A stretch of DNA of 64,000 nt from Brevundimonas sp. GTDB taxonomy: Bacteria; Pseudomonadota; Alphaproteobacteria; Caulobacterales; Caulobacteraceae. Shown here one piece after another: positions 1 to 64,000 of the stretch. Each line of letters opens with the position of its first letter. Position 1 is the stretch's first letter. The position numbers were made by a program, and so were the translations under genes. Below the pieces are notes generated by a model. That model had not been told where the DNA came from. It made no database searches and saw only the letters and a program-made list of their open reading frames with translations. The stretch is from positions 209,787 to 273,786 of the forward strand of contig NZ_DASYWO010000004.1 in NCBI RefSeq assembly GCF_035935935.1, read 5' to 3'.

Positions 1-379
1 TGTCGGTGACGGAGCCGCAGCCGGGAAAGTAGGCCGTCATGCGCCGATTGCAGACCACCGCCACCTCCTCGACCAGCCCCGGGCTGACGACGAAGCGCGC
101 GCCGCGGTTCAGGAAGTCGGCCGCCGTGCCCGCGTCGATCACCGAGCCGATGCCGGGGATGACGTCGGGGTCCGTCCCCTGCAGCTCGCGCGCGATCTCG
201 CCGAACAGGTCGACGGCGAAGTCGCCCCGGTTTGTGAACTCCACCACCGGCGCCCCGCCGCGCCCGCACGCGCGGATCACGTGCAGACAGACCTCCGGGT
301 CGGCGTGGTAGAAGACCGGGCACACGCCCTGCGCCTCCAGGGCGGTCAGCACGCTCAGACGGTCGTGGGGCATGGGCAT
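1..379 (-). CDS. KDPG/KHG (Eda-type) aldolase family protein, partial (C-terminus runs off the left edge)
   Basis: My own reverse-strand translation from ATG at 379, with a GGAGA Shine-Dalgarno complement at 381-385. It gives MPMPHDRLSVLTALEAQGVCPVFYH...GIGSVIDAGTAADFLNRGARFVVSPG...PGCGSVTD, matching the GxGxV...GAxFxVSPG...PG pattern of class I Eda aldolases. Absent from the ORF track because no stop lies in the window. Confidence 0.65.
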   Translation of the reverse strand, partial: MPMPHDRLSVLTALEAQGVCPVFYHADPEVCLHVIRACGRGGAPVVEFTNRGDFAVDLFGEIARELQGTDPDVIPGIGSVIDAGTAADFLNRGARFVVSPGLVEEVAVVCNRRMTAYFPGCGSVTD

Positions 380-461
380 CTCCTCAGCCTGACTCGGCCG
401 TGCGGCAGGTTTCGTCAAGGGCGGCTGGAACCGCACGCGTCCCTTCCGCTTTAGTGCTCCA

Positions 462-803
462 ATGCTGGCCCTGATTCCGTCACTTTTGGTTCTGACGCAG
501 GATCCGCCGCCGGCCCCCGCGGCCTCCCCGCCCTCGGATGTGGCCATCTCGGTGAATGCCCGCGCGGACAGCGTGCGCTGGCGGCAGACGGGCTCCGTCA
601 CCGTCCGTGCCTGGAGCGAGCCGTCCGGCGCGGTGATCGAGGAAAACCTGAGCACCGGCCTGCCGCGACCCATCCCGGGCCAGCGCACCTTCCGCAACGT
701 CGGCTGGACGCTCCGCGCCGCCGCATCGCTGACGGGGCCAGGCGCGGCCCCGCCGCCCACCGAAGACGTCCCCTCACAGGAACCCGCCGAACGAAAACGC
801 TGA
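462..803 (+). CDS. hypothetical protein (Pro/Ala-rich)
   Basis: 113-aa ORF with no recognisable motif. Only coding-like composition supports it. Confidence 0.35.
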   Translation: MLALIPSLLVLTQDPPPAPAASPPSDVAISVNARADSVRWRQTGSVTVRAWSEPSGAVIEENLSTGLPRPIPGQRTFRNVGWTLRAAASLTGPGAAPPPTEDVPSQEPAERKR

Positions 804-865
804 CCGTCGCCCTCGCCGCCCTGCTCCTGTCCGCCGGCGCCGCCGCCGCCCAGAACCGCGAGGGC

Positions 866-1333
866 GTGCCGCCGGTCCAGCCGCTGTCCGACGCGACGCC
901 GCAGACGTCGCGCGCGCCGTCGGACCAGCCCGACGTCTTTCTCGACGTGCCCAATCTGAAGGTCGAAGAAATCACGATTGAAGTGGAGAACCTTCAGGCC
1001 GACCTCGCGCTCGACGCCCGTCTGGCCAACCTGCTGCATCTGCGCGCCGGGGCCCAGGTGTCGGTCGACAAGGTGTCCATCCAGATCAAAGGCGTCGAGG
1101 CCTCGGTCCAGCTGGTGGTCCGCCTCGACAACGTCGCCCACATCATCGATCGAACCCTGACGACGATCGACCGCAATCCGGAGATTCTGGAAGGCCTGCT
1201 GGCGACGGTGGACAACACCGTGAACACGGTGGGCGGTGTCGCGAACACCACGCTTCAGCCGGGTGGCGTCGTCGACAACACCGTGAGCACCGTCGGAAAC
1301 GTCGCCGGGCAGGCCACCCAGCCGCGCCGCTGA
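866..1333 (+). CDS. hypothetical protein, probably secreted (true start may lie upstream near 791)
   Basis: 155-aa ORF from GTG at 866. The same frame upstream reads TKTLTVALAALLLSAGAAAAQ, a signal-peptide-like segment, preceded by AGGAA at 778-782. The C-terminal part has repetitive VDNTV(N/S)TVG segments. Confidence 0.5.
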   Translation: MPPVQPLSDATPQTSRAPSDQPDVFLDVPNLKVEEITIEVENLQADLALDARLANLLHLRAGAQVSVDKVSIQIKGVEASVQLVVRLDNVAHIIDRTLTTIDRNPEILEGLLATVDNTVNTVGGVANTTLQPGGVVDNTVSTVGNVAGQATQPRR

Positions 1334-1339
1334 GGCCGA

Positions 1340-2160
1340 TCAGGGTGCGGTCGCCAAATCCGCCACCCGTTGCACCATCGCGCTCCGGGCATCCCTCAGT
1401 GGGTCCAGCACGGTGAAGTGATCGGCGCCCTGCACCACCTCGACCCGCGTCTCCACGCCCCGCCCGCCCCACAGCGCCGCCATGTCGCGCGACTGGCGGA
1501 TGAACTCGGCGCTCTCCTCGCCGCCCACCCAGCAGTCCAGCGTCGTGCCGCCGGGCGCTGAACCGTCCGGCACGGGCCAGTTCGTCACGCTCAGGGCCCG
1601 CGCCTCCATCGCGTCCAGCCCCAGCGCGATGTTCAGCGACGTCGGGATCAGAGGCTCCAGATCGAACACCCCGCTGATCGCCAGCGCCGCCGACGCCCGC
1701 CCTTCCGACAGCATGGCCGCCGCCATGTGGCCTCCGGCGGAGTGGCCGAAGACGACCGGGCGCGCGCCGCTCCTCCGGCGGACCGTCTCCACCGCGTCGC
1801 GCACCTGCATCAGGATGCGCCCCAGGCGCACCGAGGGCGCCAGGTCGTAGGAGGGGATGGCCACGCTGATGCCCCGCGCCACCAGCGCCGGCGCGATCCA
1901 GCTGAACCAGCTGCGGTCCAGCGCCTGCCAGTAGCCGCCGTGCAGGAACACGGCGACCGGCGCTCCTTCGCTCGCCTCGAACAGGTCCATGACCTCGCGC
2001 GCGCCCGGGCCGTATGGAAGCTCGACGGGCCGCGTCGCCCGCGCCGCCTCGGCGTCCGCCTTCCAGCGCAGCATGACCGTCTGGTGGTCGGGCACGCGGG
2101 CGCGGTTGTTGTACTCGGCTTCGAGATCGATCGACTTGCCGCCCGCCGCGCCGTCCGCCA
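1340..2160 (-). CDS. alpha/beta hydrolase (arylformamidase/kynurenine formamidase-like)
   Basis: HGGYW oxyanion motif and GHSAGGH nucleophile elbow. The 391-aa track ORF is trimmed to GTG at 2160 because its N-terminal extension overlaps the Lrp/AsnC gene on the other strand. Confidence 0.75.
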
Positions 2161-2191
2161 CTAGAAGCCTCGCACCAAGGGAACCGCCGCC

Positions 2192-2449
2192 ATGATGACC
2201 GCCATCTTCGTCTTCATCAAATGCGAGCTGGGCCACGCCAACGACGTGGCGGCCGATCTGGTGGACGAGGTCGAGCACGTGTCCGAGGTCTATTCGACTT
2301 CCGGCCAGTACGACCTGCTGGCCAAGTTCAACCTGCCGCGCGAGATGGACATCGGCACCTTCGTGACGAAGTCGGTCCAGACCCGGCCGCACATCCGCGA
2401 CACCTTCACGGTCATCACCTTCTCGCCCTTCCTGCCGTCGAAGGGCTGA
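2192..2449 (+). CDS. Lrp/AsnC ligand-binding-domain small protein
   Basis: 85 aa: MMTAIFVFIKCELGHANDVAADLVDEVEHVSEVYSTSGQYDLLAKF... This is the typical stand-alone AsnC-type (RAM) domain. Confidence 0.8.
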   Translation: MMTAIFVFIKCELGHANDVAADLVDEVEHVSEVYSTSGQYDLLAKFNLPREMDIGTFVTKSVQTRPHIRDTFTVITFSPFLPSKG

Positions 2450-2539
2450 GGCGCGGACGCCACACCCGGCGCGGACTTCGCTCCGGGGGCGGAACGCTCC
2501 GACTCCGACCCGCATTGCACAGGTTGAAGGAGTGTTCCC

Positions 2540-2848
2540 ATGGCCGCTGAAAAGCCCGCCCGTCCGAGTCTGAAAGTCGTCGGAGACGCCGAGATCTACG
2601 ACCTTATGCGCACGCCGGAGACCACGGCGGAGCGCGTGAAGCGCCTGCAGATGGAAGCGCGCGCCCTCGCGCTGGAAGAGGTCGAGGAGCTGGCGCGCAC
2701 GTTGAAGGCCGCCGCCCAGATCGCCGACCGCATCGCCCAGGGCGGCGACGCCTATCCGGTGGGCGCCCGTGAGATGGCCTCGCGCCTGTCCTCCGACCTG
2801 CCGGCAAAGGCGGAAAGCATCCGCGCCATCGCGGCCAAGACCCTCTAG
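2540..2848 (+). CDS. hypothetical protein (helical, Ala/Glu-rich)
   Basis: 102-aa ORF with GAAGGAG at 2526-2532 upstream of the ATG. No recognised family. Confidence 0.55.
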   Translation: MAAEKPARPSLKVVGDAEIYDLMRTPETTAERVKRLQMEARALALEEVEELARTLKAAAQIADRIAQGGDAYPVGAREMASRLSSDLPAKAESIRAIAAKTL

Positions 2849-3492
2849 GCCGGTCGCGGACGGGCCTCGCGCCAGCGCCGCAGCCGCCGCGCCAGCCGGA
2901 ACACCGCCACCGCCAGGGCGACCAGCAGCACCGGGATCAGGATCGGCGCCAGGAAGGCGAGGATCACGGTGAAGAAGCTGAGCACGTCCTCGATCAGGCT
3001 CAGCACCGGATTGCCCAGACCGCCGGTGGTGGCGGTCGACGCCACGCGCGTCCCGCCCTGCGCCGCGTTGAAGGCCAGCGCCGTCGGCGCGCCCACGATG
3101 ACGCCCGCCACCGCCGCCGTGGTCGGGTCGACGCCGGCGAACAGGCCGCCGGCCGCCACCGCCGCCGCCACCGGCCGCGCCACCAGCCCCAGTGAGTGCA
3201 GGGCGTGGTCCACGCCGGGGATCTTGTCGCCGACGAACTCGACCACCGCCGCGACGCCCAGCGCGATGATGGCCGCGTCGGACGTGACCCAGCTCCAGCT
3301 CTCGTTCAACTGCAGACCGAACAGGCTCAGCCGCTCGGCTCCCGCCATCATCAGCAGCGGCAGGAAGGTCCGCAGCCCGGTCGCCGCCGCGAGGCCCAGA
3401 CCCAGCAGGACCGGCAGCACCCAGGTGACGCCCGTCTGGCCCCAGAGCGACGTCAGCGTCTCGCGCGCCGCCTCGATCGAAACCCCGTCCAT
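2845..3492 (-). CDS. DUF4126-family membrane protein
   Basis: 215 aa, polytopic and Gly/Ala-rich, with GLRTFLPLL...EFVGDKIPGVDH as seen in DUF4126 proteins. Confidence 0.7.
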   Translation of the reverse strand: MDGVSIEAARETLTSLWGQTGVTWVLPVLLGLGLAAATGLRTFLPLLMMAGAERLSLFGLQLNESWSWVTSDAAIIALGVAAVVEFVGDKIPGVDHALHSLGLVARPVAAAVAAGGLFAGVDPTTAAVAGVIVGAPTALAFNAAQGGTRVASTATTGGLGNPVLSLIEDVLSFFTVILAFLAPILIPVLLVALAVAVFRLARRLRRWREARPRPA

Positions 3493-3563
3493 GTCGTTCC
3501 TCCGGCCCGCCGCCTGAACGCGCGCGGCTTCATCCTGATCCGGTTCAGCGGTATCGTCGATCC

Positions 3564-4496
3564 ATGCCCGCCGCCCCGCGCGTCCGCGCCGCCGACGTCT
3601 TCAGCCCCGAGGAATGGGCCCCGTTCCAGACGCGCGCCGCCTGGGTCGGGCCGCTGCTGGTCGCGCACTGCTGGGGCGTGATCGCGCTGGCGGCGGCGGT
3701 CGGCGTCGTTTGGCCGATCCTGATCCCCGTCTGCGTCATGGTGATCGGCACGCGGCAGCTGGGGCTGGCCATCCTGATGCACGAGGCGGCCCACGGCGGC
3801 CTGTCGCCGAACGCCCGGCTGAACGCCTTTCTCGGCCACTGGCTGTGCGCCGTGCCGGTGGGCGCGAGCCTTGCCGCCTATCGGCCCTATCATCTGGCCC
3901 ACCACAAGTATGCCCAGCAGGCCGAGGACCCCGACCTGGTCCTGTCCGCGCCCTTTCCGGTCAGTCGCGCGTCCCTGCGCCGCAAGATCATCCGCGACCT
4001 GACCGGCCAGACCTTCTTCAAGCAGCGGGTGCTGTTCGCGCTGAAAGCGTTCCGCACGTCACACGACGCGGACGTGGCCGAGGGTGCGGTGGTCACCGGC
4101 AAGTCGGTGCTTCCCTTTCTCGCCGCGAACGCCGCCTTGTTCGTCGTCATGGCGCTGGCCGGCGTCTGGTGGGCCTGGTTCGTGCTGTGGCTGCTGCCGC
4201 TGGCGACGTGGTTCCCGATGGTGACGCGGCTGAGGAACATCGCCGAGCACGCCTGCGTCGAGGGCTCCTCCACCGACCCCTTCCGCGCCGCGCGCACCAC
4301 CCGCGCCAGCTGGTGGGAACGCGCCTTCATCGCCCCCTACTGGGTCAACTTCCACGCGGAGCACCACCTGTTCATGCACGTCCCCTGCTGGAAGCTGCCG
4401 GCCCTGCACCGCGCCGTCCGCGCGACGGAGCCGGGGAAGCGGATCGAAGTGGCGCCGGGCTATGCGGCGGTCATGCGGGAGGCGACTGCGCGCTGA
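3564..4496 (+). CDS. fatty acid desaturase family protein
   Basis: Three histidine boxes are present: HEAAHG, HLAHHKY and HAEHH. N-terminal TM helices are also present. Confidence 0.85.
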   Translation: MPAAPRVRAADVFSPEEWAPFQTRAAWVGPLLVAHCWGVIALAAAVGVVWPILIPVCVMVIGTRQLGLAILMHEAAHGGLSPNARLNAFLGHWLCAVPVGASLAAYRPYHLAHHKYAQQAEDPDLVLSAPFPVSRASLRRKIIRDLTGQTFFKQRVLFALKAFRTSHDADVAEGAVVTGKSVLPFLAANAALFVVMALAGVWWAWFVLWLLPLATWFPMVTRLRNIAEHACVEGSSTDPFRAARTTRASWWERAFIAPYWVNFHAEHHLFMHVPCWKLPALHRAVRATEPGKRIEVAPGYAAVMREATAR

Positions 4497-4981
4497 TGGA
4501 GGCCGAGTATCGACTTCGAAAAGCCTCATGGCGGGCGGGCGACCGCTCGCGCGAGAACAGTCTCCACCTCCTTTACCTGTCGTGGATGCACTGGGCGGAT
4601 CCGCTGTTTGTCACAGGTTTCGAAGATGACCCCGAGGCTGCACGACTGTGGATTGAAGCGTTCAATCATTTTGGCGGGGAGCACTCGGAGGACGCGGAGT
4701 TTCTCCACGTCGCGGCCTTGATGGCTGATCTCTTTCCTTGGGCGTTGGGCGACGAAGTGGAGTGGGAGGCGAGAGCTGAGCGCATGCGTGTCCGCGCTAT
4801 CGGCTTGGCCCCCGAAGGCTTTGCTCCCGACCGGTTTGAGGGCCGAGGAGAATACGGAATGTATTTCGCTCACCATGCACGTGCATCGGAAGACAGGTCA
4901 GCGGCTCCCCAGAGCTTTCTGGCTCGGCTCAAGTCCGGATGGGCGCGCTACAGCACCCTCCTTAGACTGGGATGGCGCTGA
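4496..4981 (+). CDS. hypothetical protein (ORFan, lower GC)
   Basis: The ATG overlaps the desaturase TGA (ATGA at 4494-4498). 161 aa beginning MEAEYRLRKASW...LYLSWMHWADPLF... It is the only plausible part of the 455-aa track ORF 3614..4981. Visibly AT-richer than the flanks. Confidence 0.45.
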   Translation: MEAEYRLRKASWRAGDRSRENSLHLLYLSWMHWADPLFVTGFEDDPEAARLWIEAFNHFGGEHSEDAEFLHVAALMADLFPWALGDEVEWEARAERMRVRAIGLAPEGFAPDRFEGRGEYGMYFAHHARASEDRSAAPQSFLARLKSGWARYSTLLRLGWR

Positions 4982-5071
4982 AGCGCTTCCAGTCGTCGAA
5001 TGTTGCATGTTGCGCCTCTCGTGCCGCCGCTTCACTGTCCGCCGCGTCAGTTTTCGTGTCGGAGCCACAGC

Positions 5072-7138
5072 ATGACCCTCGGCCGCCGGATCGTCGCCGC
5101 CGCGACCGCCTTCACCCTGATCGCCGCCCCCGCCGTGCAGGCGGGCGAGGGGATGTGGACCTTCGACAACTTCCCCATCGCGCGGGTGAACCAGACGCTG
5201 GGCACCAACATCGACCAGGCGTGGCTGGACCGGGTGCGGCTGTCGTCGGTGAAGTTCGGCGGCTGTTCGGCGGGCGTGGTCTCACCCGAGGGGCTGGTGA
5301 TGACCAACAACCACTGCGTCGCCTCGTGCGTGGCGCAGCTGTCGACGCCCGAGGTCAACTACGCCGCCACCGGCTTCCTGCCGGCCTCTCGCGCAGAGGA
5401 GAAGCGCTGCCCCGGAGCCTCGGCCGAGATCCTGACCGACATCGCCGACGTGACCCGGCGCATGCAGGCCGCCGGCGCCGGTCAGTCGGGCGCCGCCTTC
5501 GTGCGCGCCCGCGACGCCGAGGCCGCCGCCATCGAGGCCGAGGCCTGCGCCGGCAAGACCGACAGCCGCTGCCAGGTGGTGACCCTGTACCGCGGCGGCC
5601 AGTTCAAGCTGTATACCTACAAGCGCTATGCCGACGTGCGTCTGGCCTGGGCGCCGGAAGACCGCGCCGCGACCTTCGGCGGCGACCTGGACAACTTCAA
5701 CTTCCCCCGCTTCGCCATCGATGCGGCCTTCATCCGCCTGTATGAGAACGGCGCCCCGGCCGCGACCCCGATCCACTTCAAATGGAATGCGTCGAAGCCC
5801 GTCGAGGGCCAGCCCATCTTCGTCACCGGCAGCCCCGGCGCGACCCAGCGCCTGCTGACGCAGGACCAGCTCTACACCGTCCGCGACGTCATCCTGCCGA
5901 TGGACCAGCTGATCAGCTCCGAGCTGCGCGGCCGCATGATCCGTTATGGCGAGGAGAGTCCGGATCACGCCTTCCAGGTCATGGATCCGCTGGTGTCGCT
6001 GGAGAACACCTACAAGCGCGGCATCGGCCGCATGCGCGCCCTGATCGACGTCGACTTCATGGCCAAGCGCGCGGCGGACGAGGCCGACTTCCGCGCCCGC
6101 GTGGCCGCCAATCCGGCGCTGGCCGCCGACGTCGGCGATCCGTGGGGCGAACTGGCGGCCATCCAGCCGATCCAGCGCGCGCTCTATCCCTCGTACACGA
6201 TGCTGGAGGCGCGGGCCGGCGGCGGCTCGGTCCTGTTCGGCTATGCCTGGACGCTTGTCCGCGCGGCGCAGGAGCGGGCGAAGCCCTCGGCCGAGCGCCT
6301 GCCGGAATACGTCGACGGCCGCCTGGGCGCCGCCCAGAGCCGCATCACCGCCGAGCGGCCGATCTATGCCGAGCTTGAGGAGATGCAGGTCAGCTGGTGG
6401 CTGTCCAAGACGCGCGAATGGCTGACGGTGGACGATCCGCGCGTGCGCGGCCTGCTGGGCCGTGAGTCGCCCGAAGGTCTGGCGGCCCGCGTCATCGGCG
6501 GCACGAAGCTGGCCGATCCGGCCGTGCGTCGCGCCCTGTGGGACGGCGGGCTGGCGGCGATCGAGGCCTCGGACGACCCCCTGATCCGGTGGGTCCTGTC
6601 GATCCAGGACGAGAGCCGCGCCGCCCGCGCCGAGTGGGAGGAACGCGTGGTCGGCCCGACCGACCGCGCCTCGGAAACCCTGGCCCGCGCCCGCTTCGGC
6701 GCCTATGGCGACAGCGTCTATCCCGACGCCACCGGCACGCTCCGGCTGACCTGGGGCCGGGTCGAGGGCTGGACCTATCAGGGTCAGACCGTGCCGGCCT
6801 TCACCACCTTCGCCGGCCTGTGGGACCGCATGACGGGCGCCGCGCCCTTCGACGTCGCGCCGAAGCTGCTGGCCGCCCGCGACCGCATCCCCGGCGACAC
6901 GGTCATCAACATGGCGGCGTCCACCGACACCATCGGCGGCTCGTCGGGCTCGCCCGCCGTCAACGCCGCCGGCGAGATCATCGGCGCCAATTTCGACTCC
7001 ACCATCCTGACCCAGCGCAACGCCTACGGCTACGACCCGAACGTCAACCGCTCGGTCATCGTCACCACGGGCGCGGTGACGGTGGCGCTCCGCGACGTCT
7101 ACGGGATGGACCACCTGCTGGCCGAGCTGGGGGTCTGA
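5072..7138 (+). CDS. S46 family serine peptidase (DPP7/DPP11-like dipeptidyl peptidase)
   Basis: Signal peptide MTLGRRIVAAATAFTLIAAPAVQA, then GMWTFDNFP, GCSAGVVSPEGLVMTNNHC (catalytic His region) and IGGSSGSP (catalytic Ser). GGAG lies at 5061-5064. Confidence 0.9.
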   Translation: MTLGRRIVAAATAFTLIAAPAVQAGEGMWTFDNFPIARVNQTLGTNIDQAWLDRVRLSSVKFGGCSAGVVSPEGLVMTNNHCVASCVAQLSTPEVNYAATGFLPASRAEEKRCPGASAEILTDIADVTRRMQAAGAGQSGAAFVRARDAEAAAIEAEACAGKTDSRCQVVTLYRGGQFKLYTYKRYADVRLAWAPEDRAATFGGDLDNFNFPRFAIDAAFIRLYENGAPAATPIHFKWNASKPVEGQPIFVTGSPGATQRLLTQDQLYTVRDVILPMDQLISSELRGRMIRYGEESPDHAFQVMDPLVSLENTYKRGIGRMRALIDVDFMAKRAADEADFRARVAANPALAADVGDPWGELAAIQPIQRALYPSYTMLEARAGGGSVLFGYAWTLVRAAQERAKPSAERLPEYVDGRLGAAQSRITAERPIYAELEEMQVSWWLSKTREWLTVDDPRVRGLLGRESPEGLAARVIGGTKLADPAVRRALWDGGLAAIEASDDPLIRWVLSIQDESRAARAEWEERVVGPTDRASETLARARFGAYGDSVYPDATGTLRLTWGRVEGWTYQGQTVPAFTTFAGLWDRMTGAAPFDVAPKLLAARDRIPGDTVINMAASTDTIGGSSGSPAVNAAGEIIGANFDSTILTQRNAYGYDPNVNRSVIVTTGAVTVALRDVYGMDHLLAELGV

Positions 7139-7144
7139 AGGCGA

Positions 7145-7172
7145 GGCAGTAGTGAGTAGGCAGTAGGCAGTA
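7145..7172. repeat. tandem heptamer array (GGCAGTA)x4, second unit GTGAGTA
   Basis: Read directly: ggcagta gtgagta ggcagta ggcagta. It is the exact reverse complement of the array at 7588-7622. Confidence 0.9.
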
Positions 7173-7200
7173 GGGAAGCGGCGGCGCGTCAGACGACGGC

Positions 7201-7575
7201 ATGGATCAGATCAACAGCTATCGCGACTTGAGAGTTTGGCAGCGAGCGATGGACGTGGCACAGGCCGTCTACGAGCTGACGCGCTCGTTTCCGAGAGAAG
7301 AGCAGTTCGGCATGACCGCTCAGGCCAGACGGGCTGCAGCATCCGTTGCCGCCAACATTGCGGAAGGCTACGGGCGCTCATCGAAAGGCTCGTACCTGAA
7401 CTTCCTCAGGATTGCCCAAGGCTCACTCAAGGAGGCGGAGACCCACCTGCTGCTGGGGGTTCGGGTCGGACTCGTGACCGAGACTGCATCGGCACCCATC
7501 CTCACTCAGGCCGACGAACTCGGACGGATGCTGCGGGCACTGATCGTGAAGCTTGAATCCCACGCCTCCGATTGA
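7201..7575 (+). CDS. four-helix-bundle protein (23S rRNA intervening-sequence protein / Avd-fold family)
   Basis: 124 aa: YRDLRVWQRAMDVAQAVYELTRSFPREEQFGMTAQARRAAASVAANIAEGYGR...LRIAQGSLKEAETHL. This is the characteristic signature of the TIGR02436/PF05635 family. Confidence 0.85.
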   Translation: MDQINSYRDLRVWQRAMDVAQAVYELTRSFPREEQFGMTAQARRAAASVAANIAEGYGRSSKGSYLNFLRIAQGSLKEAETHLLLGVRVGLVTETASAPILTQADELGRMLRALIVKLESHASD

Positions 7576-7587
7576 GCCGCTAATCCT

Positions 7588-8260
<673 letters not shown>

Positions 8261-8303
8261 GGCGTCCTCGGGCTGATGACCTGAGATGCCACGCTTCGTC
8301 GGA

Positions 8304-8924
8304 TCAGGCGAGCGGCTGGAACGGCCCCGCGCCCGTCAGCCTGCGCAGCAGTCCTTCGGCGATTCCGAAATGCAGGCCGACCAGTTCCAGTTCACCTGCG
8401 GCCTCCCGCTCGGCGATCCATGGAAAGGTCCGCAGGTTGTCCAGCGACAGCCGCACCACCGCCTCCTCGCTGGCCTGTTCGACCTGATCCTGCGTCACGG
8501 CGTCGGCCACACGCCGCACGGTGGGCTCGCCCTGCGCGATCCATGGCTGCAGGAAGTCGCGGCAGCTGTCCGGCGCGCCCTTGCGCATCGCCGCCACCCC
8601 GCCGCAGTGGGCGTGCCCCATCACCACGATGCGGCGGACCTTCAGCACCTTGACCCCGAACTCCAGCGCCGCCGATACGCCGTGCAGGTCGCCGTCAGGC
8701 GCATAGGGCGGCGCCAGGTTGGCCACATTGCGCACCACGAACAGCTGGCCCGGCGCGGCGTCGAAGATCAGCGCCGGATCGGCCCGGCTGTCGGAGCAGG
8801 CGATGACCAGGGTATGCGGCGTCTGGCCGTCGGCGGCCAGCGCCTCGTATTCAGCCTTCGCCTCCGGCCAGCGGTCCTTGCGGAAACGCCGATAGCCGGC
8901 GAACAGCGGGTCGGCGTCGGTCAT
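8304..8924 (-). CDS. beta-class carbonic anhydrase
   Basis: CSDSR...FVVRNVANL...HAHCGG zinc-ligand pattern. Start set at MTDADPLFAGYRRF (8924), which overlaps the upstream gene stop as ATGA. Confidence 0.9.
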   Translation of the reverse strand: MTDADPLFAGYRRFRKDRWPEAKAEYEALAADGQTPHTLVIACSDSRADPALIFDAAPGQLFVVRNVANLAPPYAPDGDLHGVSAALEFGVKVLKVRRIVVMGHAHCGGVAAMRKGAPDSCRDFLQPWIAQGEPTVRRVADAVTQDQVEQASEEAVVRLSLDNLRTFPWIAEREAAGELELVGLHFGIAEGLLRRLTGAGPFQPLA

Positions 8925-9223
8925 TTCGCGGATTTCCTCGAGGCGATGAACAGCTGCGACGGGCTGGGCGCCTTGTCGTCGCGGTGGACGCAACCGGACC
9001 AGCAGCACGGCCTGCGCTTGCCCTCCTGCATCTCCTCAAGGGTGCGGGCGATGCGGCGCGCGCGCGTCTTAGCCTGCTTCGCGTCCTCGACCCAGCAGAT
9101 GAACTCATTGCGGCCCAGCGGCGTCAGGCCCTGCCACAGCGCCAGAGCGGCGGCGTCGGCGCGGATGGCCGACTTCATGTCGTCCGCCGCCCGATGGACC
9201 GTGCCTTCCGCGAAATCGCTCAT
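8921..9223 (-). CDS. YdeI/OmpD-associated family protein
   Basis: 100 aa with LTPLGRNEFICWVEDAKQAKTRARRIARTLEEM, typical of the YdeI/OmpD-associated C-terminal domain. Confidence 0.6.
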   Translation of the reverse strand: MSDFAEGTVHRAADDMKSAIRADAAALALWQGLTPLGRNEFICWVEDAKQAKTRARRIARTLEEMQEGKRRPCCWSGCVHRDDKAPSPSQLFIASRKSAK

Positions 9224-9232
9224 GCCGTCACC

Positions 9233-11128
9233 CTACCCCCGGCCGGCCGGGTGGAAAAACGCGTGAATGCGTTCCGCCAGCGCCCGGTTGATGCCCTCGA
9301 CCTTCTCCAGATCCACCACGGACGCCCGGCCCACGCCCTTGGCCGAGCCGAAGGCGTGCAGCAGCGCCTTCTTGCGCCCGGGGCCGACGCCCTCGATCTC
9401 GTCCAGCGGATTGCGCTTGATGTCCATCGACCGCCGCTTGGCGTGCGCCCCGTTGGCGAAACGGTGCGCCTCGTCGCGCAGCCGCTGGATGTAATACAGC
9501 GCCGGCGATTTCAGCGGCAGCATGAACGGCGCCTTGCCCGGGATGATGAACTTCTCCAGCCCCGCGTCGCGGTCAGGACCCTTGGCCACGCCGACGGCCA
9601 GGATGTCCTCCAGCCCCAGCTCGTCCAGCACCGACCGCACGGCGGACAGCTGGCCCAGCCCGCCGTCGATCAGCAGCAGGTCGGGCCGTTCGGGCGCCTC
9701 GCCTTCGTCCTCTTCCTTCACCAGACGGCTGAAGCGGCGGCGCATGACCTCGCGCATCATGCCGAAGTCGTCGCCCGGGCTCAGCTCCTCGCCGCGGATG
9801 TTGAACTTCCGGTACTGGTTCTTTCGGAAGCCCTCGGGCCCGGCCACGACCATGGCGCCGACCGGGTTGGAGCCCTGGATGTGGGCGTTGTCGTAGATCT
9901 CGATCCGCTCCGGTCGTCCCTCCAGACCGAAGGCCTCGCAGACCTCGTCCAGGATCTTCCCCTGCGCCGAGTTCTCCGCCAGCCGTCGCGCCAGCGCCTC
10001 GCGTGCATTGGTCAGGGCGTGGTCCACCAGCGCCTTGCGGTCCCCGCGCTGCGGCCGCTCGATCGAAACGACCCGTCGCCCGTCGTTCCGCCTGGCCATC
10101 ATGGAAAAGGCCTCTTCCAGCAGTTCCTTCTCGAACGGGACGACGTTCGACAGGATTTCCCGCGGGACCGGCTTGTCCTCGTAGAACTGTCCGAGGAACG
10201 AGCCCAGGATGTCGGCGTCCGTGTCCGACCGGTCCACGCGCGGGAAGTAGGCGCGTCCGCCCCAGTTCTGGCCGCCCCGGTAGAAGAAGACCTGCACGCA
10301 GGCCTGGCCGCCGTCCGCGTGCAGGGCGAAGACGTCCGCCTCGGCGACCCCCTCGGCCGACACCGAGTTCTCCATCGAGATCGCCGACAGCGCCCGGATC
10401 CGGTCGCGCACGCGCGCGGCCGTCTCGAAATCCATGTCGTCGCTGGCGGCCTGCATCTCCTTCGACAGCCGGCCGATGACCGCCCGCGACTTGCCACGCA
10501 GGAAGGCCTCGGCCTCGTCGACCAGCCCCGCGTACGCCTCCAGCGAGACCAGTCCGGTGCAGGGCGCCGAACATCTCTTGATCTGATGCAGCATGCAGGG
10601 CCGCGTGCGGCTCTCGTAGACGCTGTCCGAGCACGACCTCAGCAGAAAGGCCTTCTGCAGCGTCGTCAGGGTCCGGTTCACCGCCCAGGTCGAGGCGAAC
10701 GGGCCGAAGTAATCGCCCTTGATCGTATGCGCGCCGCGATGCTTGCGCACCTGCGGCGCCCGGTGATCGCGCCGGATCATCAGCTCGGCGAACGATTTGT
10801 CGTCGCGCAGGACGACGTTGAAGCGCGGCTTCAGCTTCTTGATGAAGTTGGATTCCAGCAGCAGAGCCTCGGTCTCGGTCGCCGTGACCACCAGCTCCAT
10901 CGACCGGGTCAGCGACACCATGTGGGCGATCCGCTGGGTGTGGAAGCGCCCCTGCGCGTACTGCACGATCCGTTTTTTCAGCGACCGCGCCTTGCCGACG
11001 TACAGGCACGTGCCGTCCTCGCCGTACATGCGATAGACGCCGGGCCTGTCAGGGGCCCGACGCGCCTCGTCGCGGATCAGCTCGGCGGCCTTCAGGTCGG
11101 TTTCAGGGGCCGGAATCGCCTCGGTCAT
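9233..11128 (-). CDS. uvrC: excinuclease ABC subunit C
   Basis: N-terminal GIY-YIG motif ([24 protein letters not shown]). 631 aa with a C-terminal HhH region ([13 protein letters not shown]). Confidence 0.95.
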
Positions 11129-11150
11129 CGTCGGCGAATATAGGCGGACC

Positions 11151-11597
11151 TCAGCCGCGCCGCACCAGCAGCATGCCGCCGATCACCATGGCCGTGCCTC
11201 CCAGCCGCGACAGGCTGATCGGCTGACGCGGCACGCCCATCAGGCCGAAATGGTCGACGATCAGGCCCAGCACGAGCTGCCCCGCCACCACCGCCGCCAG
11301 CGACGTGGCCACCCCCAGCTTCGGCGTGGCCCATGCCAGCACGACCACGAACAGCGCGCCGTACAGGCCGCCGATCCAGGCCCAGCCGGGCACCTCCCGC
11401 ACCGCCTGCCCCTCCGGCCGGTGCTGCATGGCCAGTGCCAGCACCAGCAGTGCCGCCGTCCCCACGGTGAACGACACCAGAGCCGCGTTCAGCGGCGTGC
11501 CCAGCCCCTGCGCCAGCCGGGCGTTGGTCGGCCCCTGAACCGCCGCGGCGGCTCCCGCGGCGAAGACGGCGAACATGGCGAAGAGGTTGGCGTTCAT
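11151..11597 (-). CDS. DMT-superfamily membrane protein (YdcZ/DUF606-like)
   Basis: 148 aa with five hydrophobic segments. Sequence is YdcZ-like. Confidence 0.7.
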
Positions 11598-11674
11598 TCA
11601 GTCATCCTTCGGCGTCCGACTTGAACGCACGAAGCGCCGCCGGTATGCCCGCCCGACCCTTCGGAGTTTTTTCC

Positions 11675-11755
11675 ATGCTCGCCCTCTACGTCATCCTCGG
11701 CTTCGTCGCCGTTCTGGCCGCGATCAACTTCTTCGAGTTCGGCCGGGTTGACTGA
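11675..11755 (+). CDS. possible 26-aa single-TM micro-protein
   Basis: My own read: ATG at 11675, MLALYVILGFVAVLAAINFFEFGRVD, TGA at 11753-11755. It overlaps the TTG start of the SDR gene. Speculative. Confidence 0.25.
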   Translation: MLALYVILGFVAVLAAINFFEFGRVD

Positions 11756-12500
11756 GCCCGCCCGCGGGGTCGCGCTCGTCACCGGCGCGGCCCGCCGCAT
11801 CGGGCGCGAGATCGCCCTGCGCGCCGCCCGCGCCGGCTGGGACGTGGCCGTGCACCACGGCTCTTCCGTCGAGGAGGCCGAGGCCGTCGCTGCGGACGTC
11901 CGGAACCTCGGCCGTCGCGCCGCCGTGTTGCAGGCGGACCTGACCGACGTCGCGGCCGCCCATGCCCTGATCGGCCGCGCCGCCGAGGCGCTCGGGCCGG
12001 TCAGCCTGCTGGTGAACAACGCCTCCGTCTTTCAGGAAGACCGGCTCGAGACCGTCACCGGCGACAGCTGGTCGACCCACATGGACGTCAACCTGCGCGC
12101 CCCTGTGTTGCTGGCCCAGGCCTTTGCGGCCCAGGCGCCCGACGGCGCGGCGATCGTCAACCTGCTGGACCAACGCGTGTTGAAGCCCGATCCGCGCTTC
12201 TTCTCCTACGCCCTGTCGCGCGCCGGCCTGCACTGGGCGACGACCACGATGGCGCAGGCGCTGGCGCCGCGCATCCGCGTCAACGCGGTCGCGCCGGGAC
12301 CGACGCTGCAGTCGACGCATCAGTCGGCCGCCGAGTTTGAAGCCGAGTGGTCCAATGTTCCTCTGGAAAAGGCGGTGGATCCGCGGGCCGTCGCCGACGC
12401 CGTGATCTGGCTGGCCGTCGCCGTCCACGTCACCGGTCAGACGATCGCCGTCGATTCCGGTCAGCGGCTGGCCTGGCGCACGCCCGACGTGCAGGACTGA
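11748..12500 (+). CDS. SDR family oxidoreductase (pteridine reductase/FolM-like by context)
   Basis: Rossmann motif TGAARRIG. 250 aa. Lies immediately upstream of folB. Confidence 0.85.
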   Translation: MTEPARGVALVTGAARRIGREIALRAARAGWDVAVHHGSSVEEAEAVAADVRNLGRRAAVLQADLTDVAAAHALIGRAAEALGPVSLLVNNASVFQEDRLETVTGDSWSTHMDVNLRAPVLLAQAFAAQAPDGAAIVNLLDQRVLKPDPRFFSYALSRAGLHWATTTMAQALAPRIRVNAVAPGPTLQSTHQSAAEFEAEWSNVPLEKAVDPRAVADAVIWLAVAVHVTGQTIAVDSGQRLAWRTPDVQD

Positions 12501-12503
12501 CCG

Positions 12504-12875
12504 ATGAGCGAAGATTTCCGCCGCGACGGCCTGACCGTCTTCGTCCGCGGCCTGTCGCTGGCCGCCGAGATCGGCGTCCATCCCCATGAGCGCGGCATCA
12601 CCCAGCCGCTTGACGTCGACGTGACGCTGGAGCTGACGCCCGGCCCGGTGGAGCATCTGTCCGACACGTTGAACTACGAGACGGTGCGCGCAGCCGCGCT
12701 GGATCTGGTGGCCCAGGGCCACATGGAGCTGATCGAGACCTTTGCCGAGCGGCTGGCCCGAGCCTGTCTGATCGACGTCCGGGTCCGCGCCGTCGCCGTG
12801 CGCGTCGAAAAGCCGGGCGCCCTGCGCGGCGCCCAGGCGGCGGGCTGCGAGGTCAGGCTGTCGCGCGCGGGCTGA
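12504..12875 (+). CDS. folB: dihydroneopterin aldolase
   Basis: 123 aa with GVHPHERGITQPLDVDVTL...LNYETV, typical of FolB. Confidence 0.8.
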   Translation: MSEDFRRDGLTVFVRGLSLAAEIGVHPHERGITQPLDVDVTLELTPGPVEHLSDTLNYETVRAAALDLVAQGHMELIETFAERLARACLIDVRVRAVAVRVEKPGALRGAQAAGCEVRLSRAG

Positions 12876-12932
12876 GCGGCGTTGCGCCTGACCGGCCCGC
12901 CCGGCATGATCGCGGCACTGCAAGGGTAGACG

Positions 12933-13538
12933 ATGACCGACACCGGCGACCGCCAGCCTCCGAAAGATCCGACCCCGGATCACGATCCCGACGATCTGGT
13001 CGGCTTCGCCTCGCCCGCCTCGCTGGCCGGTCGTCCCCGCGCGCCGGAACCGCGGCCGGCACCCGGGCCGGACCCCGACCCTGCCCCCCTGTTCGCGCCC
13101 CCCGAGCCCGCAGCGCCCGAGCCGGTCGACGCCCGCGCCGCCTTCGAGCCGACGCCGCCCGCCGCGCCCGAGCCCGCCTTTGGCCGGCGCGATCGCGAGC
13201 CGGCGCCGGAGGCGCCGATGGGCCTCTATGCGATCTACGCCCTGATCCTGTTCGCCGTGCCCACGCTGGGCGTCTCCGCCGTCGTCGGCCTGCTGGCGAT
13301 CCTGTTCGGCGACGCGCCGACGGAGGAGCCGTTCGCGAGCCACCACCTCTATCAGCGCCGCACGCTCTGGACCGCGGCGATCGCGGCCGTGGTGGGCGTG
13401 ATCCTGATCGTGATCAACCTGGGCGTCTTCGTGCTGTTCGTGCTGGTCGGCTGGCTGGTGATCCGCGGGGCGTGGGGCGTCTTCCTGCTGACCCGCGGCC
13501 GCCCGGTGCCCAACCCCCGCGGCTGGTGGGTGGGCTGA
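12933..13538 (+). CDS. membrane protein with Pro-rich N-terminal region
   Basis: 201 aa. The N-terminal ~95 aa are Pro/Ala/Glu-rich, followed by hydrophobic helices. Confidence 0.55.
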   Translation: MTDTGDRQPPKDPTPDHDPDDLVGFASPASLAGRPRAPEPRPAPGPDPDPAPLFAPPEPAAPEPVDARAAFEPTPPAAPEPAFGRRDREPAPEAPMGLYAIYALILFAVPTLGVSAVVGLLAILFGDAPTEEPFASHHLYQRRTLWTAAIAAVVGVILIVINLGVFVLFVLVGWLVIRGAWGVFLLTRGRPVPNPRGWWVG

Positions 13539-13551
13539 TCCGGGCGAAGCC

Positions 13552-14112
13552 TCAGGGCTCCAGCTCGATGTCCCAGTACAGGTAGTCCAGCCAGCTCTGG
13601 TGCAGATAGTTCGGCGGGAAGCGTCTCCCCGCGTCCTGGAGCTGCCAGGCGTTCGGCCGGTGCGGGGCGCGCAGGATCGGCATCCCCGCCTGGGCCGGCG
13701 TCCGCCCGCCCTTCCTCAGGTTGCAGGGGCCGCAGGCGGCGACGATGTTTTCCCAGGTCGTGCGACCGCCCCGGCTGCGCGGCACCACATGGTCGAACGT
13801 CAGCTCCTTCGTCTCGCCGCAGTACTGACAGCGGAAGTCGTCGCGCAGGAAGACGTTGAACCGCGTGAAGGCCGGCGCCCGATCCTGATCGACGTAGCTC
13901 TTCAGCGAGATGACGCTGGGCAGCCGGATCTCGTGCGACGGGCTGCGCACGACCTTGTCGTAGACCGAGACCACGTCGACGCGGTCCTGCCACACGGCCT
14001 TGACGACTTCCTGCCAGGGCCAGATCGACAGCGGATAGTAGGAGAGCGGCCGGAAATCGGCGTTCAGCACCAGGGCCGGCCAACCGGACGGCGGTCGCTC
14101 CGAGACCCGCAT
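13552..14112 (-). CDS. HNH endonuclease
   Basis: CQYCG...DHVVPRSRGGRTTWENIVAACGPCNLRKG: HNH motif with zinc-binding cysteines. Confidence 0.85.
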   Translation of the reverse strand: MRVSERPPSGWPALVLNADFRPLSYYPLSIWPWQEVVKAVWQDRVDVVSVYDKVVRSPSHEIRLPSVISLKSYVDQDRAPAFTRFNVFLRDDFRCQYCGETKELTFDHVVPRSRGGRTTWENIVAACGPCNLRKGGRTPAQAGMPILRAPHRPNAWQLQDAGRRFPPNYLHQSWLDYLYWDIELEP

Positions 14113-14216
14113 CTCAGGTCCCCGGACTTCTTCGGACGTGTGGGCGTGCGTGACTGAAGACGCGTCTCCTCCGACGTCTCCAGCCTACGCCTGATTCGAC
14201 GACGCCGTCATGACGC

Positions 14217-14861
14217 TCAGCCGCGGGCCGGAAAGGCCGGCAGGCTCCACCCCTTGCGCAGGGCGCCGGCGCGCAGGCCGAACCCGAGCAGGGAGCCCAG
14301 TATCGCCGCCGGCCAGTCCCCCAGGCCCAGCCGCGTGGCCGCGACGTAGACGGCCGCCGCCAGAATGGCCGCCGACACCGTGATCTCGCGGCGCAGCAGG
14401 ATCGACGGCTGGCCCGCCAGCAGGTCCCGCACAACGCCTCCGAAGCAGGCGGTCAGGGCCCCCATGACCACGCAGATCAGGGGCGGCACGCCCCAGGCCT
14501 CGGCCTTGGCCGCCCCCAGCACGCCATAGGCCGCCAGCCCGATCGCATCCAGCCACAGCAGGGCGCGGAACCGCCACTCGCGCGCGCCGATCAGCCAGAC
14601 GGCCACCGCGGCCGCGATGCAGACGGCGACGTAGCGCCAGTCGGTCACCCAGAACACCGGCGCCCCGATCAGCAGGTCCCGCAGCGTGCCCCCGCCCACG
14701 CCGGTGATCGCGGCGAAGAAGGCGGCGGTCACCAGATCCTGCTTCAGCCGCGCCGCCGCCAGCGCTCCGGTGGCCGCGAACACCGCCACGCCGGCGAAAT
14801 CCAGCACCGCCAGCAGCCTCTCGGGCGCGACGATTTCCGGCGTCAGAACGGTCGCGGTCAT
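14217..14861 (-). CDS. trimeric intracellular cation channel (UPF0126/YadS) family protein
   Basis: Two Gly-rich repeats, GVGGGTLRDLL and CFGGVVRDLL. Start at MTATVL (ATG at 14861) overlaps the alkA-family stop as ATGA. The rest of the 392-aa track ORF is rejected. Confidence 0.8.
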   Translation of the reverse strand: MTATVLTPEIVAPERLLAVLDFAGVAVFAATGALAAARLKQDLVTAAFFAAITGVGGGTLRDLLIGAPVFWVTDWRYVAVCIAAAVAVWLIGAREWRFRALLWLDAIGLAAYGVLGAAKAEAWGVPPLICVVMGALTACFGGVVRDLLAGQPSILLRREITVSAAILAAAVYVAATRLGLGDWPAAILGSLLGFGLRAGALRKGWSLPAFPARG

Positions 14862-15499
14862 ACGGTAGCGTCTCCCCGTTTCACCAGCCCGTACCACGCC
14901 CACAGCAGATGCGCCGCCACGGCGCGATGCGGCCGCCACGCCTCGGCCCGGGCATAGGCAGCCTTCGCGTTCGGGCGCGCCGCAAGGCCGTCCGCCCACT
15001 TCATCGCCTCCTGAAGCGCGATGTCCCCACCCGGAAACACGTCCAGCCGGCCCTCGCAGAACATCAGGAAGGTCTCGGCCGTCCACAGACCCACGCCCTT
15101 GATGGCCGTCAGCCGCGCCACCGCCTCCGCGTCCGACAGCCGTTCCAGATGATGAAAGTCGATCCGGCCCTCCACCTGCGCCCGTGCGATCTCGTGGGCA
15201 TAGGTCGCCTTCTGGATCGACAGTCCCATGCCGCGAAGCGCGGCGACGTCTCGCGCCATGACGGCTTCGGGGGTCAGCACGCCGTCCAGCCCCTCGACCA
15301 CGCGCTTCCAGATCGCGGCGGCGGAGGCCAGCGACACCTGCTGCTCCACGATCATCCGCAGCAGCCCTGCGAAGCCGCCCGTGCGGGCGCGCCATTCGAA
15401 CGGCGGCACGACGGCGTCCGCCTTGGCCAGCGCCGGGTCGTCGGCCACCAGCGCGGCGCGCGCGGCGGTCAGATCGGTGGGCGTGGGCGGGGCGGGCAT
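14858..15499 (-). CDS. DNA-3-methyladenine glycosylase II family (AlkA-like, HhH-GPD)
   Basis: 213 aa with LTAIKGVGLWTAETFLMF (HhH) followed by a conserved Asp region. Confidence 0.85.
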   Translation of the reverse strand: MPAPPTPTDLTAARAALVADDPALAKADAVVPPFEWRARTGGFAGLLRMIVEQQVSLASAAAIWKRVVEGLDGVLTPEAVMARDVAALRGMGLSIQKATYAHEIARAQVEGRIDFHHLERLSDAEAVARLTAIKGVGLWTAETFLMFCEGRLDVFPGGDIALQEAMKWADGLAARPNAKAAYARAEAWRPHRAVAAHLLWAWYGLVKRGDATV

Positions 15500-15593
15500 T
15501 GCCCCAGCCTTACGCCCTGGCCGCCGGCCCGCAAGCGTCGGCCCGCGCTTTGCGGACCTCGTCGCCCGGCGCGCGGACTGGCATCATCGCGGA

Positions 15594-16448
15594 ATGAGCG
15601 CCTTCACCACCCGCTTCGCGCCCTCGCCGACCGGACGGCTTCATCGTGGCCACGCGCTGTCGGCCCTGACGGCGTGGACCGCCGCGCGGGCCGGGGGAGG
15701 GCGCTTCATCCTCCGTATCGAGGACATCGACCCGACGCGGTGCAGGCCGGAGTTCGAGGCGGGGGTCGTCGAGGACCTGACGTGGCTCGGTCTCGACTGG
15801 GACGGTCCGATCCGGCGGCAGTCGGATCATCTGCAGGACTATGCCGGGGTGGTCGACGTGCTGGGCCGACGGGGTCTGCTCTATCGATGCTTCCGTACAC
15901 GGAAGGACATTCTCGACGCCATCGGCGACGCCCCGCACGGCCCGGCGGAGGCTGCACGACCCGGTCCGCATCCCGCGGAGGAGGAGGCGACGCTGCTGGC
16001 CGAGGGGCGTCCCTTCGCGTGGAGACTGTCGCTGGACCGCGCCCGCGCCGCCCTCGGCGTCCGCGCCTGGTCGCAGCTGGCCTGGGTGGAGGAGGGCGCC
16101 GGGCCGGACGGCGAACGCGGCCTGATCCCGGCACGGCCCGAAACCGCCGGCGACGTCGTGCTGGCGCGCAAGGACGCCGGCACGGCCTATCATCTCGCCG
16201 TCACGCACGACGACGCCCTGCAGGCTGTGACCCACGTGATCCGCGGCCATGACCTGTTCGAGGCCACGCATGTCCAGGTCCTGATCCAGGCCCTGATGGG
16301 CTGGCCCACGCCGACCTACCGACACCACCCCCTTCTGCTCGACGCCTCGGGCCGCCGCCTCGCCAAGCGCGACAAGGCGGAGACGCTGCAGTCGATCCGC
16401 GAACGTGGTGTGGACCCGGCGCGGGTGCGGGCGGAACTCGGGTTCTAG
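15594..16448 (+). CDS. gluQ: tRNA glutamyl-Q(34) synthetase
   Basis: MSAFTTRFAPSPTGRLHRGHA...ILRIEDID. A truncated GluRS-like catalytic domain of ~284 aa with no anticodon-binding domain. Confidence 0.9.
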   Translation: MSAFTTRFAPSPTGRLHRGHALSALTAWTAARAGGGRFILRIEDIDPTRCRPEFEAGVVEDLTWLGLDWDGPIRRQSDHLQDYAGVVDVLGRRGLLYRCFRTRKDILDAIGDAPHGPAEAARPGPHPAEEEATLLAEGRPFAWRLSLDRARAALGVRAWSQLAWVEEGAGPDGERGLIPARPETAGDVVLARKDAGTAYHLAVTHDDALQAVTHVIRGHDLFEATHVQVLIQALMGWPTPTYRHHPLLLDASGRRLAKRDKAETLQSIRERGVDPARVRAELGF

Positions 16449-17104
16449 GCGCACTCCCTCACGCACGCGCGCGCCAGCACCTCGGCGGAGTCGACCAGCG
16501 GCACGCCCACGTCGCCCGGTCTCATGACCAGCGGAATTTCCGTGCAGCCGGCGATCAGCGCCTCGGCCCCGTCGTCGATCAGCGCCTGCGCCAGCGCCCG
16601 CATGTCGGCACGCCGATCCTCGCCAAGGTCGCCGGCCTTGATCTTGAACACCAGATCCAGAAACGCCCGCCGTCGCCCGACCGCGGGCACGACCGGCGTC
16701 AGCCCGCGCCGTTCCAGCTCGGCCACATACAGGTCCTGCCCTCCGGGCGTGGCCAGCACGCCGACCTTCGTCGCGCCTTGCCCCGCCGCCTCAGCCGCCG
16801 TCAGTTCGATCATGTCCAGGAACGGCGCCCCCGCCGCGCGGATGGCGTCGGCATGGGCGTGCGCCGTGTTGCAGGGCATGGCCAGAACTTCCGCCCCCAT
16901 GTCGCGCAGCCGCGCGGCCATGGCCCCCAGCGCCTCCTTCGCGCCGGGCGGATCCCGATGCCGGTTCGGCACCTGCGGGTTCATGTCCATCAGAACGCGG
17001 ACGTGGTCCTCATCCTCGCGCGCGGGCGTCAGCTCAAGGACGCGCTGAAGAAAGGCCACCGTCGCCGCCGGCCCCATGCCGCCGAGAACCCCCAGAACCT
17101 TCAT
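16445..17104 (-). CDS. aspartate/glutamate racemase family protein
   Basis: GVLGGMGPAAT...CNTAH...AGCTEIPLV: the two catalytic Cys motifs. Confidence 0.85.
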   Translation of the reverse strand: MKVLGVLGGMGPAATVAFLQRVLELTPAREDEDHVRVLMDMNPQVPNRHRDPPGAKEALGAMAARLRDMGAEVLAMPCNTAHAHADAIRAAGAPFLDMIELTAAEAAGQGATKVGVLATPGGQDLYVAELERRGLTPVVPAVGRRRAFLDLVFKIKAGDLGEDRRADMRALAQALIDDGAEALIAGCTEIPLVMRPGDVGVPLVDSAEVLARACVRECA

Positions 17105-17141
17105 TCGCCTCGCCCCGATCCGCCTGTCGCCTCATGGCGCG

Positions 17142-17660
17142 CTATCGGCGTCGCCGCGACAGTCCATAGCCGATCAGAACGCCGACGCCGACCACTGCCG
17201 CAAGCGTGCCGATCGCCGCCTCCCGCGCGCGGGCGCGCGGAACCAGGCCCATCTCCACCAGCGGGTTCGGCATCCGTCCGCCCCGCACGTCGTCGATCAG
17301 GCCTTCCACAGTGTCGACGCGATCCGCGGCCATCAGCATCAGCCAGTGGCCCCACTGGCTCTCGCTCAGCCGGAAGGCCCGCCGTCGCATCAGTCCGCTC
17401 AGGCCGCGTGGCGGCAGGGTGGTGCCGACCGAGGCCGGCCGCCGCTGATGCTCGACGGACTGCAGGATTTCGACGTCGGCCGTCTGCGTTTCGGGAGGCG
17501 TCCAGTTCATGCCCGGCCCGTCGTCGCGCGTACGGTCGCGCATCGGCCATGTCGGGTCATTGTCGGGATCCGCGTCCACGCCCCAGCCGGGCACCGTCGC
17601 CGGATCGATGCGCGGGACGGCCGCTGCGGCCGCGGCCTTCGCCTGATCGCTTTGGGTCAT
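17142..17660 (-). CDS. hypothetical protein with C-terminal TM anchor
   Basis: 172-aa ORF just downstream of the Zn-ADH gene on the same strand. No known motif. Confidence 0.5.
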   Translation of the reverse strand: MTQSDQAKAAAAAAVPRIDPATVPGWGVDADPDNDPTWPMRDRTRDDGPGMNWTPPETQTADVEILQSVEHQRRPASVGTTLPPRGLSGLMRRRAFRLSESQWGHWLMLMAADRVDTVEGLIDDVRGGRMPNPLVEMGLVPRARAREAAIGTLAAVVGVGVLIGYGLSRRRR

Positions 17661-17670
17661 CGTCGTCTCC

Positions 17671-18816
17671 TCAGGCGGCGTTCGGGATGAGCACGGGCTT
17701 GATGCAGCCGTCCAGCTTCGACGAGAACAGGTGATAGGCCTCGGCGGCCTCTTCCAGCGGCATCCGGTGGGTGATGATCCCCTTGGGATCGATGCGCCCT
17801 TCCTTCACATGCTCGATCAGGCGCGGCAGCAGCCGCTTCACCGACGCCTGATTGGCCCGGATGGTGATGCCCTTGTTCACGACGTTCCCGATCGGCACGA
17901 CGTTGCCCGTCGGGCCATAGACGCCGACGATGGAAACGACGCCGCCCTTCTTCACCGAGTTGATCGCCCAGTGCAGGGGCACGGCATTGCCCGCCTCCAG
18001 CTTCAGTTTCTTGCCGAAGACGGTGTGCCAGGCGTTGCCGGACGCGTCCGCTCCCACCGCGTCGATGCAGACGTCGGCGCCGATGTCGGTGATCTTCTTC
18101 AGGAACACCACGGGGTCGCCGATTTCCCGGAAGTCGTACACCTCGGCCGGGCAGGAGGTGCGGGCGAACTCCAGACGGTACTCGTGGTGGTCGATCACGA
18201 TGACCCGGCCTGCGCCGAACAGCCAGGCGCTTCGGGCGGCCAGCAGGCCGACGGGTCCGGCGCCGAACACCACCACGGTGTCGCCCGGCTGGATGCCGCC
18301 CATCTCCGCGGCCTGATAGCCGGTCGGCACGACGTCGGTCAGAAGGACGGCGTCCTCGGGGTCCATCCAGTCGGGGATGATCGTCGGCCCGACGTCGGCA
18401 TAGGGCACGCGCACATACTCGGCCTGTCCGCCGTCATAGCCGCCGGCGGTGTGCGAATAGCCGAAGATGCCGCCGACCGCCGTGGTCTGGGGATTGCTCT
18501 CGTGGCAGTTGCCGAACAGGCCCTGCTTGCAGAAGTGGCACTGGCCGCAGGCGATGTTGAACGGCACCAGCACGTGGTCGCCCTTCTGCAGCGTCTCCAC
18601 CGCCGACCCGACCTCCTCGACCACGCCGCAGAACTCGTGCCCGAAGGTCGTCCCCACCCGGGTGTCCGGCACCATGCCATGATAAAGGTGCAGGTCCGAT
18701 CCGCAGATGCAGGAGCGGGTGACCCGCACGACGGCGTCGCGCGGATGCTCGATCCGCGGCATCGGCTTCTCCACGACGCGCACGCGTCGCGGCCCGCGGT
18801 AATCGGTGGCCAGCAT
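17671..18816 (-). CDS. zinc-dependent alcohol dehydrogenase (glutathione-independent formaldehyde dehydrogenase-like)
   Basis: CICGSDLH...GHEFCG zinc-ligand motifs and the GAGPVG Rossmann motif. 381 aa. Confidence 0.9.
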   Translation of the reverse strand: MLATDYRGPRRVRVVEKPMPRIEHPRDAVVRVTRSCICGSDLHLYHGMVPDTRVGTTFGHEFCGVVEEVGSAVETLQKGDHVLVPFNIACGQCHFCKQGLFGNCHESNPQTTAVGGIFGYSHTAGGYDGGQAEYVRVPYADVGPTIIPDWMDPEDAVLLTDVVPTGYQAAEMGGIQPGDTVVVFGAGPVGLLAARSAWLFGAGRVIVIDHHEYRLEFARTSCPAEVYDFREIGDPVVFLKKITDIGADVCIDAVGADASGNAWHTVFGKKLKLEAGNAVPLHWAINSVKKGGVVSIVGVYGPTGNVVPIGNVVNKGITIRANQASVKRLLPRLIEHVKEGRIDPKGIITHRMPLEEAAEAYHLFSSKLDGCIKPVLIPNAA

Positions 18817-18871
18817 CTCGGCTCTCCTGTGCGAGCCGGTCTAACCCGAGGCCTGCGCGGCGGTTCCTACG

Positions 18872-19888
18872 TCAATTTTCGACCGTGCCGCCGTGACCGA
18901 GCGCCCCCTCCAGCACGCTCTGGTAGCCGAACAGCCCCTGCGCCCCGCCGGTGTGCAGGAACACCACCGTCTCGCCCCGGAACTCCGCGGTTCGCGCGAT
19001 CAGGCCCTTCATCGCCTTGGCGGAATAGACGGGGTCCAGCACGATGCCGTCCGTCCGCGCGGCCAGGACCAGGGCGTCGATCACCCCCTGATCCACCAGC
19101 CCATAGCCTTCGCCGACGTAGTCGCAGTCGGCCACCACCATGTCGTCGGTCACCGCGTCCGGCCGGCCCAGAAGGGCGGCGGTCTCGCGCGCCAGCTTCA
19201 GGACCATGGCTTCCTGCCGGGCCTTGGGCGCGCGCACGCCGAAGCCCAGCACCGGCACGTCGGCGCCCATCACCGCCAGCCCCGCCACCAGTCCGCCGTG
19301 CGTGCCCGCGCTGCCCGTCGCCGTCACGATGCGGTCGATCGCCAGATCCAGATCGTCCGCCTGCGTCACGATCTCGCGCGCGCAGTCGACGTAGCCCAGC
19401 GCCCCGATCGGGTTCGAGCCGCCGCCGGGGATGACGTAGGGCCGGCGTCCCTCGCCGCGCAGCCGCGCCGCCTCCGTCTCCAGCTCGGCGTTCATGTCCG
19501 TGCCGGCGTCCACCGTGCGGATCGAGGCCCCGAACAGCTTGTCCAGCAGAACGTTGCCGTTGCCGACGTAGTCCGGCGCCGTCGAGCCCGTCCGGGCCTC
19601 CAGAATGATGGCGCACCCCAAGCCGTGCGCCGCCGCCGCCGCCGCCGTCTGACGCACGTGGTTGGACTGCACGGCCCCCTGCGTCACCAGCACGTCGGCC
19701 CCCTTCTCGAAGGCGTCGCCCAGCAGGAACTCCAGCTTGCGCGTCTTGTTGCCGCCGCCCGCCAGTCCGGTGGCGTCGTCGCGCTTGATCCAGAGATCGA
19801 GGCCCAGTTTTTCACCCAGTCGGGGCAGGGGCTCCAGCGGCGTCGGCAGATGGGCCAGGCGGACGCGGGGAAAGCGGGCGAGGTGCAT
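18872..19888 (-). CDS. D-cysteine desulfhydrase / ACC deaminase family PLP enzyme
   Basis: LWIKRDDATGLAGGGNKTRKLEF (PLP Lys motif). 338 aa. Confidence 0.85.
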   Translation of the reverse strand: MHLARFPRVRLAHLPTPLEPLPRLGEKLGLDLWIKRDDATGLAGGGNKTRKLEFLLGDAFEKGADVLVTQGAVQSNHVRQTAAAAAAHGLGCAIILEARTGSTAPDYVGNGNVLLDKLFGASIRTVDAGTDMNAELETEAARLRGEGRRPYVIPGGGSNPIGALGYVDCAREIVTQADDLDLAIDRIVTATGSAGTHGGLVAGLAVMGADVPVLGFGVRAPKARQEAMVLKLARETAALLGRPDAVTDDMVVADCDYVGEGYGLVDQGVIDALVLAARTDGIVLDPVYSAKAMKGLIARTAEFRGETVVFLHTGGAQGLFGYQSVLEGALGHGGTVEN

Positions 19889-19973
19889 GGGGGCTCCTTG
19901 GGATCAGGCGTCCCGCTTAGCACCGTGCCGGACGGGACGGGAGCCTCCGGCGCCCTTCAAGCGTTGCCGTCGG

Positions 19974-20789
19974 ATGACCGCCGTCGCCGCCCCGCGCGTC
20001 CCGTCCGACCTCGCCTTCGCCCGCGATCTGGCGCGCGGGGCGGCGGGCGCCCTGATCTTCGCCGTGCCGCTGCTGATGACCATGGAGATGTGGGCCCTGG
20101 GCCATGCCATGGACCGGCCGCGGCTGGCGCTGTTCGTGGCCTCGGGCCTGCCGCTGCTGTTCGGCCTGTCGTGGTCGGTCGGCCTGCGCGAGGGCGGCGG
20201 CTGGCTGGACCACGCGCTGGAGACCCTGACCGCCGTGGCGCTGGGCTTTCTCGTCTCCACCGCGGTGCTCTTCGGCGTGGGGGCGCTCAGGCTGGACCTT
20301 CCCGTCGACGCCTGGCTGGGGCAGGCGGCGCTGCAGAGCGTGCCGGCGGGCATCGGCGCCCTTCTGGCGCGTCGACAGCTGGGCGCCTCGCGCGCGGGGG
20401 AACCTCGGGGCTATGCCGCCGAACTGTTCCTGATGATCGTCGGCGCCCTGTTCCTCGCGCTGAACATGGCCCCGACGGAGGAGATGCTCCTCATCGCATG
20501 GCGGCTGAACGCGGTGCAGAGCGTCGCCCTGCTGGCCGCGACCCTCGGCCTGATGCACGCCTTCGTCTACGGCGTCGGCTTCGCCGGGCAGCACGCGCAC
20601 GACCGCCCCTTGCTGGCCTTCTTCCACTTCACGGTCGCGGGCTACGGGCTGGTGCTGCTGACCTGCCTCTACGTTCTGTGGCTGCTGGGCCGCACGGACG
20701 GGCAGGGCGCGCACGAGATCGCTGCGCTGGCCGTCGTGCTCGGCTTTCCCGCCGGTCTGGGGGCCGCCGCCGCGCGGCTGCTGGTCTGA
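19974..20789 (+). CDS. polytopic membrane protein (resembles the TIGR02587 family)
   Basis: Start at MTAVAAPRV. Contains the FAVPLLMTMEMW motif. Translationally coupled to the next ORF by an ATGA overlap. Confidence 0.6.
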   Translation: MTAVAAPRVPSDLAFARDLARGAAGALIFAVPLLMTMEMWALGHAMDRPRLALFVASGLPLLFGLSWSVGLREGGGWLDHALETLTAVALGFLVSTAVLFGVGALRLDLPVDAWLGQAALQSVPAGIGALLARRQLGASRAGEPRGYAAELFLMIVGALFLALNMAPTEEMLLIAWRLNAVQSVALLAATLGLMHAFVYGVGFAGQHAHDRPLLAFFHFTVAGYGLVLLTCLYVLWLLGRTDGQGAHEIAALAVVLGFPAGLGAAAARLLV

Positions 20790-21178
20790 TGGCCCAGGCT
20801 CCGAAGTCCAGGGCGCGCGCGAAGTCGAAGTCGCCCCCGCCCCGCCCGCCGGTGCTGGAGTGGATCATGGCCGCGCTGGGCGCCGCCGTGATCCTGCTGA
20901 CCCTGACCCTGCTGCTGAAGGACGCCAAGGGCGAGGAAACGCCGCCCCAGCTGACCGCCCACGTCGTCGAGGCGCGCCCCCTGGCCGACGGCTGGGCGGC
21001 CGAGGTCGAGGTCGTCAACCGCGGCGACGAGACGGCCGCCCGCGCCCGCGTCGCCCTGATGGGGTCCGAGGCCGAGACCGACTACGTCCCCGGCCATGGC
21101 AAGGCGCGCCTGACCCTGATCGTCCCCGCCGATCCCGCCGCGACGTTGCCGGTGGTGAAGGGGTGGTCGGAGCCCTGA
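20789..21178 (+). CDS. single-TM protein (resembles the TIGR02588 family partner)
   Basis: MAQAPKSRARAKSKSPPPRPPVLEWIMAALGAAVILLTLTLLL..., 129 aa. The ATG overlaps the previous TGA at 20787-20791. Confidence 0.55.
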   Translation: MAQAPKSRARAKSKSPPPRPPVLEWIMAALGAAVILLTLTLLLKDAKGEETPPQLTAHVVEARPLADGWAAEVEVVNRGDETAARARVALMGSEAETDYVPGHGKARLTLIVPADPAATLPVVKGWSEP

Positions 21179-21189
21179 CGCTCCGCTAT

Positions 21190-23266
<2,077 letters not shown>

Positions 23267-23277
23267 CGAGGGCCAGC

Positions 23278-23441
23278 TTGACAACCACAGGTGCGCTGTC
23301 CAAGCTTAGCCTATGTGCGAGGTGCGCTAGCCAGCGTCGGGAAAATCACTTTGCAGGCCTGCAGCGAGATTAGCGGGTCGCCCTTTCGCAAAAGAAGCCC
23401 TGACTTGCCGACGCTGGTGCCTCCACATTGGGGGCTTGAGA
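23278..23441 (+). ncRNA. candidate structured leader / RT-associated non-coding RNA
   Basis: The non-coding gap between thiC and the RT has a TTGACA hexamer at 23278-23283. AGGTGCGCT repeats directly at 23289-23297 and 23320-23328. A perfect 10-bp inverted repeat, CCAGCGTCGG (23331-23340) and CCGACGCTGG (23408-23417), encloses 67 nt that includes the palindrome TGCAGGCCTGCA (23352-23363). Function is inferred, not shown. Confidence 0.3.
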
Positions 23442-25010
23442 ATGCAAGAACTCATAGAAGAAGCGCTTATCCGTAAGGCGAGATCGGCACTACGTCGGCA
23501 TCACGCGGGAATAGCGACGAGCCGAAAGTACGCCTCCAAGTATTCCAAGCGGACCGGCCAGGCTCCCGGCGCTCCCCGCATTACAGACCCGAGTGCTTGG
23601 GGCCTGCATCCCCACTTCGATCCAAAATACTGCATCAAGCACTCGCGTTTCTTGAGTCGCACGATCTGGCGCAAAATTCAGGCTGGGGAGTATGAACCAA
23701 CCCCCGCTGTCCAATACGAAATTGAAAAGCCGGGCGGAGGCGCTCGCGTCATCATGGCGTTCTCCATTCCAGACGCTGCTGTTGCAAATGTCGTCCATCG
23801 CGCCGCTACGCGAAGAAACATCAATATTCTTTCGAGCAACAGCTTTGCTTACCGTCCAGACAAGTCCGTATTTGATGCTATCATAAACCTCAAGCGCTCC
23901 GTTACTGGGAGTAAAGTTTATGTCGTCCAGTACGACTTTTCGAAGTTCTTCGATACTATCGATCAGGACTACATCTCGAAAATCATATCGGATCGGCGCA
24001 AATTTATCCTGTCCAACGCGGAGCGCACCGTCGCAAAGGCGTTCTTGCGTCACCGCTTTGCTCGCGTAGCAGATTACCCCGGCGGAACGTTTGAACAGCG
24101 AAGCGCGGGCGTTCCTCAAGGCAGCTCGATGTCCTTGTTCTTGTCAAACGCCACTGGCCACGCCCTCGACCTTTCACTGGAACAAATGAACGGGTCGTTT
24201 GTCCGTTTCGCGGATGACGTCGTCGCCGTCACTCAAACGTTCACTGATGCATTGCGTGTGGCCGAAGAGTTCCGCGCGCACTGCGCCGCGGCAGGCCTGC
24301 GGATCAACCGGGAAAAATCTCCCGGCATCCGCCTGTTAGGCGGAAGCAGTGAGCTTGAGAAACGCATCATGGCAATAGACGATGACGATATTGCCGACCT
24401 TAAAACAATTGATCATATCGACTATCTAGGACACCGAATCTGCCACGATAGGATTGAACTCCCTGACAAATCACTGCGGCGGATCAAGAAACGGATTTCA
24501 TCCATAGTCCACAAACACCTCTTTCTTTACACGAGAGGCCCACACGGCATCATGGGTCAAAACAGGATTGGCGCGGATTTCTTCGATTGGGATTTCGTCA
24601 CCTGCTTGAACGAGATCAGGAAATACATCTATGGCGGTCTCGGCGAGCGCCAGATCCAGCAGTTCCTGCTTCACAACCAGAAGCCACCTGGAATACGAGG
24701 GCTGATGGGCTTCATGCCCCTACTCACGAACCGTAGGCAGCTTGAGCAACTGGATGGCTGGCTTCTGAACATGCTGGTCCGTGCTCAGCGAGAGAGAGCC
24801 CGAGTAGCGACTGCTCATGGGTATCCGCTCCAACGACTCACCAGATCGCAGATCGTTGACGGTTCTTGGTATACATTTGGCGCAATCGCACAGGACTCTG
24901 CGGCCCCCAGTTTCGTGCGCGCTTGGCGCGCTGCACGGAAGTTTTATCTTAGATACGGCCTAATGGGGATCGAACCGCCTGCTTACTACTCGATGATCGA
25001 CTACCAGTAG
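23442..25010 (+). CDS. stand-alone reverse transcriptase (group-II-like/UG-DRT-like, unclassified)
   Basis: RT motifs occur in order: EIEKPGGGARVIMAFSIPDAAVANVV (1), YRPDKS (2), DFSKFFDTI (3), GVPQGSSMSLFLSN (4), FVRFADDVV (5, nt 24207-24218 = FADD), LRINREKS (6), IDYLGHRI (7). A ~190-aa helical C-terminal extension follows. GGGGG lies 8 nt upstream of ATG 23442. Sampled G+C is 43-50%, against ~65% in thiC. Confidence 0.9.
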   Translation: MQELIEEALIRKARSALRRHHAGIATSRKYASKYSKRTGQAPGAPRITDPSAWGLHPHFDPKYCIKHSRFLSRTIWRKIQAGEYEPTPAVQYEIEKPGGGARVIMAFSIPDAAVANVVHRAATRRNINILSSNSFAYRPDKSVFDAIINLKRSVTGSKVYVVQYDFSKFFDTIDQDYISKIISDRRKFILSNAERTVAKAFLRHRFARVADYPGGTFEQRSAGVPQGSSMSLFLSNATGHALDLSLEQMNGSFVRFADDVVAVTQTFTDALRVAEEFRAHCAAAGLRINREKSPGIRLLGGSSELEKRIMAIDDDDIADLKTIDHIDYLGHRICHDRIELPDKSLRRIKKRISSIVHKHLFLYTRGPHGIMGQNRIGADFFDWDFVTCLNEIRKYIYGGLGERQIQQFLLHNQKPPGIRGLMGFMPLLTNRRQLEQLDGWLLNMLVRAQRERARVATAHGYPLQRLTRSQIVDGSWYTFGAIAQDSAAPSFVRAWRAARKFYLRYGLMGIEPPAYYSMIDYQ

Positions 25011-25025
25011 CGGCAGTGCAGGAGC

Positions 25026-25235
25026 TCAGCGGCGCTGGAACGCCTTTCTCACCGCCGACCTCGCCATATCGACGGATTGTTTTCGGACCGAAGCTCGGAT
25101 TTCGGACATGGGTCCGAACGCTTCGCCGCAGTTCGAACAGGACGCCTGATCATCGTCGTCGACCGAGAGACTGGTCGGCTGATCGCACGCCGTGCACCGG
25201 AACGTGGCTGTGATTTCTCCGAGAGGTTTTGTCAT
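25026..25235 (-). CDS. small zinc-ribbon protein (69 aa)
   Basis: MTKPLGEITATFRCTACDQPTSLSVDDDDQASCSNCGEAFGP... with a CxxC-N16-CxxC pattern and a basic C-terminus. AGGAG (complement of 25244-25248) lies 8 nt upstream of the ATG. Convergent with the RT, with a 15-bp gap. Confidence 0.55.
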   Translation of the reverse strand: MTKPLGEITATFRCTACDQPTSLSVDDDDQASCSNCGEAFGPMSEIRASVRKQSVDMARSAVRKAFQRR

Positions 25236-25325
25236 TCGACTCGCTCCTGCTGAGATTCATCACACCACCGCTCGGGGCGATGTTCAACCTTTGTTCTGCA
25301 AAATTGGTATTAGGGCGCGACGCCC

Positions 25326-26015
25326 TCACCCCTCCCCTGCCATCCCCCGCAACGCCTCCTCGAACACCGCCGCCGGCTGGCCGCCGCTGATCAGCCACTT
25401 CCCCTCCACCACCACGGCGGGCACGCCGGTGATGCCGCGGGCGCGCCACAGGGCTTCTTCGGCGCGCACGTCGGCGGCGTACAGGTCGTCGGCCAGGACC
25501 TCGACGGCCCTGGCCCGGTCCAGCCCCGCCGCCGCGGCCGCGTCGGCCAGGACCTCGGGGTCGGTCAGGCGGCGCCCCTCGGTGAAGTGGGCGCGGAACA
25601 GGGCCTCCTTCAGCGCCCTCTGAGCCTCCGGCCCCACCGTCCCGGCCCACCACAGTAGCCGGTGGGCGTCGAAGGTGTTCCAGATGCGGCTGTCCTCGCC
25701 CATCCGCATCTGAAACCCGGGCCAGGCCTCGGCCGCGCGTTCGGTGATCATGGCGCGGTTGGCCGCCGACTGCTGCGGCGTCGATCCGTATTTGCGGCCG
25801 ACATGCTCGACGATGTTCTCGCCCTCCGGCGCCATCTGCGGGTTCAGCTCGAACGGGCGGAAGGTGATCTCGGCCCCGATCCCCTCGGCCTTCAGCCGCG
25901 CCAGCGCCGCCTCCAGCCCGCCCAGCCCCACCACGCACCACGGGCAGACCACGTCCGAGACGAAGTCGATCTTCAGGGTGCGGGCGGCGGGGGCGGGGGG
26001 CGCGGCGTCGGTCAT
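25326..26015 (-). CDS. DsbA family oxidoreductase (FrnE-like)
   Basis: DVVCPWCVVG thioredoxin-fold CxxC motif. 229 aa. Confidence 0.85.
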   Translation of the reverse strand: MTDAAPPAPAARTLKIDFVSDVVCPWCVVGLGGLEAALARLKAEGIGAEITFRPFELNPQMAPEGENIVEHVGRKYGSTPQQSAANRAMITERAAEAWPGFQMRMGEDSRIWNTFDAHRLLWWAGTVGPEAQRALKEALFRAHFTEGRRLTDPEVLADAAAAAGLDRARAVEVLADDLYAADVRAEEALWRARGITGVPAVVVEGKWLISGGQPAAVFEEALRGMAGEG

Positions 26016-26042
26016 GGCGGACAGATGGGGGCAGGCGACGGC

Positions 26043-26441
26043 TCAGGAAAGCTCCGCCCGCAGCCGCGCCTCCAGCGCCGCGCGGTCTTTCGTCTCGCAT
26101 TCCCAGACCGTGACCACCTTCAGCCCCCTGGCCGTCAACGCCGCCTCCACCCGCGCGTCGCGCGCCTGATTGCGCGCGAACTTGGCGGCCCAGTGCTCCG
26201 CGTTGTGCACCGGGGTGGTGGTCCGCCTGCAGCCGTGGCGATGCCAGAAGCAGCCGTGGACCAGCACGGCCCACCCCTGCGTCCGGTTGGCGAAGTCCGG
26301 CGTGCCCGGCAGGGCGCGCACGTGCTTGCGGTACTTCACCCCGATCGCGCGCAGCGCCTCGGCCGTGCGCGTCTCCGGCGTGGTGCCGGTCGAGCGCACG
26401 CGGCTCATGGTGCGGCTGGTCTGGGCGTTCAGCGGCTGCAT
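26043..26441 (-). CDS. vsr: very short patch repair endonuclease
   Basis: SRTMSRVRSTGTTPE...LPGTPDFA...VLVHGCFWHRH...W..KF..N..RD: classic Vsr motifs. 132 aa. Confidence 0.85.
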   Translation of the reverse strand: MQPLNAQTSRTMSRVRSTGTTPETRTAEALRAIGVKYRKHVRALPGTPDFANRTQGWAVLVHGCFWHRHGCRRTTTPVHNAEHWAAKFARNQARDARVEAALTARGLKVVTVWECETKDRAALEARLRAELS

Positions 26442-26482
26442 CGGAAGGCTGAGCGATTCCGGAAATGGTGCGTTCCGCCCTC

Positions 26483-29074
26483 ATGGCGAAGGGCGAACTG
26501 AAGACCTATCAGGCCAAGCGGCGCTTCGACGAGACGCCGGAGCCGAAGGGAAAGAAGGGCAGGGCGGGCAAGGCCGGCGGGTCCTATCTGATCCAGCGCC
26601 ACGCGGCCACGCGCCTGCACTGGGACTTCCGCATCGAGGTCGACGGAGTGCTGAAATCCTGGGCCGTGACCAAGGCCCCCTCCCGCGACCCCGCGGTCAA
26701 GCGGCTGGCGGTGGAGGTCGAGGATCATCCGCTGGACTATGGCGGGTTCGAGGGGACCATCCCGTCGGGCAACTACGGCGCCGGCACGGTCCAGATGTGG
26801 GACCGCGGCACGTGGGAACCCCAGCACCCGGAGACCCTGTCGGACGACTGGGCGCGCGGCTCCATCAAGATGACCCTGTCGGGCGAGCGCCTGCAGGGCG
26901 GCTGGGCCCTGGTCCGGCTGAAGAGCGATCGGGGAAAACCGTCCAAACGGGCGAACTGGCTGCTGATCAAGGAGAAGGACGAGCATGCCGTGCCGGGCGA
27001 GGGCGACGCCAATCTGGAGATCGACGCCAGCGTGACCACCGGCCGCTCGCTGGCCGAGATCGCGGAGGGGAAGAAGAAGTGGACCTCGTCGAAGCCCGTG
27101 GCCCGGAAGGCTCCGAAGACGCCGGAGCCGAAGGCGCGCGAGGCGAAGCTGGGCAAGCCCCCCGCCTTCGTCCCGATCCAGCTCTGCAAGGTGGCCGACC
27201 ACCCGCCGTCCGGCGCCGGCTGGGCGCACGAGATCAAGTTCGACGGCTACCGCGTGCAGGTCTCGACCGGCGGCGGCCAGGCAAGGGTCTACACCCGCCG
27301 CGGCCACGACTGGTCGGCGAAGTTTCCGGAACTGGCCGCCGACGCCGCGTCCTGGCCCGACGGCATCGTGGACGGCGAGGTCTGCGCCCTGGACGCCGAC
27401 CACATGCCCGACTTCTCGGCCCTGCAGGCCGCCATCGGCGACGGGCGGACGGCGGGTCTGGTCTTCTTCGCCTTCGACCTGCTGGCCGAGGGGACCGAGG
27501 ACCTGCGCAAACTGGCCCTTTCGCACCGCAAGGCGCGGCTTCAGGCCCATCTGGACCGCGTGCCGAAGGCGGCCGGCAAGCGCGTCCGCTACGTCGACCA
27601 TTTCGCCACCACCGGTCAGGCCGTGCTGGACAGCGCCTGCCGCATGGATCTGGAAGGCGTCATCTCCAAGAAGCTGGACGCGCCCTACGCCGCGGGCCGG
27701 TCGGGCGCCTGGCTGAAGTCCAAGTGCCGCGGTCGCGACGAGGTGGTGATCGGCGGCTGGTCGTCCGAGGGCGGCACGCGCTTCCGCTCCCTGCTGGTCG
27801 GCGTGCGCGAGGCGGGCGGCCTGCGCTCGCTGGGCCGGGTCGGCACCGGCTACGCCCAGCCCCTGCTCAAGACCCTGCTGCCGCCGCTCAAGGCCGCCGC
27901 TTCGGACACCAGCCCCTTCGCCGGCAAGGGGGCGCCGCGGGGCGGCCGCGACGTCCACTGGGTGAAGCCGGTGCTGGTCGCCGAAATCGAACACGGGGGC
28001 TACACCGAGAGCGGCACCCTGCGTCATGCCGCCTACAAGGGCCTGCGCGAGGACAAGGCCGCCGCCGAGGTGACCGAGCGGCCGCAGGCGCCCACGCCCG
28101 CCGGGAAGTCAGGAAAACCTGACAGGGTCGCCGCCGCCCTGCACGTGCCCGGCGAGCCCGCGCCCGGCGGAAAAAGGGGCAAGCTGATCGTCGCCGGCGT
28201 GTCGATCTCCAACCCCGACAAGATCCTGTGGCCCGCCGTGGACGACCGCCCGGCGATCACCAAGGGCGAGCTGGTCCGCTATTACGAAATGGCCGTCGAC
28301 CGCATCCTGCCGCACGTCGCCGACCGCCCCGTCTCCATCATCCGCGCGCCCGACGGCATCGCCGGCCAGAAATTCTTCCAGCGCCACGCCATGCCCGGCT
28401 CCAACCCCCGGCTGAAGCTGATGGACGTGAAGGAGCGCGCGCCCTACGTCGCCGTGTCGGACGTCGGGGGTCTGGTCGCCATCGGCCAGTCCGGCGGGCT
28501 GGAGCTGCATCCCTGGGGCTGCGCCCCTGACGATCCGGAGACGCCGGAGCAGATCACCTTCGACCTCGACCCCGACGAGGGCCTCGACTTCGCCGACGTC
28601 ATCGCCGCCGCGAAGGTGATGAAGAAGGAGCTCGAGGCGCTGGGCCTCAACCCCTTCGTCAAGACCACGGGGGGCAAGGGCCTGCACGTCGTCGTGCCGA
28701 TCCGGACCGACGCCCGCAGCCGCATCGAATGGGATCAGTGCAAGGCCTTCGCCAAGGAGGTCTGCGAGCGCGTCCGCAGGGACCAGCCCGACCGCTTCAC
28801 CACCACCATCGCCAAGAAGGCGCGAGGCGGGAAGATCTTCCTCGACTACCTGCGCAACGGCCGCATGGCGACCGCCGTCGCCCCCTGGTCGCCCCGCGCG
28901 CGGCCGGGCGCGGGCGTCGCCTTCCCGCTGTCGTGGGGGCAGGTCAAATCCGGCCTGGACCCGCGCGCCTTCACCCTCCACGACGCCGCCGCCCTCCTCA
29001 AGAAACCCGACCCCTGGCCCGACTTCCGCGCGGGCGCGGTCAGCCTCAGGCCGATCCTGAAGAAGGTGCTCTAG
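26483..29074 (+). CDS. ligD: DNA ligase D (phosphoesterase-ligase-polymerase)
   Basis: N-terminal PE domain (YLIQRHAATRLHWDFRIE), ligase adenylation motif EIKFDGYR, and a C-terminal LigD polymerase/primase domain. Start is either 26465 or 26483. Confidence 0.9.
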   Translation: MAKGELKTYQAKRRFDETPEPKGKKGRAGKAGGSYLIQRHAATRLHWDFRIEVDGVLKSWAVTKAPSRDPAVKRLAVEVEDHPLDYGGFEGTIPSGNYGAGTVQMWDRGTWEPQHPETLSDDWARGSIKMTLSGERLQGGWALVRLKSDRGKPSKRANWLLIKEKDEHAVPGEGDANLEIDASVTTGRSLAEIAEGKKKWTSSKPVARKAPKTPEPKAREAKLGKPPAFVPIQLCKVADHPPSGAGWAHEIKFDGYRVQVSTGGGQARVYTRRGHDWSAKFPELAADAASWPDGIVDGEVCALDADHMPDFSALQAAIGDGRTAGLVFFAFDLLAEGTEDLRKLALSHRKARLQAHLDRVPKAAGKRVRYVDHFATTGQAVLDSACRMDLEGVISKKLDAPYAAGRSGAWLKSKCRGRDEVVIGGWSSEGGTRFRSLLVGVREAGGLRSLGRVGTGYAQPLLKTLLPPLKAAASDTSPFAGKGAPRGGRDVHWVKPVLVAEIEHGGYTESGTLRHAAYKGLREDKAAAEVTERPQAPTPAGKSGKPDRVAAALHVPGEPAPGGKRGKLIVAGVSISNPDKILWPAVDDRPAITKGELVRYYEMAVDRILPHVADRPVSIIRAPDGIAGQKFFQRHAMPGSNPRLKLMDVKERAPYVAVSDVGGLVAIGQSGGLELHPWGCAPDDPETPEQITFDLDPDEGLDFADVIAAAKVMKKELEALGLNPFVKTTGGKGLHVVVPIRTDARSRIEWDQCKAFAKEVCERVRRDQPDRFTTTIAKKARGGKIFLDYLRNGRMATAVAPWSPRARPGAGVAFPLSWGQVKSGLDPRAFTLHDAAALLKKPDPWPDFRAGAVSLRPILKKVL

Positions 29075-29901
29075 AGCGTACCCGTCCCCTCCACCTCGAC
29101 CGGCCCGGTCATCATCACGTGACCCGTCGCCTCGTCCCAGGCGATCTCCAGCTCGCCGCCGTCCACGGCGACCGTCGCGGCGCGCTCCGTCAGCCCTCTG
29201 CGCGCGCAGGCGACCAGGGCGGCGCAGGCGCCGGTGCCGCACGCCAGGGTCAGGCCCGCGCCGCGCTCCCACACCCTCAGCCGGATGCGGTCCCGCGCCT
29301 CGACGTGGGCGAAGCCGACGTTGACGCCCTCGGGGAACAGGGGGTGGTGCTCGATCAGCGATCCGGTCGCCCGCACGAAGGCGTCGTCCGGCACATGATC
29401 GATGAAGAAGACCACGTGCGGATTGCCCATGCTGACCGCGCCCGGCGTGTGCAGCACCGGCGCGTCGATCGGCCCGACCTGCAGCTCGATGCCGCGCGTG
29501 TCCATTTCCTCGGCCAGCGGCACGTCGCGCCAGTCCAGCCGCGGCGGTCCCATGTCCACGGTCACGCGGCGCGGCCCGGCGCGGGTGGCCGTCGTCCGCC
29601 CGCCCAGGGTGTCGATGGCGACCGCGTCGCGACCGCTGGCCTCCATCAGCATCCAGCCGACGCAGCGCAGGGCGTTGCCGCAGGTCTCGACCGGGCCGCC
29701 GTCGGCGTTCCACACGCGCATGAAGGCGTCGGCGTGGGCGGAAGGCTCGATGGCGATCAGCTGGTCGCAGCCCTGTCCGGTCGCGCGGTCGGCGATCGCC
29801 CGCGCCTCCGCCTGCGTCGGCGCGAACGGACGTGACAGCGCGTCGACGACGACGAAGTCGTTTCCGCAGCCGTTCATCTTGACGAAGGGACGCCCGCTCA
29901 T
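29071..29901 (-). CDS. dapF: diaminopimelate epimerase
   Basis: FVKMNGCGNDFVVVD and ACGTGACA catalytic Cys motifs. 276 aa. Confidence 0.9.
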   Translation of the reverse strand: MSGRPFVKMNGCGNDFVVVDALSRPFAPTQAEARAIADRATGQGCDQLIAIEPSAHADAFMRVWNADGGPVETCGNALRCVGWMLMEASGRDAVAIDTLGGRTTATRAGPRRVTVDMGPPRLDWRDVPLAEEMDTRGIELQVGPIDAPVLHTPGAVSMGNPHVVFFIDHVPDDAFVRATGSLIEHHPLFPEGVNVGFAHVEARDRIRLRVWERGAGLTLACGTGACAALVACARRGLTERAATVAVDGGELEIAWDEATGHVMMTGPVEVEGTGTL

Positions 29902-29959
29902 GCCGGGGATATAGAGCGCGGCGGTTTCCGATGCGAGCGACGCGCGTTATGCCCGGACG

Positions 29960-30763
29960 ATGACCAAGGCCGAGCCCGCGCCCCGGAATGAAGGCTTCCG
30001 CCTGAGGCCGCGCCTGCGGGCCCTGTATCACGGCACGTCGACGACGGCGGTGCGCTTCCGCCTGGCCGTGCTGGTCGTCGATCTGGCCATCGTGGCCTTC
30101 TTCATCGCGGCGCCGCTGCTGCGGCACCAGCCCATCGCCTTCTACGTCGTCGACTACGTCATCGCCTTCATCCTCGCGGCCGACCTGACGGCGCGGGCGC
30201 TCTGCTATTCCGATCTGAAGGACTGGCTGAAGAAGCCGATCGTCTGGATGGACCTGTTCATCCTGGCGACGCTGCTGTTCCCGGCCTGGCTGTTCAACCT
30301 CGGCTTCCTGCGCGTGCTGCGGCTCTGGACCCTGATCAACTCGGACTTCTTCTGGCGCACCGTCGGCCGCCGCTACGACGACACGCGGGTGGAGGAGATC
30401 ACCAAGTCGATGACGGCCCTGATCACCTTCGTCTTCGTGGCCACCGGCTTCGTCTACACCTTCTTCCTCGAGAAGGCGGAAGGCATGATCGGCTGGATCG
30501 ACGCCCTGTATTTCACCGTCACCAGCCTGACGACCACGGGCTACGGCGACATCCTGCTGCCCGGGGCGTGGGGCCGGATCGTCTCGATCGCCATCATGCT
30601 CATGGGGGTGACCCTGTTCGTCCGGCTGGGCCAGACCCTGCTGCGGCCGCACAAGGTCCGCTATCCCTGCGACCGCTGCGGCCTGCAGGTGCATGACCCG
30701 GACGCCGTCCACTGCAAGGCCTGCGGCAATCTGCTGTGCATCCCGGACGAGGGGAACCACTGA
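29960..30763 (+). CDS. potassium channel family protein with C-terminal zinc-ribbon tail
   Basis: Selectivity filter TTTGYGD, TM helices, and the tail YPCDRCGLQVHDPDAVHCKACGNLLC. Confidence 0.8.
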   Translation: MTKAEPAPRNEGFRLRPRLRALYHGTSTTAVRFRLAVLVVDLAIVAFFIAAPLLRHQPIAFYVVDYVIAFILAADLTARALCYSDLKDWLKKPIVWMDLFILATLLFPAWLFNLGFLRVLRLWTLINSDFFWRTVGRRYDDTRVEEITKSMTALITFVFVATGFVYTFFLEKAEGMIGWIDALYFTVTSLTTTGYGDILLPGAWGRIVSIAIMLMGVTLFVRLGQTLLRPHKVRYPCDRCGLQVHDPDAVHCKACGNLLCIPDEGNH

Positions 30764-30823
30764 TCGCGGCTTGCCGCCGGGCCTCGCGTCCTTAAGGTGC
30801 GCCCCAGTTCCGGGGAGACCTTC

Positions 30824-32983
30824 ATGATCAAAACCAGGCTCGCGCTGCTCGCCATGACCACCGCCTTCATCCTGCCCGCCGCCGCGCCCGCCCTTGCGCA
30901 GGAGGCGGCCGCCGCCGGCTTCGCCCAGACCGACGCCGCCGACCCGTACCTGTGGCTGGAGGAGGTCGAGGGCGAGCGCGCCATGGCCTGGGTCAAGGCG
31001 CAGAACGAGACCAGCCTCGGAACGCTGCAGGGCGACCCCCGCTACCAGGGCCTCCACGACCAGGCGCTGGCCATCCTCGAGGCCCGCGACCGCATCCCGG
31101 CGCCGGGCTTCGCCATGGGGCTGGAGGGCGAGGCGCAGGGAATTTCCAACTTCTGGCAGGACGGCACGAACGTGCGCGGCCTGTGGCGGATGACCACCGT
31201 CGACGGCTACCTGGGCGACCAGACGCAATGGACGACAATCATCGACGTCGACGCCCTGTCGAAGGCCGAGAACGCCAACTGGGTCTGGCGCGGCGCCAAC
31301 TGCCTGTCGCCTGCGGAGACCCGTTGCCTCGTCACCCTGTCCGACGGCGGCAAGGACGCGGTCACGGTGCGCGAGTTCGACCGGTCGACCCGCACCTTCG
31401 TCGATGGAGGCTTCGTCCTGCCCGAGTCCAAGGGCGGCGCGACCTGGATCGACGAAAACACCCTGCTGATCTCGCGCGACTTCGGGCCCGGCACGCTGAC
31501 GGACTCCGGCTATCCCATGGTGGTCAAGCGCTGGACGCGCGGCACGCCGATGGATCAGGCGGTCGAGGTCTTCCGCGGCCGGCAGACGGACGTCTCCGCC
31601 TCGGGCTTCACCCTGCGCGACGCCGACGGCGCGCTGCGGGCGACGTTGATCAACCGCGGCGTGACCTTCTACGAGACCGAGACCTACGTCCTGAACGACG
31701 ACGGCACGACGACGAAACTGCCGCTGCCGGCCAAGTCGTCGATCTCGGGCTTCGTCGGCGGCAAGGTCATCATGACGCTGGAGCAGGACTGGAGCCACGG
31801 CGGACGCGACTTCAGGACCGGAGATCTGGTGGCCTGGGATCTGGACGGCCTGCTGGGCCGCACCCAGGCGCCGGTCGAACTCATCCTGCGCCCGACCGAA
31901 CGTCAGGCCATCGAGGGCGTCGCCAACACCCGCAATCGCGTGGTCGTGGCGCTGTACGACAATGTCCGCGGCGGTCTGGTCTCGTATGCTCCCGACCGGA
32001 ACGGCGGCTGGACCGCGACGAGGGTCGATCTGCCGGAGAACGTGTCCGTCAATCTGGGCTCGGCCTCCGATCAGGACGACCGCGTCTTCGCCTCGGTGTC
32101 CGGCTATCTGACGCCCCAGTCGCTGTGGCTGGTCGACGCCGCGACCGGGCAGGCGCGCAGCGTCAAGTCGCTGCCGGCCAAGTTCGACGCCACGGGGCTG
32201 GAGGTCCGCCAGTTCGAGGCGACCAGCGCCGACGGCACGAAGATCCCGTACTTCGTGGTGGGCCGCGAGGCCATCCCGACCGACGGATCGAACCCGACGC
32301 TGCTGTACGGCTACGGCGGCTTCCAGTCGTCGCTGCTGCCCGGCTATTCGGCCAACGTCGGCAAGCTGTGGCTGGAGCGCGGCGGCGTCTACGTCGTCGC
32401 CAACACCCGCGGCGGCGGCGAGTTCGGGCCCAGCTGGCACCAGTCGGCGCTGCAGCAGAACCGCCAGCGCGCGCATGAGGACTTCCAGGCCGTGGCGCTG
32501 GACCTGATCGCCCGGGGCATCACCAGCCCGCGTCGTCTCGGCGTCATGGGCGGCTCGCAGGGCGGCCTGTTCATGGGCGCCATGCTGACCCAGCGCCCGG
32601 ACCTGATCAACGCGGCCGTCATCCAGGTGCCGCTGTTCGACATGCTGCGCTTCCACAAGCTGCTGGCCGGCGCCTCGTGGATCGCGGAGTACGGCAACCC
32701 GGACGTCCCGACCGAGCGCGAGTGGATCGCGGCCTACTCGCCGTACCAGAACCTGCGCGCGGGCCAGCCCTATCCGCAGGTCTTCATCCATACCTCCACC
32801 AAGGACGACCGCGTGCACCCCGGCCATGCCCGCAAGGCCGCGGCCCGGATGCAGGAGCTGGGCTACGACGTCCTGTTCTATGAGAACACCGACGGCGGCC
32901 ACGCCGCCGGCGCCAACCTGCGCGAGACGGCCCGGCGTCTGGCGCTGGAATACACCTATCTGACGCGGCGGCTGATGGATTGA
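30824..32983 (+). CDS. prolyl oligopeptidase family (S9A) serine peptidase, secreted
   Basis: Signal peptide MIKTRLALLAMTTAFILPAAAPALA. Ser nucleophile motif GGSQGG, plus DDRVHP and GGH for the catalytic triad. GGGGAG RBS. Confidence 0.9.
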   Translation: MIKTRLALLAMTTAFILPAAAPALAQEAAAAGFAQTDAADPYLWLEEVEGERAMAWVKAQNETSLGTLQGDPRYQGLHDQALAILEARDRIPAPGFAMGLEGEAQGISNFWQDGTNVRGLWRMTTVDGYLGDQTQWTTIIDVDALSKAENANWVWRGANCLSPAETRCLVTLSDGGKDAVTVREFDRSTRTFVDGGFVLPESKGGATWIDENTLLISRDFGPGTLTDSGYPMVVKRWTRGTPMDQAVEVFRGRQTDVSASGFTLRDADGALRATLINRGVTFYETETYVLNDDGTTTKLPLPAKSSISGFVGGKVIMTLEQDWSHGGRDFRTGDLVAWDLDGLLGRTQAPVELILRPTERQAIEGVANTRNRVVVALYDNVRGGLVSYAPDRNGGWTATRVDLPENVSVNLGSASDQDDRVFASVSGYLTPQSLWLVDAATGQARSVKSLPAKFDATGLEVRQFEATSADGTKIPYFVVGREAIPTDGSNPTLLYGYGGFQSSLLPGYSANVGKLWLERGGVYVVANTRGGGEFGPSWHQSALQQNRQRAHEDFQAVALDLIARGITSPRRLGVMGGSQGGLFMGAMLTQRPDLINAAVIQVPLFDMLRFHKLLAGASWIAEYGNPDVPTEREWIAAYSPYQNLRAGQPYPQVFIHTSTKDDRVHPGHARKAAARMQELGYDVLFYENTDGGHAAGANLRETARRLALEYTYLTRRLMD

Positions 32984-33047
32984 GCCCGGTAAGGTCTCCT
33001 CCGCCCGGCTTCTAGCAGAGGAAATCCAGATTGAACGGAGTACGACG

Positions 33048-35264
33048 ATGCGCGCCCCCCTTCTGATCACCGCCTCGGCCCTGGCCCTGACCGCCTGCGC
33101 GCCTCAGTACGTGACGGTTACGGAAGTCATGTCCAATCCGGGCGGAACCTCGATTGAACTGCCGCCTCCGCACATGCCTGACGACCTCTCCCCCGAGGGC
33201 GTGGCCGCCGCCGACGACCATCTGGCGCTGGAGCAGGTGGACGGGGCCGAAGCCATGGCCTTCGTGCGGGCGTCGAACGAAACGGCGCTGTCGGCCCTGA
33301 CCGGCGACCCTCGCTACGAGACCTTCCGGACCGAGGCCGAGGCGATCCTGACGGCCACGGACCGCATCCCCGCGCCGTCCTTCCTCGGCGACGGGATCGG
33401 CAATTTCTGGCAGGACGCGACCAATCCCAAGGGCGTCTGGCGCCGCACGACGCTGGAGTCGTATGCGTCGGCCGACACGCGGTGGGAGACGCTGCTGGAC
33501 GTCGACGCCCTGGCCCGCGCCGAGGGCAAGGACTGGGTGTTCAAGGGCGCCTCGTGCCTGGCTCCGGACGAGACCCGCTGCCTGATCTCGCTGTCGGACG
33601 GCGGCAAGGACGCCGTGGTCGTGCGCGAGTTCGACCTGACGACCAAGACGTTCGTGGACGGCGGCTTCGTCCTGCCCGAGGGCAAGCACCGCCTCAGCTG
33701 GCTGGACCGCGACACGCTTCTCGTCGCCACCGACTTCGGCCCCGGCACGCTGACGGAGTCAGGTTATCCTTACATCATCAAGTCGCTGAAGCGCGGCCAG
33801 ACCCTGGCGCAGGCGACCGAGGTCTATCGCGGGGCGCAATCCGACGGCGGCTACGGCGTCTCCGCATCCGTCTTCCGCGACGCCGGGGGGGCCGTGGAGG
33901 CGGTCGTGTTCAGCCGGCCCCTGGACACCTTCCGCTCCGAGACTGCGCTTCTGACGGATCAGGGCCCCACGCGCCTCGCCTTGCCGGAACGGGTGTCGAT
34001 CTACGGCACCCAGGGCGGACGCCTGATCTTCTCCAACGACGAGGCCTGGGCGCTGCAAGGCGCCGACGTTCCGCCGGGGTCGCTTCTTTCCGTGCCCTTC
34101 ATGGACCTGCGCGCGCCTGTGGAGGACCAGCCGTCCCCGCCTGCACTGATCTTTTCGCCGGGGCCGCGCCAGTCGTTGCAGGACGTCGCCGTCCTGGAGG
34201 ACCACCTGATCCTCGCCATCTCCGACAACGTGTCGGGGCGGCTGATACATGTCGGTTCGACACCTGAGAGGGCGGCCCCGAACCCGCACTGGGTGCTCCG
34301 GGACATCGAGGCCCCGACCTCCAGTGCGCTGTCCCTGGGTGACGCGTCCAAGGGCTCCGGCCGCGTTTTCGTCTCCAGCCAGGGCTTCCTGACGCCGCCG
34401 ACGCTCAGTCTGCTGGAACCTTCTGGCCGCTCGCTTTCGGCCCTGCGCGCCGCCCCGCCCAAGTTCGACGCCTCGACCCACGTGGTGCAGCAGTTCGAGG
34501 CCACGTCGTCGGACGGGACGAAGATCCCCTATTTCGTCGTGATGCCGCGCGGCCTGCGCATGGACGGCTCGGCGCCGACCATCCTGTTCGGCTACGGCGG
34601 GTTCCAGGCCAGCTTCCCGCCCGCCTACAAGCCCGAGATGGGCAAGCTGTGGCTGGAGAACGGCGGCGTCTTCGTCCAGGCCAACATCCGGGGCGGGGGC
34701 GAGTTCGGCCCCGGCTGGCACCAGGCCGTGCTGAAGGAAAACCGCCAGCTGGCCTTCGACGACTTCGCCGCGGTGGCCCGCGACCTGATCGACCGCGGCA
34801 TCACCAGCCCGCGCCGGCTGGGCATCTACGGGCGCTCCAACGGCGGCGTCCTGACCTCGGTCTCGATCACCCAGCATCCGGAGCTGTTCAACGCCGCGGT
34901 GATCGAAAGCCCGCTGATCGACATGCTGCGCTACCACCTGCTGCCCGCCGGCGCCTCGTGGATCGGCGAATACGGCGACCCGCGCATTCCGGAGCAGGCG
35001 GCGTACATCGCCCGCTACTCCGCCTATCAGCAGCTTCGCCCCGACGTCCGCTATCCGCGCGTCTACATCACGACGAACACGCGAGACGACCGCGTCCACC
35101 CCGGCCACGCCCGCAAGTTCGCCGCGCGGCTGGCGGCCCAGGGCCACGACTACCTCTATTACGAGGAGACGGCGGGCGGTCACTCCAACGACGCCGACCC
35201 GGTCGCCAACGCGCGGCGCTGGGCCCGCCACTATGTCTATCTGGCCCAGCAGCTGATGGATTGA
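33048..35264 (+). CDS. prolyl oligopeptidase family (S9A) serine peptidase, lipoprotein-type signal
   Basis: MRAPLLITASALALTAC lipobox, with GRSNGG, DDRVHP and GGH. Clear paralog of the preceding gene, with many shared blocks such as PxxSGYPxxxKxxxRG and KIPYFVV. Confidence 0.9.
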   Translation: MRAPLLITASALALTACAPQYVTVTEVMSNPGGTSIELPPPHMPDDLSPEGVAAADDHLALEQVDGAEAMAFVRASNETALSALTGDPRYETFRTEAEAILTATDRIPAPSFLGDGIGNFWQDATNPKGVWRRTTLESYASADTRWETLLDVDALARAEGKDWVFKGASCLAPDETRCLISLSDGGKDAVVVREFDLTTKTFVDGGFVLPEGKHRLSWLDRDTLLVATDFGPGTLTESGYPYIIKSLKRGQTLAQATEVYRGAQSDGGYGVSASVFRDAGGAVEAVVFSRPLDTFRSETALLTDQGPTRLALPERVSIYGTQGGRLIFSNDEAWALQGADVPPGSLLSVPFMDLRAPVEDQPSPPALIFSPGPRQSLQDVAVLEDHLILAISDNVSGRLIHVGSTPERAAPNPHWVLRDIEAPTSSALSLGDASKGSGRVFVSSQGFLTPPTLSLLEPSGRSLSALRAAPPKFDASTHVVQQFEATSSDGTKIPYFVVMPRGLRMDGSAPTILFGYGGFQASFPPAYKPEMGKLWLENGGVFVQANIRGGGEFGPGWHQAVLKENRQLAFDDFAAVARDLIDRGITSPRRLGIYGRSNGGVLTSVSITQHPELFNAAVIESPLIDMLRYHLLPAGASWIGEYGDPRIPEQAAYIARYSAYQQLRPDVRYPRVYITTNTRDDRVHPGHARKFAARLAAQGHDYLYYEETAGGHSNDADPVANARRWARHYVYLAQQLMD

Positions 35265-35348
35265 TCCCCGGCTTCGTCCACAGGGGTCACGGCCTGCTCA
35301 CGGGATTATGAGCGGCGCCGGCCGCGCGGGCCGATAGGCTCCGCCGCC

Positions 35349-36077
35349 ATGAGGATCGGAGGAATCGTCGCCGCGGCGCTGGCCGCGCTGGTTATGGGCG
35401 GCGCGCAGACGTCGGCCCAGACGGGCGCGCGCCCGACGGTCGTCGCCGAAGAGCCGGTGGTGGTGGAGCTTTTCACCGCCCAGGGCTGCGCCGGCTGTCC
35501 GGAAGCCAATGGCGTGGTCGAGCGTCTGGCGGATCAGGCCGACGTCATCCTGCTGACCTGGCCCGTCGACTACTGGGACTGGCTGGGTTGGAAGGACACG
35601 CTCGCGCGCCCCTCGTTCAGCGCGCGTCAGAGACAGTACGTCGAGGCCCTGCGCCTGCGCGCGCCCGCCACGCCCCAGGTCATCATCGACGGCCGGCGCG
35701 TCGTCACGGCCGCCGCCGGCCCGCTGGACGTCGCCGTCACCGAGGCCGCCGCCCGTCGCGACTGGCCGCCGGAGGTCGAGTTCCGCGCCGATGGCGACCG
35801 CGTGGGCGTGGGCTCCGGCCGCGTGCCGCAAGGCGGCGCCGACGTGGTGGCCGTGATCTACACGCCCGGCGTCCAGAGCGTGCGCGTGGGCTCGGGCGAC
35901 AACCGCGGCAAGACGGTGCGTCAGGTCAACGTCGTCCGGACCGTGGCGCGCCTCGGCGCCTGGACCGGCCGCCCCGAAGTCTACGCCCTGCCCGAGGCTC
36001 TGGGCGACCGCGACGGGGTGGCCGTGCTGGTCCAGTCCCGCGGCGACCGTCGCATTCTCGGCGCCGCCCGCCGCTGA
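35349..36077 (+). CDS. DUF1223 domain-containing secreted protein
   Basis: VVELFTAQGCAGCPEAN motif typical of DUF1223. Signal peptide present. Confidence 0.75.
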   Translation: MRIGGIVAAALAALVMGGAQTSAQTGARPTVVAEEPVVVELFTAQGCAGCPEANGVVERLADQADVILLTWPVDYWDWLGWKDTLARPSFSARQRQYVEALRLRAPATPQVIIDGRRVVTAAAGPLDVAVTEAAARRDWPPEVEFRADGDRVGVGSGRVPQGGADVVAVIYTPGVQSVRVGSGDNRGKTVRQVNVVRTVARLGAWTGRPEVYALPEALGDRDGVAVLVQSRGDRRILGAARR

Positions 36078-36153
36078 ATCAGCTTCCATCACTGGCCCGG
36101 CTTGCGCCGTTCCGCTGTCACGGCATGATGGTCGCTGAACGGGGAGTTGCGGG

Positions 36154-36789
36154 ATGGGCGTGCGGGCGGGACTGAAGGCCGGTCTGACGGCGGTCCTGCT
36201 GTGGGCCGTCTCCGCCGTCGGGGTCTCCGCGCAGGAGGAGCCGGGGGCCGCGCGCGGCGTGGCGCGACTCGCCACGGCGGCCCAGCTGGCCGACTGGGGG
36301 CGCGAGCGCGACGATCCCGGCGCGTTGATCCTGGCCGCGCGCATGGTCGGCGAGGTGCCGGTGCGGGCGCAGGGCGAGGCCGCGCCCTTCTTCACCGCGG
36401 ACGCCCTGCTGGACGAGGCCCTGGCCATGTCCGACGGCGATCCGGCCTATGCCGCCGCCATCGCCGTGGTCCGTCAGGATCCGAACCGGGGCGTGGTCTC
36501 CAGCCCCTACGGCGACGGCCCGATCGCCACGGTAAAGACCATGCGTGCGCGGGAGGCGTACGGCTTCGACGTCACGGCGCGCCCGAACGAGATCCTCCGC
36601 GTCGCCGGCATCGGCGACGGCGACGCGCCGCTCGATCTGGTGATCCGCGAGGGAAGCCGCGTTCTGTGCCGCAGCGGTCTGGTCGACCACTACCCGGTCT
36701 GCACCGTCCGCCCCCGCACGGGCCGCGTCCGCATCGAGGTGACCAATGGCGGAGCGATCTGGACGCGCGTCCAGATCCTGAGCAACTGA
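36154..36789 (+). CDS. hypothetical secreted protein (partner of the CHAT protein)
   Basis: Signal peptide ...LLWAVSAVGVSAQ. 211 aa. The stop overlaps the CHAT gene ATG (ATGA at 36787-36791). Confidence 0.55.
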   Translation: MGVRAGLKAGLTAVLLWAVSAVGVSAQEEPGAARGVARLATAAQLADWGRERDDPGALILAARMVGEVPVRAQGEAAPFFTADALLDEALAMSDGDPAYAAAIAVVRQDPNRGVVSSPYGDGPIATVKTMRAREAYGFDVTARPNEILRVAGIGDGDAPLDLVIREGSRVLCRSGLVDHYPVCTVRPRTGRVRIEVTNGGAIWTRVQILSN

Positions 36790-38498
36790 TGCGCGCGCTT
36801 CGCCGGCTCGCCGCCGGACTGGCCGGTGTCGTCCTGCTCGCGTCTCCGGCCGGGTCGCAGGATCCGGACAACTCTCCCGAGGCCCTGCGCGCCGAGGCCT
36901 ATGAGGCGGCCCAGTGGGCCATGGCGTCCGACGCCGCGGAGGCGTTGGCCCGGGTGTCCGCGCGGTATGCCGAGGGGCAGGGGGAGCTGGGCGAACTGGC
37001 CGAGCGCCGCGAGCGGCTGCTGGCCGGGCGCGACGCTCAGGAACGCGAGCTGGCGACCCTCTACGGCGCCGAAGGCGACGCCGCCCGCGCGCGCCGTGCC
37101 GAACTGACCGACGCCTATGAGGCCTCGCTGGACGGCCTCAAGGCCGTCGAGGCCGAGATCGACGTCCGCTTCCCCGCCTACGCCGAACTGGTCGCGCCGC
37201 GCGCCCTGTCGGTCGCGGAGACCCAGGCCCTGCTGAACCCCGACGAGGCCCTGCTGCTGGTCCTCGTCAATCCGGAAGCGACCTATGTCTGGGGCATCTC
37301 GCGCGAGCGTGTGGTCTGGGCCCGCGCTGCGGACCTGGGCGAGGCGGAGATGACGCGGTCCGTCGGCCGTCTGCGCTCCACCCTGACGACCGCCGGCGCC
37401 CGCCGCGACGAGGGCGACCCGACCGTCGATCCGATGATCTGGGCCGGCCGCGGCGGCCTGACCTTCGACCGGGCCGAGGCGCATCGTCTGTACAAGGCCC
37501 TGATCGAACCGGTGGAAAGCGCCTTCGCCGGCAAGACCACCCTGATGTCGGTCGTGTCCGGCCCCCTGACCGGCCTGCCGCTGGCCGTGCTGTCGCCGGC
37601 GCCCCCGGGATCCGCCGACGACGCCGGCTGGCTGATCGACCGCTATGCCCTGGCGACCCTGCCGGCGGCGTCCAGCCTGAAGTCGCTGCGCTGTCATCTG
37701 GTGGTCGGCCCGGCGCGGCACCCCGGCTGTCCCCCCGCCCTGACCGCGCGCGCTGAAATGCGTGAGGCGGGGGCCCGTCTGCCGCTGGTCGCCTACGGCG
37801 CGCCGACGCTCGGCGGCGCGGCCGTGTCCGGGCCGCGCGGGGCGCCGACCGATGCGGACGCCGTTCGCGGCGAAGGCGCCCTGGCCGATCCGGCCAAGCT
37901 GCGCGCCCTGCCTTCCCTTCCCGGGTCCAGGGCCGAGCTTGAGGCCCTGTCCGCCAGCTACCCCTCCGGGATCGTCCGCATCGGGGCCGACGCGACCGAA
38001 ACCGCGGTCAAGGCGACCGACGCCGACGCCCTGTCGCGCGCCCGCTTCGTCGTCTTCTCGACCCATGGATTGATGGCCGGGTCCGCCTTCGCCGAGCCGG
38101 GCCTGGTGCTGACGCCGCCCGACGCGGCCAGCGCGGTCGACGACGGCTACCTGACGGCGTCGGAGGCGGCGGGCCTGCGCCTGAACGCCGACCTCGTGGT
38201 CCTGTCCGCCTGCAACACCGCCGCGCCCGACGGCCGTCCGGGGGCCGAGGGTCTGTCCGGTCTGGCCCGCGCCTTCTTCTACGCGGGCGGTCGCGCCGTG
38301 CTGGTGTCGCACTGGGCGGTGTCGGATCAGGCCACCCGCACCCTGACCGGCCGCACCTTCTCCGGACTGGACGCCTATGGCGCCGACCCCGCCGCCCGCG
38401 CCCGCGCCCTGCGCGACGCGTCTCTGGCGGTGCGCGCCGAAACGCGTTGGCGGCACCCCGCATACTGGGCCGCGTTCACTCTGGTGGGCGCGCCGTAG
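36789..38498 (+). CDS. CHAT domain-containing (caspase-like) protein, secreted
   Basis: Signal peptide MRALRRLAAGLAGVVLLASPAGSQ and a coiled-coil-like Ala/Glu/Arg-rich N-terminal half. The C-terminal CHAT domain carries a His...Cys dyad context (FVVFSTHGLM ... DLVVLSACNTA) and ends with RHPAYWAAFTLVG. Confidence 0.8.
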   Translation: MRALRRLAAGLAGVVLLASPAGSQDPDNSPEALRAEAYEAAQWAMASDAAEALARVSARYAEGQGELGELAERRERLLAGRDAQERELATLYGAEGDAARARRAELTDAYEASLDGLKAVEAEIDVRFPAYAELVAPRALSVAETQALLNPDEALLLVLVNPEATYVWGISRERVVWARAADLGEAEMTRSVGRLRSTLTTAGARRDEGDPTVDPMIWAGRGGLTFDRAEAHRLYKALIEPVESAFAGKTTLMSVVSGPLTGLPLAVLSPAPPGSADDAGWLIDRYALATLPAASSLKSLRCHLVVGPARHPGCPPALTARAEMREAGARLPLVAYGAPTLGGAAVSGPRGAPTDADAVRGEGALADPAKLRALPSLPGSRAELEALSASYPSGIVRIGADATETAVKATDADALSRARFVVFSTHGLMAGSAFAEPGLVLTPPDAASAVDDGYLTASEAAGLRLNADLVVLSACNTAAPDGRPGAEGLSGLARAFFYAGGRAVLVSHWAVSDQATRTLTGRTFSGLDAYGADPAARARALRDASLAVRAETRWRHPAYWAAFTLVGAP

Positions 38499-38516
38499 CC
38501 CCCATCGGCCGGGCGA

Positions 38517-39596
38517 TCAGGCCCCCGCCTTCTTCGCGAAGCTCCACGCCCCTTCCGCCAGCAGCGGCACCTGCGCGGCCATAGACTTCGCGTGGGCGCT
38601 GGCGGCCGTGCCGTCGCGGACGCGGCCGGCGATGCCCTGGCAGATGGCCGCCAGCCGGAACAGGTTGTAGGCGAACAGCCAGTCGAGATTGTCGGGGGCG
38701 GCGATCCCGGCCTTGTCCGCATAGCGGGCCGCCATCTCCTCCATGGAGGGAATGCCCAGAGCGGCGACGTCGACGCCCGCCAGCCCGTTCCTCTGCGTCG
38801 CCGGGATGACCCAGGCGATCAGCAGGTAGGAGAAGTCGGCCATGGGATCGCCCAGCGTCGACAGCTCCCAGTCCAAGACCGCCCGCACCTCGGGCGCCTC
38901 AGGGGCGAGGATCAGGTTGTCCAGCCGGAAGTCGCCGTGGACGATTCGCGTCGGCCCCTGCGGCGGCAGGGTCGCGGGCAGAAAGTCGATCAGCCGGTCC
39001 ATGGCCGGGATCGGCTCGATCTCGGACGCCCGGTACTGCTTGGTCCAGCGCCCGACCTGCCGCTCGAAATAATTGCCGGGCTTGCCGTAGTCGGACAGAC
39101 CGATGGCCTCCGGGTCGAAGGCGTGCAGGCGCGCCAGCACGTCGACCTGCGCCTCATAGATCGCGCGGCGCTGCGCCGGCTCCATCCCCGGCAGCTTCAG
39201 ATCCCACAGGACCCGGCCCTCCACCTTCTCCATGACATAGAACATGGAGCCCACGACCGTATCGTCCGTGCACAGAGCATAGGGCTTCGCCACGGGAAAT
39301 CCCTGCGCGTGCAGGGCCGAGATGACGGCGAACTCGCGGTCGACCGCATGGGCGCTGGCCAGCAGCACGCCCGGCGGCTTGCGGCGCAGGACGTAGGTCC
39401 GGCCGGGCGTCGTCAGCTCATAGGTCGGATTGGACTGGCCCCCCTTGAACTGACGGATGCTCAGGGGCCCGACATAGGCGTCCACGTTTCTGGCCATCCA
39501 GGCGTCCAGCGCGGCGGCGTCCAGCGCGTGACGCGGATCGACCTCGCGCGTGCCGGAAAATGTGCTCTGGGCGTCGGCCTGGGATGCGTCGGTCAT
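38517..39596 (-). CDS. phosphotransferase (APH/ACAD10-N-terminal-like) family protein
   Basis: FKGGQSNPTY...HGDFRLDNLI...DWELSTLGDP kinase-fold motifs. Start at MTDASQ (39596) overlaps the glpK stop. Confidence 0.85.
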   Translation of the reverse strand: MTDASQADAQSTFSGTREVDPRHALDAAALDAWMARNVDAYVGPLSIRQFKGGQSNPTYELTTPGRTYVLRRKPPGVLLASAHAVDREFAVISALHAQGFPVAKPYALCTDDTVVGSMFYVMEKVEGRVLWDLKLPGMEPAQRRAIYEAQVDVLARLHAFDPEAIGLSDYGKPGNYFERQVGRWTKQYRASEIEPIPAMDRLIDFLPATLPPQGPTRIVHGDFRLDNLILAPEAPEVRAVLDWELSTLGDPMADFSYLLIAWVIPATQRNGLAGVDVAALGIPSMEEMAARYADKAGIAAPDNLDWLFAYNLFRLAAICQGIAGRVRDGTAASAHAKSMAAQVPLLAEGAWSFAKKAGA

Positions 39597-41092
39597 GGCA
39601 CGGCGACGATGGCCGCCTTCACCGCCGCGCGCCAGCCCTTCAGCAGCCGCTCGCGTTCGCCGGCGTCCATGCGGGGCGTCCAGCGTGCCGGCGCCTCCAC
39701 CGGGTGGTCTTCCAGATCTCCGATCAGGCCCACCCCCAGCGCCGCCAGCTTGGCCGCGCCCAGCGCGGTCATTTCCTGGAACGCCGGCCGCTCGACCGTC
39801 ACGCCGCACACATCGGCGACGAACTGCATGGCCCAGGCGTTGGCCGTCACCCCGCCGTCCACCTTCAGCACCTCCAGCGGCGGCGCCCCGTCGGCCTCCA
39901 GCGCGTCCAGCAGGTCGCGGGTCTGGTAGGCCAGGCTCTCCAGCGCGGCCCGCACGAAATGGGCCGGGCCGCTGTCGCGCGTCAGGCCGACCACCGCGCC
40001 GCGTACGTCCGGCGCCCACCACGGCGCGCCTAGGCCCGTGAACCCGGGCACCAGATAGACTCCGCCGTTGTCCTTCAGACCCTGCGCCATGGCTTCGGAC
40101 CGCCGGCTTTCCTCCAGCACCCCCAGTCCGTCGCGCAGCCACTGGATCGCCGACCCGGCGGAAAAGATCGATCCCTCCAGCGCATAGGCCACCTCGCCCG
40201 CGTCGTAGCCCAGCGTCCCCAGCAGCCGGCTGGTCGAAGCCACCGGCGCGGCGCCCACATTGGCCACCAGGAAGGCCCCGGTTCCGTAAGTGATCTTGGC
40301 CTCGCCCGCCTTCAGCGCCCCGTGACCGACCAGGGCCGCCTGCTGGTCTCCCGCCGCGCCATGGATCGGCAGGGCGGCGCCCAGCGCCGACGCCTCGCAC
40401 GTGCCCAGCAGATCGGCGCAGCCGCGGATTTCGGGCAGGGCGGCGATGGGCACGCCGAACAGCGCCGCCAGATCCGGTCGCCACCGGCGCGTCGTCAGAT
40501 CCATCAGCGAGGTGCGGCCGGCGTTGGTGGCGTCGGTGACGTGACTGGCCCCGCCCGTCAGCTTCCAGATCAGCCAGCACTCGATCGTGCCCAGCTTGAC
40601 CTCGCCCCCCTCTGCCCGCGCGCGCGCGCCGGGCACGGCGTCCAGCAGCCAGGCGTATTTCGAGGCGCTGAAATAGGGGTCCAGAATCAGTCCCGTCGCC
40701 GCCTGGACCTCGGGCTCGTGGCCCGCGGCGGCCAGCGCGCCGGTCGCCTCGGCGGTGCGGCGATCCTGCCAGACGATCGCCCGGTGCAGGGGCTCGCCCG
40801 TCGCGGCGTCCCACATGACCGAGGTCTCGCGCTGATTGGTGATCCCGACCGCGGCGAAGCGGCCGACGCCGCCGGCCTTGCGGATCACCTCACGGCACGT
40901 CTGCAGCGTGGCGTTCCAGATCTCGCCCGCGTCGTGTTCGACCCAGCCGGGATGCGGGAAGTGCTGCGCCAGCTCGATCTGACTGACGGCGACGGGCCGC
41001 AGTCCGCCCTCGGGCGCGGTCTCGAAGGCGATCGCGCGGGTCGAGGTCGTGCCCTGGTCGATGGCGAGGATCAGTTTCGACATGGCCCGCAC
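39593..41092 (-). CDS. glpK: glycerol kinase
   Basis: MSKLILAIDQGTTSTRAIAF N-terminus. 499 aa, FGGY family. Confidence 0.95.
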   Translation of the reverse strand: MRAMSKLILAIDQGTTSTRAIAFETAPEGGLRPVAVSQIELAQHFPHPGWVEHDAGEIWNATLQTCREVIRKAGGVGRFAAVGITNQRETSVMWDAATGEPLHRAIVWQDRRTAEATGALAAAGHEPEVQAATGLILDPYFSASKYAWLLDAVPGARARAEGGEVKLGTIECWLIWKLTGGASHVTDATNAGRTSLMDLTTRRWRPDLAALFGVPIAALPEIRGCADLLGTCEASALGAALPIHGAAGDQQAALVGHGALKAGEAKITYGTGAFLVANVGAAPVASTSRLLGTLGYDAGEVAYALEGSIFSAGSAIQWLRDGLGVLEESRRSEAMAQGLKDNGGVYLVPGFTGLGAPWWAPDVRGAVVGLTRDSGPAHFVRAALESLAYQTRDLLDALEADGAPPLEVLKVDGGVTANAWAMQFVADVCGVTVERPAFQEMTALGAAKLAALGVGLIGDLEDHPVEAPARWTPRMDAGERERLLKGWRAAVKAAIVAVP

Positions 41093-41128
41093 CTTACGCG
41101 CAGCGCCGCGGTCGGGTTAAGTGGCGCC

Positions 41129-42115
41129 ATGCATGTCGCCTCCTTCGACGGCGTCCGCGACGCCGCCCGCCAGCTGTCCGGCGTCGCGGTCCGGACGCCG
41201 CTCGTCGAATCGCCCGCCCTCAACGCGCGCCTCGGCGGCCGCGTGCTCATGAAATGCGAGAACCTGCAGCACGCGGGCGCCTTCAAGTTCCGCGGCGCGT
41301 GGAACCGCATCAGTCGGCTGACGCCCGAGGAGCTGACGCGCGGCGTCGTCGCCTATTCCTCCGGCAACCACGCCCAGGCGGTCGCCGCCGCGGCGCAGAT
41401 GATGGGCACGAGCGCCGTCATCGTCATGCCGGCCGACAGCCCGCGCGTGAAGGTCGAAGGCGTTCTGTCCTTCGGCGGTGAGGTGCGCACCTACGATCGT
41501 TACGCGGAAAGCCGCGAGGCCATCGGCGAGGAGATCGCGGCCACGCGCGGCAGCGTGCTGGTCCGCCCCTTCGACGATCCCTTCGTCATCGAGGGGCAGG
41601 GGACCACCGGGCTGGAGATCGTCGAACAGGCGCAGGCGATGGGCGCCGAAATCGACCAGCTGCTGTGCGGCGCTTCCGGCGGCGGTCTGATCGCCGGGAT
41701 CAACCTGTCTATGGCCGCGCTTCGTCCCGACGTTCCCGTCATCGGCGTGGAGCCGCAGGCCTACGACGACACGCGTCGCTCGCTGGCCGCCGGTCAGCGT
41801 ATGACCCACCCGCCGGTGCAGAAGCCCTCCATCTGCGACGCCCTGATGACCGACCGCCCGGGCGAGCTGACCTTCCCCATCAATCGCCGTCTGCGCGAGG
41901 TCGTCACCGTGTCCGACGCCGAGGTGGCCGAGGCGGTGCGCCTCGCCTTCCGCACGCTGAAGCTCGTCGTCGAGCCGGGCGGCGCGGTGTCTCTGGCCGC
42001 CCTGCTCACCGGCAAGGTCGACGCCCGCGACCGCACCACCGCGATCGTTCTGTCCGGCGGCAACGTCGACCCCGGCCTGTTCTCCGACATCATCCAGGAG
42101 CGCTTCGTCCCATGA
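41129..42115 (+). CDS. threonine/serine dehydratase family PLP enzyme (threo-3-hydroxyaspartate ammonia-lyase-like)
   Basis: KCENLQHAGAFKFRGA PLP-lysine motif and SSGNHAQ. 328 aa. Confidence 0.85.
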   Translation: MHVASFDGVRDAARQLSGVAVRTPLVESPALNARLGGRVLMKCENLQHAGAFKFRGAWNRISRLTPEELTRGVVAYSSGNHAQAVAAAAQMMGTSAVIVMPADSPRVKVEGVLSFGGEVRTYDRYAESREAIGEEIAATRGSVLVRPFDDPFVIEGQGTTGLEIVEQAQAMGAEIDQLLCGASGGGLIAGINLSMAALRPDVPVIGVEPQAYDDTRRSLAAGQRMTHPPVQKPSICDALMTDRPGELTFPINRRLREVVTVSDAEVAEAVRLAFRTLKLVVEPGGAVSLAALLTGKVDARDRTTAIVLSGGNVDPGLFSDIIQERFVP

Positions 42116-42564
42116 CCGAGCCCAGCCAGCTTCAATCTCTGATCGGCCAGGAAGTCGGAGTCTCGAGATGGTTCGAGATCGATCAGGCGCGCATCGACGC
42201 CTTCGCCAGGATCACGGAGGACGAGCAGTTCATCCACGTGGATCCCGAGGCGGCGAAGGCCACGCCCTTCGGCGGCACGATCGCTCACGGCTTCCTGACG
42301 CTCAGCCTGGCCTCGGCCATGAGCTACGACGCGGTGCAACCGCTTCAGGGCGTCGTGATGGGCGTCAACTACGGCTTCGACAAGCTGCGCTTCCTGGCCC
42401 CCGTGCCCGCCGGATCGAAGGTGCGGGGACGCTTCAGGCTCCTGTCCGCCGAGGACAAGGGCGGCGGCCGCTGGCTGCTGAAACACGAGCTCACGGTCGA
42501 GATCGACGGCGCCGACAAGCCGGCCCTGATCGCCGAATGGCTGGGCATGCAGGTCGTCGCCTGA
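42112..42564 (+). CDS. MaoC family dehydratase
   Basis: DEQFIHVDPEAAKATPFGGTIAHGFL hot-dog hydratase motif. The ATG overlaps the upstream TGA. Confidence 0.85.
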   Translation: MTEPSQLQSLIGQEVGVSRWFEIDQARIDAFARITEDEQFIHVDPEAAKATPFGGTIAHGFLTLSLASAMSYDAVQPLQGVVMGVNYGFDKLRFLAPVPAGSKVRGRFRLLSAEDKGGGRWLLKHELTVEIDGADKPALIAEWLGMQVVA

Positions 42565-42627
42565 GGGTGGACGGACCCTTCGCCATGTGATCGATAGCGT
42601 ACGCTGTTTCTGGTTCCGGTAACGCCT

Positions 42628-44277
42628 TTGCACTCCCATCACGGCGTCTTCGTCCTCCTGTCCTACGTCGTCGCGGCCTTTGCGGCGTGGACGGCGCTGG
42701 ATCTGTTCGGACGGGTCAGGGACCGCGACGGCGGCGACCGCCTGCGCTGGCTGGCGGTGGCGGCGCTGGTCATGGGCGGCGGCGTCTGGGCCATGCATTT
42801 CATCGCCATGCTGGGCTTCGATCCCGGCGCGCCCGTCAGCTACGAGCCCGGACTGACCGCGCTCAGCTTCCTGCTGGCGGTGGTCGGAACCGGCGGCGCC
42901 TTCTTCGCGGCGTCGCGCACGCGTCTGGGACGGGTCCGGCTGCCGGTCGCCGCCACGGCCATGGGGCTGGCGATCGCCGCCATGCACTACGTCGGCATGT
43001 CGGCCCTGCGCACGGCCGCCACGGTCGGGTGGCGCCCGGAACTGGTCGCCCTGTCCGTGGCCATCGCCGTGGCCGCCTCCTTCGCCGCCCTTTGGGCTGC
43101 AGGGCGCGAGACGACGGCCGTCTGGCGTCTGGGCGCGGCGCTCACGCTCGGCGTCGCGGTCGTCGGCATGCACTACACGGGCATGGCCGCGCTGATGCTG
43201 CAGCCGACCGCCGCGGCCGCCGCGGGCGGAGCGTCTCCGCTGGCGCTGGCCGTCGGCGTCGCCGCCGTCACGGCCGCCATCCTGTTCATGGCCCTGGGCG
43301 CGTCCATCGCGGATCAGAAGTCGCGCCTGCTGGACGTGATCGAGGCCGGCGGCGTCGGCTATTGGGAAATCGCCCTTCGCGATCGCTCCATCCGCCTGTC
43401 CGAGGGCGCGCGGCAGATGATGGGCCTCGCGCCCGGGCAGACGACCTACGCCTACCACGACCCGCCGTGGCTCCGCCCGGAGAACGCCGCGCAGCGCGCC
43501 GCCGCGCTGGAGCGCGCCCTGGCCGGCGAGGCGCCCTACGACGTCGAGTTCCGCATGGGCGACGGCGACCGCTGGGTGCAGGCCTATGGCACGCTGGTGC
43601 GGTCGCGCTCCGGCAGGCCGATCAAGCTGGCGGGCGTGGTGCGCGACGTCACCGACCGCAAGCGCGCCTTCGACGATCTGGAAACCAGCGAGCGGCGCCA
43701 GAAGCTGCTGATCAACGAGTTGAACCACCGGGTGAAGAACACCCTCGCCACGGTCCAGTCGATCGCCGCCCTGACCGCGCGGCGCGCCACCTCCGTCGAG
43801 GCCTTCGGCGCCCAGTTCCAGGCGCGGCTGATGGCCCTGTCGGAGACGCACAACCTGCTGACCGCCACCGGCTGGGAGCAGGCGGGCCTGCGCGATCTGC
43901 TGGAGAAGGAACTGCGCCCCTATTCCCCCGACCAGTTCCGCCTGCAGGGACCGGAAGTGATCCTCGGCCCGTCGCAGGCGCTGGCCATGGGCATGATCGT
44001 CCACGAACTGGCCACCAACGCCGCCAAGCACGGCGCCCTCAGCGTCGACGGCGGGTCGGTGGTGGTGGCGTGGACCGGGGCGGGGCCGGACGGCCGCCAC
44101 GCGCTGGACTGGCTGGAGCGCGACGGTCCCGCGGTGTCCGCCCCGACCCGCAGCGGCTTCGGTTCGCGCCTGATCTCGACCAGCGTGAAGGGGGACCTCG
44201 ACGGCGCCGCCGACATGGACTGGACCCCGGGCGGGCTCAGGGCCCGGCTGACGTTCCGCGCGCGCGGCCGGGCCTGA
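42628..44277 (+). CDS. sensor histidine kinase: MHYT domain - PAS - HWE/HisKA_2 kinase
   Basis: Three MHYT-type repeats (WAMHFIAMLGF, AAMHYVGMSAL, VGMHYTGMAAL), a PAS-like middle region, and the H-box NELNHRVKNTLATVQSIA. TTG start is uncertain. Confidence 0.8.
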   Translation: MHSHHGVFVLLSYVVAAFAAWTALDLFGRVRDRDGGDRLRWLAVAALVMGGGVWAMHFIAMLGFDPGAPVSYEPGLTALSFLLAVVGTGGAFFAASRTRLGRVRLPVAATAMGLAIAAMHYVGMSALRTAATVGWRPELVALSVAIAVAASFAALWAAGRETTAVWRLGAALTLGVAVVGMHYTGMAALMLQPTAAAAAGGASPLALAVGVAAVTAAILFMALGASIADQKSRLLDVIEAGGVGYWEIALRDRSIRLSEGARQMMGLAPGQTTYAYHDPPWLRPENAAQRAAALERALAGEAPYDVEFRMGDGDRWVQAYGTLVRSRSGRPIKLAGVVRDVTDRKRAFDDLETSERRQKLLINELNHRVKNTLATVQSIAALTARRATSVEAFGAQFQARLMALSETHNLLTATGWEQAGLRDLLEKELRPYSPDQFRLQGPEVILGPSQALAMGMIVHELATNAAKHGALSVDGGSVVVAWTGAGPDGRHALDWLERDGPAVSAPTRSGFGSRLISTSVKGDLDGAADMDWTPGGLRARLTFRARGRA

Positions 44278-44354
44278 CGCCGGTCGGCTTCAGCCGAAGG
44301 CCGCCAGTCAGTCGTCCGCCAGTAGCGGTTGCACGGGTACGCCATCCCGCGCGA

Positions 44355-44846
44355 TCACCGGATCATCCGCTTGCTTGTCTGCGACCCGTGAGGGTTCGTC
44401 GAACCCCTACGGCCCTGCGTCAGGATCGCTGGAATAATCTCTGGGCCGAGCGGACGGATGGCTAGCGCGAGAATGCCGCTGGCCAGCGCAGCAACAGCCC
44501 CGATCCCTCCCATCAGGAGACCGGTGGACGGCGAAAGAAAGACATACACCACGCCGGAGACCAGTCCGACCGCCGTCACTGCCAACAGCCAGAGACGGTC
44601 GTTGAATATTCGGGGCGAGAGGGCCATTGCCGCGACCCCTGTGAAGAACGCCGGCAGCAGTCCGAAGATATATGCCGCCACGGCGAGCAGCGGCAGTGTC
44701 GTGATCGCGCCCCAATGGAACTGACCGCCGTCGAGGATGTCGAGCGCAATGAACCAAAGGCCCAAGGCAGTGCCGCCGATTGCGGGGCCAAATGCCACGA
44801 ACATCAGGAGCGTTCTACCGCTTGAGCGTTTGCTGGCGCGCTGCAT
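44355..44846 (-). CDS. hypothetical polytopic membrane protein (lower GC)
   Basis: 163-aa ORF with 4-5 hydrophobic helices and no known motif. AT-richer than its neighbours. Confidence 0.5.
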   Translation of the reverse strand: MQRASKRSSGRTLLMFVAFGPAIGGTALGLWFIALDILDGGQFHWGAITTLPLLAVAAYIFGLLPAFFTGVAAMALSPRIFNDRLWLLAVTAVGLVSGVVYVFLSPSTGLLMGGIGAVAALASGILALAIRPLGPEIIPAILTQGRRGSTNPHGSQTSKRMIR

Positions 44847-44896
44847 CCCAAAAGCCTAGGCTTTGACCTCGCTGGAAGCCAAGCACTCGAACGCGG

Positions 44897-45829
44897 CTAC
44901 TCCCCCAGACACCTCAGCGCCACTTCCAGATTTCTCAGCCCGTCCTCGCCGGTGACCGCCGGCGTCTCACCGGTGCGGATGGCGTGGGCGAAGGCCTCCA
45001 GCTCCTTCTTCAGCGGCTCGTTCGGCCAGCTCATCACGCCGCGCGTGGAATAGCTGCCGTCCGGCTGCTGGCCGAAATACTCCGTCACCTGTCGCGTCAT
45101 CAGGTCGGCGACCACGAACTTGTTCGGCGTGGCGACCTGCAGGGTACGGGTCTTGTAGGGCGTGACCCAGTTCGTCGTGATGTGGGCGATCGTCCCGTCG
45201 GCCAGACGGAACTGCAGCAGGGCGGTGTCCTCGCGGTCCGCCTTGGTGCGGGCCAGCTGCGGCTGGACCTCGACGATCTCGCTGTCCGTCAGATGACGGA
45301 TGATGTCGATGTCGTGCACCGCCAGGTCGATCACCACGCCCACCTCGCCCATGCGCGGCGGGAAGGGGCCGACGCGGGTGATCTGGATGGAGATGATCTG
45401 CTCGTCGGCGACGGCGCGTTTGACCGCCTCGACGGCCGGATTGAAGCGCTCCACCTGCCCGACCATCAGCACCCGGTCGTTCGCCCGGGCCGCGTCGATC
45501 AGGCGCTGCGCGTCGGCGACGGTGGCGGCGATCGGTTTTTCCACCAGCACGTGGACGCCGCCCTCCAGCAGGGCCACGCCGACGTCGCCGTGGGTCCGGT
45601 TGGGCGTCGCGATCACGGCCGCGTCCAGGCCCGCGCCGGCGAAGGCCTCGACCGTGTCGACGCCGACCGCCTCATAGACCCCGGCCACGCCTTCGGCCGT
45701 CACGGCGTCGGCGTCGAACACGTGCGTCAGGCGGAAATCGCGGATGTCGGACAGGACACGCGCATGGTTGCGGCCCATGACGCCGGCGCCGGCGACGCCG
45801 ACCTTGAGGGGGGCGGGATGTGCGCTCAT
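44897..45829 (-). CDS. Gfo/Idh/MocA family oxidoreductase (UDP-GlcNAc 3-dehydrogenase, GnnA-like by context)
   Basis: N-terminal Rossmann motif KVGVAGAGVMGRNHA. 310 aa. Directly downstream of the DegT aminotransferase. Confidence 0.85.
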   Translation of the reverse strand: MSAHPAPLKVGVAGAGVMGRNHARVLSDIRDFRLTHVFDADAVTAEGVAGVYEAVGVDTVEAFAGAGLDAAVIATPNRTHGDVGVALLEGGVHVLVEKPIAATVADAQRLIDAARANDRVLMVGQVERFNPAVEAVKRAVADEQIISIQITRVGPFPPRMGEVGVVIDLAVHDIDIIRHLTDSEIVEVQPQLARTKADREDTALLQFRLADGTIAHITTNWVTPYKTRTLQVATPNKFVVADLMTRQVTEYFGQQPDGSYSTRGVMSWPNEPLKKELEAFAHAIRTGETPAVTGEDGLRNLEVALRCLGE

Positions 45830-45838
45830 GCGACCGTT

Positions 45839-47011
45839 CTAGGCGCGCCCGGCGAACGAGGCCACCGCCGCGATCACGCGATCCTGCGTCGCCTCGTCCA
45901 GATCGGCGTGCATGGGCAGGCTGATCACCACGTCCTTCAGACGCTCGGTCACCGTCAGACCGCCCGCGCCGCGCGGGAAGTGGGCATAGGCCGGCTGCAG
46001 GTGCATCGGCACGGGATAGTAGACGGCGGTCGGCACGCCCTGATCCTTCAGGTGCGCCGCCAGCCCGTCGCGATCGGCGTGTTCGATCGTGTACTGGGCC
46101 CAGTTGGACACGTTCCCGGCAGGCACGTCCGGCACTGCGGCGACGTGGGGCCGCAGGCCGTCGTTGTATCGGGCGGCGATGCGGTTCCGCCATTCGATCT
46201 CGTCGGCGAAGACTTTCAGCTTCTCGATCAGCACCGCGGCCTGAATGGTGTCCAGCCGGCTGTTCATGCCGATGCGCATGGCCAGATATTTCGGATCGTG
46301 GGCGAACTCTGCGGCGCCGGCGGCCAGGTCCTTGGCCACGACCTTTCCGTGCACGCGATAGGAATCCATCTCCTGCGCCAGATCGTCGTCGTTCGTCAGC
46401 ACGGCGCCGCCGTCGCCGTAACAGCCCAGCGGCTTGGCCGGGAAGAAGCTGGTGGTGGTCACGTCCGCCCACTTCAGCGGATGCGCGCCGCCGATCGTGC
46501 AGCCGAATCCCTGCGCCGAATCGGAGATGAGCTTCAGCCCGTGGCGGTCGCAGACGGCACGGATGGCCGGATAGTCCGCCGGCTGGCCGAACAGGTCCAC
46601 GGCGATGACCACGCGCGGCGTCAGCCGGCCCTCGGCCTTGACCGCCTCGATCGCCGCTTCCAGCTTCACCGGGTCGAGATTGTAGGTGCGCGCGTCGACG
46701 TCCACGAACACCGGCGTGGCCTGGACCCACGGCACGATCTCCGCCGTCGCCGTGAAGGTGAAGCTGGGACAGAAGACCGCGTCGCCGGCGCCCACGCCCC
46801 ACGCCATCAGCGGCAGCACCAGGGCGTCGGTGCCGTTGGCGCAGCCCAGGGCGTGCTTCGCCTGTCCGAAGGCGGCCAGATCCGCCTCGAACTGCCGCAC
46901 CTGCGGACCCATGACCCAGGCTCCCCCGGTCACCGCTTCGGCGACCGCCGCCTCGATCTTGCCGTTCAGACGCTTGCGCTGGGCCTGAAGGTCGATGAAC
47001 GCCATGCTCAT
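45839..47011 (-). CDS. DegT/DnrJ/EryC1/StrS family aminotransferase (GnnB/WbpE-like)
   Basis: SFFPAKPLGCYGDGG PLP-Lys motif. 390 aa. Confidence 0.9.
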   Translation of the reverse strand: MSMAFIDLQAQRKRLNGKIEAAVAEAVTGGAWVMGPQVRQFEADLAAFGQAKHALGCANGTDALVLPLMAWGVGAGDAVFCPSFTFTATAEIVPWVQATPVFVDVDARTYNLDPVKLEAAIEAVKAEGRLTPRVVIAVDLFGQPADYPAIRAVCDRHGLKLISDSAQGFGCTIGGAHPLKWADVTTTSFFPAKPLGCYGDGGAVLTNDDDLAQEMDSYRVHGKVVAKDLAAGAAEFAHDPKYLAMRIGMNSRLDTIQAAVLIEKLKVFADEIEWRNRIAARYNDGLRPHVAAVPDVPAGNVSNWAQYTIEHADRDGLAAHLKDQGVPTAVYYPVPMHLQPAYAHFPRGAGGLTVTERLKDVVISLPMHADLDEATQDRVIAAVASFAGRA

Positions 47012-47150
47012 GGACGCCTCCTGAGAAAATCGCGCGGCCTTACCGCGAACCGTCCGGACACGCCAAATCGCGGCGGGTCACTTCGCGTTGCGGGTTGCAA
47101 CGGCGCACGCTAGGAGCGGACAGGGGCGCGCCCCAGGTTTCAAAGGGATA

Positions 47151-47684
47151 GTGTTGGATCAGTCGTCCAGCGTCGCGCCGGTGGTGCCCGCGGCATTTCT
47201 GGATCGGGACGGCGTCCTGATCGAGGACGTGGGCTATCCGCACCGCGAGGATCAGCTTCAGCTCATGCCCGGCGCGGCCGAGGCCGTTCGCCGCCTGAAC
47301 CGGCTGGGCTATCTCTGCGTGATCGTGACCAACCAGTCTGGCGTCGCGCGGGGCATGTTCTCGCTGGACCAGATGCACGCCTTCAACGCGCTGCTGGTGC
47401 GCCGTCTCGCGGCGAAGGGCGCGATCATCGGGGCCGTCTACGCCTGTCCGTATCACGCCGACGCCACCGTCGATCAGTGGCGCCACCCCGACCACCCCGA
47501 GCGCAAGCCCAACCCCGGCATGATCCTTCGCGCCATGGCCGAGCATCGCATCGATCAATCCCGCAGCTTCCTGATCGGCGACCAGCCGTCGGACGTCGAG
47601 GCCGCGCGACGCGGCGGCATCCCGGGCTTCCGTTTCGACGGCGGAAACCTGGACGACTACGTCCACGAATTGTTCGGCGGCTAG
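47151..47684 (+). CDS. HAD-IIIA phosphatase (D,D-heptose 1,7-bisphosphate phosphatase GmhB-like)
   Basis: FLDRDGVL, TNQSGVARG, CPYH and RKPNPGM motifs. Start (GTG 47151 or TTG 47154) is uncertain. Confidence 0.75.
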   Translation: MLDQSSSVAPVVPAAFLDRDGVLIEDVGYPHREDQLQLMPGAAEAVRRLNRLGYLCVIVTNQSGVARGMFSLDQMHAFNALLVRRLAAKGAIIGAVYACPYHADATVDQWRHPDHPERKPNPGMILRAMAEHRIDQSRSFLIGDQPSDVEAARRGGIPGFRFDGGNLDDYVHELFGG

Positions 47685-47716
47685 ATTTCAGCGGACGATG
47701 AAATAGGGTGGTGGCC

Positions 47717-48592
47717 ATGACCCAGCCCTACGTCGATCGCCGCTTCAACAGCCCGGACGGCCTCAGCCTCCACGCCCGCGATTACGCCCCCGGCGCCGGC
47801 GCCGCGAAGCTGCCGGTGATCGCCATTCACGGCCTGACGCGCAACTCGGCCGACTTCGGCGGGATCGCGCCGGATCTGGCGCGGGCGGGACGGCGCGTGC
47901 TGGCCGTCGACGTGCGCGGTCGCGGCCTGTCCGACCGGGCGCCCGATCCCATGACCTACCAGCCCGCGGTCTATGCCAGGGACGTGCTGGCCCTGATGGA
48001 ACAGACGGGGATCGAGCGCGCCGTCTTCCTCGGCACATCCATGGGCGGACTGATCACCATGGCCCTGGCGGCGATCCGGTCGAAGGCGATCGCCGCCGCC
48101 ATCATCAACGACGTCGGCCCGGAGGTGGCCAGGGAAGGCCTTGCGCGCATCGCCGCCTATGCCGGGCAGCCGGTCGACACCCCCACCTGGGCCGCGGCGG
48201 CCGAGTATGCCCGGCGGCACAACGCCGTCGCCCTGCCGCACTATTCCGACGCCGACTGGGACGCCTTCGCCCGCCGCGTCTTCCGCGAGGGACCGGACGG
48301 CGCCCCGATCCTCGACTACGACCCGGACATCTCCGTCCCGATACGCGCCATGGGCGCCAAGGGTCTCGTTCCCGATCTCTGGCCGATGTTCGGCCGTCTG
48401 GCGAAAGGTCGCCCGACGCTGCTGATCCGCGGCGCCACCTCCGACCTGCTCAGCGCAGAGATCGCCGCGAAGATGCGCAAACGCGCGCCCACCATGCAGT
48501 TCGCTGAAGTGCCCGGCGTCGGCCATGCGCCGATGCTGGATGAGCCGGAGGCGAAGGCGGCGATCTTCGAATTTCTGGCTGACGTGCCCTAG
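47717..48592 (+). CDS. alpha/beta hydrolase
   Basis: IHGLTRNS...GTSMGG nucleophile elbow and a C-terminal GHAPMLDEPE. AGGGTGG RBS before ATG 47717. Confidence 0.8.
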   Translation: MTQPYVDRRFNSPDGLSLHARDYAPGAGAAKLPVIAIHGLTRNSADFGGIAPDLARAGRRVLAVDVRGRGLSDRAPDPMTYQPAVYARDVLALMEQTGIERAVFLGTSMGGLITMALAAIRSKAIAAAIINDVGPEVAREGLARIAAYAGQPVDTPTWAAAAEYARRHNAVALPHYSDADWDAFARRVFREGPDGAPILDYDPDISVPIRAMGAKGLVPDLWPMFGRLAKGRPTLLIRGATSDLLSAEIAAKMRKRAPTMQFAEVPGVGHAPMLDEPEAKAAIFEFLADVP

Positions 48593-50643
48593 TCCGGCAC
48601 GTTCGCGTCCAGCTCGTCCAGCCAGACGCGGGCGGCGGAATCCGACGGCGCGCGCCAGTCGCCCCGGGGGCTCAGGCTGCCGCCCGTCACGACCTTGGGC
48701 CCGTTCGGCAGGGCCGACCGCTTGAACTGGCTGGTCTGGAAAAAGCGGATCAGGAACTTCCGCAGCCACTGCTTTATGACGGGCAGGTCGTAGGCGACCC
48801 GTTCCTCCTCCGGCGTGCCCGCGGGCCAGTCGCCGCGCGCGGCGTCCCGCCAGGCCTCGTGCGCCAGATAGACCACCTTCGACGGCTTCAATCCGAAGCG
48901 GGTGAGGTAGAACAGGAAGAAGTCGTTGAGCGCGTACGGCCCGACCGTGCCCTCCGTGGATTGCAGCTTGCCGTCCTTCGCCGGCACCAGCTCCGGCGAA
49001 ATCTCGGTCGACAGTATGCCCCGCAGCACCGGCACGGCGTCGGCGCCCACCACTTCCCGGTCGGCGACCCATCGGATCAGATGCCGGATCAGCGTCTTAG
49101 CCACCCCGCCGTTGACGTTGTAGTGGCTCATGTGGTCGCCCACCCCATAGGTGGCCCAGCCCAGCGCCAGCTCCGACAGGTCGCCGGTGCCCAACACGAA
49201 GGCGCCGTTCTGGTTGGCCAGCCGGAACAGATAGTCCGTCCTCAGCCCGGCCTGCACGTTCTCGAAGGTCACGTCATAGACCTCCTCGCCGCGGGAGACG
49301 GGATGGCCGATGCCTTTCAGCATCTCCGTCGCGGCCGGGCGGATGTCGATTTCGGCGCCGGTCACGCCCAGCGCCGTCATCAGCGCCCAGGCGTTCGACT
49401 TCGTCCCCTCGCTGGTGGCGAAGCCCGGCATCGTGAAGCCCAGAATGCCGGTCCGCGGCAGGCCCAGCCGGTCGAAGGCCCGGCAGGCGACCAGCAACGC
49501 CTGCGTCGAATCCAGTCCGCCCGACACGCCGATGACGATGCGCCGGCCGTTCGTCGCCTTCATCCGGCGCATCAGTCCCTGCACCTGGATGTTGAAGGCT
49601 TCGTAGCAGTCCTGGTCCAGCCGTGCCGCGTCGTCCGGCACGAAGGGAAAGCGGTCGAGCCGGCGCAGCAGCGGCCCGTCGCCGGCGTCCTCGCGCGCGG
49701 CGAAGCGGCACAGGCGGAAGTCGAACCCGGCCAGCTCCCGCCGGGCGCAGTCGGCGAAGGTCCCGGTGCGCAGCCGCTCCAGCCCGATGCGGTCGACGTC
49801 GACGTCGGCGACGGTCAGATGACTCTCCATCGCGAACCGCTCCCCGTCCGCCAGCCGGGCGCCCAGCTCGTGGATCGTCGCCTGTCCGTCCCACGCCAGA
49901 TCCGTCGTGCTTTCGCCCCAGCCCGAGGCGGTGAAGACGTAGGCGGCCATCGCCCTCGCCGACTGGCTGGCGCACAGCAGGGCGCGGTCGTCGGCCTTGC
50001 CGATGACCACGTTCGAGGCCGAAAGATTGAGCAGGATGCGCGCCCCCGCCATGGCCTGGCGCGTGGAAGGGGGCAGGGGCGCCCAATAGTCCTCGCAGAC
50101 CTCGACGCCGAACGTGAAGCCCGGCCGGTCCTCGGCTTCGAAGATCAGGTCCGTTCCGAACGGCGCGACGCCGCCCGCCAGTTCGATCAGCGCCTCGTCC
50201 TGTCCCGGTTCCGAGGCCGGCGAGAACCAGCGCTTCTCGTAGTACTCGCGGTAATTCGGCAGGTAGGTCTTGGGCACGACCCCCAGAACGGCGCCCTCGG
50301 CCAGCACCACCGCGCAGTTGTACAGGCGGTCGCGCAGGCGCAGCGGCGCGCCGACCACGGCCACCACCCCTGCGTCCCGCGCCGCTTCCGCCAGCCGCGG
50401 CAGGGCGCGCTCGACCTGATCCAGCAGCGCCGCCTGCATGTGCAGGTCGTCCACGGCGTAGGCGCTCAGGCTCAGCTCCGGAAACACGATCAGGTCGACG
50501 CCCCGGGCGCCGGCCTGCGCGATGAGCCCCGCGTGCTCGTCGGCGTTGGCGACCGGGTCGGCGACGTGGACCACCGGCGTGGCGGCGGCCACGCGGACGA
50601 AGCCGTGCGTGCGGGGGCTGTGGAAGGGATGAAGCTTGGCCAT
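48589..50643 (-). CDS. nadE: glutamine-dependent NAD(+) synthetase (large NadE)
   Basis: N-terminal CN-hydrolase domain and a C-terminal synthetase domain with the SGGLDS P-loop ([14 protein letters not shown]). Start is uncertain (50643, 50655 or 50676). Confidence 0.9.
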
Positions 50644-50729
50644 GGACGCGTTCATACAGGCTTGAACGAACGGCAAGAAGAACCGGTCCCGCCTTTCGCG
50701 CCGCAGAGCGGTGCGTTAAGCCCGTCCCC

Positions 50730-51671
50730 ATGACCGACGCGACCAAGAAGGGCTGGTTCTCCCGTCTGACGGAGGGCCTCAGCCGCTCCTCGAAGCAGAT
50801 GACCGACCAGGTCGTCTCCGCCTTCGTCAAGGAGCCGCTCAGCGAGGCCGCGCTGGAGGGGCTGGAGGAGCACCTGCTGGAGAGCGACCTCGGTCCCGCC
50901 GCGACGGACCGCATCGTCGCCCGCTTCCGCGAGCTGCGCTTCAACGCCGGGGCGAACGCGCGCGAGGTCAAGGAGGCGCTGGCCGACGCGGTGCACGCCG
51001 AGCTGGCGAACCACGAGGCGCGCTATGAGCCGCTGTCCGGACCCAAACCCTTCGTGACCCTGTTCGTCGGCGTCAACGGCTCGGGCAAGACCACGACGCT
51101 GGGCAAGATCGCCGCCGACCTGACGGGGCAGGGCGCCAAGGTGATGATCGTCGCCTGCGACACCTTCCGCGCCGCCGCCCGCGAGCAGCTGAAGGTCTGG
51201 GCCGAGCGCTCCGGCGCCGCCTTCGAAAGCCGCCGGGACGGCGCCGACGCCGCCGGTCTGGCCTTCGACGCCTTTACCCGGGCGAAGGCGGAGGGCTTCG
51301 ACGTCGTGCTGATCGACACCGCCGGCCGTCTGCAGAACAAGTCCGCCCTGATGGACGAGCTGCTGAAGATCGTGCGCGTGCTGAAGAAGGTCGATCCGGA
51401 CGCGCCGCACGAGACCCTGCTGGTGCTGGACGCCACCGTCGGCCGCAACGCGCTGGAGCAGGAGAAGATCTTCGGCCGCACCGCCTACGTGTCCGGTCTG
51501 GTCATGACCAAGCTGGACGGCACCGCGCGCGGCGGCGTTCTGGTGCCCGTCGCCCAGGCGTCCGACGCGCCCATCAAGCTGATCGGCGTGGGCGAGGGCG
51601 TCGAGGATCTTCAGGCGTTCGACGCGCGCGCCTTCTCGCGGTCGCTGGTGGGTCTGGAGGAGGCGGCATGA
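50730..51671 (+). CDS. ftsY: signal recognition particle receptor
   Basis: GVNGSGKTTTLGKIA, DTAGRLQNK and TKLDGTARGG: SRP-GTPase motifs. Confidence 0.95.
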   Translation: MTDATKKGWFSRLTEGLSRSSKQMTDQVVSAFVKEPLSEAALEGLEEHLLESDLGPAATDRIVARFRELRFNAGANAREVKEALADAVHAELANHEARYEPLSGPKPFVTLFVGVNGSGKTTTLGKIAADLTGQGAKVMIVACDTFRAAAREQLKVWAERSGAAFESRRDGADAAGLAFDAFTRAKAEGFDVVLIDTAGRLQNKSALMDELLKIVRVLKKVDPDAPHETLLVLDATVGRNALEQEKIFGRTAYVSGLVMTKLDGTARGGVLVPVAQASDAPIKLIGVGEGVEDLQAFDARAFSRSLVGLEEAA

Positions 51672-52300
51672 GCGGTTCGGCGAACAGGACGGCCACGACC
51701 GTCCGGCAACTGGTCGATTTCGGCGCCCTGCTGGCCTTCATGGCCGCCTATGCGGTGAACCGGTTCGTGCGCGGGCTGGAGGGAGATCAGGCGCTGGTCC
51801 AGGCGACCTGGGTGCTGGTGGCCGCCTCGGCGATCGCCCTGCTGGTCGGCTGGATCGTGGAAAAGCGGCTGGCGCCCCTGCCGCTGCTGGCCGGCGGCTT
51901 CGCCCTGCTGTTCGGCACGCTGACCCTGATCTTCAACGATCCGGTCCTGCTGAAGATCAAGCTCACGATCCAGAACGGCCTGCTCGCCGCCGTGCTGCTC
52001 GGCTCGCTGCCCTTCGGCAGATATCCCTTCAAATATCTGCTGGAGAGCGCCTTCCGCCTGACGGAAGCCGGCTGGCGGGGGCTGACCTTGCGGTACGGCC
52101 TCTATTTCGCGGCCGTGGCGATCGCCAACGAGGTCGTCTGGCGCACCCAGACCGACGACGTCTGGGTCGCCTTCCGCGGCGGGCTCTGGATGGCGTCGGC
52201 CGCCTTCGGCGTCTGGCAGGTCTTCTTCATCATGAAGCACCTGATCAAGGACGAGGACGACGACGGGGTCGAACCCGCCTCGCCCGATCCCGGTCTCTGA
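51668..52300 (+). CDS. septation protein A (YciB/IspZ family inner-membrane protein)
   Basis: LVDFGALLAFMAAY N-terminal motif and five TM segments. The ATG overlaps the ftsY TGA. Confidence 0.75.
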   Translation: MSGSANRTATTVRQLVDFGALLAFMAAYAVNRFVRGLEGDQALVQATWVLVAASAIALLVGWIVEKRLAPLPLLAGGFALLFGTLTLIFNDPVLLKIKLTIQNGLLAAVLLGSLPFGRYPFKYLLESAFRLTEAGWRGLTLRYGLYFAAVAIANEVVWRTQTDDVWVAFRGGLWMASAAFGVWQVFFIMKHLIKDEDDDGVEPASPDPGL

Positions 52301-52362
52301 CGCTTTCCGGATCGTCCGTCGTCAAACCGTAAAACGGCGCTGCTAGCCCTGCCCGGGTCAGT

Positions 52363-52983
52363 ATGGGGAGCGGTCGCATGGTGAAGTCCGGCAAGCAGGC
52401 GCGACGGCAGGGGGCCCTGGCCGATTCGCCCAGCCATCAGATGCACCGCGCGCTGCAGCTGGCGCTCGACGTCTACGCCGAAGAGGTGGGATCGGACGGC
52501 CCCACCCAGAGGCAGTTCGCCGTGCTCGAGGCCGTGTCGGTCCAGGCCGGCCTGACCCAGACCGATCTGGTCAAGGCCACCGGCATCGACCGCTCCACCC
52601 TGGCCGACCTCGTCTCGCGCATGACCGCCAAGGGCCTTCTGCAGCGCGAACGCTCGACGCTGGACGCCCGCGCCATGGCCGTGCGCCTGTCGCCCGAGGG
52701 CGCGGCCATGCTGGAGGCCGCCCGCCCCCGCGTCCAGGCCGCGGACAAGCGCATCATGGGGATGCTCCCCAAGGGCCGCCGCGAGGCCTTCCTCGAAACC
52801 CTGTCCGAACTCGCCGCAGCGGCCGACGCCGCGCCGGAACAGGCGAAGCTGCAGGCCAAGGCCGAGAAGAAGCGGCAGAAGGAGCTCCGCAAGGCGGAGA
52901 AGGCGGCGAAGAAGGCCGACAAGCCGGTCAAGGGCGGCAAGAAGCCGAAGAAGTCCCAAGTCCCGGCCGACGAGGCGGCCTGA
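52363..52983 (+). CDS. MarR family transcriptional regulator with Lys-rich C-terminal tail
   Basis: Winged-helix region QRQFAVLEAV...GLTQTDLVKATGIDRSTLADLVSRMTAKGLLQRER. The tail reads KAEKKRQKELRKAEKAAKKADKPVKGGKKPKK. Confidence 0.8.
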   Translation: MGSGRMVKSGKQARRQGALADSPSHQMHRALQLALDVYAEEVGSDGPTQRQFAVLEAVSVQAGLTQTDLVKATGIDRSTLADLVSRMTAKGLLQRERSTLDARAMAVRLSPEGAAMLEAARPRVQAADKRIMGMLPKGRREAFLETLSELAAAADAAPEQAKLQAKAEKKRQKELRKAEKAAKKADKPVKGGKKPKKSQVPADEAA

Positions 52984-52984
52984 C

Positions 52985-53701
52985 TCAGCCCTTCTCCGGC
53001 GGCGCGCAGACGGCCCGGAATCCCGCCGCCGCGAACCGCACCATGTAGTCGCAGGCGCTCTCCAGATCACCCGACCGGCACAGGCCGCCCGACAGCCTGT
53101 CCAGCCGCCCCGTCTCGCCCAGCGTCAGCGTCAGGGCGCCCGACAGGTTGTGATAGGCCCAGTAAAGGTCGACCTCGCGCGCCTCGGGCAGGACCTGCTT
53201 GATCAGCTCGATCAGCCGACGGATGGCCGGGTCGAAATAGCGGGCCATGGTCTCCCCGCCGAAGGTGGGGTTGGCGTTGGTCTGCGCCACCAGCGCCGAA
53301 TAATGCTTCCACCCCGGCCCGCCCTTCAGCGACCATTGGAACGGCGGCCGCAGAAAGGCTTCCAGCAGCCCCTCCAGCGTCATGCCGTCCGGCCCCGCTT
53401 CCCGCGCATAGCGGTCGACGGCCGCCACCCGCTCGCCGTTCCAGATCTCCGCGCGGCGCAGGAACACCGCGTCGAACAGCTCCCGCTTCGAGCCGAAGTA
53501 GTAGTGCACCAGCGCCGTGTCGACGCCGGCCTCGCGCGCCACCTCGCGGATGGTGACCCCGTAGAAGCCGTGCTTGGAAAACAGATCTTCGGCCGCGTCC
53601 AGGATCGAGGCCGAAGTGTCGCCGCTCGCGCCGGCCTGGGCCTTCCTCGGCCGGCCGCGTCTCGGGGCGGCGTCTGCGGGCGGGGCGTCAAGCTTGGTCA
53701 T
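52985..53701 (-). CDS. TetR/AcrR family transcriptional regulator
   Basis: ILDAAEDLFSKHGFYGVTIREVAREAGVDTALVHYYF: TetR HTH. Start at MTKLDAP (53701). Confidence 0.85.
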   Translation of the reverse strand: MTKLDAPPADAAPRRGRPRKAQAGASGDTSASILDAAEDLFSKHGFYGVTIREVAREAGVDTALVHYYFGSKRELFDAVFLRRAEIWNGERVAAVDRYAREAGPDGMTLEGLLEAFLRPPFQWSLKGGPGWKHYSALVAQTNANPTFGGETMARYFDPAIRRLIELIKQVLPEAREVDLYWAYHNLSGALTLTLGETGRLDRLSGGLCRSGDLESACDYMVRFAAAGFRAVCAPPEKG

Positions 53702-53877
53702 GGGCCATCCTTGGCCCGGCGAACCCCGGTGTGCAACGGCGCCACACCCGCAAGGCGCCACGCGCGGGACCAAGCCTCACCGTTTGACAGGCCCCTGAAA
53801 GCGGTTACCTTCCGCGAAAATCATTGAACGCTGAATAAAAGCGTCTTGGGCTGAAACATCAGGAATTGGGGTTCATC

Positions 53878-56076
53878 ATGAAGAAATTCGTCAAAGCCGC
53901 CTTGCTGGCGGGCGCCGCCTGGAGCGCCATGGCCGGAATGGCCGCCGCCCAGGATGCTCCGGCCCAGGAGCCGGAGGCCACCACCGTCGACGAGATCGTC
54001 GTCACCGCCCGTCGCCGCGACGAAGCGCTGAAGGACGTGCCGATCGCGGTGTCCGCCCTGTCCGAAGAGCGTCTGGAACAGACGGGCGCCGCGGACATCA
54101 CCGCCCTGCAGCAGCAGACCCCCAACGCCACCGTCCAGGTCGCACGCGGCTCCAACTCCACCTTGATCGCCTTCATCCGCGGCGTCGGTCAGCAGGATCC
54201 GCTGTGGGGCTTCGAGCCCGGCGTCGGCCTCTACATCGACGACGTCTACGTGGCCCGTCCGCAGGGCGCGGTGCTCGACGTGTTCGACGTCCAGCGCATC
54301 GAGGTGCTGCGCGGTCCTCAGGGCACGCTGTATGGCCGCAACACGGTCGGGGGCGCCATCAAGTACGTCACCCAGCGGCTGTCGCCCGAGACCGAGCTGA
54401 CGCTCAAGGGCTCCTACGGCAGCTTCAATCAGGTCGACGTGCTGGCCATGGGCAGCGGCTCCCTGACCGACAACTTCCGCATCGGCGGGGCCTTCGCCAA
54501 GTACACGCGCGACGGCTACGGCACCAACATCAACACCGGCGCCGAACACTATGACAAGGACGTGGAAGCGTTCCGGTTCTCGGCTGAGTTGACGCCCAAC
54601 GACGACGTGTTCGTGCGTTTCGCCTATGACCTGATGAACGACGATTCCAATCCGCGTCATGGTCACCGCGAGGTCGCGGGCGCCCTGCCGGACGGCGCCG
54701 TGCTGAACAACGTCTATGACACCAACGCCGGCGTCGGCGACGAGAACTCCGTGCAGACCGAGGGCTGGTCCATGACCGTCCAGGGCCGCCTGAACGACAA
54801 CTGGACCCTGAAGTCGATCGTCGCCCGTCGGGACGGCCGCACCGACACGGTCATCGACTTCGACAACACCCCGCGCCCGACGCTGGACATCCCCGCCTAT
54901 TACGAGGACCAGCAGACCACGCTCGAGTTCCAGGGCCTGTTCGACTACGACCGCGTGCAGGGCGTCATGGGCCTGTTCTATCTGGACGGCCGCGCCGAAG
55001 GCGCGTTCGACACGATCATCGGCGGCGCGGGCATCGTGACCGGCACGGGCGGCTATGTAGAAACCACGTCGATCTCGGCCTACGTCGACGTCAATCTGGA
55101 CCTGACCGATCGGCTCCACCTCTCGCTGGGCGGCCGCTACACGCTGGACGACAAGACGGGCGACGTGTTCCGCGCGAACTATCTGGGGGCGACGCGCTCG
55201 CCGCTGACGGGGGGCACGCCCCGGCCGGTCCTGGGCGCGGTGCGCACCGACTACACGCGCTCGAACTCCTTCGATCAGTTCACGCCGAAGGTGGCCCTGT
55301 CGTATGACGTCACCGACGACGTGACCGCCTACGCCTCGTTCTCGCAAGGCTTCAAGTCGGGCGGCTTCGACATGCGCGGCGACGCCGTCGCCACGCCCCA
55401 GACGGTGAACGGCTATGATCCCGAGACGGTCGACAGCTACGAGATCGGCCTGAAGGGCCGCCTCGGCCCGCTGTCGTTCAGCTCGGCCGCCTTCTACAAC
55501 GAGTACCAGGACCAGCAGGTGACCACCCAGGTGCCGTCGGGCGCCACGATCGCCAGCTTCGTCGACAACGTCGGCTCCTCGACCTTCTACGGGGCCGAGT
55601 TCGAGGGTTCGCTGTTCCTGACCGAGAACCTCACGGCCAACTTCGCGGTCGGCTACCTGAACTCCGACTTCGAGGAGTTCATCCGCTACAACCTGACGAC
55701 CATGATGTTCGAGGACATCTCCGATCTCGTCGTCCTCCAGAACGCCCCGGAGTGGACCGGGTATCTGGGCCTGACCTGGAACAGCCCTCTGGCCGGCGGC
55801 GATCTCACGATCGTCCCGCAGGTCTCCTGGCGGGACGACTACAGCCAGTTCGAGTTCCCGAACCCGATCCTGGACCAGGAAGGCTTCGCCCTCGTCGATC
55901 TGTCGGCCACCTGGACCTACGACCGCTTCGTCGTCGGCATCTACGGCAAGAACCTGACGGACGAGCGGTATCGCGTGGGCGGCTACAACTTCCCGGGCGC
56001 GCTCCTGGACAACTCGATCATCGGCTACTACGGCCCGCCGCGCACCGTGACGGCGTCGGTGACCGTCAAGTTCTGA
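53878..56076 (+). CDS. TonB-dependent receptor
   Basis: Signal peptide, plug region (DEIVVTARRRDE...VLRGPQGTLYGRNTVGGAI) and a C-terminal beta-barrel ending in ...VTVKF. Confidence 0.9.
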   Translation: MKKFVKAALLAGAAWSAMAGMAAAQDAPAQEPEATTVDEIVVTARRRDEALKDVPIAVSALSEERLEQTGAADITALQQQTPNATVQVARGSNSTLIAFIRGVGQQDPLWGFEPGVGLYIDDVYVARPQGAVLDVFDVQRIEVLRGPQGTLYGRNTVGGAIKYVTQRLSPETELTLKGSYGSFNQVDVLAMGSGSLTDNFRIGGAFAKYTRDGYGTNINTGAEHYDKDVEAFRFSAELTPNDDVFVRFAYDLMNDDSNPRHGHREVAGALPDGAVLNNVYDTNAGVGDENSVQTEGWSMTVQGRLNDNWTLKSIVARRDGRTDTVIDFDNTPRPTLDIPAYYEDQQTTLEFQGLFDYDRVQGVMGLFYLDGRAEGAFDTIIGGAGIVTGTGGYVETTSISAYVDVNLDLTDRLHLSLGGRYTLDDKTGDVFRANYLGATRSPLTGGTPRPVLGAVRTDYTRSNSFDQFTPKVALSYDVTDDVTAYASFSQGFKSGGFDMRGDAVATPQTVNGYDPETVDSYEIGLKGRLGPLSFSSAAFYNEYQDQQVTTQVPSGATIASFVDNVGSSTFYGAEFEGSLFLTENLTANFAVGYLNSDFEEFIRYNLTTMMFEDISDLVVLQNAPEWTGYLGLTWNSPLAGGDLTIVPQVSWRDDYSQFEFPNPILDQEGFALVDLSATWTYDRFVVGIYGKNLTDERYRVGGYNFPGALLDNSIIGYYGPPRTVTASVTVKF

Positions 56077-56100
56077 TCGGTTCAAGTTCCTGAACGACTT

Positions 56101-56139
56101 GGGCGGCGCTCCTTCGGGGTCGCCGCCCATTTTTCTTTG
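56101..56139 (+). terminator. intrinsic terminator after the TonB-dependent receptor gene
   Basis: GGGCGGCG (56101-56108) pairs with CGCCGCCC (56121-56128) and is followed by ATTTTTCTTTG. Confidence 0.8.
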
Positions 56140-56190
56140 CGGACCCGCTTGCTAGGGTCGCCTGAAGACGAGCCCGGGGAGGGGCCGACC

Positions 56191-57702
56191 ATGACCGACG
56201 CCACGGTGAAGACCGAACGCCCCGGCTACCGCTTCTACGTTCTGGCGGTGCTGATCCTCGTCTACATGCTGAACTTTCTGGACCGCCAGATCATCGGCAT
56301 CCTGGCCGCCCCGCTGAAGGAGGAGTTCCAGCTTTCCGACAGCCAGTTCGGCCTGCTCGGCGGCATCGCCTTCGCCAGCGTCTATTCCACGCTCGCCATT
56401 CCGCTGGCCTGGCTGGCCGACCGCTTCAGCCGCGTCTGGATCATGACCGGCGCGCTGGCGGTCTGGTCGGGCTTCACCGCCCTGTGCGGCACGGCGACCA
56501 GCTTCACCCAGCTGTTCCTCTACCGGATGGGCGTCGGCGTGGGCGAGGCGGGCGGCGTGGCCCCGGCCTATTCCCTGATCGCCGACTACTTCCCGCCGCA
56601 CCAGCGCGCCCGCGCGCTTGCCGGCTTCGCCTTCGGCATCCCGCTGGGCACGGCGGCCGGCACGCTCGTCGGCGGCCTGCTGGCGGCGGAGTACGGCTGG
56701 CGCACCGCCTTCGTCGTCGTCGGCCTGCTGGGCGTGGTTCTGGCCCCCCTCATGCGGCTGACCATCCGCGATCCGAAGCGCGGCGCGACCGATGCGCCCA
56801 AGGCCGTCGAGAGCGGGGCGCCCGTCGACGCGGCGCCGGTCGCCGCGCGCGCTTCGGCCCGCGTGGGTCGCACGGCGGCCCTGATCATGCTCGGCCTCGG
56901 CCTCGGTCTGCTGACGCTCGCGGGGCTCAACCACTTCGTCGGCCTGGCCTTCGGCGACGCGCTGGTGCTGGCGTTCGGCGGCCTCTTGGCGCTGGTCATC
57001 GGCGTGTCCCTGCTGATCGCCCAGGTGACCGCCTCGGCGGTGATCCCCAAGAAGAGCTTCTGGCTGCTGGCCCTGGGCGCCGCCTCGTCGTCGGTCTGCG
57101 GCTACGGCGTCGCCGGCTGGCTGCCGCTGTTCTTCATGCGCAGCTTCGACCTGACGCTGAAACAGGTCAGCTGGTACTATGCCGGCATCGCCCTGATCGG
57201 CGGCGTGCTGGGCATCTGGCTGGGTGGAATGATCGCCGACAAGACGGCCAGGCGCGGCAAGGGCGCCTATCCGCTGGTGCCGGCCATCGCCTTCCTGATC
57301 TCGGCGCCCTGCTTCATCCTGGCCATGAACTCCGACTGGCTGATCGCCCAGCTGATCCCCGGCGGCGGCACGCAGGTGCAGGCCCTGACCGTGGCCTTCC
57401 TGATCTTCCTGATCCCGACCGGGCTGAACCTGGCATGGCTGGGGCCGATCACGGCCTCGGTGCAGCATCTGGTCGCCGCGCCCATGCGGTCGACGGCCTC
57501 GGCCCTGTTCCTGCTGATCAACAACCTGCTCGGCATCGCCGTCGGCTTCTACTATTTCGGCGCCGTGTCGGACCTGCTGCAGCCCCGCTTCGGCGAAGAG
57601 AGCCTGCGCTGGGCCATCTACACCGGCATGGGATTCTACGTGCTGGCCGCCCTGTTGCTCATCGGCGCCTCGCGCACGCTGAAGCGCGACTGGGTCGACT
57701 GA
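56191..57702 (+). CDS. MFS transporter (spinster-like)
   Basis: 12+ TM helices with the [12 protein letters not shown] and WLADRFSR motifs. GGGGAGGGG RBS before ATG 56191. Confidence 0.85.
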
Positions 57703-57790
57703 ACCGGACCGGGTCGGGGGCGGTTGCGCCGCTCTCGACCCGCCGCCTATAAGCGCCCCGACTTCCTCCTCCCGATCGGCGGCGCTTCTC

Positions 57791-58987
<1,197 letters not shown>

Positions 58988-59046
58988 CGCCGCCTTTTCG
59001 CCCCCGGCGGCGGATTTGATCGCGCGACCCTCACGGAGCCGCCCGC

Positions 59047-59604
59047 ATGAAGACCGTCCTCGCCCTGACCGCCCTGCTGCTGGCCACGCCGGCGGCGGCC
59101 GATCCCTATGACGACTTTCTGGAACTGTGCGTCGCGCCGTCCGGCGACGTCGCCGCGGCGCAGACAAAGGCGCGCGCGGCCGGTTTCGGCGACGCCCCGG
59201 CCGAGGTGGCGCGGACCTTCCGCCTGCCGGACTTTCCGGACGCGGTGCCCCTGACGCGCGGCGAGGGCGCGGCCATGGAGATCTTCATCGCCGGCACCGC
59301 CCCGCGCGAGGACTTCGGCGCCATGACCGGCACGACCTGCATCGTCGTGGCGCCTGCGCTGGACGCCGGGTCGGCCGAGACGCGGCTGGAGACGAAGCTG
59401 GGCTTCCCGGCCTTCACCGACGGCGCCGCGGGCGCTCCCATGTGGTATCTCACCGGCGGTCCCGACGTCTGGCGCTCGGAGCCCCAGCTGGTCGGTTCCT
59501 CCGACGCCCGCATCGCCGAGGTGGCGCGTGAACGCCCCGTCTCCATCTTCGCCGTCCTGCCGGTCGGCTCCGGCGCCGGCCTGATGTACGGAACCCTGAA
59601 ATGA
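59047..59604 (+). CDS. hypothetical secreted protein (paralog 1 of 3)
   Basis: Signal peptide [18 protein letters not shown], then DDFLELCV...AGF... and TTCIVV. GGAG RBS. Confidence 0.6.
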
Positions 59605-60245
59605 AGCGCATCGCCTGTCTCGCCCTCGCCGTCTCCCTGGTCGCCGCGCCCGCCTGGGCTCAGCTTGCGACGCCGCCGCAGCCCGTGGCGCCGGCCGCGC
59701 CGCCGACGTACGTGCCCGACGAAGCCGGGACCGCACGCTATGTCGCCGACTTCACGCGCCTTTGCCTGGACACGGGCGGCGAGCGCGCCGCCGTGCGCGC
59801 GGCGGCGGAGGAGGCCGGCTGGACGCCGGGGCAGGGCGGCCCCGAGGTCGCTTCCGCAATCGATCTGGCGGCGTTCGACAGCCCCGACGGCTATGGCGGG
59901 CAGCTTCTGACCTCGGCCTCTTCGCCCGGCGACCTCGAGGGCGGCCTCATTGTGCGGACCTGCATCCTGCAACCATACGGCGGTTCGGCCGGACCCCACG
60001 ATCGACTGGAGCGGGCCGTGGCGGAGGTCATGGGCCTGCCGGGCCAGCCCACGGCGCAGGGGCCGGTCTGGCTGGTGTCCGGCTCGCGTCAGGCGGGCTT
60101 CACTGACGAGAAGGCGAGCTTCGCGGCGGCCGGTTCGCCCGAGGCCGGCTTCGCCATCGCGCTGGAACGCCCGCTGCTGATGCTGACGCTGGTGGGCGAC
60201 GCCCGCAGCTCCGGCCTGGCCCTGCTGCGCGTCAGTCCGGAGTGA
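59601..60245 (+). CDS. hypothetical secreted protein (paralog 2 of 3)
   Basis: Signal peptide [20 protein letters not shown], then ADFTRLCL...AGW... and RTCILQ. The ATG overlaps the previous TGA. Confidence 0.6.
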
Positions 60246-60342
60246 TCGGCCGCCACGGCTCCGCTTTGCGACGCGGCCATGGACGGGTAAAGTCGGCCCG
60301 AGACCGGGGGGACCGGTTCCTGATCATCATCGAGGCTGTTCA

Positions 60343-60954
60343 ATGTTCGCTTTCCGCTCGCCCCTGAAAACGGGCGTCCTGGCCGCCTGCGCCGTCGGCG
60401 CGATGGCTTTCGCCGCTCCCGCCCTCGCGCAGGACCCGGTTTTCGACGCCTTCAGCGAGATCTGCATCGCCGGCGACGGCGACGCGGGCAAGGCGGCCGC
60501 CGCGCTGTCGTCCGAGGGCGGCTGGGTGCCGCTGGATCCCGCCATGTTCGGCGACGAGGTTCCGTTCGAGAATCTCAAGGCTTGGATGAAGCCCGTCGGG
60601 GCCGGATTCCAGATGGCCATGACCGGCGACATGGTCGAGCCGATGCCGGGCATGGGCGCCATGTCGATGAACATGGGCGTCTGCGCCATCGGCGGTCAGC
60701 CGGCCGACGCCGCCTCGATCGAGGGCCAGATCAAGTCCTGGACCGGCGCCTCGGCGCCCGTGCCGGAAATGAACACGCCGGAGTTCCGCGGCTACGTCGT
60801 GTCCATGAAGGACGGTCGCCCCGTGCCCGTCGATCCCAACATCACTGACGAAGGCCTTGGGGCACGCATGATGACGGGCGAACTGCGCATGCTCATGGTC
60901 GGCGACCAGGGCGGCGTGACCATGGTCATGTACATGAACCCTCGGGTTCAATGA
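60343..60954 (+). CDS. hypothetical secreted protein (paralog 3 of 3, Met-rich)
   Basis: Signal peptide ...AMAFAAPALA, then DAFSEICI...GGW... and GVCAIG. GAGG RBS. Confidence 0.6.
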   Translation: MFAFRSPLKTGVLAACAVGAMAFAAPALAQDPVFDAFSEICIAGDGDAGKAAAALSSEGGWVPLDPAMFGDEVPFENLKAWMKPVGAGFQMAMTGDMVEPMPGMGAMSMNMGVCAIGGQPADAASIEGQIKSWTGASAPVPEMNTPEFRGYVVSMKDGRPVPVDPNITDEGLGARMMTGELRMLMVGDQGGVTMVMYMNPRVQ

Positions 60955-60991
60955 CGGATCGGCGCCGCGTGCGCCGTTCGTGACGACGACG

Positions 60992-61025
60992 AGGGGCGGC
61001 CGCGGCGACGCGACCGCCCCTTCTT
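60992..61025 (+). terminator. terminator-like hairpin between the third paralog and sucD
   Basis: AGGGGCGG (60992-60999) pairs perfectly with CCGCCCCT (61014-61021), with a 14-nt loop, followed by TCTT. The U-tract is weak. Confidence 0.4.
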
Positions 61026-61125
61026 CATGCCGGGGCGGGGCTGGCGTCCCGCCGTCGGATCGCCTAATCACCCGCGCGGCGACGCCGGTCGCCGACCTCC
61101 CCTCGCCGCGATCCGAAGGCCCGGA

Positions 61126-62013
61126 ATGTCCATTCTCGTCGACAAGAACACCAAGGTCATCACCCAGGGCATCACCGGCGCCCAGGGCACCTTCCACACG
61201 GAGCAGGCCATCGCCTACGGCACCCAGGTCGTCGGCGGCGTGACGCCCGGCAAGGGCGGCATGACGGTGCTGGAAGACGTCCCCGTGTTCGACACCGTCC
61301 GCGAAGCCGTCGACAAGACCGGCGCGAACGCCTCGGCCATCTACGTCCCGCCCCCCTTCGCCGCCGCGGCGATCCTGGAGGCCATCGAGGCCGAGGTGCC
61401 GCTGATCGTCTGCATCACCGAGGGCATTCCCGTGATGGACATGGTCAAGGTCAAGGCCCGTCTGGAAACCTCGAGCTCCCGCCTGATCGGCCCGAACTGC
61501 CCGGGCGTGCTGACGCCGGGCGAATGCAAGATCGGCATCATGCCGGGCAACATCTTCAAGAAGGGCTCCGTCGGCGTGGTCTCGCGCTCGGGCACCCTGA
61601 CCTATGAGGCCGTGTTCCAGACCTCCAACGCCGGCCTGGGTCAGACCACGGCCGTCGGCATCGGCGGCGACCCGGTCAAGGGCACCGAGTTCATCGACGT
61701 GCTGGAGATGTTCCTGGCCGACGACGCGACCGAGTCGATCATCATGATCGGCGAGATCGGCGGCAGCGCCGAGGAAGACGCCGCCCAGTTCCTGATCGAC
61801 GAGGCGAAGAAGGGCCGTCGCAAGCCCATGGCCGGCTTCATCGCGGGCCGCACCGCCCCTCCGGGCCGCACCATGGGCCACGCCGGGGCCATCGTCTCGG
61901 GCGGCAAGGGCGGCGCCGACGACAAGATCGCGGCCATGGAGGCGGCGGGCATCCGCGTGTCGCCGTCCCCGGCGGCGCTGGGCGAGACCCTGCTGGCGGC
62001 CCTCAAGGGCTGA
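61126..62013 (+). CDS. sucD: succinate--CoA ligase subunit alpha
   Basis: [24 protein letters not shown]... and the GHAGAI active-site His loop. 295 aa. Confidence 0.97.
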
Positions 62014-62020
62014 GGTCTCC

Positions 62021-62044
62021 AAAAGCGCGAATTTCCGCGCTTTT
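62021..62044 (+). terminator. intrinsic terminator / attenuator between sucD and sucA
   Basis: AAAAGCGCG-aatttc-CGCGCTTTT is a perfect hairpin with a T-run. It is symmetrical, so it could act on either strand. Confidence 0.6.
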
Positions 62045-62145
62045 CGCCAAGCTTCGGTCATGACCCGTGAGCAATTGGCGCTTATATGAGCGCCGGCCCG
62101 GCCGCAGACGTGCGCGCGCGGGCTCATGGGACGATAGAAGAGACG

Positions 62146-64000
62146 ATGGCTGACGACGCCGGACGGCTGAACCAGGTCTTTGCCGAGACCAGCTTCCTGT
62201 ACGGCTCGAACGCCGCCTTCATCGAGGATCTGCACGCCCGCTGGGCCGAGGACCCGGCTTCCGTCTCGGGTGAGTGGCGCGCCTTTTTCGACCAGCTGCG
62301 CGACAACGCCGACGCGGTGAAGGCCAGCGCCGGCGCCGGCGCCTGGGGGCGCCCGGTGACGCGTGAGCCCAGCGAGGACACCGCGCCCTTTGACGGCCGC
62401 TGGCCGGCCGCGAAGCCGGATCCGAAGACGGCGAAGTCCGCGCCCGCTGCGGCCTCGGCCGACGCGGTGCGCTCCGCGGCTCAGGATTCCATTCGCGCCC
62501 TGATGCTGATCCGCAGCTATCGCGTGCGCGGCCACCTGCAGGCCAATCTTGACCCGCTGGGCATCGAGCCGCCGGTCCAGAACCCGGAGCTGACCCCGGA
62601 ATTCCACGGCTTCGGGCCCGGCGACCTGGACCGCCCGATCTTCCTCGACGGCGTCTTGGGCCTGCAGACCGGCACCATCCGCGAGGTCCTGTCGATCCTG
62701 AAGGCCACCTACTGCGGCAACGTCGGCGTGCAGTTCATGCACATCGCCGAGCCCGACGAGAAGTCGTGGCTGCAGCAGAGGTTCGAGGGCGCGGATTCGC
62801 AAGCCCGCACCGGCTTCTCGAAGGAAGGCAAGCTGGCCATCCTCAACAAGCTGATCGAGGCCGAGGGCTTCGAGCGCTTCCTGCACAAGCGCTTCCCCGG
62901 CACGAAGCGCTTCGGTCTGGACGGCGGCGAGGCCATGGTCCCGGCGCTGGAGCAGATCATCAAGCGCGGCGGCGCCCTGGGCGTCGACGAGATCGTGCTG
63001 GGCATGGCCCACCGGGGTCGCCTGAACGTGCTGGCGGCGGTGATGGGCAAGCCCTACCGCGCCATCTTCCACGAGTTCCAGGGCGGTTCGTCGGTCCCGT
63101 CCGACATCGAGGGTTCGGGCGACGTCAAATACCACATGGGCGCCAGTTCGGACCGCGAGTTCGATGGCAACCGCGTGCACCTGTCGCTGACCGCCAACCC
63201 CTCGCACCTCGAGATCGTCAATCCGGTCGTGCTGGGCAAGGCGCGGGCGAAGCAGGCGTTCGACATCCGCGAGGCCACCGGCGGCGCGACGGAGCCCAAG
63301 GGCGTGCTGGATCGCACCAAGGTCATGCCGCTGCTGATCCACGGCGACGCCGCCTTCGCCGGCCAGGGCGTCGTGGCCGAATGCTTCGCCCTGATGGGGC
63401 TGAAGGGCTACCGCACCGGCGGCACCGTCCACTTCGTGGTGAACAACCAGATCGGCTTCACCACCTCGCCGCGCAACAGCCGCAGCTCGCCCTATCCGTC
63501 CGACGTCGCCCTGATGGTCCAGGCGCCCATCTTCCACGTCAACGGGGACGATCCGGAAGCGGTGGTGTTCGCCGCCAAGGTCGCCGCCGAGTACCGCCAG
63601 AAATTCCACAAGGACGTGGTGGTGGACATGTTCTGCTACCGTCGCTTCGGCCACAACGAAGGCGACGATCCGACCTTCACCCAGCCGCTGATGTATTCGA
63701 AGATCAAGGCCCAGCCGTCGACGCGTGAGCTCTACGCCCGTCGTCTGGTGGAGGAGGGCGTGATCGCCGCCGCCGAGGTGGACGCCGAGGTGTCGCGCTT
63801 CGAAAAGTTCCTCGACGCCGAGTTCGACGCCGGCAAGGACTTCGCCGCGAAGAAGGCGGACTGGCTGGATGGTCAGTGGAAGGGCGTGGGTCTGCCCGAG
63901 GACGACGAGCGCCGCGGCAAGACCGCCGTCCCGCTGGAGAAGCTGAAGTCGCTGGGCGACCGGCTGACCTCGATCCCCGCCTCGGTCGACGTGCACAAGA
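62146..64000 (+). CDS. sucA: 2-oxoglutarate dehydrogenase E1 component, partial (runs off the right edge)
   Basis: My own translation from ATG 62146: MADDAGRLNQVFAETSFLYGSNAAFIEDLHARWAEDPASVSGEWRAFF..., the canonical SucA N-terminus. The frame stays open to the window end, so it is absent from the ORF track. Confidence 0.93.
   Translation, partial: MADDAGRLNQVFAETSFLYGSNAAFIEDLHARWAEDPASVSGEWRAFFDQLRDNADAVKASAGAGAWGRPVTREPSEDTAPFDGRWPAAKPDPKTAKSAPAAASADAVRSAAQDSIRALMLIRSYRVRGHLQANLDPLGIEPPVQNPELTPEFHGFGPGDLDRPIFLDGVLGLQTGTIREVLSILKATYCGNVGVQFMHIAEPDEKSWLQQRFEGADSQARTGFSKEGKLAILNKLIEAEGFERFLHKRFPGTKRFGLDGGEAMVPALEQIIKRGGALGVDEIVLGMAHRGRLNVLAAVMGKPYRAIFHEFQGGSSVPSDIEGSGDVKYHMGASSDREFDGNRVHLSLTANPSHLEIVNPVVLGKARAKQAFDIREATGGATEPKGVLDRTKVMPLLIHGDAAFAGQGVVAECFALMGLKGYRTGGTVHFVVNNQIGFTTSPRNSRSSPYPSDVALMVQAPIFHVNGDDPEAVVFAAKVAAEYRQKFHKDVVVDMFCYRRFGHNEGDDPTFTQPLMYSKIKAQPSTRELYARRLVEEGVIAAAEVDAEVSRFEKFLDAEFDAGKDFAAKKADWLDGQWKGVGLPEDDERRGKTAVPLEKLKSLGDRLTSIPASVDVHK

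Follow-up and report, generated by a model that had tools for sequence, protein, structure and literature searches.

The thiC-dsbA slot and its contents

A 2.06-kb islet of low G+C content occupies the gap between the stop codons of thiC and dsbA in the chromosome of this Brevundimonas sp., within the 64-kb stretch of DNA analysed here (the window). The G+C content of the islet (23267-25325) is 0.553 compared with 0.698 for the whole window, and 300-nt windows have values of 0.70-0.75 within thiC and dsbA but only 0.49-0.59 between approximately 23200 and 25300. The islet contains a structured non-coding RNA (ncRNA), a reverse transcriptase (RT) gene on the same strand, and a short convergent open reading frame (ORF) for a zinc-ribbon protein. 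The first-pass annotation had described a low-GC islet with one long ORF between thiC and a DsbA-family gene, and all of its coordinates and features were found to be correct.

The compositional foreignness that had been proposed for the islet agrees with these values and with the comparison of the thiC-dsbA junction in sister genomes. In two Brevundimonas genomes with flanks about 95% identical to those in the window (L066 and L067), similarity breaks exactly at the thiC stop (23266-23273) and is regained at about 25331, just beyond the dsbA stop, with different low-GC cargo between the same flanks. Flank identity, G+C content, and the other cargo in other genomes thus define the ends of a variable cargo slot (23267-25330, unstranded) that contains the low-GC islet. 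In sister genomes, this slot holds candidates for HEC-01A (8.9e-156) or PDC-M41B/M30B (1e-105). The thiC-dsbA gap is a defence hotspot, where near-identical Brevundimonas genomes carry other defence candidates, and the location in a defence island that is a hallmark of DRT9 systems is therefore also found here. As the first-pass annotation had stated for mobility genes in general, the islet encodes no integrase. A repeat search found neither direct nor inverted repeats marking its ends, and there are no direct repeats longer than 17 nt in the region 23000-25600. No Rfam 15 family matches the islet at E <= 1, the sole Rfam match in the whole window being a TPP riboswitch.

A DRT9-type reverse transcriptase

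The long ORF on the plus strand (23442-25010) is intact and encodes an RT of 522 aa. It could start at a TTG (23436) or an ATG (23442); the latter was chosen because homologues start with MQELIEEA. Its best PADLOC model is Drt9 (UG28; PDLC03766), matched almost end to end (E = 1.5e-153, 510 bits, RT residues 1-517 versus profile positions 1-486 of 488), whereas the runner-up reaches 111 bits. References for this family are SenDRT9 and EcoDRT9 and the structures 9nlv, 9nlx, 9ioa, 9iob, 9vku, and 9vma. In a phmmer search against the PDB, the DRT9 chains 9ioa, 9nlv, and 9vma rank on top (E = 1e-60, aligned over residues 3-507), and a Foldseek search with the AF2 model (pLDDT 86.4) retrieved DRT9 cryo-EM chains as the top six matches (TM 0.80-0.88 over approximately 520 columns), followed by a group II intron RT with a TM of 0.53. 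The enzyme is thus DRT9/UG28 by profile, sequence, and fold and does not represent an unknown class. These scores overturn the earlier view that the RT cannot be assigned and may belong to a novel system; the parallel suggestion that the RT is of the UG/DRT phage-defence type and is preceded by structured non-coding sequence is borne out by the full-length Drt9 match and by the covarying ncRNA described below. Relatives in viral sequences are remote: in the phage database, coverage of the RT by any DRT9-like relative did not exceed 58%, and IMG/VR contained only distant ones.

Pfam RVT_1 covers RT residues 94-332, which leaves an N-terminal extension of approximately 95 aa and a C-terminal extension of approximately 190 aa, the same lengths as first proposed. 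In the AF2 model, the N-terminal extension forms a long helix (residues 2-38), and both extensions are arranged as in the solved DRT9 structures. The catalytic FADD motif (F256-D259, 24207-24218, plus strand), located exactly where the first-pass annotation had placed it, is the counterpart of YADD 243-246 in the solved enzyme (alignment to 9ioa), and each of its four residues is invariant among 53 homologues. The same holds true for K96, R102, and R138, which align to the 'lock' residues K98, R104, and R140 of EcoDRT9 (PMC12489045). Thus, the catalytic xADD and the lock residues characteristic of DRT9 are present, with F in place of Y. In addition, R447 aligns to R420, the RNA-anchor residue of DRT9 (bioRxiv 10.64898/2026.06.29.735271). 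The C-terminal tail YYSMIDYQ (24984-25007, plus strand), which is disordered in the AF2 model, contains the candidate priming tyrosines Y515, Y516, and Y521. Among the 53 homologues, Y515 is invariant and Y516 at least 90% conserved, and Y521 is located at position -2, as is Y498 in the reference DRT9. The latter ends with NYDYE and uses Y496/Y498 as primers, compared to the ending PPAYYSMIDYQ here. At the sequence level, the tail therefore has conserved tyrosines like those of the DRT9 protein primers.

Several features set this RT apart from the characterised enzymes. It is just 28-35% identical to the solved enzyme (approximate values), and its G23 stands where the solved complex has Y25, which stacks on U121 (alignment to the PDB chain). 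Furthermore, it comes from a high-GC alphaproteobacterial host, in contrast to the gammaproteobacterial origin of the characterised systems. The dN/dS ratio of 0.02 against a related locus (L061), obtained at saturated dS, indicates that the gene is under purifying selection.

A compact, covarying ncRNA upstream of the RT gene

Immediately upstream of the RT gene, a covariance model (R1) and a covariation test identified a DRT9-type ncRNA core (23313-23418, plus strand). Model R1 matches positions 23310-23422 with 111.9 bits, its sole match in the 64-kb window, and recovers a relative left out of training at 93.8 bits. In the covariation test, 92.5% of the cells were paired versus 31-48% in slid controls; compensatory (double-sided) changes occurred in 14 of the 21 pairs, and none of 500 shuffles reached the observed score. 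Single-sequence folding of the leader (z = -1.0) is uninformative at its GC content.

The core, with all elements on the plus strand, consists of three helices and single-stranded segments. The 5' hairpin P1 (GUGCG-AGG-UGCGC, 23315-23327), predicted by RNAalifold, has compensatory changes in three of five pairs. It is followed by the long-range closing helix P2, whose 5' strand (GCCAGCGUCGG, 23330-23340) pairs with the 3' strand (CCGACGCUGGU, 23408-23418) and which corresponds to inverted repeat I8 (7/11 pairs compensatory). The internal, variable hairpin P3 (CCUGC...GCGGG, 23358-23377) has four compensatory pairs out of five. Ahead of P3 lies the single strand J2/3 (GAAAAUCAC-UUU-GCAGG, 23341-23357), a second candidate template site with invariant U, A, C, U, and G and a variable middle. 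The invariant template-loop box CCCUGACU and its tail U23406 G23407 (23398-23407) directly precede the 3' strand of P2 and are the positional homologue of CUUAC-UUUU-ACUU in SenDRT9. An additional helix between UUUGC (23350-23354) and GCAAA (23388-23392) was considered and rejected, as its 5' side varies without compensation (alignment A2, by eye). The linker to the start codon (23420-23441, plus strand) can form a small hairpin (CCUCCAC/GGGGG), the G-rich arm of which is the likely ribosome-binding site; many relatives have such a hairpin, but it is variable and absent in some (e.g. L047), and it was not accepted as part of the RNA element because it is not conserved.

A TTGACA hexamer (23278-23283, plus strand) resembles a -35 box and may belong to a promoter shared by the ncRNA and the RT gene. 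It is conserved in 12 of 13 subclade loci, always equally far 5' of the RNA element, and most of these loci also have a -10-like box about 17 nt downstream of it, although a generic sigma-70 scan of the window did not call the site at 23278. The 5' end of the ncRNA was placed according to this promoter spacing and to where conservation begins. A generic terminator scan found no terminator after the ncRNA.

Both the covariation of the helices and the invariance of the loop box extend to lineages that share only about 50% RT identity. Moreover, the order of the elements (5' hairpin, closing helix, AAUACC-like joiner, one or more stem-loops, CUNAC box and tail, closing helix, RT) is shared by all of the more than 50 DRT9-like loci and by the genuine SenDRT9 locus. 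Outside the subclade, R1 reached a single locus of the more distant clades (L029, E = 0.02), and homology to these clades and to the reference is argued from the shared architecture because the model does not reach them. A structured ncRNA beside the RT, a hallmark of DRT9, is thus present, with three covarying helices and an architecture common to the SenDRT9 locus. In contrast, published DRT9 ncRNA is 188 nt long, with six stem-loops that mediate oligomerisation (PMC12489045); the core found here measures approximately 105 nt, consists of P1, P2, and P3, and lacks the 3' terminator hairpin as well as SL4/SL5, through which the oligomer contacts of DRT9 are made. The conserved, covarying upstream ncRNA is therefore of the DRT9 type with a compact architecture; the family is known, but the RNA variant at this locus had not been described before.

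Template site and predicted DNA product

The template site deviates unexpectedly from characterised DRT9 systems. The CCCUGACU box is invariant in 18 of 18 sequences, and all DRT9-like loci have it at the same position relative to the closing helix, as do the genuine reference loci (L080-L082). However, the conserved U4 template tract 5' of the closing helix (U123-126 in SenDRT9, U124-127 in EcoDRT9) is not present: the homologous site here reads GAC-UU-G (23402-23407), with UU only and followed directly by the helix, compared with UAC-UUUU-ACUU and the helix in the reference. Sister loci have UC, UA, or UCA at this site, tails across the alphaproteobacterial clade vary (UCU, UAU, UUA, and others), and just one of 19 subclade RNAs contains any U4 run, located at a non-conserved site. 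The alphaproteobacterial clade as a whole deviates from the U4 template and the six-stem-loop RNA. In a part of the published table of 438 DRT9 homologues, none of twelve genus or other name stems of Alphaproteobacteria occurred. As the conserved AC lies 3 nt from the closing helix here but 8 nt from it in the reference, the two must differ in template geometry. The spacing of the canonical template loop recurs in J2/3, where a UYAC motif is followed by 8 nt up to P3 and the middle positions vary (UUU, CUU, UCU, or UAU). In SenDRT9, removal of one template U abolishes defence (PMC12483538). The DNA made with an RNA that has no four-uridine template may thus differ from the canonical product.

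We consider the islet, with a probability of roughly 80%, to be a two-part antiphage module of the DRT9 family (UG28, Class 2 UG/Abi), composed of the ncRNA followed by the RT and carried as interchangeable cargo of a hotspot. It shares with DRT9 the full-length profile, sequence, and fold of the RT including both terminal extensions, the organisation as one RT gene directly preceded by an ncRNA in the same orientation, the RNA order of 5' hairpin, long-range closing helix, and CUNAC box just 5' of the 3' strand of this helix, the xADD motif, the lock residues, the arginine that anchors the RNA, a flexible C-terminal tail with tyrosines, and the defence-island context. Against a canonical DRT9 stands the ncRNA, which departs from two published hallmarks, the U4 template and the 188-nt six-stem-loop fold. 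By analogy with published DRT9 work, the module would use the protein as primer, copy its template iteratively, involve oligomerisation, and act by abortive infection. A single promoter with the -35 box at 23278 would transcribe the ncRNA as leader of the RT message, and the RT would bind this RNA with its N-terminal helix, its thumb, and its C-terminal domain. DNA synthesis would be primed by a tail tyrosine, Y515 or Y516 and possibly Y521. Two anchored ncRNA helices would hold between them a very short single strand as template, which the enzyme would copy over and over into long, protein-linked repetitive single-stranded DNA. This DNA would accumulate upon phage infection and lead to cell arrest.

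The identity of the product is uncertain, with the canonical U4 replaced by a UU-G immediately next to the closing helix. The best single guess, albeit at slightly less than even odds, is poly-dA that arises from slippage on U23405-U23406; such synthesis is feasible because U23405 is invariant and followed by a further U in the window's own lineage. Alternatively, a member of the same family might, like DRT10 or telomerase, produce short heteropolymeric tandem repeats, or other non-poly-dA DNA, a serious if less probable possibility with several points in its favour. The U4 tract is missing at the homologous site and conserved nowhere in the RNA, and the invariant part of the loop is CCCUGACU instead of a U run. 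Furthermore, Class 2 UG RTs copy any short template between two anchored stems, and swapping the template changes the product (bioRxiv 10.64898/2026.06.29.735271). Candidate templates would be the invariant CU-GA-CU (A-B-A') in the CCCUGACU box and the UYAC-YNU-G site in J2/3. However, canonical DRT9 also has a conserved CUNAC box (CUUAC) that does not serve as its template, so that a role as boundary or as protein contact is more likely for this element. The A-B-A' reading is a low-probability idea for the same reason, and poly-dA slippage on U23405 and the next U would still work.

DRT10 (UG17) itself also belongs to the Class 2 UG RTs, has an ncRNA resembling the DRT9 one, and primes from a C-terminal protein residue. 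Its template loops are poorly conserved in sequence, and the tail variation in the alphaproteobacterial DRT9-like clade resembles theirs (PMC12632851). It differs in the profile match (68 bits for RT_UG17 versus 510 for Drt9), in an RT dimer bound to a pseudo-symmetric RNA, and in its reliance on a SLATT effector, of which tblastn found none in the window. DRT2 (UG2), of the sister group of DRT9, also consists of an RT-only protein and an upstream structured ncRNA that is copied iteratively, but it acts as a monomer on a template of approximately 120 nt by rolling circle, primed by an RNA 3' end, and is a distant match here (63 bits, TM 0.42). The Class 1 UG/Abi enzymes AbiK and Abi-P2 are abortive-infection RTs with tyrosine-primed, protein-linked DNA synthesis; this synthesis is untemplated, and these enzymes have no ncRNA but a C-terminal alpha-repeat domain and were not detected as close relatives of the RT.

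More broadly, the alphaproteobacterial DRT9 branch might form a distinct functional subtype with a minimal three-helix ncRNA and a non-U4 template, a proposal that we regard as tentative. With such a template, the RT would write DNA other than the canonical kilobase poly-dA, with the CCCUGACU-UG or the UCAC-UUUG loop specifying a short tandem repeat or an A-rich copolymer. Alternatively, it would produce poly-dA from a one- or two-nucleotide template with different geometry.

Alternative readings of the locus

Downstream of the RT gene, the minus-strand ORF (25026-25235) encodes a protein of 69 aa with four cysteines (CxxC...CxxC) that was annotated neither by PGAP nor by JGI. One might regard this protein as a required partner or effector of the RT in a three-part system, since its gene adjoins that of the RT inside the same low-GC islet (15 nt from stop to stop, convergent) and is a real gene under purifying selection (dN/dS of 0.03 against L061). 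We deem this improbable. In three relatives with the same thiC-dsbA slot (L062-L064), the ORF is missing together with its 314-bp segment, although their RT is 89% identical and the ncRNA boxes are identical. A search found no homologue in approximately 70 other DRT9-like loci, and among 5.8 billion proteins there were just two clusters, both from this lineage. Pfam, NCBIfam, and PADLOC gave sub-threshold matches only. Moreover, the gene is convergent with that of the RT and hence not co-transcribed with it, and in canonical DRT9, RT and ncRNA suffice (PMC9226505, PMC12489045). Of the 'tiny accessory gene' in the first-pass annotation, the gene thus stands but its role as a conserved part of the system does not; it is lineage-specific, being either a passenger or an optional accessory.

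Alternatively, the missing U4 tract might reflect loss of function, the locus being a decaying or domesticated remnant that no longer makes DNA. The loss of one U is enough to kill SenDRT9 defence (PMC12483538), and the RNA here has lost two or more. Nevertheless, this reading is highly improbable, as the RT ORF is intact with a dN/dS of 0.02 at saturated dS, catalytic and RNA-contact residues are invariant in the 53 homologues, the helices and loop box are maintained between RTs with about 50% identity, and the variant architecture is common to dozens of species.

Finally, the known RT classes outside the UG/DRT systems do not account for the enzyme, in line with the original exclusions of a group II intron, a retron, and a diversity-generating retroelement (DGR). 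The best non-defence NCBIfam match is the group II RT/maturase model TIGR04416, at 124 bits against a cut-off of 300; Rfam gave no intron match, and merely 15 nt downstream of the RT stop are available for intron RNA domains. The best retron model reaches 46.6 bits (cut-off 235), with no retron RNA match in Rfam for the islet or the whole window, and around the RT there is no TR/VR-like repeat pair of the kind found with DGRs, the RT fold of which matches with a TM of 0.44. A G2L or other housekeeping RT acting in DNA repair with vsr and ligD, favoured by both genes lying within 1.5 kb and by the group II model being the best non-defence match, can practically be dismissed: the 124 bits are far under that model's cut-off, intron RNA domains are absent, G2L4 (9d4s; TM 0.56, sequence E = 3e-5) and the group II RT (TM 0.53) are far behind DRT9 (TM 0.84-0.88), and vsr-ligD-dsbA are kept in the sister genomes without the RT (L066 and L067), making vsr-ligD a conserved core context.

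Implications for DRT9 diversity

DRT9 is among the few defence RTs with a solved mechanism, which rests on a four-uridine template that has been termed universally conserved and does not tolerate a one-base deletion. In the large alphaproteobacterial clade, for which one scan gave 57 species-level loci, enzyme, priming tail, and RNA scaffold are retained, whereas the template tract is replaced and the stem-loops that together hold the canonical hexamer are dropped. Purifying selection suggests that these systems are active. If they are and produce poly-dA from a much shorter template, this would constrain models of slippage synthesis; if they produce a different repetitive DNA, the principle of a programmable template between two anchors would extend from engineered DRT10 chimeras to the natural variation of DRT9. 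Should the subtype prove true, the rule of a universally conserved poly-U template for DRT9 would be overturned, and product identity would evolve within one DRT family. Moreover, no natural scaffold of this kind would be smaller than the RNA of approximately 105 nt, which is of interest for the engineering of DNA-writing enzymes. In addition, the thiC-dsbA gap offers a clean, integrase-free defence hotspot in Brevundimonas that can be mined for more systems.

Family assignment of the islet reverse transcriptase

The GC content drops from 0.70–0.75 in thiC and the DsbA-family gene to 0.49–0.59 across approximately 23200–25300 (300-nt windows), and the 2.06-kb islet has a GC content of 0.553 vs. 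0.698 for the whole window. The ORF scan returned a single long ORF, encoding the reverse transcriptase (RT; 23442–25010, + strand), with a Pfam RVT_1 domain at residues 94–332 and the catalytic FADD at 24207–24218 (residues 256–259). A 69-aa CxxC...CxxC ORF lies 15 nt beyond the RT stop on the opposite strand (25026–25235, −). All coordinates given in the first-pass annotation proved correct. The public record, from a Brevundimonas MAG, labels the RT merely "reverse transcriptase domain-containing protein".

The RT belongs to DRT9/UG28, the family of antiphage RTs named by Mestre et al., who showed defence of E. coli against T2 and T5 (PMC9226505), because the PADLOC profile, the sequence match to PDB entries, and the predicted fold agree. 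The PADLOC Drt9 model matches over its full length (E = 1.5e-153, 510 bits; RT residues 1–517 vs. profile positions 1–486 of 488). The runner-up, a generic RT model, scores 111 bits, followed by RT_UG17 (DRT10) with 68 bits and Drt2 with 63 bits, and none of the NCBIfam models for group II intron, retron, and Drt2/3 RTs comes near its cut-off. By sequence, the nearest solved structures are the DRT9 cryo-EM entries 9ioa, 9iob, 9nlv, 9nlx, 9vku, and 9vma (E = 1e-60, residues 3–507 aligned). Modelled with AlphaFold2 from 53 homologues (mean pLDDT 86.4, pTM 0.78), the RT has a long N-terminal helix (residues 2–38) and a disordered C-terminal tail (515–522). The model's best six Foldseek matches in the PDB are all DRT9 chains (TM 0.80–0.88 over ~520 columns), with a large gap to the group II intron RT (0.53), the DGR RT (0.44), and DRT2 (0.42).

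Profile classification had been proposed in the first-pass annotation, and its leading reading of a defence-type RT was right by profile, sequence, and fold. Its view of a possibly novel system to which no class could be assigned does not hold, as the RT is assignable to DRT9/UG28 and is therefore not a new RT class. The alternative of a G2L-type RT with a role in DNA repair is rejected, since G2L4 reaches a TM of only 0.56 in the same search.

A structured ncRNA upstream of the RT

The leader was compared among 57 genomic loci encoding RT relatives, supplemented with metagenomic contigs for closer relatives, plasmid loci from the reference side of the family, and the true locus of the Salmonella reference system SenDRT9 with two other gammaproteobacterial loci. 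In the window's subclade, found in Brevundimonas, Sphingomonas, Parvibaculum, Caulobacteraceae, and other hosts, the RTs are only 48–94% identical to the window RT. Despite this divergence, the leader is strongly conserved, with a TTGACA box at constant spacing ahead of an element of ~105 nt. RNAalifold finds a hairpin at the 5' end (P1) and a long-range closing helix (P2), to which we added an internal hairpin (P3). In an alignment of 18 sequences, pairing is seen in 92.5% of cells vs. 31–48% with the partner slid by 1–3 columns, both sides have changed in 14 of 21 pairs, and none of 500 shuffles reached the observed covariation. A covariance model from this alignment hits the 64-kb window at a single site (23310–23422, + strand, 112 bits) and recovers a relative left out of training with 94 bits. 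The covariation and this single site argue that the leader is a real ncRNA partner of the RT, so the structured non-coding region noted in the first-pass annotation stands as a covarying, three-helix RNA.

Downstream of this element, the G-rich stretch that probably serves as the RT's ribosome-binding site would be hidden in a small hairpin (CCUCCAC/UGGGGG, 23420–23441), which may damp RT translation. Many relatives, though not all, have similar hairpins with C-rich and G-rich arms.

Conserved residues and likely mode of action

DRT9 systems consist of an RT and an upstream ncRNA in a hexameric complex that is partly held together by the RNA. Synthesis is primed on the C-terminal-tail tyrosines Y496/Y498; the template, a U4 tract, sits in an irregular loop of the ncRNA (188 nt, six stem-loops), and the resulting kilobase poly-dA drives abortive infection (PMC12483538; PMC12489045). 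Across the window RT and its 53 homologues, FADD (256–259) does not vary, Y515 is invariant, and Y516 is almost so. The homologues also retain K96, R102, and R138, aligned with the DRT9 lock residues K98, R104, and R140, and R447, aligned with the reference R420, the anchor of the stem adjoining the template (bioRxiv 10.64898/2026.06.29.735271). The window RT ends in ...AYYSMIDYQ, whose D-Y-Q mirrors the D-Y-E at the reference DRT9 end. DRT9 enzymes lose activity when tagged at this terminus. Compared with a 94%-identical homologue, the RT gene has a dN/dS of 0.02, with dS near saturation, which shows strong purifying selection.

By analogy, the islet module most likely works by the DRT9 mechanism. 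The ncRNA and the RT would form a ribonucleoprotein in which tyrosine-primed DNA synthesis would copy a short RNA template iteratively into long repetitive single-stranded DNA, with abortive infection as the end result.

Departures from the canonical DRT9 RNA

Scanning the architecture of all loci, together with the true reference loci, revealed one element order across the family: a 5' hairpin, the 5' strand of the closing helix, an AAUACC-like joiner, internal stem-loops, a CU(U/G)AC box, a short tail, the 3' strand of the closing helix, and the RT start. In the Salmonella, Pseudomonas, and Vibrio loci, box and tail read AACUUAC-UUUU-ACUU, U4 also occupies the template position in Bacillus and Hymenobacter loci, and its site in the reference loci agrees with the published template position. 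In contrast, the window ncRNA has CCCUGAC-UU-G at this position (23398–23407), directly abutting the helix 23408–23418, and sister loci continue with UC, UA, or UCA after the invariant ACU. A four-U run is present in only 1 of 19 subclade RNAs, there at a non-conserved position, and two of the 19 lack any three-U run. When placed on a neighbour-joining RT tree, U4 occurs only on the reference side, and tails throughout the alphaproteobacterial superclade are shorter and variable.

The scaffold differs as well, with three helices in ~105 nt instead of the six stem-loops in 188 nt of DRT9. Stem-loops equivalent to those responsible for dimer and tetramer contacts in the solved DRT9 complex are missing from the window ncRNA, which likewise has no terminator hairpin. 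Where the reference Y25 stacks on U121 of the CUUAC box, the window RT has G23 and the ncRNA box a G, which could be a matched, albeit anecdotal, change. A second candidate template is the single-stranded J2/3 segment between P2 and P3 (AUCAC-UUU-GCAGG, 23345–23357), where a UYAC motif is followed by 8 nt to P3, equal to the canonical template spacing; its middle positions are variable among relatives. Synthesis on this RNA may yield poly-dA, with one or two U residues as template, or a different product.

The U tract has been called universally conserved, and deletion of one U abolishes defence (PMC12483538; PMC12632851); the UG28 ncRNA has been described as unusually uniform (PMC9226505). 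We found no description in the literature of a DRT9 clade without the U tract, although the published homologue set may include such loci. A template and half of an RNA scaffold unlike canonical DRT9 across a large alphaproteobacterial clade are of some interest.

Several observations concern other loci. The deposited SenDRT9 RT (Salmonella CP067413, L080:20–1240) is annotated with 532 aa from a start 33 codons too early, and the CDS therefore covers the 3' portion of the ncRNA. Distant RT relatives (34–44% identity) are found on IMG/VR contigs classed as viral (L074–L079); no member of the window's own RT subclade is on such contigs. SLATT genes are occasional DRT9 partners, and none is present in the 64-kb window. 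Among the loci fetched, the only SLATT-associated member is on a Thioclava plasmid (NZ_CP149928, L060:1405–3535), where an annotated SLATT gene lies downstream of, and overlaps, an alphaproteobacterial DRT9-like RT gene whose leader has CCUUACUUUG near the start codon.

The zinc-ribbon ORF

The CxxC...CxxC (zinc-ribbon) ORF is annotated by neither PGAP nor JGI. Between the window and a close relative (L061) it has 34 synonymous and nine non-synonymous differences (dN/dS 0.03), indicating a real gene under strong purifying selection. However, loci with an 89%-identical RT lack the whole 314-bp segment holding it, with the dsbA stop within ~20 nt of the RT stop, placing the gene outside the conserved unit. 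No homologue is present in any other DRT9-like locus compared, and a collection of 5.8 billion proteins holds only two clusters matching it, both from the window's lineage. The gene is a passenger or, at best, an accessory that the system can do without.

The thiC–dsbA slot

The first-pass annotation had also proposed comparing the thiC–dsbA junction with sister genomes. In two Brevundimonas genomes with flanks 95% identical to the window, similarity is lost precisely at the thiC stop and returns just past the dsbA stop (window 23267–25330; L066:5691–7759; L067:5763–8169). One sister slot holds an AAA ATPase matching the HEC-01A defence candidate (8.9e-156), and the other a three-gene set including a DUF5131 protein matching PDC-M41B/M30B (~1e-105). 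All three cargoes are low in GC (0.55–0.58), and no flanking repeats or integrase were found at the slot, unlike the SenDRT9 locus, which has a phage-type integrase directly upstream. The slot is an integrase-free defence hotspot in Brevundimonas, whose contents probably turn over through recombination within the core genes on either side. In more distant relatives (flanks ~76–81% identical), the slot is occupied by the same RT; therefore, the DRT9 occupant is old or travels together with its flanks.

A second small variable slot lies between vsr and dsbA (window 26016–26049; L066:3399–4950; L067:4453–4965). It is empty in the window, and the sister genomes have between one and three small uncharacterized ORFs there (170, 148, and 152 aa), without PADLOC matches. 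The neighbouring gene for the Vsr very-short-patch endonuclease (26043–26441, −) is divergent from ligD (26465–29074, +), an arrangement conserved in the sister genomes; vsr is usually accompanied by a cytosine methyltransferase gene. On the other side, a TPP riboswitch (RF00059, 66 bits, 21195–21301, +) precedes thiC and overlaps the 5' end of its longest ORF (start 21269). The real thiC start is therefore further downstream, and the gene callers give a protein of 636 aa rather than 665 aa.

Follow-up and report, generated by a model that had tools for sequence, protein, structure and literature searches.

In the window (the whole stretch of DNA analysed, 64,000 nucleotides, whose coordinates are used throughout) a gap at 23267-23441 separates the end of thiC (23266; Pfam ThiC_Rad_SAM) from the gene of a reverse transcriptase (RT). 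The locus raises the question of what this gap encodes and whether it serves the RT. The original prediction held that it specifies a structured ncRNA acting as scaffold or template for the RT, of the kind known from retrons, DRT2 and DRT9, and it pointed to a TTGACA hexamer, a direct repeat, a perfect inverted repeat, a palindrome and a mini-hairpin. All of these were found in place when the sequence from 22900 to 23700 was re-read. The signal in the single sequence was modest: the z-score of the minimum free energy (MFE) of the gap was -0.91, and when the gap (175 nt) was simulated 1000 times under a first-order Markov model, 2.2% of the sequences contained a perfect inverted repeat of at least 10 bp and 10% a direct repeat of at least 9 nt. 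Repeats of 9-10 nt are common across the surrounding 2.2 kb. It was comparative data that decided which of the features are real. A scan of 20500-26500 against Rfam, with E values up to 10 admitted, matched the gap to no curated family; the only real match near it was the TPP riboswitch (21196-21300) that precedes thiC.

The reverse transcriptase and its genomic neighbourhood

The RT was matched by the PADLOC Drt9 model with 510 bits (E=1.5e-153) over profile positions 1-486 of 488. The runner-up models of the DRT group (UG26, UG17, Drt3a, Drt2 and UG39) gave 57-71 bits. In a separate scan, models for Drt2 and Drt3 stayed far under their cut-offs. Residues 3-507 also matched the solved DRT9 chains 9ioa, 9iob, 9nlv, 9nlx, 9vku and 9vma with E=1e-60. 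Judged by these matches, the RT belongs to the DRT9/UG28 clade, a family which requires, besides the RT, an ncRNA encoded upstream of it (PMC9226505).

The same scores bear on the proposal that the locus is a retron, in which the inverted repeat of the gap would be the a1/a2 stem of an msr-msd and the product a branched msDNA. A terminal inverted repeat does lie just upstream of the RT gene and weak matches to retron RT models were obtained, yet the two NCBIfam retron models reached 46.6 and 24.7 bits, where the curated cut-offs are 235 and 450, compared with the 510 bits of Drt9. With an RNA layout that matches DRT9 (see below) and with no conserved effector gene found nearby, we consider a retron very unlikely.

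Several residues that matter in characterised DRT9 enzymes could be located in the RT. The catalytic motif is FADD (F256-D259), which is invariant in the clade and has Y replaced by F with both aspartates retained. The protein ends with PPAYYSMIDYQ, in which the tyrosines are Y515, Y516 and Y521; the first two (the YY of the tail) were invariant among 25 homologues and correspond to Y496 and Y498 of the E. coli RT (PMC12489045). Equally invariant in these 25 homologues was R447, which aligns with R420 of the Sen DRT9 RT, a residue that contacts the 5′ stem of the RNA (bioRxiv 10.64898/2026.06.29.735271). In DRT9 the synthesis of DNA is primed by tyrosines of the C-terminal tail of the RT (PMC12483538, PMC12489045). 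By homology, then, FADD, Y515/Y516 and R447 would support protein-primed, RNA-templated synthesis by the RT of the window.

The ncRNA and the RT gene occupy an island (~23270 to ~25250) with a GC content of 50-60%, against ~70% in the flanks. The conserved sequence directly follows the stop codon of thiC, at the edge of the low-GC island, and this placement is common to its close relatives. Such a placement could be explained if the conserved sequence, instead of being a partner of the RT, were the 3′ UTR or terminator of thiC or a mobile-element end. This explanation appears scarcely credible, as the same RNA was found in loci of other contexts without thiC in the sequence examined, and the covariation described below has the pattern of an RNA that folds and lies on the RT strand. 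Among the loci fetched, thiC lies directly upstream only in L142, L143, L145 and L148, the close relatives whose available upstream sequence was long enough to be checked for thiC, and in L080. In L017 and L036 it lies farther off or on the opposite strand, and in the remaining loci with the RNA type of the window (type A) the sequence examined held no thiC match. The cassette occurs in differing genomic contexts, so it is the RT, and not thiC, that the RNA accompanies. No partner gene was found to be conserved beside the RT, either in the close relatives or in other loci sampled from the clade, and the 444-aa open reading frame on the opposite strand downstream of the RT had no match in Pfam or NCBIfam.

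Conserved structure of the upstream RNA

The protein search yielded 392 RT homologues with E ≤1e-10 among 8000 candidates scored. Scans of genomes and metagenomes provided ~120 DRT9-like loci, nearly all of them alphaproteobacterial, and eight additional loci were obtained by looking up the closest proteins (75-94% identical). The regions upstream of the RT were visibly conserved across these loci. Alignment of 27 RNAs with MAFFT followed by RNAalifold predicted three helices with compensatory changes in 15 out of 20 pairs, and the same three helices are those of a covariance model, R1, built from 23 sequences. R1 matched 40 loci with E values from 1e-23 to 1e-7, in each case just upstream of the RT. 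An equivalent RNA is present in all 40 type-A loci, the window and 39 others. The 64-kb window contains a single match (23313-23422, 110 bits, E=3e-24), even with filters off, and this match stops 20 nt short of the RT start.

Covariation was quantified in an alignment of 44 sequences. The fraction of paired cells was 93.8% compared with 68.9% in shuffled alignments, none of 500 shuffles reaching the observed value, and sliding the helix partners reduced it to 32-45%. Changes on both sides were seen in 21 out of 22 pairs, and the abundance of G-U pairs indicates that the RNA is on the RT strand. The top ranks of mutual information were occupied by exactly the modelled pairs, and scans for further helices or pseudoknots by mutual information and stacked pairs gave nothing beyond the three modelled helices. 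Two other candidates, UUUGC/GCAAA and a UUCG-CAAA-CGAA mini-hairpin, were compatible with the alignment but showed no compensatory changes and were rejected. The original prediction had called for a test of covariation across loci of RT homologues, and for the terminal stem the outcome was strongly positive. The resulting anatomy is given in Table 1; the MFE fold of 23313-23441 recovers all four helices listed there.

Table 1. Location of the promoter elements, RNA features and RT gene in the window.
Feature	Position	Strand	Basis or invariant positions
-35 box TTGACA of the ncRNA/RT promoter	23278-23283	+	Conserved spacing in relatives
Putative weak -10 element CAAGCT, 17 nt past the -35 box	23301-23306	+	Predicted from spacing only
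Conserved DRT9-type ncRNA core, ~107 nt	23313-23419	+	R1 match; 5′ end predicted at A23313
5′ hairpin SL1, GUGCG-AGG-UGCGC, 5 bp	23315-23319 with 23323-23327	+	Covariation
Long-range closing stem P1, 11 bp	23330-23340 with 23408-23418	+	Covariation, mutual information, stacking
5′ junction with UAC motif	23341-23355	+	Invariant U23346, A23348, C23349, G23353
Single internal hairpin, GGCCUGC with GCGGGUC, 7 bp, 10-nt loop	23356-23362 with 23373-23379	+	Covariation
3′ junction, candidate template loop	23380-23407	+	Invariant G23394 and CCCUGACU octamer (23398-23405)
3′ hairpin, GCCUCCA/UGGGGGC	23419-23425 with 23429-23435	+	MFE fold; lineage-specific
DRT9 (UG28) RT, 522 aa	23442-25010	+	PADLOC Drt9, Pfam RVT_1, PDB DRT9 chains

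The core begins and ends with bases, A23313 and G23419, that were invariant in 34 out of 34 sequences; the latter is the base that follows the closing stem. The 5′ hairpin SL1 was 94.9% paired and contains the covarying pairs GC/AU/GU, CG/UG/UA/GC and GC/AU/CG. The direct repeat of the original prediction, AGGTGCGCT, does occur at 23289-23297 and 23320-23328; the repetition itself is incidental and not conserved. Its second copy forms SL1 together with the GTGCG that had been noted just in front of it, and the first lies in the promoter spacer and is missing even in relatives that are 89-94% identical.

The 10-bp inverted repeat (23331-23340 and 23408-23417) turned out to be part of the covarying stem P1, the 5′ arm of which contains CCAGCGTCGG and the 3′ arm CCGACGCTGG. 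P1 was 94.7% paired, and each of its ten modelled pairs had changed on both sides. A UAC(C) after the 5′ arm of P1 is also found in type-B alphaproteobacterial RNAs and in the RNAs of E. coli and Salmonella. The internal hairpin showed double changes in all seven pairs and the highest mutual information in the alignment; in relatives its loop is often GNRA-like. It displaces two features proposed for this region. The palindrome TGCAGGCCTGCA (23352-23363) is where it had been placed and is incidental, GGCCUGC pairing with GCGGGUC instead. Both the palindrome and the GGG-UCG-CCC mini-hairpin are alternative pairings of the arms of the internal hairpin, and the covariation gives them no support.

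The TTGACA hexamer, which had been suggested as a possible -35 element, is borne out by its spacing: in 36 of the 40 related loci TTGAC precedes model position 1 by 28-30 nt, with no conservation of the spacer. At the -10 position the relatives have CAAnnT or GACTTT. A promoter scan with the E. coli consensus did not call the TTGACA promoter because the -10 element is weak. Transcription is likely to start near A23313, ~29 nt past TTGACA. The element had been drawn from 23278; its RNA most likely begins at ~23313, and the ~107-nt core is followed by a lineage-specific hairpin.

That 3′ hairpin encloses the likely Shine-Dalgarno purines at 23430-23434. Close relatives have a 3′ hairpin of the CCUCC/GGAGG type with differing sequences, and in other type-A loci the position either carries a terminator-like hairpin or is empty. 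A scan for intrinsic terminators detected none separating the RNA from the RT open reading frame, and in some relatives the start codon lies ~7 nt past P1. For both of these reasons the RNA and the RT mRNA are probably parts of one primary transcript. These features might suggest that the conserved sequence is only a cis-acting 5′ leader, which controls translation or transcription of the RT and has no role as cofactor or template: the leader would be continuous with the open reading frame, its hairpin would sequester the ribosome-binding purines, and some relatives would start the RT almost directly at its closing stem. We regard this reading as improbable. The RT is of a family in which an upstream RNA is required, the layout of the RNA parallels that of the solved DRT9 ncRNA, and CCCUGACU, UAC, G23394 and the 5′ hairpin, far from the ribosome-binding site, are kept despite very different 3′ ends. 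A cis-regulatory role is possible in addition to that of a cofactor, the two not being mutually exclusive.

Overall, we consider it highly probable that the gap between thiC and the RT encodes the ncRNA component of a two-part anti-phage system of the DRT9 type (UG28). The gap is not empty, and would hold the second, essential component of a defence system inserted beside thiC.

The candidate template loop

The ncRNA of DRT9 is both scaffold and template, as two studies of 2025 showed (PMC12483538, PMC12489045). Its template is a tract of four U within an irregular loop (U4; numbered U123-126 in one paper and U124-127 in the other), from which kilobase-long poly-dA is made (PMC12483538, PMC12489045), and this tract has been described as "universally conserved". 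A 2026 preprint extends the picture to Class 2 DRTs in general, where two stems anchored by the RT flank a short template (bioRxiv 10.64898/2026.06.29.735271). As a reference we used the ncRNA of the E. coli locus L152, which encodes WP_211092143.1, a protein named in the supplement of PMC12483538. When its first nucleotide was set at L152:1492, the published landmarks C94, A106, G114, U121, U124-127, U131 and U67 were reproduced. The long-range stem of this RNA is formed by nt 19-29 with nt 133-144. The same E. coli DRT9 layout was found in L071 (a viral contig, 78% identical) and in the Bacillus and Hymenobacter plasmid loci.

In the RNA of the window the octamer CCCUGACU lies just 5′ of the 3′ arm of P1, which is the place of the U124-U127 template in the E. 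coli/Salmonella ncRNA (PMC12489045). This octamer was present in 34 out of 34 type-A RNAs and in most type-B RNAs. Where the U4 tract would be expected, the loop of the window has the invariant CCCUGACU and then UUG. There is no U4 template in this RNA, the longest U run in 23313-23441 being three; 33 of the 34 type-A RNAs have no run of at least four U anywhere and seven of the 34 lack even a run of at least three. All 34 carry a run of three to five C within CCCUGACU.

To compare the loops, the sequence 5′ of the 3′ arm of the long-range stem was taken from every locus by a de novo stem search. The loops at the template position form a graded series across the loci: CUUACUUUUA(A/C)U in the E. 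coli-like and Bacillus loci, GCUUUUACU in L125, CCCUUUACU in L103, CCCCUUACU in type B′, CCCUUUCUUUU in L017 and CCCUGACU in types A and B. The template position in related loci reads CUUUUACU, CCCUUUACU, CCCCUUACU or CCCUGACU. The loop of the window can be aligned with U124-U127 in two ways. Either U124 is equivalent to U23405, in which case the tract reads UUG and continues into P1, or U4 is equivalent to CCCU at 23398-23401, which is the alignment preferred by MAFFT. The correspondence is ambiguous, and either way a homopolymeric U template is absent.

In SenDRT9 the deletion of one U from U4 abolishes defence (PMC12483538). Since U4 is missing here and SenDRT9 needs all four U, the DNA product of the window system cannot be assumed to be poly-dA. 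In this point alone the element deviates from how the family has been defined in print. A possible explanation, which we put forward tentatively and with some doubt, is that alphaproteobacterial DRT9 has swapped poly-U for CCCUGACU and writes repeats containing dG (poly-dG, AGGG-like or TCAG-like) and not poly-dA. If this were so, the template tract of DRT9 would be an evolvable pyrimidine run, and the logic of the trigger (a surge of dATP that the phage ribonucleotide reductase brings about) as well as the toxicity of the product could differ too.

The closed loop also invites the explanation that the RNA is a rolling-circle template as in DRT2, whose copying gives concatemeric cDNA encoding a stop-free effector. 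The genes of DRT2, the sister group to DRT9, are arranged in a similar way (PMC12483538), and a stem does close the loop. However, concatemers of 23341-23407, 23330-23418 and 23313-23418 contain stops in all frames of both strands, the loop has 67 nt against ~120 nt in DRT2, and the Drt2 model gives the RT 63 bits against 510 for Drt9. A DRT2-like gene template is therefore hardly to be expected here. In the DRT9-type reading, which we prefer, copying would by analogy be confined to a few nucleotides of the 3′ junction loop. Of the template models named in the original prediction the DRT9 kind is retained, and the retron msr-msd and the DRT2-type gene template are not; likewise its terminal stem is a real closing stem, which does not simply circularise a 67-nt template.

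Proposed mechanism and comparison with known systems

The data suggest the following sequence of events. The RNA would be transcribed on the RT strand from a start near A23313, at the observed distance of ~29 nt past TTGACA. It folds, as the covariation of its helices indicates, into a 5′ hairpin, an 11-bp long-range stem and one internal hairpin, with two single-stranded junctions. By homology with the DRT9 systems of E. coli and Salmonella, the RT encoded downstream would bind this scaffold and form an RNA-bridged oligomer; the active complex of characterised DRT9 is an RNA-bridged hexamer, in which SL4 and SL5 make the contacts of the oligomer (PMC12483538, PMC12489045). Upon phage infection, the few nucleotides of the 3′ junction loop beside the closing stem would be copied again and again into long repetitive single-stranded DNA, primed by a tyrosine in the C-terminal tail of the RT itself, and the outcome would be abortive infection. 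With CCCUGACU and UUG replacing U4 in the template loop, the product may not be pure poly-dA. The 3′ hairpin, by occluding the ribosome-binding purines, probably holds translation of the RT low relative to the RNA.

Current descriptions of DRT9 portray it as a maker of poly-dA from a poly-U template. A large alphaproteobacterial clade, which accounts for ~120 of the loci fetched, 40 of them with the RNA type of the window, retains this RT family, its priming tyrosines and the architecture of its RNA, with a minimal RNA of ~107 nt and no U4. This clade provides a natural experiment on what sets the template and what sets the product in a class of DNA-writing enzymes, and its short RNA represents a smaller scaffold for engineering.

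The RNA of the window is a compact alphaproteobacterial variant of the known DRT9 scaffold/template RNA without the canonical U4. As in SenDRT9 and EcoDRT9 (9nlv, 9ioa, 9vma), the ncRNA and a UG28 RT are encoded on one strand, with the ncRNA directly in front. Its elements also come in the order known from the E. coli/Salmonella DRT9 RNA, namely 5′ hairpin, long-range stem, UAC, template loop, G and 3′ hairpin, and the RTs share the tyrosines of the C-terminal tail and the arginine equivalent to R420. There are also differences. The core has ~107 nt in the window and ~147 nt in E. coli/Salmonella DRT9, where the ncRNA comprises six stem-loops, measures 188 nt up to the start of the RT and is ~150 nt long when mature (PMC12483538, PMC12489045). 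One internal hairpin replaces three (SL3-SL5), and the 3′ hairpin sequesters the ribosome-binding site, whereas that of E. coli/Salmonella DRT9 is a U-tailed terminator. The RT of the window is ~30% identical to the E. coli/Salmonella enzyme and has FADD in place of YADD. When R1 was run on the E. coli, Salmonella-like, Bacillus and Hymenobacter loci it did not detect the ncRNAs there; homology to the characterised DRT9 ncRNA is suggested by architecture and short motifs.

A retron msr-msd resembles the locus in that an inverted repeat flanks a structured RNA beside an RT, and differs from it in the RT clade, in having an effector gene and in priming from a 2′-OH, where protein priming would be expected for the window by homology. 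DRT2 (UG2), like the window, has a structured ncRNA in front of the gene for an RT-only protein, and a portion of this ncRNA is copied repeatedly, as would be the case in the window; there, unlike in the window, the template is a rolling circle of ~120 nt that gives a stop-free gene, and priming is from the 3′ end of the RNA. DRT10 (UG17), a telomerase-like system that makes tandem repeats, shares with the window a Class 2 UG RT and a short template loop between two stems. It uses C-terminal protein priming, and its template loops are non-homopolymeric with A-B-A′ repeats (bioRxiv 10.1101/2025.10.16.682844, 10.64898/2026.06.29.735271); possible A-B-A′ patterns, for example CU-GA-CU and CCCU...CCCU, can be seen in the loop of the window. 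The RT of the window, however, scores 68 bits on UG17 against 510 on Drt9, the DRT10 operon includes a SLATT gene that the cassette of the window does not have, and the template loop, poorly conserved in DRT10, is invariant in the RNA type of the window.

Genomic placement of the cassette

The ncRNA and the RT are the only contents of an island (~23270-25250) with a GC content of 50-60%, versus about 70% in its flanks, which starts directly after the thiC stop codon. The TPP riboswitch ahead of thiC is an ordinary arrangement. The end of a thiC-like gene also precedes the cassette, with a gap of 166-174 nt, in those near relatives whose upstream sequence could be compared (L142, L143, L144, L145, L146 and L148; RT 75-89% identical). 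The cassette likewise follows such a gene end in L080, but this placement is not shared by other loci that carry this RNA.

Features of the window and of two compared loci (window positions, or locus positions where a locus is named)
Feature	Positions	Remarks
TPP riboswitch (Rfam RF00059)	21196-21300	upstream of thiC; 63.5 bits, exceeds gathering score
thiC	21269-23266	
GCAGGCCTGC, ncRNA copy	23353-23366	internal hairpin
FADD catalytic motif	24207-24218	RT residues 256-259; in place of YADD
GCAGGCCTGC, RT ORF copy	24287-24300	
L146/L147 ORF	1841-2350	AAA_33 match and weak Zeta_toxin match; starts 4 nt past RT stop
L151 RT	664-2172	Thioclava sp. plasmid NZ_CP149928.1
L151 next gene	from 2159	overlaps RT

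RT motif and a recurring sequence

The FADD motif was invariant in all 25 aligned alphaproteobacterial RT homologues (25/25). Read from the matched start, the RT frames of two genome loci, L009 (3001-3519) and L018 (3001-3099), contained an early stop; these RTs may be frameshifted pseudogenes, or the stops may be an artefact of the start offset used.

It was also observed that GCAGGCCTGC of the ncRNA internal hairpin is seen again within the RT ORF, the two copies matching at 13 of 14 nt. The ORF copy codes for the conserved A-G-L of AGLxIN. This recurrence is probably due to chance, because the ncRNA copy is not kept in relatives.

Variation among RNA types and downstream genes

The 3′ module is highly variable across the RNA family of the window (type A). 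In five type-A loci (L079, L051, L081, L083 and L084) the closing stem's 3′ arm ends only about 7 nt ahead of the RT start codon, and the ribosome-binding site must therefore overlap the ncRNA helix. Four other loci (L077, L010, L072 and L001) have strong terminator-like hairpins at this place.

A second, larger RNA type, B and B′ (L013-L059, L092-L125), is found mostly in Rhodobacterales and Hyphomicrobiales, together with RTs of 36-42% identity to that of the window. These RNAs have GGCGUAGUAGCC, a closing stem of 11-12 bp and three internal hairpins; model R1, the type-A covariance model, reached them with E of 0.2-0.8 only. As in the RNA type of the window, CCCUGACU or CCCUUACU lies directly 5′ of the 3′ arm of their closing stem.

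The AAA_33 ORF belongs to one close relative (L146/L147; RT 79% identical), and the neighbours in the window and in other relatives differ from it. In L151 the gene overlapping the RT end is annotated as SLATT-domain, and the upstream RNA is of a different kind, closed by GCCAGUAAGC/GCUUACUGGC. Its RT has only 32% identity to the Salmonella/E. coli RT, and the locus may be either a DRT9 system associated with SLATT or one that resembles DRT10.
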